Made by a program: the position numbers and the translations under genes
The notes under the pieces: model-generated
What the model was told of the DNA's origin: nothing
The model's database searches: none
Seen by the model: the letters and a program-made list of their open reading frames with translations, nothing else
Shown: in pieces, positions 1-64,000 of the stretch
Numbering within the stretch: the first letter of the stretch is position 1
Layout: the number at the start of each line of letters is the position of its first letter
Source: Schmidtea nova
Lineage: Eukaryota
DNA length: 64,000 bases
Direction of reading: 5' to 3'
Assembly: GCA_044892505.1 (NCBI GenBank)
Contig: CM097883.1
Span: 166,656,001 to 166,720,000, forward strand

Positions 1-2440
1 ATGTTGTTTAGTTGGATGCAAAGCACTTTATTTCATGATTTAATTTTGATAACCTTAATCCTATAAGAAAAGATTTAAAAATTTATATCAAAAAATTCAC
101 GATTTTATTAATTAAAATTACATGCGGTGGTGGAAAAAAAGTTTGAATACGGTCATCTAACTTGTGATTATTTTGTAGAAAAAAAATTTATTTTATATTT
201 TTAAAACATTTTAAAAATAAAAAAGTCTAATATCCATACTTATGAATAAAATTTAAAAATTAAAATTATACATGAATCATTTGAAAAAGAAAAATAAACT
301 CTACACAAATATAAAATTTTAGTTATCGTATTTTAACTTTTTCCACCTCTGTAAAAGTTTGTAATTAAATTTAATTGATAAAAGAAAAATATTAAATATC
401 TCTTGATTAACATCTTTCATTATGGTTATTTCCAGAAACGAGTATGCCCTCGAGGGATAATTATTATTTATTTGGTTTTGCAAAAGTAACTAATTTAAAA
501 TGTTTAACAATTTTCTATAAAATTTCCTACTCGGACGCATCAACTCGTTAATATTAATTTCAAAATTGCTAATCAAAAATATTTTTATTTATTTTTTATA
601 TTATTAATAAATTAAAAATAAATGCCTTTAATATGATGTAATACAAAAGAAATATCTATTAGTAAATTAAAACGTGAGTGTTTACCTCGAGGACAATATA
701 AAGATGTCTATTTTAAAAAAATTTATTATTCATATCAATTAAACAAATTAAATTAAAATACGTGGGAAAAGCATATTAATGTCGTTCAGGCATTTGAACC
801 TTAATATTTCATTATTTGTAGAAGAGGTTTACAAATCACAAGATCTATTTAATTAATTATTTGTTTTAATTAATGTAAATTTTAAATAATTATTCCTCTA
901 ATAAAAAATAAAGAACTAAAAAATATTATATACCAATTAATAGAAATCCGAAAGATAGAATCATCTGCAGTATTGCTAGAAAAATAAAAGAATATTGAAA
1001 ATAAATTTAAAAATTAAAAATTCTTTACTTTTCATAGGTTTAATGTGGCAAATATCAATAATTTTAGTTAAACAATTGTTTAAATTTATATGCAAATACA
1101 TACTTCATTAAAAGACTAATAAAAATGAAAGAAAATTCTGATTGGCTTATAAAATATAAAATGTATATTTCTTTTCAAAATTCATCTTTATATTTAGCTC
1201 TTAAAATTAAATAAAAATTAAATTTATAATTATAATTTACAATAAAAATATCAGTTTAGAAAAAATTTTTCCTTATTATTCATTGTTTAAATAATCTCAT
1301 AAAACTATTTAAGATTTTAAAATTGATTAAAATTATATTTTTATTGATATTTCGTAATTATATACTGATTTAGTTTTTATTTCAATATTAAAATTTCAAT
1401 AATATCATCAGGGTTATGCAAAAATTAAATACTGTGAAAATTTAAATGAAAAAAATAAACTAATTTTCTGTAAAATTGGCTTAAATTCTGAACGCATTCA
1501 AGTGCAGAATTTTAATTAAAATGTTTAAAATCAAAAATCAATATTTCCAAGAATAAAGATGTAGAAGTTAAGGGGCAGATGGAATGTTAAACACGAATAT
1601 AATAATTTTCAGTTGATAGAGACGAGAGATTCCGGATAATGCAAGTAATAAGCTGACAAGAGTGAAATTTCTGATTTGTTTAAATGTGTCGAAAATACAA
1701 ACTCAGACTTAAGTAGTTAATTTAAAACATACAATTACATCAAATTACTGAAAAATAAGAACATTACAAAGGAAGTTCAATAGACATGATTTATTAAAAT
1801 ATTAAAACGAAAGAGGTTGCAAGCACTAACACAGTAGATATATGAACACGCATTTTGTAAGACTGTAAAGATAGGAAAATCCATATGCATCATTTCACCA
1901 ATCAAAAAGCAAGGGACAAATCTGAAACAGATTTTTTGAAGCCATTAGACTTTAATCTTGTATGTACAGTACTAACACTGATATTCAGATCGCTGACTGC
2001 ATACTCTTGAAAATTTGACGCTCTTCTAGGATTAATTTCTTTAATCAGTAGGTAGATGTGATCCCCATGAATCAGTATGAATTATTGCACTCCCGATGAA
2101 AACGTTGTCCCAAAATATTTTTGAATCAGAACCCGCCGTTTAACAGTGCTTAGTTGATTGCCTTCACAATTGACTTCATCCTTAAAACTATTATTACAAA
2201 CCACCTTCTTATAATTAATAACTTTTACGTCAGTATAACGGCATATGCTGTTGACATTGTCTTAATTTCTGATTGCGTTGATGGTATCTCAAAAATATTT
2301 CACGATAACATAAAACTTACTAATATAGCCAACCAACAAATTAGACCTAACAATTGTGACCACTTTCAACTCTTCAGTAACAATTTCAATAAACCTATAT
2401 ATATATATATATATAATATATAGGAGAGCTAACTATCTAA

Positions 2441-2740
2441 ATGAATCCAAGTATCCCAGAAAAGCATACCAACCCCTTTGTTTTGTTTTGCATACCCCGC
2501 ATATATAAATATGATAAACCTATCCCTTGTATTTATGAAAATAATTTATGTAAATACTTTGGTGTGAACTTTAGTAACAAAGGGAAACACAATATTGACA
2601 GTACCCTTAATACTGCACTTTCTGATAGTAAGACTCTCTTCGCTTCTGATCTTGATTCTGCCCAAAAATATATACCTTCAAAACCTTCATACACTCACGT
2701 CAAATCTTTTCTCTCCGCAACTACATTATTAATAATATGA
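2441..2740 (+). pseudogene. Degenerate fragment of an RLE-type non-LTR retrotransposon RT (thumb region)
   Basis: The translation CKYFGV...TALSDSKTLFASDLDSAQK parallels YQYLGV...EALKDTKKLADSDLLGWQK in the RLE element at about 59720-59840 of this window. No catalytic RT motifs are retained. Confidence 0.5.
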
Positions 2741-3139
2741 TTCTTGACTCTAGTAGACAGAAAAGCGTAGAAGGCAATCCAAAACAGGCAGGTTTTGGCC
2801 AAAAAGTAAGAAAAAATATTAAAATTTCTCTAAATGATATACACTTAAATAATAACTTTTTTCACTCACATATCACTAGGAGATTTTGGTCTTGTACCAA
2901 GTACTGACAAATATTTTATACAAATTATTACCCATCTTTCTAGACTTTTAAACTCACAACATAATGAAATGAAGTATTTCATCATACATTAAATGATCAA
3001 TGCTTGTAATACTAGATTTAAAAAATAAAAATAGCGATTTAGAAAAGGCCCTAGGATCTATTAATGTTGATATAAAAGGTGATAATAGTGGACCCAAATG
3101 CCTTTTTAAAAGATTATGCTCAGCTAACAATTTGTTTAA

Positions 3140-4130
3140 AAAATGTACACATGTTTTTTATTTACCATTAAAATCTATAATTCAGTTCAAAATTAACAGA
3201 GTCTTTTTTTACCCTAGAAAAATATTGGAGTTGAAAATCCAGTACAAAATAAATTCAATCTATTTTACTTGTTTAAAAAATTTACACGTGTTTTTTTATT
3301 TACCATTAAAATCTCTATTTTAAATTTTTGTTCAAAATTACCAGACTCTCTTTTTGACCAAGAAAATCTGTGAGTTGAAAATTCTATTCAAAATAATTTA
3401 AATATATTTTACTTGTTTAAAGTATTTATACGTGTTTTTATTTACCATTAAAATCTATATTTCAGTTTTAGGTCAATAATTTATTAATTACTACAAACAA
3501 AACATGACTAGGCATGCAAAGACAGTGGTAGGTTCTCCCCGTAAGTCCGGGATATCACATACCCCTAGGTATTTTTGGTTTGAGGTGCAGTAATTTTAAG
3601 AGTCTTTCCGCAGTTATCTCTTTACCAGAGTCCTTTTTTGCCTGACGAAATTGTGGGAGTTGAAAATCATATTCAAAATATCAAAAATAAATCTGAACAT
3701 TTTTGAATTTTTGGAAAATGTCGGAGTTGACCCTTTTTACATGTAAAAATTAGTCAAATGAGACAAATTTTCATGTTTTTACTTTTTTAACCATTATTGT
3801 TTGCCTTTCAATTCTCAGTAGATTTGTATAAAAAATATTGAATTCTGACAATTTTTGAATATTTGGAAATTGCCGGAGTCGACCCTTATTATGAGTAAAA
3901 ATTAGTCTGATGAGTCACATTTTCATGTTTTTACTTTTTCATTTTGATCATTATTGTTTGCCTTTCAATTATCAGTAGATTGGTATAAAAATTATTGAAT
4001 TCTGGCCATTTACAAAATTTTGGAATTTCCCCGAGTCGACCCTTTTTACATGTAAAATTTAGTCGGCGGAGACAAAATTTTCATGTTTTTACTTTTTTTA
4101 TCCTGTTTTGTTGCTTGTGTATTTCACTTA
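3140..4130. repeat. Degenerate tandem repeat arrays with ~140-155 bp units
   Basis: Recurring blocks TTTATTTACCATTAAAATCTA (~3157, 3295, 3436), GAGTTGAAAAT (~3227, 3372, 3657) and GAGT(C/T)GACCCTT...TTTTCATGTTTTTACTTTTT (~3725, 3876, 4033). Confidence 0.75.
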
Positions 4131-5325
4131 CATTTAAACAAATCAGAAAGTTCACTTTGATCAGTCTAAATTGTATATTTATGATTTGCACTGCTATTAA
4201 AAATTTTTATTTTTTTCACCTTTGATATTTTCTCATTCATTTATTTTTGAATTTTCAGAATAATTTTTATTAATTTTCTATTCAACTCAAATTTTCAACT
4301 AAAAGATTTATGTAATTAATAATGCAATAATTTGATCTATTGTCTGAAAAATTAATTTTTGATATAATTAATTTTAATCAAATTCAATTTTATTTTAAAT
4401 TATAATAAGAAGTTAAATTAGCCTTTCTAGTAAATATTTTTGCTATTTCTACTTAAATTTTACATTATTTTTACCACTTAGAATCTGCTTTTCATCGAAC
4501 CACTTCATTAATAAATTAGTTGCAAATTGCTTTCACAAAATTAAAAAAAAATAAAAATATAAAAATAAAATAAACCTTTTCTGCAAAAATGACAATTTTT
4601 TACACATGAGTTAAATTTTTTAAATGCCTCATTAAATTTTAATGCAGATGCTTCTTTTTGGATAAATGTAAAATTTATAAAAATAAATATTTCTCACTTG
4701 TAAAAATAAGTTTCACTCATTTGTAAAATTAAATTACTTAAATTGATTTTAATAAAAATTATTTTGCTTAAATGTTAAAAATTTTTGGCAGATAAATGTT
4801 AAAGAGTAATTCTTATTCTTTTTACGGGAGAAATATAAAATTATAAAATTAAAATTCGCTGACGAGTAATATTGTCAAACAGGAGATTCACTCAATTAAA
4901 GAAACAGTATAAAAAGGACACGAATCTAGTGTTTGCGCCAGTTGGTCGAAGAACGAAACTCAAAACCTATATAAAAATTTACTAAAGAGAAAAGAGCGAA
5001 GTTTAAAAGCTTACAGAAGGTTAGAATTTGTGTCAAATTAATTGTTTGCGTACGAGAAAAGGGGATCTCCCATTGAAAGACATGCCCATAACGCTTGAAG
5101 AGTGCAAATAACTGTGTAACTGTAATTATGTAGTGAAATTTTAAAATAAAGATTATTGTTTTGTTTTCTGTTAATTTGTTTTTAAAGAAAGGACACGATG
5201 AGTCAGACATTAACCGACTATTTAATAATAACCCAACACTTTTCACACTGATATGATGTATCTCTGGTCAAAAAGACTTGTCAATGGGCAATAAATATTT
5301 AAATATACAAAGAGTATCTTATCCC

Positions 5326-5364
<39 letters not shown>

Positions 5365-5372
5365 TTCTTTTT

Positions 5373-5526
5373 TCTTCTTGTTTCACCTTTGATCTTTTTT
5401 TATTATTAATATCAATAATTCAAATAATGGATGACATGACACTTGATAAAGGCTGTGCCGAAATATTGTGTACTTATTTAAAGAAATTGTTATCTATAGT
5501 CATCCATTATGGGAATTATTGATATT

Positions 5527-5530
<4 letters not shown>
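5373..5530. repeat. Palindromic dispersed repeat, copy 1 (centre-deleted), flanked by (TA)n
   Basis: Contains TTCACCTTTGATC..., TGATAAAGGCTGTGCCGAAATATTG and CTATAGTCATCCATTATGGGAATTATTG, shared with the copies at 9641, 25123, 38150 and 48812. Confidence 0.8.

Positions 5531-5602
<72 letters not shown>
5530..5602. repeat. (TA)n microsatellite
   Basis: Pure TA run. Other runs lie at ~2397-2422, 5328-5356, 11804-11848, 38251-38324 and 38527-38587. Confidence 0.95.
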
Positions 5603-5604
<2 letters not shown>

Positions 5605-8600
5605 TGGAAGACGAGTAGAGTCTTTCTTGTTCTTCCTCACTAATTGTATTTAGATGACCAGGTAAAATTTCTACATCACTACCTATAAAACATTTGGTAT
5701 TTAGGCAAATTAGGATACGAGTGAGCATGAATGCTAAAGTATTTAAACTCTACATTTGCCATTATTATTGCTTATTATTTTAAGTAATGAAATTATTGGA
5801 TATATTAAAAAAATTTTTGATTTTACAAAAAAAAACATTTAACGATAATTTATTTTGCATTTGATAAATAAATGTTAATTTAAAAGATTCCCAATGAAAT
5901 TAAATAATTAAAACATTATTTTAACAAATCAACTAAAATGTGTAAATGAAGCATTATCTAATCATTCCACTAGTTTAATGAAATAAAAATAAATTAATTA
6001 AAAAATTGTCTCGACTTTCCATCAATGATCTGCTAATTAGAAAAACTTAACTAACAAATCTAGAAAAAAATTCATTTTCAAAAAGGTTTTTGAGAAAAAT
6101 ATCTTTTTCGATTTTCTTTGATAAATCCAACAAATTGTGTTGGGTGGAAAAAGTCAAAAACTCGTCTTATGAATATTTTTTCCCTGAAACTAAAAGAAAC
6201 TCCTAACAAAAGATTTGTTTTTTGCTCTTATTTTTTTAAAGACAAATATCTATATTTTTCTTTACCTAATTTCAGACAAAATTAAAGAATTCAATCGAAA
6301 GGCTTTCAAAAGTGGCTTAATTTAAACGTTTGAAGTATTTAAAAATATTTTCCTGTTATGGTTCAAAAATCGAGCTTAAAATGAAATTAATTTTTCAATC
6401 AGTTTTTAATTTTTTCTCTGTTTCTATTGGTTCTTAAATAAATGTAATTGGATAAATAAAAATAGAAAATAATTAATTAATTAAAACAAAGTAAATGGGA
6501 AAGTTTAAGATTTCTTATCTATGAAAAGCACAGTAAATTAATTTGGAATTTTCTATAATAATATAAATTTAAATTTAGTTAAATAAACCTTTAAGAAATA
6601 GAATTAAAATTAAAAATTCTTTTTATTTTTTTATTTGATTTTAAAAAGGTACACAAAATCTCAACCCTTGGAAAAGGCTGGGCTGAATATTTGTGTAACT
6701 TTTTAACAAAAATTAGACCTATAGTCTATGTTGGGTTATAAATGACTCCGCATGTTCTGTTTGATATAAATGTGATAACGCCCAGCACAAATAATTTTTT
6801 TTTAATTGTGTCACAATCACAACAAATCTGTCAACAATATTTCAATCTTTCATCTACACTTTTACTTGCGTCAGGTAGGGAGATCACTCTTTCTGGTACT
6901 CAGTTTTATTTGACCATCTACGCACCTTTAATTTACACTAACTCGGATAATATACTTTTTAAATTTTTACTCAATACATGCTATTCTAAAACGTTCTAAT
7001 ACAAACTAGCTTTGACTTTTCCTGAGTTTTGGTAAATATTTAAATCGCCAAAATATTTTTTGTTTTCGACTAACCGGCGGCTTTTGAGAATTTTTGTTAG
7101 GCCCCTGTACTGGGTTATTATAATAATAATAATTGGAGTTCTCCAAATCTGTCATATTTCTTATTGTTGACTAATTTGTCTACATACTCAGGTTTTCTTT
7201 TACCTCAGGGTTTCCATTAAATTAATTTGTTCGGGCTAATTTAATCATTTTATTGATAATTAGGGTTACCACACAATTCTAGGGTTTTTGTTGGCTCGTG
7301 TTTTTTAATTGCTTACAGTTTCCATTATTTTTTAAATAACGATAGAAAAAATTTTCAAACACATACACACACACATCGTCGAGGTTATGACTATCATACT
7401 CATCTAATTTAATTATTTTATTGACAATTCGGGTTACCACAAGTCTAGTGTTTCTGTTAGCTCTTGTTTTTCATTAGCTCAGAGTTTTCATTATTTAATT
7501 AAGTTTTTAATTAACTTGCATTTTTTTAAATATTTTTTTCTGTGGATCCCCCCATTCATTTTATATAATTATATTTGGTTTTGCCTCATCGTTTTCTCTC
7601 TGCCCATACTCGTTTCCCCCACAAAATATAGATTTTATTTTTTAAAAAATTTAAATTTATTTTATACTTTATATTTGTTACATTTTAAAATTAATTATTT
7701 TGTTGATTTCCAAACAATTTTCTGTTCATTTTATATTTTTCATGTTTACATAAACCCCACCATCTATAAAAAACTGAAATTTCTGAAATAGAAACGAAAA
7801 GACCAAAGCAGAAAACAAGAGTTAATAATTCAGAAGAGCAGCTGTGAAAATCGACATTTAATGAAATCAATAAAATATTAATCTATAACCAGAAATGAAG
7901 ATAAAGCAAATTGCCAATGCAAATAATGGATCACCAGTGAGAAAGATAAAAGCCTTGACGAATGTCTTATACGTCATCGTGATATTTTTATTTTATACCC
8001 TAATAAAAATGAAGATTTATTTTTATTTTAGATTAAGGAAAAAGTAAAAGAAAAACAGTAATTTGTTTTCAGCAACACAAACTCTTTTAGATTACGCTGA
8101 TAACTTCACATGATTCAGATTTTCTAGAGCTGCACGGAGATAAATCTAATTATTTAGTAATTGGCGGACTGTATGGTTTCATTTATCTAATTCTGCAAAA
8201 ACGAAATAATAACTATAAGTTAAAATGATGCAATTTAATGATTTACTTCATCTGTATTTATATGGTTAACAGAATTTTTAGATTGATGCTAGATACTTTT
8301 GTTTGTAATATTTGTTTACTGCGTTCTTGATAAATGTATAATCATAACCCTAATATCCCTTGAACAACTGTAAAAATCATCGTTTGTGGAGTAATTGTTT
8401 CAAAAAACATTTATTCTGATTTTAGTAGCTTCTTTCTCATTCGTGGAAAAGATTTGCTATTAAGCATTCTTTAACATGGAAGGAATAAATTCCTTTTAAG
8501 ACAATTTGGCAATCCGCACGTGTATTATTTATAATGAAAATAAATTAACCTTTTAAATGAAATTAAGCTTAACAGAAAAATACTTTGTGAATATATATAT

Positions 8601-8613
8601 ATATATAAATATA

Positions 8614-9640
8614 CCCGGCCTACCAAAAGTCTCCAGTCAGGCAGTTATTTACATATTACAGTTTATAATGAACAGCAATGGGAACAAATGTCACAAACAC
8701 ACGAATGCTGAATGTCTGTATTGCTGAAAGAGTTAGTACTTCGTTATATTACCTTTCATTTGGATAACAAGGCGCACTCGTTTAAGCATTGTATAGACCA
8801 CTTTTGCCATGAAATCAGGGAAAATGTGTGATCATTCCTCATGCAGATGCGTTTACAGTTCGGATGCGTTACGGGCAATGGGAATCCTTTTGCGAACTCG
8901 TCTACCAAGGACGTCCCACAGAAACTCAATAGAAATCAGATCAGGGCTTTGTGGAATCTAATCCAAAAAGTTTGATGTTGTGCTGCAAAAAGAATTCCTT
9001 CATAATGTGCGAAGTATGGATTGGTGCATTATCCTGTTGGAAAATGAGCCTCTCAATTTCTGGGAGAAAGGGAACTAGCTCATTTTCCAAAATGGCACGA
9101 TATTCCACTGACGTCATGTGATTGCTGCACTTCACTAGAGGGCCAGTTTCAAGAGCTGAGAAATGACTCCAAAACATGATGAAGCCTTCTCCATATTTCA
9201 CAGTTGGCTGAATGCAGTCAGGGTTAAATCGTTCTCCTACATGACGCCAGTAGATTTGCTGTCCGTCAGATTTAAAAAGAGTGAAATGTGATTCATCACT
9301 TCAAATGACTGAGCGCCATTGCTCTGTTGTCCAACTCCTTCTCTCCCGGCACTACTTCAAGTGACGACGACGATGAGCCACTACACGTCGTTTCAGCTCA
9401 CGTTGTGTACGAATGCTCAGAAGTTTAGGGTGGCCTGGACGTTGCTTGTTTACATGTGTCTGCTCCTGGCGGTACTTCATCAGGAAGTAGTTAATAGTTT
9501 TTATGGGATCTAAGGTCAATGTAGCAGTTTCACTGTGACTTTTCCACAAAAGTAACATCCGTAAATAATGCCTTTCTAAAAGTATGTAAGCTCTATTCGA
9601 GTAGCCATATTCTAAGAAAATGACAATCCTTCATTTACAT
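8614..9640 (-). mobile_element. Tc1-like DNA transposon, degraded, one end missing
   Basis: TA at 8612-8613 is followed by the candidate terminus CCCGGCCTACCAAAAG. The transposase relic is on the minus strand. The other end is lost where a palindromic repeat begins (~9641). Confidence 0.8.
8731..9608 (-). pseudogene. Tc1 (DD34E-type) transposase pseudogene
   Basis: N-terminal HTH-like region (...RPGHPKLL...), then IFQQDNAPIHTSH and SPDL.SIEFLWD motifs, with several frameshifts and stops. Confidence 0.85.
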
Positions 9641-10005
9641 TATCTTTTTTCACCTTTGATCTTTTTTTATTATTATTATCAATAATTCCCATAATGATGA
9701 CTATAGATCAAAATTTTTTTTTATAAACAATAACACAATATTTCGGCACAGCCTTTATTAAGTGTGTATTATCAAAATAATAATAATAATAATAATAATA
9801 TCATAATTATCTTTTTTCACCTTTGATCTTTTTTTATTATTATTATCAATAATTCTCATAATGACTATAGATCAAATTTTTTTTTATAAACAATAACACA
9901 ATATTTCGGCACAGCCTTTATCAAGTGTGTATTGAAATACACACTTGATAAAGGCTGTGCCGAAATATTGTGTTATTGTTTATAAAAAAAAATTTGATCT
10001 ATAGT
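9641..10005. repeat. Palindromic dispersed repeat, tandem partial plus near-full copy running into a gap
   Basis: Hairpin centre TTCGGCACAGCCTTTATCAAGTGTGTATT-GA-AATACACACTTGATAAAGGCTGTGCCGAA at ~9906-9965. An (AAT)n run precedes the end TATCATAATTATC at ~9798. Confidence 0.85.
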
Positions 10006-10232
10006 NNNNNNNNNNNNNNNNNNNNNNNNNNNNNNNNNNNNNNNNNNNNNNNNNNNNNNNNNNNNNNNNNNNNNNNNNNNNNNNNNNNNNNNNNNNNNNN
10101 NNNNNNNNNNNNNNNNNNNNNNNNNNNNNNNNNNNNNNNNNNNNNNNNNNNNNNNNNNNNNNNNNNNNNNNNNNNNNNNNNNNNNNNNNNNNNNNNNNNN
10201 NNNNNNNNNNNNNNNNNNNNNNNNNNNNNNNN
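10006..10232. other. Assembly gap
   Basis: Run of N. Confidence 1.
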
Positions 10233-10385
10233 GTTTAACTAAATTAAAAATATTTATAATAATGAAAAATAATAAATAATTAATATTAAATACTATTATC
10301 TACTATCTTTTAATCAGTAGTAAAAGGAATTGGGTTAAAAAGTGTGTTAAATGTAACAAATCTTTTTACTATCACTCTTCTTTAA

Positions 10386-10464
10386 CACGTTAGCTGCCAC
10401 GTGAAGCAAGTTATAACGCTATCTCACACTTAATGTGATAATATGTAATGTGGCAGCTCACGTG
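10386..10464. mobile_element. 79-bp piggyBac-like miniature inverted-repeat element
   Basis: TTAA on both sides (10382-10385, 10465-10468). 15-bp TIRs CACGTTAGCTGCCAC / GTGGCAGCTCACGTG match at 14/15 positions. Confidence 0.6.
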
Positions 10465-11795
10465 TTAAACAACCAAAAAAATAATTTTACTAACCTTTGT
10501 GAAAATTAGTTAAAAAACAAACCGAGGGAAGCAAATGTAAGATTGTATATTTAAAAAGAAAACAATAATTTTAAAATCAAGTCTAGAAGTAATGGAAATA
10601 ATTATTATTAATGGTAAAAGAAAAAGATAAAAGAAAATGTAGGAAATGAATAATGAGTTAAAAATATAATTTATGTTTCGTTATAATATATTTATTTAGA
10701 ATAGTTTTATTAAATGAAAAATAATAATTAACAAACTATAAATCGGTGAATTCTTAGTAAATAATTGATAAAAATTAACCAATTTTTTATTTACTATAAT
10801 TTAAGTAATTTTTACAAATTGTTTTATTCGCCCTTAATAACCTGAATTTTTTTTAAATGTTCTTTTTTAACTGTTATTTCTAACAAAACTTTATTAGAAC
10901 GCATCTTACTGCTTGTTACAGCTCGACTGAGGTTTCTTTACATGCATGCAAAGTTGCAAATAACGATTCGATGCACTGTGATGCTAAAGGATAAAACTAG
11001 TGTTGAGGTTCATAGAATCTCAACTTGGTATCTTATAAAAATAAATAAGATAACACTGGTTCAAAGATTTTATTCAATATATAACAATTACAATTACCTG
11101 ATAAAATTTTGGAATTTCACAACATATAATGTATTTTTTATATATGTATTTGTGCGTGTGCTTGTGTGCTCAAATGCGTCCCTGAGCTCGATATGCTGTA
11201 TGCTCGAGTTTAGGCCTTCAAAGTCGATTACAACTAAGAAATTCTTCTTAAGCGAAGTTTTATTGTGTGATTTGACTGAAAAATAAGTCAGTTTATTTAT
11301 TAATTTTTGAGGCACTTAATCTGAAAAATAATGATTGTTATTTTTTTACTTGAATTGATTAAAATTATTTTTAAAACAGAATTGTTTTCTAACCTTGGAA
11401 TTATTTCATTCTGCTGACCTTTTTAGGTTATAAATTTATTTATTTAAACAAACAGTAATTTATTTATTTTAATTTATTTAAACAATAAGTATTATTTATT
11501 TTATTTTTATTATTATTGTTATAATTTATTTTATTGAATTAAAATATTAAAATATAAACCATTTTCCAAATAGTTAAAAAAATTAATTTACATAAAATAT
11601 TTTCACAACAAAATGTTCTTTCAAAATTACATTAAATTTTATCATTAATTGTGTCCATTACCATAAAAATGTCAATAAATGTTCGCAAGATCACAAATTG
11701 TAAATTGATAAATTGACATGATTAAATTGTCAAAAATTAATTGTCGTTCGATTCATTGTTTGATATTGATTACGGTTCACATGTACATTTATTTT

Positions 11796-11851
<56 letters not shown>

Positions 11852-12933
11852 TTTCTATTTTGTAGTCATTAATAATTTCTAATGTGCCAACTATTCTTCC
11901 TGTGTCTAACACAAGGTTAATAAGGGTTAAAGGTGAGATCAGCACATATAATAAAATTAAAAATAAATAAAAATTTGAAATATTTATTCGAATCAAAATT
12001 AATTGAAATTACTTTTAGGAATCTATTAGTAACTTACTTTATTGTTAATTATATTATGAATATGCATTTTTAAATTTAAAAAATAAAAATATATAAAAAT
12101 TATTTGTTTTAACAATAAATTAAAAATAGTATCATTGAATAAACACAATTATCTATCATAATTTACAATATAGTGAATTATGATAACTTTTATTTTTTAA
12201 TTTAAAATCAATATGTAGAAATAAATATGCAAATTAAAGATGTTTTAGTCAGATGTGCAACCAGAAAGAGAAATCATTTCTCTATCTAACTGCATGTGCC
12301 TATTTGATATTTGAGCTCAGATAGAGAAATAATTTATATTTTTGACCAGTGGAACTTTGTTTTTAGCAGTTTTATTGAATTTTTTACAAGGTGATTTAAA
12401 ATTTGCTGTACTTGCTTTCTTTTAAATATTGCATTTTTTGTCTAATTAAATTGGTTTTATTTTTATCGACTGAATCTTATTCTCTGCAATACATCAAATA
12501 AATCTGAAAGATATTATGTGTATTTTCGACAGTTAATATGCATTTTATTGATATGAATAAAATATTTTATTACAAATAATCTTATGTTCTATGATTTGGA
12601 TGTATTTCATTGTAAGGATTGTTTTAATTTATTTTAATAATATTACATGGATTCAATTCACTGAAATATTTTATAACTGTGATGCATATCAATCTGTCTT
12701 TGAAAAATTCTTTGAAATAATGCAATGTAAACTAATAAATATTAACTTCAAAATGTGCTTTAAAATATATTTAATTTTTATAATACGTCAACGCAGGGAT
12801 CCCCAAAGTGCGGCCCTCGAGCAATTCAAATGCGGCCCCTGGCCGAATTTTATAAATTTGAATAATTAAATTACATGGCTTTGTTTTTTAATAGGGCCAT
12901 TTTGTAACATTTTTTAACGAACTAAGTCTTGTT

Positions 12934-13630
12934 TGTGGTGATTCATGCATAGGCATCTGACCACACAGGCTATATGTGTCCAATTGACATTTTGTGGTCG
13001 CCTATATTTTGTAATTTTTGTAAAAACTTTCAATTAATTTTTATGTTTATTAATATTAATATTAATATTAATATTGGTGTTAATATTAATATTGATCGTT
13101 ATTGGTGTTAATATTAGTGTTAATTGTAATATATATATTAATAATTTTGTTTAAAAAAGAAAAATTTTTAGGGCGTTTTAATAAAAAAAAATAAACTTTT
13201 TAAAATGGATGTTGACATTTTTGATGCACTTAATTATTTGACAGGTTCCACAAAAACCAGTGCTAAATTTAAACTCTGTGATTTCAATACAATTTCAGAT
13301 TTGAAAAATTTCAATGACGACTGCATTGACAAAATGGAAGAATATATACAACTTCAGTTTTCATTGATGGGTTTAGATGAAAGATCTATCTATCTAGATG
13401 GTGATGATATACATAACCCAAAATGCTTTATGATTTCTCCTGGTTTACGCAATCGTATATTTAAAGCCGTTTCTACAATTGTTAATTCTTTAAATGGGAT
13501 TTCTTCTGTCTCATGCCAAAAGTCGATTAATTCAAATTTGATTGATCATGAATTTAAAGAATCTCTTGTCAATGAGAAATGCATCAAACCGTTGAACATC
13601 ATTCATATTCCGGACGTAGTAATCCTTACA
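12934..13630 (+). repeat. 5' LTR
   Basis: Starts TGTGGTGATTCATG and ends GTAATCCTTACA. No differences from the 3' LTR seen by eye. Confidence 0.97.
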
Positions 13631-15241
13631 ATGGTGTCAGAAGTGGGATCTGATATTCCTGTTTCTACGTCTCTACATGCGCGAGACGAAGTCGTGCGAC
13701 AGTCCGGACCACTGGAGACTCATACTCCTACTACTGCGGACGTCTGGGCCAGATTTGTTGATGTCCAGCATGTTTCTCTCGTGACAAACTACGATCTCCT
13801 CACTATCCGAGAACTTTACTTTCAAGGTAACCACATTATGTTAAATATTGTTCACCTTTTTAACTTGTGTGGTCTGGGCTTTTTGTGTGTGGTCGCCACA
13901 TTAGCACCCTTACCTGTTCCCTTATCTGGGGGGTCTAATCTCAATACACATAAGGTACCTTGCACTGACATAATGGCAAATGATCAGGGCCATGCCGCCC
14001 TATGTGCTACTGAGGGTTTTGTTTTTGTCTCAACATCAGACAAGAATCGGATACTTCCCTTTAGTTTAAGCCTATCCTTTAAAGGACTTCTCAGTTACTT
14101 AAAATATGAGAAAAATGTTTACATAAATGACACGTATGCTACATACAGGGGTTTTGTACATAGATTCGACGATCGACCCTTATATGAGCATATAAATGCT
14201 GGCGACACTATATATTTGCGGTACCGTATGCGCGGGGGCGCAGACAGCGACAATCTGTCTTTTTCAGACCAACCGCCTTCGCCTGGGACTACACAGCCAG
14301 ACATCCCAACATCAATGCACAATTTGCCCAAGATTCCGTTCTTTTTGGATCAGAACGGATCTCCTGCATCCTGGTTTTTTGTACTGGAAAGACATTTTAG
14401 GATCAGGACAATCATATCATCCTCCGAAATGTTCGACCACTTGATCACCTGTTTGCAAACGGAACTACTTTCGAAATTGGCTCATAATTTCTTGACCATT
14501 TCTACTTCTGCTGACCCGTACACAGCTCTTAAGAATCTAGTCCTCGAGAATTATCGCGAACCTAAGGCCGATATTTTCTCGCATTACTTCAAGGCACAGT
14601 CTCTCGGGTTACAACGTCCATCCGAATTCCTCAAAAGAGCCATTGATAACCTCGAATCCTTACAACAAGGTATCACTACCGACGACTCTCTGCTTCGTAG
14701 ATTTTTTTTGTCGGCTTTGCCACCTCAGACACAGGCAATATTGGCAGTTACGGAGTCAACCAACCTCCGGGATCTCGCCAATATGGCAGATAAAATCGCC
14801 GAAGCATCGGGCGTTAGCACTTCGCAACAGTGCAACCAAGTCAATTCGTTTGAGACTTTAGCCGCTGATACAGCCAGTTCAGCAAAGCGAAACATCCAGA
14901 GTTCAGATATCGTTTTGGCTGCAATTGAGCAGATATCTGATCGATTGAAGAAAATTGAGGCTCGGGATGAAAGACGGTCATCTCCGCACAGACGCACCTT
15001 TTCTCGTGAACGTTCTTTTCCCCGTTCTAAGAAGATTTGCTACTATCACGAAAGATTCGATAGAAAAGCTCAAAAATGCCACATAGGTTGCGAATATGCA
15101 GGCAGGAGTTCAAGCTGTGAGCTTTTAGATGTCTGCGTCTATCATGGGAGATACAGGCAAGCAGCCAAATACTGTTTAGAAGGCTGCAGGTATTTCAAAA
15201 GTAATCCAGCACCGCAGAACAAGTCACATCCAAAAAACTAG
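13205..15241 (+). CDS. gag: Gag polyprotein with LTR-encoded N-terminal domain and ubiquitin-like domain (678 aa)
   Basis: Uninterrupted ORF. Gag-like LPKIPFF...PASWFFVLERHF...DPYTALK region and two C-x2-H knuckle-like motifs (CYYHERFDRKAQKC, CVYHGRYRQAAKYC). UBL at 14015-14239 ends YRMRGG. An alternative start is possible at ATG 13973. Confidence 0.85.
   Translation: MDVDIFDALNYLTGSTKTSAKFKLCDFNTISDLKNFNDDCIDKMEEYIQLQFSLMGLDERSIYLDGDDIHNPKCFMISPGLRNRIFKAVSTIVNSLNGISSVSCQKSINSNLIDHEFKESLVNEKCIKPLNIIHIPDVVILTMVSEVGSDIPVSTSLHARDEVVRQSGPLETHTPTTADVWARFVDVQHVSLVTNYDLLTIRELYFQGNHIMLNIVHLFNLCGLGFLCVVATLAPLPVPLSGGSNLNTHKVPCTDIMANDQGHAALCATEGFVFVSTSDKNRILPFSLSLSFKGLLSYLKYEKNVYINDTYATYRGFVHRFDDRPLYEHINAGDTIYLRYRMRGGADSDNLSFSDQPPSPGTTQPDIPTSMHNLPKIPFFLDQNGSPASWFFVLERHFRIRTIISSSEMFDHLITCLQTELLSKLAHNFLTISTSADPYTALKNLVLENYREPKADIFSHYFKAQSLGLQRPSEFLKRAIDNLESLQQGITTDDSLLRRFFLSALPPQTQAILAVTESTNLRDLANMADKIAEASGVSTSQQCNQVNSFETLAADTASSAKRNIQSSDIVLAAIEQISDRLKKIEARDERRSSPHRRTFSRERSFPRSKKICYYHERFDRKAQKCHIGCEYAGRSSSCELLDVCVYHGRYRQAAKYCLEGCRYFKSNPAPQNKSHPKN
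13632..13649 (+). promoter_or_regulatory. Primer binding site, tRNA-Leu
   Basis: TGGTGTCAGAAGTGGGAT lies 1 nt after the 5' LTR and is the reverse complement of the typical eukaryotic tRNA-Leu 3' end ATCCCACTTCTGACACCA. Confidence 0.9.
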
Positions 15242-18200
15242 TCTCGCCATCTCTGTACGCGGCATGCACAGATGGCAATCTCTTTTCTTCTTCCCTTTCT
15301 TTTTCATTTTTTGTTTCCGCCCAAATTATTTCACCTCTCTGTACAGACATAGCACGCAACACCATACAATTTCTAGTAGACACCAGATCTAGCATCTCTC
15401 TTTTGCCCAAGTCATTGTACAGACCATGCCAACCGGGCAAATTACATTTGAGAACTGCCAATGGCAACCAGATGTACACTTCTGGTACATGCAACATCAC
15501 ACTCCGTCTGCTTGATCAAATAGTCAATTGGACTTTTCACATTGCGGAAGTCACACACCCGATATTAGGTATTGACTTCTTACAAGCGTACAGCATTACG
15601 TTAAATTGTGAGCAACACAGTTTATCATTCTTCAAGCCGATTTCAGCTTCTTCCAATGAACTTAAAACGAGTCCCAAACCTTCTTCCTGCAACGCAAAAG
15701 CCTTTGCGGTCGACAGCATTCATAATGATTTTGTTAAGAATCTCAGTTCACACAACATTTTTTCGGACATTGTGGGACCAATCAAAAGAGAAGTCAGCTC
15801 GAACTTCTGTCACGAAATTACAACTTCCGACTCGCACCCTCTCAGAGAGAGAGTTCGTCCAATCTCGGAAGACAAATATAACTTTCTCAAGACTGAGTAT
15901 GAATCTCTTTTGGCTAGTGGCATTATCCAACGATCCTCCTCACCTTGGGCCTCACCCATTCACTTCGTGACCAAAAAGGATGGATCTTATCGGATATGTG
16001 GCGATTACCGCCGCCTTAACAACATAACGCAGCACGACTCTTATCCGATGCCACTCATTAATGAATCTCTGGCGCGTTTCTCTAACTGCAAGATTTTCTC
16101 TACATTTGACCTAGTCAAAGCTTATCATCAAATCCCTGTTGCTCCACGGGATGTACCAAAAACAGCCGTCATCACTCCAATCGGTCTGTTCGAGTTCTTG
16201 CGAATGCCTTTCGGCTTGCGTAATGCAGCACAAACCTTCCAAAGGCACATCGATCACATCTTGTCAGATTTAAATTTTGTCGTCGCGTACGTGGACGACA
16301 TATTAATCGGTTCCCCCGATATTGAGACTCACAAGGCACATCTACGTAAGCTCGTAGCTACATTAAACAAAAATCAATTAAGAGTTAATTTGTCCAAATG
16401 TAAATTTTTTCAACATCAAGTTGATTTTCTTGGACACACACTATCTGCAGACGGAATAGCTCCACAATCAGCTCGTTTAGAATCCATCAGGAACTTCTCT
16501 AAGCCTGAAACTGTAACGCAGCTTCGCAGTTTTTTAGGTGTTGTCAATTATTGTCATCGATTCATACCAAATGTTTCGAATGTTCTTGCTCCGTTGACAT
16601 CACTCAGCTCAGGACCGAAACGTTCCATCGTAAAATGGACAGATAAATCCAATGCTGCGTTTGAAGAAGCAAAAAGAGCACTCGAGTCAATTCAGACTTT
16701 AGCTTACCCAAGGCATTCCCTTCCATACAGCCTAACGACAGATGCATCCGATGTTGCGGTCGGAGCTGTCCTAACTCAGTCACAAGACGGAATAGTTCGA
16801 CCTCTCGAATTCTTTTCGAAAAAGCTAACCGAAACACAGACTAGATATTCAGCTTTTGATCGCGAGCTCTTAGCCATCTTTCTTTCGGTTAAGCACTTCA
16901 AACATCTGCTGGAAGGAAAATCCACCACGGTTTATACTGATCACAAGCCGTTGGTTCACATAACTACAATGAAAGATCCTTCTCCAAGGCAATTACATCA
17001 AATCTCCTTTATCACAGAGTTCACCGGTGATATCAGACATATAGCTGGAAAGGATAACATCATAGCTGATTTTCTGTCTCGCAGTACAAACGCAATTTCG
17101 TTAGGACCTTTATTCACTACTTCCACTCTACGAGATAACAAACCAACAGAAGCCGATCTTCAGTATTTTCTACACAATAAATCAAATATCGACGGAATCG
17201 ATTTTGACTCCTCACTCTCAGGTGTACTTAGACCAATTCTTGGAACTGAGCTTCGTCGACCCGCATTTCATGCAGTTCATAACTTACACCATCCTGGAAC
17301 AACAGCCACTTATCAGCTGCTAAGAAACCAGGTCGTTTGGCCTTCTATGAGGCGAGATGTGAAACTGTGGGTTAGCGAATGTCTAAAATGTCAATGCAAT
17401 AAAGTAACCTGACACATCAAACCACCGATCACGCACTTTCCAACCGGTAACCGGTTCGATGTCGTTCACATCGATCTTGTTGGTCCTTTGCCGATAGACA
17501 ACGGTTTTTCATATCTTCTAACCATGATTGATAGGAAGACAAGATGGTTTGAAGTCGTTCCTCTACGATCCATATCAGCAAATATTGTTGCAGAAACTTT
17601 TATATCAGAATGGGTCGCACGTTATGGCATTCCAAGACACATAATTAGCGATCGAGGAGCCCAATTCGAATCGCAACTCTTCATGTCTTTAACAGAACAA
17701 CTCGGCATTAAACGGCTGCGTTCTACAGCTTATCATCCACAGACGAACGGTCTCATTGAAAGGTTTCACCGGACACTCAAGCAGTCGCTCCGAATACTCT
17801 CTTTAAATCATCGTTGGACAAAAGCCTTGCCTTTCGTTTTATTGGGTTGGAGGAACACACCTTCTAAGACGACTGAATCATCCCCAGCTCAATTACTCTT
17901 CGGTACCAACACTACGGTACCTAACGAACTAATTGACTTAGGAAATGAACCAACACTCGAAGAACTTGGCACCGCCAGACGCCATTTCCTGGATATTGAT
18001 AGCAATCCTATATTTTCGTCTGCCAACGCATACAAACCTTTTATACCAAAATCTCTATCTTCAGCCAAGTTCGTTTGGATCCGCACAATCTCGGACTCAG
18101 CGTTGAAGCCTAGGTATACTGGACCTCATCGCCTACTAGACATAATCGGAAATTACGCCACTGTCAAGATGAACGATTCATCTGAGACAATCGCTCTGGC

Positions 18201-18651
18201 ACGAATCAAACCAGCTTTTGGATTATCGGAATTCTTAGACTATAACGCCAAAGAATTCATTCCAACTCCTACAGATAATTCCTTCCAATCTGATGACACC
18301 TCTCCAAGTACCAGTCTTCCACGATCTCAGCCGGACTTGGATAGTAATATTCATTCGCCAACAACTCCTACTGAGGACACTACGTTATACCATTCCGATT
18401 TCTCTCCTACAAACCTGGACCAAGCACCTTCACACTCTGATGGTACTCACATTACCGTTAGACCCGAAACAAGCTCTTCACCTGCTTGTAGCGAGTTGCC
18501 AACTCCAGTTCCAATTTTGAAGAAATTGACACAAGTTCAACTTCCACCTGGATCTACTAGGAAGCACCGTGTTTCCATCAACCCGTGGGTGCGCGAACGT
18601 CGTATTGGGGACAATCCCAATGCTCCCACCAGACTCCACCGCATTTTTTGA
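15205..18651 (+). pseudogene. pol: Pol (protease-RT-RNase H-integrase) with one premature stop
   Basis: Motifs FLVDTRSS (protease, DTG changed to DTR), RICGDYRRLN, YVDD, LTTDASD, HHPG...CLKC and HIDLVGP...SDRG...ERFHRTLK. In-frame TGA at 17410-17412, after which the same frame continues into the integrase core. Confidence 0.93.
15232..15238 (+). promoter_or_regulatory. Putative -1 ribosomal frameshift site (A AAA AAC)
   Basis: Slippery heptamer directly before the gag TAG. The pol frame is open from 15205 and is -1 relative to gag. Confidence 0.75.
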
Positions 18652-18766
18652 AACGCATCCTCTTAACACTCCATCATTTTCTTTCTTCCTTCTTTTTCTT
18701 TTTCTTCGTTTTTCTTTGCCGCCAACACATTCTTTTCACCACACACTACTGCTCCGCAGCTTTCGT

Positions 18767-18776
18767 AGGGGGCTAA
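18767..18776 (+). promoter_or_regulatory. Polypurine tract
   Basis: AGGGGGCTAA immediately before the TG of the 3' LTR at 18777. Confidence 0.75.
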
Positions 18777-19473
18777 TGTGGTGATTCATGCATAGGCATC
18801 TGACCACACAGGCTATATGTGTCCAATTGACATTTTGTGGTCGCCTATATTTTGTAATTTTTGTAAAAACTTTCAATTAATTTTTATGTTTATTAATATT
18901 AATATTAATATTAATATTGGTGTTAATATTAATATTGATCGTTATTGGTGTTAATATTAGTGTTAATTGTAATATATATATTAATAATTTTGTTTAAAAA
19001 AGAAAAATTTTTAGGGCGTTTTAATAAAAAAAAATAAACTTTTTAAAATGGATGTTGACATTTTTGATGCACTTAATTATTTGACAGGTTCCACAAAAAC
19101 CAGTGCTAAATTTAAACTCTGTGATTTCAATACAATTTCAGATTTGAAAAATTTCAATGACGACTGCATTGACAAAATGGAAGAATATATACAACTTCAG
19201 TTTTCATTGATGGGTTTAGATGAAAGATCTATCTATCTAGATGGTGATGATATACATAACCCAAAATGCTTTATGATTTCTCCTGGTTTACGCAATCGTA
19301 TATTTAAAGCCGTTTCTACAATTGTTAATTCTTTAAATGGGATTTCTTCTGTCTCATGCCAAAAGTCGATTAATTCAAATTTGATTGATCATGAATTTAA
19401 AGAATCTCTTGTCAATGAGAAATGCATCAAACCGTTGAACATCATTCATATTCCGGACGTAGTAATCCTTACA
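18777..19473 (+). repeat. 3' LTR (carries a second copy of the LTR ORF, 19048-19500)
   Basis: Direct repeat of 12934-13630. Confidence 0.97.
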
Positions 19474-19747
19474 TTGTTGAATTACTTATCTTCAATTTAA
19501 CAATCCCATTATATTTATTTAATATTCATTTTAACAGCATTTGCCAATATAGATTTTTTATAATTCATTTGCGTTTTACAGAAATGCAAAATATCTTTCC
19601 CACTCAAAGTTAACGATGCTTTGCACCACGGTTACCTTCCTCAGTGATTTTGGCTCTTCTGAAATTGTGTTAGTGATTACACTTCCTTACGTTCGTAGTT
19701 ACGTTAATAAAACGCCATATACTTAATTTAATTTTTTTCTTCAATAA

Positions 19748-21608
19748 ATGGATGGAGCAAAAAAACGTCGCATAGCAGACGAAAGAAGGCAGTTTAAAGA
19801 AAGTTGGACAAATGACTATTTTGTTATTGAGAACAGTGAAAAGATAATTTGTTTAATATGTCAACAAATAATTTCGGTGATGAAAGAATACAATGTCAAA
19901 AGACATTATGAGACCAATCTTGAGGATTACGTTGCTTATGTTGGAGAGCAGAGAAAGCAAAAGGTGACTAAATTACAAACTGGGCTTTCAGCCCAGCAGT
20001 CAATCTTTAAAAATGTTATTAAAATCAATGAAGCAAGTACTGAGGCAAGCTACATTGTTGCTCATGAAATTGCAAAAAGATGTAAACCGTTCAATGATGG
20101 GGAATTTATAAAGGATTGCCTTATGAAAGTGGTAGATAAAGTGTGTCCCGATAAAAGAAATGCATTCAAAGGAGTCAGTCTGTCCAGTCAAACCATAACA
20201 CGCAGAGTTGAAGACATTGGCAAAGATCTTGAAAATCAACTTCAACTAAAGGCTCAAAAGTTTGTTTAGTTTTCATTGGCAATAGACGAAAGTACAGATA
20301 TTGGAGACACTGCTCAGCTATTAATTTTCATTCGTGGCATAACTGACAATTTTGAAGTTATTGAAGAAGTCTTAAAATTGTGTAGTCTAAAAGGAAGAAC
20401 GAGGGGAACGGATATGTTCGGAGCAATGTGCACAGCAATCGAGGAAATGAAATGTCAATGGTCAGCACTCACTGGAATAACTACAGATGGTGCACCGTCA
20501 ATGGTCAGCGAAAAAATTGGTCTTGTTGGTTTGATTAAAAAAAGCTGCTGAAGAAGGGCGAGATATTCTTCATTACTACTGCATAATACATCAAGAAGCA
20601 CTTGTAACGAATGTCTTAAAGATGGAACATGTTATGACTGTCGTTGTAAAAACTGTAGATTTTATTAAATCACGGGGACTGAATCATCGCGAGTTTAAAA
20701 CGTTTCTGGAAGAATCTGAAGCGGATTTTGGTGATTTGATTTATTTTACAGCTGTTCGATGGTTAAGCCGAGGTGCAACATTGAAACGTTTTTTTAATCT
20801 CAGAAACGAAATTTCCGAGTTTTTGGATTATAAAAACGAGAATAAAAAGGAATTGATTGAAAATGGACAAAATTGTTTAGTTCTGCTGCAAAATGTGAGT
20901 TGGTTGACAGATTTAGCATTTTTAGTAGACATCACTTCACTGTTGAACGAACTTAATTTGAAGTTGCAAGGCTGTGGAAAGTTTATTACTACTTTAGTGG
21001 ACAGTGTGAAATCGTTTGTAAGAAAGCTAACCCTACTGCAAAAACAACTGAAGGACGGAAATTTATCTCATTTCGTGGCTTGCACGGAGATTTCAAACCA
21101 AAACAAACAAGCTCTTGAACTTTTGCGTTCTGACAAATATTTCGAGATTATTAGCAGTTTACTATCTGAATTTGCCCGACGTTTCTCTGACTTCAGATTA
21201 CATGAAAAGTCATTTGCTATTTTCCAGAATCCATTTGCTTGTGAGCCAGATATTGCACCAACTGATTTGCAATTAGAACTGATTGACTTGCAAGAAAATT
21301 CAGAGGCGCGAACTTCATTTCATGCTTTAAGCTTGATGGAATTTTATCGAAGCCTTCCGTTTTCGGCCTATCCGTCTATTCGACAACATGCTCAGCGTAT
21401 CAGGTCACTTTTCGGAGCCACCTACATCTGTGAAAGAACATTTTCTACAATGAATATCACCAAATCCAAGATGAGGTCACGATTGACTGATAATCATCTT
21501 AGCGCAATCCTGCGCATTGCAACAACAAGCTTCGAACCTCGCTTTGGTAATATAATTTCTCAAAAATCTCAACTTCACAAATCACATGACGTTCCCCAGA
21601 AGAAGTAA
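19748..21608 (+). pseudogene. hAT transposase (GTF2IRD2/SPIN-like) pseudogene
   Basis: Motifs RQFKESW...CLIC, AIDESTD, GITTDGAPSM, CIIHQEAL, VRWLSRG and LFGATYICERTFS. Stop at 20267-20269 and a frameshift near 20545. Confidence 0.92.
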
Positions 21609-22399
21609 ATTTGATTTTGACAACTCCAAGCTAAATTCTAACAACATTTACTTTTAATTTCACTACAAACGATTTGCAAGTAACGACATTTTATGTTGAA
21701 TAAATAAATAAATTATTTTATGTGTTATTACGCAATTTTATACATTTATAGTTTTAAAAATTTAATTTCAAGCCCTTCATTAATGCTTAATTGATTTCAT
21801 ATAATTTTATTATATATCAAATATGTAAGCCTTAATTTTTATGCCTAGGCCCTAGGCTAGGGCATTTAGGGCTTGCATTTATAAGCTAAACTTGGACTAT
21901 GCGATTTTGGCGCTTGCATGATACCCTATGGCCCGCAAGACTTTATCGTGCCACTAAAGCGGCCCTCGGTATCCCACACTTTGGGGACCCCTGCGTCAAC
22001 GTAATATATTTTTGAATGTTAAGTCATTAGTTTCTCCCCGTTTTTCAATTTGATTGGTTGATAAGAATAATTTTCCTACTTTTTACTCGATTCTGATTGG
22101 TCAGAATTTAGATGTGTGTAATATCTTTAGTATATAAACAATAATCATTCATTCAATTGCCACTTTTAACAATTAGTTAACTTTAAAAGTGAGCTCCGTG
22201 AAAATGAAGAATCCAAAAAAAATTTATCTATAGTGATTCAAAAGGAATATTTTCTTATACCTTAGCAACGTCATGATGTTTTAGCAAATAGATTCACTAA
22301 TTTGGGAATATGTTATCAAAGTATTATGGAAAGGCTTAACGAAAAAAAGAAAGAAACTCGCTGTCAAACTTTATTAAATGGTTTGTTTGAAATTCTTTG

Positions 22400-23545
22400 T
22401 GTTTCTTAAGGCTGATTTCTTTCAACAATTTTGAGCTAGGTCTTTAATATTTAACAGATTTGAATCATTGCATTTTTTAGACTCCTCGTTTTCCGGTTAT
22501 TAGGAAATATTGACTCTAAAAAACCAATAGAACTTCAACATTTAGAAATACATAACTTTTATAAAGAAGTTAATTGTGGTAGTTTAATGTTTGTCAATAA
22601 GCATCACGTAGAAACTACAGAAGATTCAGAAGTAGGAGATAGTGAGCGGTCTGAACCAGATCTCAGCAAACTTTGGTAAATTGTTTTTCTTCTTGCTGAT
22701 TTCTTTCAACAGTTTAGGGCTCACAATCGACTTGAGCCTTTGAATTTTTTGGGGATTCCAAGCATGTCGTGGGCTTCTGCGCTTATTATCTTGGATGAAC
22801 CTATTGAATTTCTCCAGGATATGTAAATTTATAATTTTTTCGAAGAGGGATTACAGGTTACAAGGAGACTATACTTTTATGTGTGTGTTTATCCTAGCAA
22901 CAGGTTCCTCGGGGACTATTTATTGATGTGTGTTTACCCTGGCAATAAATTCCTCGGGGATTATATATTGATGTGTGTGTTTACCCTGGCAACATCTTCT
23001 CCAGTGACTATATATTGATGTGTGTGTTTACCTTAGCAACCGTTGCTACGTGAAAAGAAAGTGGTTCAGAGCGCTAACTATCCTCTACTTTCAGAGTTAT
23101 TATATATTGACATTCATTACCTATATGGGTGGGCTTTTGAAAGGGGAGCTTTAAGACAAAGTTTGTCCTGTGGATATTTTAGATGGGCCATTCAGATTTG
23201 GAAGAATGTAGAAATTTGAACTTAGAAATGCTTCCGTATGATTATTCTATTGAAGTCAATTTGGAAATATCGAAGAAGCTAGTAAAAAAAGAAATAAAGT
23301 AAAAGAAATAAGTAAAAAACTACTATTACCCAAAGAAAATTTATTTAGTTTATCGGCGATTACTTAACATATACGTATCTTTGGGTGTTCAATTTACCAA
23401 AGTTTGCTGAGATGTTTAATTTAGATAAAACGATATTTCCAAAAATTATATCGATTCTAAAACTAAACTGCTGGCTAAATCAATGAATACTATGGAAGGA
23501 AATCATTACAATTTCCACAACAATTGTCTTTTCGGTAAGACTGTG
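22400..23545 (+). pseudogene. Old, degraded Maverick-type pPolB relic interrupted by the mini-Maverick
   Basis: Relic motifs (L)ADFFQQF, FVNKHHVETTEDS|ELLYID and NNCLFGKTV match the pPolB at 32681-33946. Many stops and frameshifts. Confidence 0.75.
22631..23089. mobile_element. 459-bp non-autonomous mini Maverick/Polinton-type element
   Basis: ~28-bp TIRs AGTAGGAGATAGTGAGCGGTCTGAACCA vs AGTAGAGGATAGTTAGCGCTCTGAACCA (reverse complement of right end). Perfect 6-bp TSD TTCAGA (22625-22630, 23090-23095). Contains a pPolB fragment and four ~44-bp tandem units (~22868-23040). Confidence 0.85.
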
Positions 23546-25122
23546 CTTAGCTTGTAACTAATACACTCAAAGCAATATCAGTTTTAAGTGCCAGGTTTAA
23601 ATACTCAAGTATTCATACCCACTCGTATTCCACATGCTCAAATACCTAATGCTTTGTGTAAAAGCCCTGATTGGCCACATAAATAGAATTGTTTGAAAAG
23701 AACAAGAGCCTAGTGTGATAAACTTTCATTGACTGAAAATCCATCAATTGAAAATTTAAAATTAATTGTATTTTGTTTAATATAAAAAATTGATTTCTAA
23801 TCATTTTAATATATAATTAATGTTTTATTTTTAATTTCCACACGAGTAAACTGAGAATTTTTTATGGCAACAAATAATTTTTTCGTAGAAATTTTCTTCT
23901 CAATACCTTTTAAGGAGATATTTCCATTTAAGACTTTGTTAGATTTTTGATAGCTAACATCTTTTTAGTGATCTTTTACACATGGAATTAATTTTGGATT
24001 TGAACTATAAGATTGAATTTTTTATGGTTTATATATTTTCTCTTAAATCATTATTAGGCATTTTTCATTGATAGCTTTAACATTCTTTTAATTAACATGA
24101 ATATGCTTTTTTGACTCAATACTTTTGACTCAAAAATTTTAGGCTTTTTAGTAATAAATTGGTTTTTAGGCTTTTTTGAGACTTAACCCTTTTCATCTTT
24201 TCACTTAAGTTTATTGTTTTTGTGAGTCCTATTGCTACAAATTAATCGTTTTTTACTTTAGGGAAATCTGAAAACTGATTGTTTACACCTGTAAATTTAA
24301 CTCATGAGTCTTTTTCTTGATTAAACTGCTTTTAACTTAGGAATTTAAAGCATTTTGGTGAGAATTTTAGATTTACCGTTTTTACTTGTATATTTCTCCG
24401 TGGATTTATGTGAACCTTTTGAAAAAGGAGTTTATTGTAAAAGTTTTATATGAAAATATTATTAATTGAAAACTTTCTATGAATATTAAATAAATATTTT
24501 AAAAATAAAATAAATACTATAAAATTCATTTTTATTTTTCACTTTTAAAAATTCATAAAATTTACATATTAATATCTTATTTTATTATAAAAATTGAGAA
24601 ATTAAAACATAAAATTACGATAAATAAACAAATAATGTAATTTATTGTTTTAATTTCTAAAGTTTGATATTAATATTTAATTTTAAAATTGAGAATCCGA
24701 TAATTTCTATTTCCGTTTGAGAACAATACCAAATTTAAAAATTTTGTTTAGTGATTCTTAAGAATGTCAAAATAAAACTTACCTTTATTGTGCTTTTGGT
24801 AAAAGCGATATTTTTACTTTTTGGAAGTTAAATAGAAAGAAAAGAATAATTAAATATCAAATAAAAACTAATTTCAAATATTCAGCTCTCATTGTTTGAA
24901 TGAAATAAAAGTTTGTTAGAATACGTGAAAGACTATAACAACCTGAATAATAGTTATGAAAAAACATTTAAAAATAATAATAATTACTGTTATTATTATA
25001 AATTCTTGCAATATCAATTCTTTATAATGAAGCTAAATATTTTTTCGGAAAATATAAATTTTTTTACACAAAACATAATTATTAGGTAAAACAATTTATA
25101 TTTTCCACAACAATTATTTATC

Positions 25123-25338
25123 ATTAATATCAATAATTCCCATAATGGATGACTATAGATCAAAATTTCTTTAAATAAGTACACGATATTTCGGCACAGC
25201 CTTTATCACTTGATAAAGGCTGTGCCGAAATATTGTGTGCTTATTTAAAGAAATTTTGATCTATAGTCATCCATTATGGGAATTATTGATATTAATAATA
25301 AAAAAGATCAAAGGTGAAACAAAAAGATAATTATGATA
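25123..25338. repeat. Palindromic dispersed repeat copy with 11-bp flanking duplication
   Basis: Self-complementary about CCTTTATCACTTGATAAAGG. AATTATTTATC is duplicated at 25112-25122 and 25339-25349. Confidence 0.85.
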
Positions 25339-26302
25339 AATTATTTATCGTAAAGTAAATCACATATTTTTCTGTTTTCAAAATTAAATTTTTAATTAAA
25401 AAAGAGCTTGATTAAATCATGTATTAATTAATTTTTATTATAGTAATTAATTTATTACATGTGTGTGTTTAGGTTGAATTACTGTGATTTTTGTTATCAT
25501 TATTGTTAACGCAGAATTGTTGTTAATCCTGTTATCATAATTATTGTGTGTATTCTGATGGCGAGAGCACAACGTCCCCATTGTTAATAATGTGTTGTTA
25601 TATGCATGTATTATTTGTTTGCGTGTATTATTAATTTTTGTATATTATTAAAATTAGTAATTACGAAATTAAATACAAATAAATAAATTTTAAAAAAATA
25701 ATCGGTATTACAATTACTAAAGTTTAAAAAGCTATAGAAATTGCCAAGCAAAGAAAAATTAAAAAATAACCATAGTAAACAAACAATAGTAGGAGGCTAT
25801 GAGCTATCCGGATCCGTCTGAGTTATCGCGCGTTTTTTGGCGCCATTTTGAATTTATGTTTTGTTTTACTTTTCAGATTTTTTGTTTATTTATTTATTAA
25901 TTATATTATTATTTATTTATTTACTTATATTTATTTATTTATTAATTTTTTTTTAATCAGTAATTTATTTTTTTATATTAATAATTTACTTTTGTCAGTA
26001 TAAATTATTATTATTGTTATTATTTTTGAACACCTTCAATGATAAACGTTCAACGAAAGCACTACTCAAAATATTATAAACATTCAACAAAATTAGACGA
26101 CTATGTACAACATATTAAATTACATGCTCAAATACGATAAATATTAAACTAATTATTTATTACTTATTTTATTACTTGTTTTTATTATTACTAATATTTC
26201 TATGACATAACCATAATTTCTAAAAATTATGACCCAAATTATAAAAACAGACTGAAACTAATCTGTACACTATATAACTAAATAATTAAAAAACAAAGTT
26301 TT

Positions 26303-29170
26303 TCAACAAATTTTATTTAATAAAACTGTTTCCTCTTCAGTTGGATCTTGGAATTGCTGATCTGGATTGATTCTTGGATCGATATGTTGAAATATAACCA
26401 AGTCACCTTCCATAAAATGGCCATATGCCAAGCTTTTACTTTTCGCAACCCATTTCCTTTTGTCATCTTCGTTTGACAGTCTTTTCATTTTTAATAGTAA
26501 AAAGTTTGTGATTTGTACTTGTGATTCTGGTTTGGGGAACAAAAAATATTTGATTATTATTAAAACAGTCCAGGTACGACTGATGCTTTATGTCAGTACC
26601 CGCTAATGTTGCCCCCTTAGCTTTATTAGTTTCCTCGTCACCTAAAAGACCATAACATTTAGGTCTAAGAAACACCCACTCCTCGTATTTAAGCCCTTTA
26701 TTCTCGTCTTTGAACTTGCCAATGACAGAATCAAGGTTGATTCGGATCATAATTAGAAGTGTCAAGCAAGTTATCTCTTATCATGGCCGGTAAAAGAATA
26801 TCAAGCTTACAATTTCTAATCTCAAGAAACAATGAATCGGTGTCACCAGCTACAATGTTGATTTCGCAGTTGAATTCGTTACGATATTTTTGTAACTCTT
26901 CATACTGCAGCTGGTGCATTCTAAGTTTAGATAGATCCAGTACAGTTTGACCAATGTAACTTGGTCTATCCAAACACACCGATTCCTGATTCAGCAACAC
27001 TGCAACCAAATCATCGTCAATTTCGAAAGTCCTTTTAAAAGTTGGCTTAGAAGTATATGTAATCAGCCTAGAAGCCGAATTACATAATCTTAAATTTATG
27101 CGCTTTTTAAGATTCTCTACGGTTTTACCGTAGAGACTATTATTTAATAATTTATAATAATTTTTACCCAGAGCATTACTTGATTCTGCTCTAAGTCTGG
27201 TATTGGTATATATGTAATCCTTAAAAATATATGCTTGTTTAAATTTAATTGCCCTATGGACATGAGTTATTTTTAGTCCAAGAGAAAGAAAAAGTTTGAG
27301 AAGTCTCCAATGAAGAACACAGTTCTTCTTGGGATAATGTGTAAGCATCAACTTCTCAACCTTTGAGTCAGGTGAACACATCTTTTCAGCGGCAACTGGC
27401 AAATCATCCAGCTTGTCGAGAATCGAATCAGGAATTTCTAAATCGACTTCTAATGTAAATCCAAATGTTAATACTTCTAAATCAGCAGATTGACAGTTAT
27501 AAATTATTTTATTTAATTTTTCCCTATCAGTTACCCATTTAAATTCTTTATAAGGTAGTTTTTGGCTTAAATCCCCTCCATATAAATTATTTATATCTAT
27601 ATAAAGAAGCTCAGTGTCGTCGGAAGATACTACATGATGTTTATTAACAAATGTTAACCCACCACGGATCCCCCTTTCGAAAAGATTATAAATCTCCATA
27701 TCTTGAAGCAATTCAATTAGAGATTTTAAAGTCATCAAAGCTGAATTCCATGACATGCCTGGAATTTCCAAGAAATTAAGAGGCTCAAGTCGGTTATGTG
27801 CAATGGATTTTGCCCAAAATTGCTGAAAAAAGTCGGCAAGTAAGAAAACATCCAATTTCAGATATAGCATCATATAATCAAACAATGTTTCACAAAAGAA
27901 TTCATCCCATATATGTTGAGCTTTTTCATACTCGTCAATATTAACTCCCTACCAAATCGGTGGCAACTCGTATGTTTTTTGTAAAACCTCTAAATAAGTT
28001 GAAAAATTATATAGTAATATGCCTTTGGAAGTAATAATAGTCCCTATAAATTCGGATGAAGTAAGAGGAAAATCTGTTAGTCTTTACAGCATCGTTTAAG
28101 CTACAGCTTACAAATTGGCAAGAATCGATAAATTTTATAGTTAAACTATCGACTCTTGCATTTAAAGTCAAAAACTTTTCGCTTGTAGTAGGAATACAAC
28201 TTATATCCCATTTATCGAATTTATTTAAACCATACTTGAGGATATGATGTAAATCATATCCGTGTAAATTATGAAATATTACTGGCATGATGAATCTTAT
28301 TTGCCGAGAAAAATTGCATTTTGAGCAAGCTGCACCCAAGTATTTACCTGTATAATGGTCATGATCTTTAACCGGATTTCTCAAAGGTTTATTACACAAA
28401 TAACAAATTGTAGAACTACGAAATGATCTTATTTGTGAAGAGGAAAGATATTCCATTTTCTTTTTGGAATTATTTACAAAGAATATTTATTGCCAACCCG
28501 GGGTTTTTCGCTTCAAATTTAGGAATATTACATAATTTCATTGGAAAATCAGAAGGATCAAACACAAGGTCTGAAATATTATAATTATAAGACTTACTTC
28601 TATTAGATTTCACATCCTTGTATTTTAAAATTGCCAAAATACTATATATAAGACAAAATTTATCTGTATTCTTTACATTGACAGTGCAATGTTTTGAATT
28701 TAATGATGGTGGGGTTGAACAAGAACCGTGACCACTCAATCTACTTATTTGAGAATATTTTGTAAGTTTAATGCTTATTTCTTTAATTTTATTAATTGAC
28801 CAGTTGCTGCCATTTTCGCAACCTTAGTCATTTTTTCGCTTAATAGAGCAATACCTTCATCTAAAAAGGTATCAATCATTGGCTTTGCGGAATTTGATAT
28901 TATAAAAGATTGTAATTGCTTATTCTTTTCAAATTCTACATCAATGCAAAATTGTACTTTTACATATCCCATTTTGGAAATAACTGAATTAAATTTATTT
29001 AATAAAGGCGAAGGAATAATTAATTAATTTAAATTTAAAGAATTCACATCCATTTTAACAATTGCATGCGATTTTTTCAAATTATATTTAACCAAAGGTT
29101 CAACAGAACCACAATATTGGACAACATGTAAATTAGGAATAACTAAAGCATCGTCATTTGATGAATGGAC
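26303..29170 (-). pseudogene. Protein-primed family B DNA polymerase (Maverick-type), left-arm copy
   Basis: Motifs KDHDHYTG (endonuclease VII-like Zn region), HNLHGYD, FIDS, ERGIRGG, YIDINNLYG, KLLNNSLYGKT, GDTDS, GKFKDE and LRPKCY. Frameshifts and an internal deletion near 28465. Confidence 0.92.
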
Positions 29171-29712
29171 AAGTTTTAGCTATTTAAAATAATTTTCTTG
29201 AGATTTCATTATAATAAAGTGTAGATAAAATTTAATTTCCTATAAAATAGCTTGATTCAAAATTAGGTATATAGATATGTTTGTGATGCACACGTGTTTT
29301 GTAATAAAATACTGGATTTTTTCGGCTATTTAGTATAGATTTATCGAATATGTGTATATATAATATAATTGTCTATCATATACTAATAAAAATTATAAAC
29401 GTTTTTGTGTGTTATTTGACAATTCTAATGTATTTTATCAAAATTAATTAAAATATTTTTTTATAACTGACGTAATTATTGAAATGTAATATAATTTAGA
29501 TGTAATTTACTGAAATATTTAGTCTAATATATTTTAATCATATGACATGCATGCAATTAATTGAAATATTTTATAACTTTGAAGTGTATTATAAATTGTT
29601 GAAATAACTTTTCTAGTTTTTTTAAAATACTGCAACGTAATATATATTTAGTCATAATTCTCTATCATTTTCTTGAACTTGATTTGATGATAATAATACC
29701 TTTACTGCCTCT

Positions 29713-29830
29713 TACTCGATTCTGATTGGATGATAAGAATAAATTTCCTACCCCTTACTAAATTTTTATTGGTCAAAGGTTATCTGTGTGAAATAACTTT
29801 GATATATAAACAATACTTTTTCATTCATTA
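29713..29830 (+). promoter_or_regulatory. Putative Pol II promoter module (two ATTGG boxes, TATATAAA, TCATT Inr-like)
   Basis: TACTCGATTCTGATTGG...TGTGTG.AATA..TT...TATATAAACAATA...TCATTCATT. Closely similar modules at ~22082-22155 and ~49145-49280. Confidence 0.55.
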
Positions 29831-30780
29831 TTCACTTTAACAAATAATAAACATTTAAAGTGAACATTATAACAAGTTTTATGAACGAAAACCCAATTGG
29901 AAAAGAAAATGGTAAATTTATTTTTTAATTTATTATCATTTAGTATTAATTTAGATAATATCAATAATTAAATTGGGAAATCGATGTTAGAAAATGCGGG
30001 AAAAAATGGTACTTAATCATTAAGTTAGTAAATTATTTAACTTTTACTTTAGGTGATGTAAATATGACTGAACAAACTACCGTACAAGCTGAGATTGTTA
30101 ATAATGAGAATATTATGAATAATGGAGTTATCCTTGATGTGGTATTGAATGTTTAATGTAAGTATTGATTAATTTTAATTAATTTAATTATATTTTGATA
30201 ATTATTTTAATCAATTTAGTAAATAACTTTAGTAAAATATTTGTAAATATATATTTTTGGTAATATTTAGTAATAATTTAAATAATCTTTACTTTACGTA
30301 AACAGTTAATTTAAACAAATTCCTTTAATAGGAATTTGTAGTAAGTTTTATATTAAATTTAAATTATTTTAGTAATTATTATATTTAAATCATATTTATC
30401 TTAAATTTCATATTTATTTTCTAATAATTTATATTTTTATTAATTTATTTTAATGATTTTTTGATAAATTTAAAGATATTTCATATTAAGGTAAATTTTA
30501 TCCGAATTATTGTAATTCAACAAATCATAACGACTGTCACAAGTTAATGGAGCAATACTATCGTTTTATAAATAACCAAGTCACCTTCTATTTATGTCCC
30601 ACATGTAAGAGCGCCCAACATAACACATACATTGATTTTTATTTCCAACATTATTTCCATTTAAATTAATTCTCATGCACTAAGAAAAGTCTTTTCGCAT
30701 TAATAATTAAAAGTAAACGATGCAATGTTACTGTTTGTCCTAAACCATCAAAAAGAATTGTATTATCCGATGATGAAGAT

Positions 30781-33700
30781 GTCCATTCATCAAATGACGA
30801 TGTTTTAGTTATTCCTAATTTACATGTTGTCCAATATTGTGGTTCTGTTGAACCTTTGGTTAAATATAATTTGAAAAAATCGCATGCAATTGTTAAAATG
30901 GATGTGAATTCTTTAAATTTAAATTAATTAATTATTCCTTCGCCTTTATTAAATAAATTTAATTCAGTTATTTCCAAAATGGGATATGTAAAAGTACAAT
31001 TTTGCATTGATGTAGAATTTGAAATGAATAAGCAATTACAATCTTTTATAATATCAAATTCCGCAAAGCCAATGATTGATACCTTTTTAGATGAGGGTAT
31101 TGCTCTATTAAGCGAAAAAATGACTAAGGTTGCGAAAATGGCAGCAACTGGTCAATTAATAAAATTAAAGAAATAAGCATTAAACTTACAAAATATTCGC
31201 AAATAAGTAGATTGAGTGGTCACGGTTCTTGTTCAAACCCACCATCATTAAATTCAAAACATTGCACTGTCAATGTAAAGAATACAGATAAATTTTGTCT
31301 TATATATAGTATTTTGGCAATTTTAAAATACAAGGATGTGAAATCTAATAGAAGTAAGTCTTATAATTATAATATTTCAGACCTTGTGTTTGATCCTTCT
31401 GATTTCTTAATGAAATTATGAAATATCCCCAAATTTGAAGCAAAAAACCCTGGACTGGCTATAAATATCCTTTCATATGTCGAGTATGATCTAAATAATA
31501 TTAATGAGGAGGAGGTAGTCATGAAACATCCATTTGTAGATATTATTCATAGGTCAAAGGTTGTAGGTGGCACTCCAATTAATTTGATTTTTTTAGAGGA
31601 AAATGACTCTTTTCATTATATTGCAGTTACCAATATTAATAGACTTTTGAATTGTGGCACTCTTTCTGTTACTGATGTTCAAATAAGGCTCACTTGGTGC
31701 GAGCGTTGCTTGAATGGTTTTAGATTGACTGAAGCTTTTGAAAAACATCAGGCTTTATGCACAAAAAACCAGTTAGGTACAACTTTGTACACTTTAATTT
31801 CAGATAAGAACTTGGAATTTAAAGATTGGTCGAAAATTGTTACCCCTCCTTTCGTTGTATATGCCGATTTTGAGGCTGTTTTACCGAAGGACAATAAGTA
31901 TTTTCAACGTCACTTGCCTATTTCTGCTGGCTTGTTGCTTATTAATAACTTTACTGGCGAAAAATCTTATAACAGCTTTTATGGTGTTAACTGTGTAGAA
32001 GAGTTTTTGACTGAAATCAATGATATAGGAGAAAAAGTAATTTTGCCTTACTTTATAAATAATTCCAAAAAGAAAATGGAATATCTTTCCCCTGCACAAA
32101 TAAGATCATTTCGTAGTTCTACAATTTGTTATTTGTGTAATAAACCTTTGAGAAATCCGGTTAAAGATCATGACCATTATACAGGTAAATACTTGGGTGC
32201 AGCTTGCTCAAAATGCAATTTTTCTCGGCAAATAAGATTCATCATGCCAGTAATATTTCATAATTTACACGGATATGATTTACATCATATCCTCAAGTAT
32301 GGTTTAAATAAATTCGATAAATGGGATATAAGTTGTATTCCTACTACAAGCGAAAAGTTTTTGACTTTAAATGCAAGAGTCGATAGTTTAACTATAAAAT
32401 TTATCGATTCTTGCCAATTTGTAAGCTGTAGCTTAAACGATGCTGTAAAGACTAACAGATTTTCCTCTTACTTCATCCGAATTTATAGGGACTATTATTA
32501 CTTCCAAAGGCATATTCTCATATAATTTTGCAACTTCTTTAGAGGTTTTACAAAATACATACGAGTTGCCACCGATTTGGTAGGGAGATAATATTGACGA
32601 GTATGAAAAAGCTCAACATATATGGGATGAATTCTTTTGTGAAACATTGTTTGATTATATGATGCTATATCTGAAATTGGATGTTTTCTTACTTGCTGAT
32701 TTTTTTTCAGCAATTTTGGGCAAAATCCATTGCACATAACCGACTTGAGCCTCTTAATTTCTTGGGAATTCCCGGTATGTCATGGAATTTAGCTTTGATA
32801 ACTTTGAAATCTCCAATTGAATTACTTCAAGATATGGAGATGTATAATCTTTTCGAAAGGGGGATCCGTGGTGGGTTAACATTTGTTAATAAACATCATA
32901 TAGTATCTTCCGATGACACTGAGCTTCTTTATATAGATATAAATAATTTATATGGAGGGGATTTAAGCCAAAAACTACCTTATAAAGAATTTAAATGGGT
33001 AACTGATAGGGAAAAATTAAATAAAATAATTTATAACTGTCAATCTGCTGATTTAGAAGTATTAACATTTGGATTTACATTAGAAGTCGATTTAGAAATT
33101 CCTGATTCGATTCTCGACAAGCTGGATGATTTGCCAGTTGCCGCTGAAAAGATGTGTTCACCTGACTCAAAGGTTGAGAAGTTGATGCTTACACATTATC
33201 CCAAGAAGAACTGTGTTCTTCATTGGAGACTTCTCAAACTTTTTCTTTCTCTTGGACTAAAAATAACTCATGTCCATAGGGCAATTAAATTTAAACAAGC
33301 ATGTATTTTTAAGGATTACATAGATACCAATACAAGACTTAGAGCAGAATCAAGTAATGCTCTGGGTATAAATTATTATAAATTATTAAATAATAGTCTC
33401 TACGGTAAAACCGTAGAGAATCTTAAAAAGCGCATAAATTTAAGATTATGTAATTCGGCTTCTAGGCTGATTACATATACTTCTAAGCCAACTTTTAAAA
33501 GGACTTTCGAAATTGACGATGATTTGGTTGCAGTGTTGCTGAATCAGGAATCGGTGTGTTTGGATAGACCAAGTTACATTGGTCAAACTGTACTGGATCT
33601 ATCTAAACTTAGAATTCACCAGCTGCAGTATGAAGAGTTACAAAAATATCGTAACGAATTCAACTGCGAAATCAACATTGTAGCTGGTGACACCGATTCA

Positions 33701-34045
33701 TTGTTTCTTGAGATTAGAAATTGTAAGCTTGATATTCTTTTACCGGCCATGATAAGAGATAACTTGCTTGACACTTCTAATTATGATCCGAATCACCCAT
33801 TATATAGTAGGAACCTTGATTCTGTCATTGGCAAGTTCAAAGACGAGAATAAAGGGCTTAAATACGAGGAGTGGGTGTTTCTTAGACCTAAATGTTATGG
33901 TCTTTTAGGTGACGAGGAAACTAATAAAGCTAAGGGGCAACATTAGCGGGTACTGACATAAAGCATCAGTCGTACCTGGACTGTTTTAATAATAATCAAA
34001 TATTTTTTGTTCCCCAAACCAGAATCACAAGTACAAATCACCAAC
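30781..34045 (+). pseudogene. Protein-primed family B DNA polymerase (Maverick-type), right-arm copy
   Basis: Same motif series as the left arm, split across ORFs 30979, 31212, 31521 and 32681. Keeps a ~580-bp segment that is deleted in the left arm. Confidence 0.92.
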
Positions 34046-34900
34046 TTTTTAATATGAATAATAAATTATACTAACAAAAGTAAATTAATAATATTTTTAA
34101 AAAACACTAATTAAAAAAAATTAAATAATAAAAAATAATAAATTTATTAATTAATAAAAAAAAATAATAAAAAATTCCAAACATTTTAACAAAACACACT
34201 TTAAAATTGGCGCCAAAAACGCGCGATAACTCATACGGATCCAGACCTGACACTGTCTCCTACTAACAATCAAAGGTGAATATGAGAACAATTAAATAAC
34301 TAATGAAGGAAAATAAATTTTATAATTTAATTTAATATATAATTATTAATATAATAATTAATAATAATAATTAATAATATAATTTAATTCCAAGTTTCTC
34401 ATTATTATTACGTATTTTTGCATTCTTTGTCTTCATTTCTATATTTTTCATTAAGTCTTGTTTATTTGTCTCGCTGTTACTGTATCATTTTGATTTATTA
34501 ATTATTATGCAAATATTATATGATTTCTAAAGGTGAAAGTTCAATCTTTTTGTTTCAATTGTTGCGCATTATATTTCTAGTAACATCTCAGTTTAACTAT
34601 TTCTACTTCAATCTTCTAGTAATGTGGTAATAAAATTCTAGTTCGATTCCCAAGGGCTCTGTCAATTCTTTCATACTATTTGCCTAAAAGTTCAATTTTG
34701 CATTTGCCTTTCATATTAGCACTACTATAAAAACTTTGATCTTTGGAAAATCTAAACTTGACTATGGCTGCGCGTGATATAAATAAATAACTAACTAATG
34801 ATATGCATTTAAAATTGCATTATATTCTTAAACACAACGTTTTTCAAATTCTATTTTTACCACATTTTCATCATATTAAAACAACATTAATTGTTTAATA

Positions 34901-37684
34901 TTACATTCTTCCTACATCCCCACCAGATTCATCTGAATCTTTAACAACTCTTTTTCTAATATCGCCCACGTGTCGTGGCATATCGTATCCATTACATCTG
35001 ACTAAAAATTTTGTATTTGATAATGGTTTGATGATAAGACCATCTTTCCATCTTTCTGTGAATTTTTGGTTCATATTCGGTTTTATCCATACAGGGTCAC
35101 CAGCAGAATATTTTGCTTCGACTAATATCTCTTTTTTATTGTAACTTGGCAAATTCAGCTTTGGATTATATCTAAATATAGCTCTAGATGGACAAATATT
35201 ATTGTTGTTTGGTGTATTGTTGAACCAGTACACAGCTTCTGCGATTGATCCTGAGGACCTAGCTGCTAGCGATTTGATTGTCCGATGGCTGCGTTCAATG
35301 ATCCCGTTTCCCCCTGGACGGTTCACTGTTCTAAATACCAACTCAATATTCCATTTATCTGCTAATTCTTGAAATTTTCTAGATCTAAAAGATAAGTAAT
35401 TATCTAACAATATTTCACTTGGAGCTCCTCTTTCATATAACACTTCATTTAAAGCATTACATATCTCTTCTACATTTTCATACTTAATTTTCTTCCAGAT
35501 TGCATATCTCGATGGTCCACAATCAATGATTGTCAAATACTTATCTTTAGCAAATTTAGCTACATCAATTTCTAAACGGCACCAATTTTCATCACAGCTT
35601 AGTTCACCTTTTTACCACGTTACTGGCGCTGGGTCAATTGATAAGCATTGATTACAACTTGCAATTATTTCTGAGATCTCATTATCCACATTCAGTAGCC
35701 CCGCTTCCGATGCTAAGAATCGCATACGATTTTTCCCTACATGGCAATTCTTGTGAATCTCTAATAACACATCTTTTGAGCTTTTTTGATTGCCTAGAGC
35801 TGCGACTTCTTTTTTAATAATCATCCAGTTGGCTGGTACTCTCGTTAATACATCAGCCTTGTTATTTTTTGTAGATACAAACTCAATGTCCATTTTAAGT
35901 TCATACTCAGTCGCTAAATCTTTTAAAAGCTGCAGCCTTCGTCGTATTAACAACTCTGAATTTGCTTTTGTATGTATTTTTCTGTCGCTTGATAATATGC
36001 TGTTAACCCAACATACAACTGATTTACTATCGGATTTAATTTTGATGTACTTTAACTTCCATTTAATACATAAATTAATACCCTTCACAATCGCTTCTAA
36101 TTCCACCAAATTAATGTGTCTTGAATCATCAGGTTTTCGCAACCAACACGCATCTTCAACCACTGAACCTTCCATTTCTAATACAATTCCAATGGCGATC
36201 GAACTTGCATCACACCAAATTATGCCTGTCTGGTTGCTGGGAACACTCCAAATACCTGACGATGGATCTCTTTCATTCACTCTTTCTAATAACCATTTTA
36301 CTTTGTCAACGATATGATTTTCTATTGAATCATCCCAATTTCCACTGGATAGCCTCTTGATATATGAGCAAGCTGGCCGCAACCATCCAGACACAGGATA
36401 AATTCCAACTAACTGGCCACATAACGAATACAGCTCTCTTCTTGAAAGCCCTTCATTCAATTCATTCATTCGAATATCGTTCGATCTTTTCCAATGTAGT
36501 TCATTATTCTTTCGAAATACATCAATACCTAATACTCTTATACTGAGAGTACCCTTGACCTTTTCTTCTTCTTTACATATCAAACCAAATTTACGCATTT
36601 CTGCACTTACTTTACTTGCTTTGACTTTAGATTCATCTACGAATATATCGTCTATGTATGAACTCGTGCTATTCTTGATTGATTCATTGTTGTTCAATAC
36701 TTTATTCACAATCTCTGTCATTATCGTTGGCGCGATATTCAATCCAAATCCCATTCTCGTAAGCGCATATCTCTTCCCGTTAACCATACAAGATTGATAT
36801 CGCCACATACTTTTATCCACGCGTATTTGCATATATGCATCAGATAAATCTAACATTGCAAATTCTTTACTTAAACATCTCCATGATCGTAATTTTTCAG
36901 AACAGATATCTGCATTCCCACTATATACATCAATATATTTATTGATACTCCTAAAGTCAAATACTGGACCCACTTTCGCTTTATTTAACTGAATTATACC
37001 ATAAATAGGTACTGATCCGATCGGTTTGCCCATTGTTTTCTCGTCATAATCAACTAGATAGCTGTTAGATATCCAAGATTTCAAGATACGCCTCGTCTCC
37101 TGATCCTTACTACAATTATCATAAAAGTTTGAATTTCTATTAGGTAGAAATTTCGGTGGCTCTGACTTCCAATCCCATTTGACAATCCATTTCTCGTTTT
37201 CAAATTTCGCAGAGAAATTTTCCTTCAATATTTCTGACATGCTGCTACTAGAGCACGCTACGTGACAAAGTGCTTCTTCACAACCGAATATGGCTTCTTT
37301 ATTCAATCGAACTCCACCAAACCTATTAATAGCATTAACTCCTAAAATTACATCATAATTGGATACCAGTTTCGGGTATATTAAACAATCAATATTAAAT
37401 AACGTATCTCCAACCCATATATCAACTTTACTTCGCTCAGCGTATATGATTGAACCATCAAGCATCGCTACCGCAGTCATAGATTTTCGTGGATTTCCTT
37501 TTACTATAGTGATAGTGCTGCCCGAATCAACTAAACATGCTTTTACATTACCATTAACTTTTAGGAGTCTCACATATTCACAATTCTTGGGGCAACACCC
37601 GACTCCACATTGTGTGTAGCCCCTTGATCTTTTCCCGACTTGCAAAACCTTGAAATATGTCCCATAATACCGCATTTTGCACAT
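34901..37684 (-). pseudogene. pol: Pol (PR-RT-RH-IN) with premature stop
   Basis: ORFs 35612-37684 and 34901-35536 are in the same frame, separated by TAA at 35612-35614 (W*KGELSCDENW...). Confidence 0.9.
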
Positions 37685-38148
37685 ATGATGTTACGTCTTT
37701 CTGGACAGTATCTTACCACATGATTAGCACTATTGCATATATAGCATTTTCGATTGGCTTGTCTTCCATTATCTGATCTTGGTACTACTACTGCAACCGT
37801 TTCATTGTCATAAATTTGATGACTTGCAATTTTCTTTGCTTGAGAGACTAACTCATTCATTGTTGACGCTGTTGACATCTTTAGTTGATTTGCCAAATCA
37901 CTTGGTAAGCTATTTACAAAAAATCGGGTTAATAGATCACCTGAACATTCCAACAGTGACCTTAATTCATTTACATGGACATCCATGTTATCACCCATTA
38001 ATAACTTTTTCTGTAAAAGTTTCGTAAAAGCTTCTTGCTCGCTCATACCGAAGGTTTTCAATAATTCCTTCTTCAGCATACCAAACTCCATTGTCGTATT
38101 GCTTTTCTTTAACTGTTTGAAAACTGCATAAGATTGCCCTTCAAGTAA
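37570..38148 (-). pseudogene. gag: Gag, 5'-truncated
   Basis: Knuckles CYICNSANHVVRYC and CAKCGIMGHISRFC. The frame continues upstream of the ORF call (FLLEGQSYAVFKQL). Possible -1 slippery site G GGA AAA at 37630-37636. Confidence 0.85.
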
Positions 38149-38149
38149 A

Positions 38150-38255
38150 AAATTTTTTTATAAACAATAACACAATATTTCGGCACAGCCTTTATACTTT
38201 TGTTTATAAAAAAAATTTTGATCTATAGTCATTATGAGAATTATTGATAATATAT

Positions 38256-38328
<73 letters not shown>

Positions 38329-38523
38329 CAATAACTCTCATAATGACTATAGATCAAAATTTTTTTTATAAACAATAACACAATATTTCGGCACAGCCTT
38401 TATACACAAAGGCTGTGCCGAAATATTGTGTTATTGTTTATAAAAAAATTTTTTATCTATAGTCATTATGAGAATTATTGATAATAATAATAAAAAAAGA
38501 TCAAAGGTGAAAAAAGATAATTA

Positions 38524-38589
<66 letters not shown>

Positions 38590-38665
38590 TAATTATCTTT
38601 TTTCACCTTTGATCTTTTTTTATTATTATTATCAATATTTCTCATAATGACTATAGATCAAAATT
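38150..38665. repeat. Cluster of palindromic repeat copies interleaved with (TA)n
   Basis: Three or four partial copies in both orientations, with TA runs at ~38251-38324 and 38527-38587. Confidence 0.85.
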
Positions 38666-38922
38666 TAGATCAAAATAATATATATATTTCGGATTTTTTA
38701 CCTTGTTCTTTTCATGGGGATCTTTTTTCTGGGGACCACCAATTAATTTTTTAATATTATATTTGGGGTTACCCTCTCATCTTGGATCCGTTCATACAGT
38801 TTCACCCAAAAAATATTGATTTTTAATTTTTTAAATATGTTAATGACTTTTTGAACTTTATTTGTAAAACTTTGAATTTATTATACTATTGATCTGCACT
38901 CAAGTAGGCAGTTATGTGGAGC

Positions 38923-39100
38923 ATGAGTCATCGCCGAACAAAGGAAATGACGTCACCCCCCGGGGGAGGGAGAGAATTTTTTTATGACTCATCGATGACA
39001 TCATCGATGACTCATCGGTATGACTCATCGGTATGACTCATCGATGACGTCATCGATGACTCATTTCAAATTTGAATTTTATGACGTCATCGATGACTCA
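38923..39100. promoter_or_regulatory. Terminal array of AP-1 (TGASTCA) and CRE (TGACGTCA) motifs, left arm
   Basis: 7 TGA(C/G)TCA and 3 TGACGTCA in ~180 bp. The right arm (52858-53000) has 6 and 2. Confidence 0.6.
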
Positions 39101-39159
39101 TTTCAAATTCAAATTTTAAATTTGAATTTCCAAAGGTCAAATAAGGTCAAACCTTCAAA

Positions 39160-64000: not shown

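Follow-up and report, generated by a model that had tools for sequence, protein, structure and literature searches.

Host-derived coding pieces held in Gag register within the LTRs of a Ty3/gypsy lineage

Related systems

Long terminal repeats (LTRs) are usually treated as non-coding, and the known forms of host-gene capture cost a retroelement part of its ORFs. In Ty1, the LTR-encoded part consists of a few fixed element codons. The primer binding site (PBS) of Ty1 is located inside the GAG ORF, so that a coding PBS is already known (PMC4974528, passages on Ty1). This feature is shared by the Ty3/gypsy lineage described here, which, unlike Ty1, carries 90-250 swappable host codons and a ubiquitin-like (UBL) domain, the latter being absent from Ty1.

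In LTR-mediated retroposition, spliced host mRNA is joined at microsimilarities with a median of 6 bp, is re-amplified and forms multi-source chimeras, as described in the relevant parts of Tan et al. (2016, PMC5131818). The lineage studied here resembles these retrocopies in its pieces of spliced host mRNA, the short junction microsimilarity, the later re-amplification and the chimeras of several sources. However, the retrocopies treated in those parts of the report replace internal ORFs, whereas here gag and pol are left in place, the cargo lies inside the LTR and is copied to both ends as well as to solo LTRs, and it supplies an ATG of its own and stays in frame with Gag. Entry of foreign sequence into an LTR by abnormal template switching is known from BARE-2/Veju; in contrast to the present case, the BARE-2 insert originated in a different retrotransposon and provided a new promoter class, and the passages on BARE-2/Veju mention neither a host coding piece fused to Gag nor serial swapping (PMC13317346).

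The glyco-Gag of MLV likewise extends Gag N-terminally in frame and includes a hydrophobic segment; according to the sections of PMC3042739 dealing with it, the extension is a fixed viral leader of 88 aa initiated at a CUG, and the product is a type II membrane protein made beside normal Gag. In the present lineage, by comparison, the extension is host-derived, its ATG lies inside the LTR and a UBL precedes Gag. Ubiquitin insertions of pestiviruses are cleaved by host hydrolases. In cytopathic pestiviruses, a ubiquitin-like unit stands directly before a viral protein, as it does before Gag in our elements, and is linked to the release of that viral protein, but these are sporadic insertions in an RNA virus (PMC13517609, in the part concerned), whereas the UBL described here is old and fixed and the variable part lies upstream of it. 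Gypsy polyproteins with host-like domains, including a Ubi2/SUMO-like one, have been described for the giant planarian elements Burro/GYPSM1, which are larger than 25 kb and have an N-terminal Gag with the extra domains downstream (PMC6431247, passages on these elements). The element described here measures 6.5 kb and has its UBL upstream of Gag and its cargo in the LTR. In a literature search that covered mainly the main text of open-access papers, no description of in-frame host cargo in LTRs or of a UBL-GG-Gag precursor was found; ubiquitin is not mentioned in PMC13524379.

Architecture of the element and origin of its LTR cargo

The element occupies positions 12934-19473 (~6.5 kb) of the window, i.e., of the whole stretch of 64,000 nucleotides that was analyzed, and has the paired TG...CA LTRs, target site duplication (TSD), PBS and polypurine tract of a Ty3/gypsy LTR retrotransposon (Table 1). 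Going by the Cys/His pattern of its Gag, it may belong to the CsRn1-like clade. Pfam matches place the Pol domains in the expected order, with the protease match under its cut-off, and an in-frame stop (17410-17412) is located within the integrase. No tRNA genes were found within the 64-kb stretch.

Table 1. Features of the Ty3/gypsy element and positions in the window.
Feature	Position	Strand	Remark
TSD TTGTT, 5 bp	left 12929..12933, right 19474..19478	.	
5' LTR, 697 nt	12934..13630	+	same sequence as 3' LTR
LTR front common to family, probable U3/R, AATAAA at 13180	12934..13188	+	
Captured 5' end of 298-aa host gene	13189..13615	+	422/427 identity to donor
SAM-like helical domain, passenger from donor gene	13205..13510	+	
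Residual element-derived LTR end, read in frame	13616..13630	+	
PBS, inside ORF, read MVSEVG	13632..13649	+	sequence
Coding leader, family-shared, copies ~97% alike	13631..14008	+	
Hydrophobic run, marginal membrane segment	13835..13924	+	KD 2.12
UBL domain ending ...RMRGG	14009..14239	+	profile match to ubiquitin; GG invariant
Gag proper: DUF7041 at aa 386-454, Cys/His C-terminus	14240..15241	+	
Pol PR-RT-RNase H-IN, frame other than Gag's	15241..18651	+	Pfam order
Polypurine-tract-like run, 5' of 3' LTR	18766..18776	+	
3' LTR, 697 nt, cargo repeated	18777..19473	+	ORF 19048-19500 enters flank

A preliminary description of this locus had reported an AAAATGG start at LTR position 272 (13205), downstream of AATAAA, which opens 142 codons up to the LTR end and continues through the PBS and the leader into UBL and Gag. 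All of this was recovered: AATAAA is present at 13180 and 13190, the frame is stop-free from 13169 to 15239, and the ORF (13205-15241, 678 aa) comprises 142 LTR codons and 128 codons of PBS and leader, followed by UBL and Gag. Judged from base composition, the probability of encountering no stop is 1.5e-5 for the LTR codons and 2.4e-3 for the leader codons. The hydrophobic run in the leader (aa 211-240; KD in Table 1 is the best 19-aa Kyte-Doolittle mean) is also real and includes His and Asn, and the 3' LTR repeats the ORF and extends it into the flank, there by eight sense codons and a stop. The TATATATA run noted upstream of the start does exist (13130-13137), but it is missing from the printed LTRs of types B, C, D, and E (see below) and therefore gives no evidence of a promoter.

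The LTR peptide had further been likened to a SAM-like domain. A SAM-type helical fold was indeed found, although the domain turned out to be a passenger that is 99% identical to a host-side gene; searches for a SAM family sequence match returned no Pfam or PDB profile hit, and matches to Atlas SAM clusters (0.82 and 0.76) are leads only. The donor of this cargo (type A) is located at G000:C1:73294159-73294585 and has diverged paralogues. The captured stretch contains 16 nt of the donor 5' leader, the ATG and 137 codons, and its junctions show the microhomologies AAATAAAC and CCGGAC. The LTR front is closest to the type-D LTR lineage (93% over nt 1-210). Since the donor stretch is intron-free, we infer the RNA origin of the type A cargo by way of its sister cargos. 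Two other explanations of the match were rejected. That the gene might derive from the LTR is at odds with a donor that is a full ORF with a C-terminal Cys/His motif, with paralogues that are 25-45% identical and with the limitation of the donor-window match to 427 nt; an assembly artefact is contradicted by independent loci with TSDs and by a 427-nt contig of run X3 with identical bounds. Contigs of run X1, from another organism, cover the internal region, the LTR front and part of the type-B ORF, while the gap at cargo A is uninformative.

The donor family itself (L041-L044 and L053-L060, at G000:C1:73.1-73.3 Mb and dispersed) consists of single-ORF genes (265-700 aa) that carry a SAM-like domain at the N-terminus and, in most cases, a Cys2-His2-like motif at the C-terminus. 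The genome contains some 40 weaker matches, and the family corresponds to no Pfam family.

Cargo exchange, capture junctions and Gag register

Of the first 30 loci retrieved, 10 showed full-length matches to the query, and in the other 20 the match began only at the LTR end. Exact-pattern searches yielded 50 leader matches and 126 LTR-start matches, of which only part was fetched for typing. The fetched loci of this family (family 1) fall into nine LTR types, A to I. Their internal regions are colinear and ~97% identical, and the cargo is confined to both LTRs. Donors are in hand for types A, D, E, F, and H, not for B, C, G, and I. Type B codes for 91 aa, with a tail common to C, E, F, G, and H; no donor was recognized for it among 82 matches, judged from the match table only. 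The type D cargo is the N-terminus of PP2A-A (PDB E 3e-58), type E is an internal piece of MCM8 (MCM and WHD_MCM8 domains), type F is a FERM piece, and type H is derived from a protein kinase. These four cargos correspond to donor exons joined without introns at 95-100% identity to the genomic donors, and must therefore have passed through an RNA intermediate. The introns lost are two for PP2A-A (one of them in the 5' UTR), two for FERM, at least three for the kinase and three for MCM8, so that the absence of donor introns known from LTR retrocopies applies to 4/4 sister cargos with intron-bearing donors. The PP2A-A cargo was shortened by two later deletions of 21 and 20 codons, and the LTR frames of MCM8 and of the kinase contain one stop each. 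Several cargo lineages have spread after capture; a PP2A-A search, for example, gave 42 matches, the majority in LTRs.

Three LTRs of unusual structure were seen as well. The chimeric LTR at L076 (G000:C1:396.157 Mb) contains PP2A-A cargo, a PBS-like remnant and a C/B tail, all in frame. A 3' LTR (L228:718-3270) and a solo LTR (L102:931-1668) continue in frame, over 851 and 246 codons, respectively, into ORFs that by eye resemble the pol of other retroelements.

Exact microhomology of 6-14 nt, again as in LTR retrocopies, is present at 7/10 junctions, while the other three, all 3' junctions, are located at donor exon ends and were left unscored. The runs shared by parent LTR and donor measure at least 8 nt (A 5'), 6 nt (A 3'), 7 nt (D 5', D 3' and H 5'), 7 nt within a 12-of-13 match (E 5') and 14 nt (F 5'); with random position pairs as the null, the probability of 6 nt or more is 0.002-0.012 per junction. 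The 5' junction lies at, or no more than ~20 nt after, AATAAAC in types A, C, D, and H, ~80 nt upstream of this motif in F and G, and ~50 nt downstream of it in E.

Register with Gag was scored at 57 distinct LTR/PBS junctions, 56 of which could be typed, one LTR being interrupted. The preliminary description had proposed to check whether the frame persists in other copies. It largely does, with 51/56 typed junctions in register and 49 free of stops between cargo marker and PBS; 33 are open up to GG, including L082 and L083, which end in MLGG. The five exceptions are two type B copies with frame-shifting deletions and three type I copies of one tandem array, which is off by one base and in which a stop closes the cargo frame 1 nt upstream of the PBS ATG, whereas the type I locus L104 is in register. 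Outside the count, two more junctions (L116, L232) keep the register and one of type B (L236) is frameshifted. Because copies inherit their frame, only independent events provide a real test. The independent captures with known donor (D, E, F, and H) are in register in 4/4 cases, for which simple arithmetic gives 1/81; including C and G, which are themselves defined by their long ORF, the count becomes 6/6 (1/729). Type A was left out, as it selected the finding.

During reverse transcription, strong-stop DNA is made from the 5' end of the RNA and comprises the stretch from AATAAA to the PBS, which is then present in both LTRs. With a probability of roughly 70%, we consider that this part of the Ty3/gypsy LTR is a slot for Gag-framed host pieces which are likely captured by template switching, translated and removed by deubiquitinase cleavage at GG. 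Reverse transcriptase would prime at the PBS, copy 15-200 nt of U5, switch at a match of 6-14 nt onto a co-packaged host mRNA and transfer back to the 3' end of the element RNA near AATAAA, whereby the host piece would replace U5. The cargo would then supply the first AUG of the genomic RNA, and only captures in register would make Gag well and spread, i.e., translation would select the frame. Cleavage after GG by host deubiquitinases, predicted by analogy to ubiquitin fusions, would yield a constant Gag. Unrelated cargo might be tolerated because this cleavage would release the same Gag whatever lies upstream. Type A keeps 15 element bases after its cargo, which makes a downstream promoter hard to place; the cargo is thus likely to be transcribed, with its AUG first. 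The SAM-like domain of the element at 12934-19473 is one such passenger. The phenomenon is more general than the preliminary description had recognized, namely a form of template-switch gene capture with a candidate release mechanism.

The UBL, distant relatives and further families

Twelve aligned UBLs are only 11-26% identical, with GG as the sole invariant feature. A UBL profile (A3) matches ubiquitin with an E value of 4e-10, the match ending at G76, whereas a Pfam search with the UBL of the window element alone gave no match. The UBL ends in Gly-Gly as in ubiquitin-fusion precursors. Four distant Gags (P0001-P0004; 37-50% identical) keep a UBL ending in GG as well. In P0002, P0003, P0004, and L185/L186, the open frame crosses a PBS-like sequence, which is translated in three different frames among them, and the metagenome loci L185 and L186 are open for 85-90 codons upstream of the PBS. 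A Gag search of the genome, in which 86 of 9,501 candidates were scored, showed the two further families described below and a third group (L155-L166 and L170) with a UBL and decayed upstream frames.

These data also bear on whether the cargo is translated at all. The captures could be real but untranslated passengers, with Gag starting at the ATG that overlaps the PBS or at Met257, upstream of the UBL, and the frame match being inherited chance. In favor of this, Gag is open in some copies whose cargo is out of register (L079, L207), so that initiation at the PBS ATG might be enough; the type I tandem array has its stop just 5' of this ATG, Met143 and Met257 are each flanked by A at -3 and G at +4, the gene call of P0001 begins with a Met where the UBL starts, and a dN/dS analysis of the cargo protein gave no result, the copies being too young and the changes too few. 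Nevertheless, we regard this explanation as unlikely, since all six independent captures besides that of the window are in register, as are the two later deletions, and since P0002, P0004, and L185/L186 are open for 50-90 codons upstream even though their PBS ATG is off the Gag frame. Furthermore, if the LTR is transcribed, scanning ribosomes would be stopped by numerous upstream AUGs. Translation of the cargo as part of a cleavable precursor remains the reading that we prefer.

Two further families in the same genome (reverse transcriptase 61-64% identical to that of the window element) have cargo duplicated in both LTRs. Forty loci from the Gag search were picked, partly with preference for long frames; they serve as illustration and were excluded from the register count. 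Family 2 (L188-L207, L223-L227, and L238-L242) has N-termini of NOMO, PCMT and an acid phosphatase in its LTRs and Gag precursors of ~920 aa. A hydrophobic, signal-like peptide (KD 1.41-2.46) opens each of its three cargos, a start that, judged by eye, is absent from family-1 cargos. The N/S/Q-rich leader with about a dozen NxS/T sites is followed by a strong hydrophobic segment (KD 2.35-2.45) just before UBL-GG-Gag, and the precursor is predicted from these sequence features to be a type I membrane protein. Acid-phosphatase copies are out of register in 2/3 cases, one of them with an 810-codon frame still open into Gag. Family 3 (L208-L215 and L241) has two LTR cargos and additionally in-frame pieces of O-GlcNAc transferase (OGT) between PBS and UBL (Glyco_transf_41, E 1e-93, and TPR); its LTR of 1.1 kb extends ~780 nt upstream of the cargo frame. 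The hydrophobic maximum in family 3 and in P0001-P0004 does not exceed KD 1.58.

The preliminary description had suggested that SAM-like domain, membrane segment and UBL could precede Gag in a precursor loosely analogous to membrane-anchored glyco-Gag; on this model they would form a functional accessory Gag. The SAM-like fold and the hydrophobic run of the window element are compatible with such a protein, and so are the signal-like starts, the NxS/T sites and the strong segment of family 2. However, the SAM cargo is found at only 10/56 typed family-1 junctions and is nearly identical to a host gene, the leader of the window element has no NxS/T before aa 308, and the strong segment is missing from family 3 and from the four distant Gags. 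A fixed viral leader starting at CUG was not found either; the start is an ATG in the LTR, and the N-terminus varies among copies. A glyco-Gag-like function of the whole arrangement therefore appears highly improbable, and the original interpretation is partly supported.

A further explanation is that swapping is favored mainly because it allows escape from small-RNA silencing or provides a good host 5' UTR, the frame serving only to avoid a blocking upstream ORF. This would fit how often and how recently unrelated cargos without common protein function have replaced one another (nine types in one family), as well as their 95-100% identity to the donors, and it is compatible with the capture steps proposed above. 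Taken alone, it explains neither the invariant GG nor the bias of family 2 toward signal-like starts, and we consider it quite improbable as the main cause. Capture followed by translation and release at GG would account for the slot better in our estimation.

Tentatively, this mechanism may be extended to the view that a gypsy lineage has given up its fixed 5' module and instead starts translation on borrowed, exchangeable host mRNA 5' ends that are kept in the LTR. The borrowed parts would possibly comprise the UTR, the start codon, the first domain and, in one family, a signal peptide. Release at the UBL would make Gag indifferent to its cargo, the LTR would act as a machine for exon shuffling and solo-LTR minigenes, and in one family Gag may stay membrane-tethered until deubiquitinases act. 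Capture as seen here is recurrent, confined to the LTR and probably filtered by frame. Its products form a natural archive of template switches during first-strand transfer and of the host mRNAs that enter particles, and a Gag maturation step that depends on a host protease is predicted. Truncated N-termini, for example of PP2A-A, are spread in this way and could affect the genes concerned via small RNAs or dominant fragments, and cargo-bearing LTRs will mislead gene annotation.

The surroundings of the element are rich in other repeats. The retroelement sits within a hAT-type DNA transposon (12794-21993) with terminal inverted repeats and an 8-bp TSD, CGTCAACG, the transposase of which is broken (ORFs 19748-20269 and 20622-21608, with a Spin-doc zinc finger and a hAT dimerization domain). 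Large, near-perfect inverted duplications at 26484-34065 and 39050-52910 have arms of up to 1.8 kb that are 98-100% identical and carry polymerase-like as well as unknown ORFs in both orientations. Labelled by eye from their translations, a second gag-pol retroelement (35612-38091, minus strand), a hAT/BED transposase (57212-58615, minus strand), a non-LTR reverse transcriptase with an endonuclease-like end (58788-61215, plus strand) and a mariner-like fragment (62717-63271, minus strand) are also present.

Follow-up and report, generated by a model that had tools for sequence, protein, structure and literature searches.

A predicted ubiquitin-like domain with a Gly-Gly terminus in front of Gag in a Ty3/Gypsy-type LTR retrotransposon

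The window analyzed here (64,000 nucleotides of Schmidtea nova contig CM097883.1, assembly GCA_044892505.1, positions 166,656,001 to 166,720,000 of the forward strand) contains only transposon-type genes, including a young Ty3/Gypsy-type LTR retrotransposon (12934-19473, + strand). The element is bounded by a 697-bp 5' LTR (12934-13630) and a 697-bp 3' LTR (18777-19473), which have TG...CA ends and are 100% identical by blastn, and it is flanked by a target-site duplication (TTGTT; 12929-12933 and 19474-19478). A primer-binding-site (PBS)-like sequence (13632-13647) lies one base after the 5' LTR, and a G-rich, polypurine-tract-like run (18765-18776) abuts the 3' LTR. The pol region (15205-18651) is in the -1 frame relative to gag, overlaps it by 37 nt, and is broken by one in-frame stop, with no frameshifts. 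Pfam hits to RVT_1, RT_RNaseH(_2), Integrase_H2C2, and rve occur in that order, and tblastn gave a single-frame match to intact relatives. They are preceded by a protease-like region (gag-asp_proteas; E = 1e-4, below the curated cutoff) with conserved motifs but with a catalytic triplet that is non-canonical at one residue. No tRNA gene that could identify the primer was found in the window or in the related loci examined.

The gag gene is contained in a single stop-free open reading frame (ORF) of 678 amino acids (aa) (13205-15241; stop codon at 15239-15241), which begins inside the 5' LTR. The LTR-encoded N-terminal part (13205-13630; 142 codons) is followed by a leader (13631-14011; ORF aa 143-269) with no detectable homologue, a ubiquitin-like domain (14012-14239; ORF aa 270-345), a linker (14240-14323), and the Gag core (14324-15241). 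The first ~110 aa of the ORF resemble the N-termini of an unnamed protein family (proteins P0004 to P0010; here and below, P numbers denote proteins and L numbers denote loci): a phmmer search of 1.84 billion representative sequences with ORF aa 1-370 yielded seven hits (best E = 3.5e-22), all of them to aa 1-156. The Gag core comprises a helical region (about 14360-14566), matching Pfam DUF7041 at ORF aa 386-454 (E = 5e-10), followed by a long helix and a Cys/His-rich C-terminus. A Foldseek search with a model of the domain plus Gag did not confirm a capsid fold.

A preliminary description of the locus had proposed that 75 residues (14015-14239) upstream of Gag form a ubiquitin-like domain with an intact RGG terminus. 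Our analysis confirmed this translation, which ends in M-R-G-G, with two refinements. Counted in register with ubiquitin, the domain is 76 aa long and starts one codon earlier (14012), and its fusion to Gag is not quite direct, because about 30 residues predicted to be disordered (residues 87-117 of an AlphaFold2 model starting at 13973; pLDDT below 50) separate Gly-Gly from the helical Gag core. AlphaFold2 predicts a beta-grasp fold for the domain (strands at 2-8, 13-19, 42-46, 49-51, and 67-72, a helix at 24-33, and a short 3-10 turn before the last strand) with a flexible tail (pLDDT 83.5; pTM 0.71), although the model was built from an alignment of only three sequences. The 50 best Foldseek matches in the PDB are all ubiquitin, ISG15, NEDD8, or SUMO-type chains (probability 1.00; TM 0.56-0.66), with about 18-23% identity to ubiquitin chains in the structural alignments. 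Matches in BFVD are giant-virus ubiquitins, baculovirus v-ubi, and pestivirus polyprotein fragments that carry ubiquitin inserts.

By sequence, the domain of the window taken alone showed no significant similarity to ubiquitin. Pfam gave no hit, phmmer against the PDB gave only chance-level hits (E = 0.43) to picornavirus capsid chains, a word-indexed protein search restricted to ORF aa 250-365 gave none, and the phmmer search described above found only relatives of the LTR-encoded part. Relatives were found only through the Gag core and then through a profile, and a scan of JGI metagenome contigs with the Gag alignment confirmed nothing. Although no sister copies of this exact family exist in the window or the databases, five related Gag lineages from public assemblies carry the domain at the same place; the Gag cores (compared with P0001, P0002, and P0011 to P0014) are 33-50% identical, whereas the domains are only 18-26% identical to each other. 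A profile of the six domains hits single 76-aa ubiquitin chains in the PDB at E = 4e-6 to 1e-5 (28-30 bits) in exact register (positions 10-76 against 10-76), ISG15 at E = 3e-7, and ubiquitin-ribosomal-protein fusions at about 1e-5. Pfam PF00240 hits two of the six members (best E = 4.9e-5), which is below the curated cutoff. The assignment rests on the family profile and on a predicted structure. The domain is a diverged but genuine member of the ubiquitin family, inherited from the common ancestor of at least six lineages, and the suggestion in the preliminary description that it is old and family specific is supported. The alternative that the resemblance is a chance or decayed feature (e.g., a dead ubiquitin pseudogene fragment) is contradicted by the predicted fold, by the profile hits, and by the retention of a foldable 76-residue domain in frame and in the same place in six lineages.

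The pattern of conservation within the domain is selective. In ubiquitin numbering, Gly47, Gly75, and Gly76 are kept in 6/6 lineages, position 74 is Arg in 5/6 (Tyr in P0013), position 73 is hydrophobic in 6/6, and position 72 is basic in 6/6. In contrast, position 48 is aromatic in 5/6 and never Lys, and position 44 is polar in 5/6, so that the tail is kept while the usual receptor and chain-building positions are not. The residue following Gly-Gly is Ala, Ser, Asn, Ala, Gln, or Ala, and never Pro. The possibility that Gag translation starts downstream of the domain, at the Met of MHNLPK, was not supported: this Met is not conserved, two of the six lineages (P0002 and P0013) have no Met at all between Gly-Gly and the Gag core, and the conservation of a foldable domain shows that the region is translated. 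Ratios of nonsynonymous to synonymous substitutions could not be measured, because the closest copies (the P0013 cluster, the L006 units, and L007) differ at 0 codons in the domain and 0 in Gag and the other lineages are too diverged.

These observations suggest, with moderate confidence, that the domain acts as a processing module operated by the host. In this hypothesis, which was also raised in the preliminary description, host deubiquitinating enzymes would recognize the ubiquitin-like fold and its conserved tail and cut after Gly76, releasing Gag with a defined N-terminus that is not Met (Ala in this copy), whatever was translated upstream. Cleavage itself is inferred, as is the class of enzyme, and because the element has its own aspartic-protease-like region, cleavage elsewhere in the linker by that enzyme cannot be excluded. 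Alternatively, the domain may stay on Gag as a built-in signal (e.g., to engage ubiquitin-binding sorting or budding machinery, the proteasome, or particle assembly). Its conservation at a fixed position next to Gag in six lineages favors this view, and experimental fusion of ubiquitin to retroviral Gag can stand in for late-domain function in budding (PMC2958808). However, we consider this unlikely, since the positions matching Ile44 and Lys48 of ubiquitin are not kept, an uncleaved domain has no evident need for Gly-Gly followed by a non-Pro residue and a disordered linker, and a linear ubiquitin-like fold with an exposed Gly-Gly is the normal type of substrate for cellular deubiquitinases.

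The frame upstream of the domain remains open for 280 (this element), 103, 184, at least 229, and 123 codons in five of the six lineages, while the other two frames carry 4 to 29 stops over the same spans (17 and 29 in this element). These leaders share nothing except the PBS-encoded peptide, and some contain pieces of host genes. One includes a 5'-nucleotidase piece (PF05761; E = 1.9e-26), that of the window contains the N-domain of the P0004 family, and a WWE-domain ORF lies just upstream in L002. Removal of upstream sequence at Gly-Gly would explain why the leaders can be long, open, and completely different between lineages. Which start codon is used is uncertain (candidates at 13205, 13631, 13838, and 13973), and the long leader noted in the preliminary description is partly encoded by the LTR. 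It is possible, but only tentatively supported, that translation starts at the Met closest to the domain (13973), the leader being an untranslated relic of captured coding sequence and the domain an N-terminal folding and expression aid that is trimmed off, as in ribosomal-protein fusion genes; the module would then only remove a short extension. A Met lies 13, 9, and 12 residues before the domain in the window, P0011, and P0013, respectively, and P0001 (Met1 to Gly76 and then Gag, with no in-frame ATG in the 39 open codons upstream) shows that the domain works without any leader. Against this, besides the open frames themselves, the first ATG of the ORF (13205) sits in a strong context and matches the natural start of a protein family. 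Moreover, an ATG (13631-13633) overlaps the PBS-like sequence in frame with the ORF, and the open frame runs through this ATG in the window, P0013, and P0027. The identical PBS-like 16-mer sits next to the LTR end or upstream of gag in L001, L005, L006, and L007; in L001 the ATG shares the frame of the domain but stops intervene.

Another, unlikely, alternative is that cleavage occurs but that the product that matters is the released leader plus ubiquitin-like piece, either as a modifier or decoy or as a means of delivering captured host-derived domains as accessory proteins made in step with Gag. The open frames, the recognizable host-type domains, the basic position 72, and the intact Gly-Gly end favor this view. 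However, the leaders differ completely between lineages, L001 has no leader at all, the captured pieces are fragments rather than whole domains with shown activity, and nothing demonstrates conjugation. In a more speculative and doubtful extension, the domain would be a portable separator that makes the 5' end of gag a landing pad, from which captured pieces (a zinc-finger-protein N-domain inside the LTR, the 5'-nucleotidase piece, and the WWE-domain ORF) could be translated from the same message and released from Gag, possibly still carrying a conjugatable ubiquitin-like end.

LTR retrotransposons and retroviruses are normally thought to mature Gag and Pol with their own aspartic protease, and fixed additional protein domains are regarded as rare (PMC9289625). 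We found no description of the present architecture in full-text literature searches, although these did not cover subscription journals or transposon databases and a prior description cannot be excluded. If the proposed cleavage occurs, this clade would be a natural case of a retroelement handing one processing step to the host ubiquitin system, and its diverged domains, in which only the tail and the fold are conserved, would help show what deubiquitinase recognition minimally needs. The layout of P0001 is that of cellular ubiquitin-fusion precursors (ubiquitin-eL40, ubiquitin-eS31/S27a, and polyubiquitin), which are generally cut by deubiquitinases after Gly76, but here the partner is a retrotransposon Gag, the domain is only about 20% identical to ubiquitin, and five of six lineages carry a long variable extension in front of it. 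In cytopathogenic pestiviruses, a host-derived ubiquitin-family module likewise sits in a polyprotein immediately upstream of the protein to be released (PMC2850149); those insertions are recent, nearly unchanged host sequences that arise sporadically by RNA recombination, whereas the present domain is old, strongly diverged, and fixed in a retrotransposon clade. The 2A-like peptides of non-LTR retrotransposons split one reading frame into separate products (PMC3708506), as is proposed here, but they are about 20-30 residues long, act on the ribosome during translation, and need no protease. Engineered Gag-ubiquitin fusions (PMC2958808) are laboratory constructs designed so that ubiquitin stays attached, whereas this fusion is natural, lies N-terminal to Gag, and keeps a presumably cleavable Gly-Gly tail.

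More distant DUF7041 Gags (P0003 and P0015 to P0018; 249-267 aa) have a homologous core (E = 6.5e-16 to 6.9e-23) but lack the domain; P0003 starts a few residues before the Gag core, and the other four are too short to hold it. Downstream of the element, zinc-finger/hAT-type ORFs (19748-21608) do not continue the ORF of the 3' LTR, as that gene has its own start and the C-terminal finger of the P0004 family does not match it.

Positions 14015-14239 (+) translate to the 75 residues listed in the preliminary description and end in M-R-G-G. This stretch lies inside a single stop-free open reading frame (ORF) at 13205-15241 (678 aa), the C-terminal half of which matches Pfam DUF7041 at aa 386-454 (E 5e-10) and ends in a Cys/His-rich region. 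A second reading frame (pol; 15205-18651) follows, shifted by -1 and overlapping gag by 37 nt, and contains a protease-like region (gag-asp_proteas, E 1e-4, below the curated cut-off, with conserved motifs) and then RVT_1, RT_RNaseH and RT_RNaseH_2, Integrase_H2C2, and rve, in that order. The element spans 12934-19473, and its two LTRs (12934-13630 and 18777-19473) are 697 bp long, 100% identical, and begin with TG and end with CA. A 5-bp duplication (TTGTT) flanks the element, a PBS-like 16-mer starts one base after the 5' LTR, and a G-rich run abuts the 3' LTR. The same 16-mer occurs at the matching place in four related loci. This is a very young insertion of a Ty3/Gypsy-type LTR retrotransposon. 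The gag ORF is intact, but although the LTRs are identical, pol carries one in-frame stop (and no frameshift) and the protease catalytic triplet departs from the canonical form at one residue, and this copy probably could not supply its own enzymes. No sister copies of this particular family were found.

The 14012-14239 domain alone gave no significant sequence hit. Pfam returned none, a phmmer search of the PDB returned only chance-level hits (e.g., E 0.43 to picornavirus VP3 capsid chains over about 45 residues for positions 13973-14260), a word-indexed search of the region returned none, and a phmmer search of ORF aa 1-370 against 1.84 billion representatives gave no hit to the domain. The decisive step was to search with the Gag core instead. 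The first search returned two related Gag proteins, P0001 and P0002 (50% and 42% identical, respectively), and a profile search added P0011, P0012, P0013, and the fragment P0014; all of these relatives come from unannotated assemblies (i.e., ENA ERZ25039515, ERZ2272490, and ERZ2271605, plus Logan runs). All five full-length relatives carry a domain at the same place, immediately before Gag. In each, it ends in Gly-Gly followed by Ala, Ser, Asn, or Gln and, in five of the six sequences (that of the window included), Asp. A profile of the six domains hit single 76-residue ubiquitin chains in the PDB at E 4e-6 to 1e-5 (28-30 bits), with profile positions 10-76 aligned to ubiquitin residues 10-76. 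ISG15 scored E 3e-7 and ubiquitin-ribosomal-protein fusions scored about 1e-5, whereas the very low E-values for polyubiquitin chains only reflect repeated units. Pfam PF00240 hit two of the six members (best E 4.9e-5). A chance resemblance to ubiquitin was considered as an alternative and appears very unlikely.

AlphaFold2 modeling of the window's domain, which relied on a shallow alignment of three sequences, predicted the beta-grasp order of elements and a disordered tail from residue 76 (pLDDT 83.5, pTM 0.71). The 50 best Foldseek matches in the PDB are all ubiquitin, ISG15, NEDD8, or SUMO-type chains (probability 1.00, over about 78 aligned columns). In the viral structure library, the matches are giant-virus ubiquitins, baculovirus v-ubi, and pestivirus polyprotein fragments with ubiquitin inserts, and no retroelement Gag appears among them. 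By predicted fold and profile, the domain is a member of the ubiquitin family, but it is not ubiquitin itself.

The six domains are only 18-26% identical to that of the window, while the Gag cores are 33-50% identical. Ubiquitin numbering was taken from a gapless alignment with ubiquitin and applied to the alignment of the six domains. Gly is found in 6/6 domains at positions 47, 75, and 76. Position 74 is Arg in 5/6 (Tyr in P0013), positions 73 and 69 are hydrophobic in 6/6, and position 72 is basic in 6/6. In contrast, position 48 is never Lys (aromatic in 5/6) and position 44 is polar in 5/6. Although dN/dS could not be computed, the fold and the C-terminal tail are under constraint, and the positions that ubiquitin uses for chain building and receptor binding are not. 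This pattern fits a module whose job is to be recognized and cut at its tail; a rival reading, in which the domain stays attached to Gag as a signal, is considered unlikely.

A model of the protein from 13973 to the stop, again predicted from a shallow alignment, shows three parts, namely, the domain, about 30 residues with pLDDT below 50 that start at the R-G-G tail, and a helical Gag. In P0001, the protein is exactly Met1 to Gly76 followed by Gag, and no in-frame ATG lies in the 39 open codons upstream, which is the layout of a cellular ubiquitin-fusion precursor. The P0001 gag (locus L001) is not followed by pol; instead, positions 2303-10282 of L001 contain AT-rich tandem repeats and then ORFs with TBP and faint A32-type ATPase hits. 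In the other five lineages, the frame before the domain is open for much longer (i.e., 280 codons in the window, 103 in locus L002, 184 in L005, at least 229 in L008, where it runs to the contig end, and 123 in L006), while the other two frames carry 4-29 stops over the same spans. The L006 contig (1-10324) holds two head-to-tail units of 5076 nt that are 98.7% identical, and several other samples give contigs of 5.0-5.3 kb for the same family, suggesting tandem or circular forms, or assembly wrap-around at the LTR. More distant DUF7041 Gags (P0003 and P0015-P0018; 249-267 aa) lack the domain: P0003 starts just before the Gag core, and the others are too short to hold the domain.

The leaders upstream of the domain share nothing with each other except the peptide encoded by the PBS, and some of them contain host-type coding pieces. 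The leader of P0012 (L008 256-1860) and its cluster member P0027 holds a 5'-nucleotidase fragment (PF05761, E 1.9e-26, above the curated cut-off) in frame with the domain and Gag, and P0027 begins just before the PBS-encoded peptide. In L002, a 437-aa ORF with a WWE domain (411-1724) lies between the 5' LTR (about 8-322) and the ubiquitin-like-Gag gene, in another frame, and overlaps the open part of the gag frame by about 200 nt. In the window, the first ~110 residues are encoded inside the LTR (ORF start at 13205 in the 5' LTR and 19048 in the 3' LTR) and are homologous to the N-termini of an unnamed family of 242-403-aa proteins (P0004-P0010; best E 3.5e-22) that end in a C2H2-like finger. 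This region looks like the 5' end of a gene captured into the LTR. A reading in which the released leader-plus-domain is the functional product was also considered but remains doubtful.

The preliminary description had raised the possibility that Gag translation starts downstream of the domain, at the Met of MHNLPK (14315). However, this Met is not conserved, and P0002 and P0013 have no Met between Gly-Gly and the Gag core. The candidate starts in the window are 13205, which lies inside the LTR and has A at -3 and G at +4; 13631, which overlaps the PBS; and 13973, which lies 13 residues before the domain. The second of these is an ATG formed by the base before the PBS plus the first two PBS bases (13631-13633 in the window, 368 in L001, 141 and 5217 in L006, and 213 in L007). 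It is in frame with the domain in four of five PBS-bearing lineages (i.e., the window, L001, L006/L007, and P0027, but not L005), although in L001 in-frame stops lie between it and the domain, and gene callers use it as the start of the proteins P0022 and P0023. It is possible, though tentative, that translation starts just before the domain and that the leaders are relics. The mechanism proposed below works for all three candidate starts, among which we could not decide.

The best-supported reading is that host deubiquitinases cut after Gly76, which would free a Gag of 333 aa that begins with Ala and would uncouple Gag from whatever is translated upstream. The cleavage, the enzyme class, and the fate of the released piece are inferred from how linear ubiquitin fusions are processed. 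On this reading, the module would work like cellular ubiquitin-fusion precursors and like the ubiquitin insertions of cytopathogenic pestiviruses (PMC2850149), and it would be functionally analogous to 2A-like sequences in non-LTR retrotransposons (PMC3708506). In full-text literature searches, which did not cover transposon databases or subscription journals, we found no natural ubiquitin-like-Gag fusion in a retrotransposon, and the only Gag-ubiquitin fusions found were engineered ones (PMC2958808).

The surrounding window is AT-rich, includes four runs of N, and is full of other transposon remains. Just downstream of the 3' LTR (19748-21608) lies a separate hAT-type gene remnant with a Spin-doc zinc finger and a weak (below cut-off) match to the hAT dimerization domain, which is not continuous with the LTR ORF. 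The rest of the window is a transposon graveyard (26731-27885, 31521-33946, 34901-38091, and 57212-63307), which holds Maverick/Polinton-type DNA polymerase B pieces (one with an Endonuclease VII motif, as also in L005), a second RT/integrase element on the minus strand, a further RT, a DUF659 ORF, and a mariner-type transposase piece.
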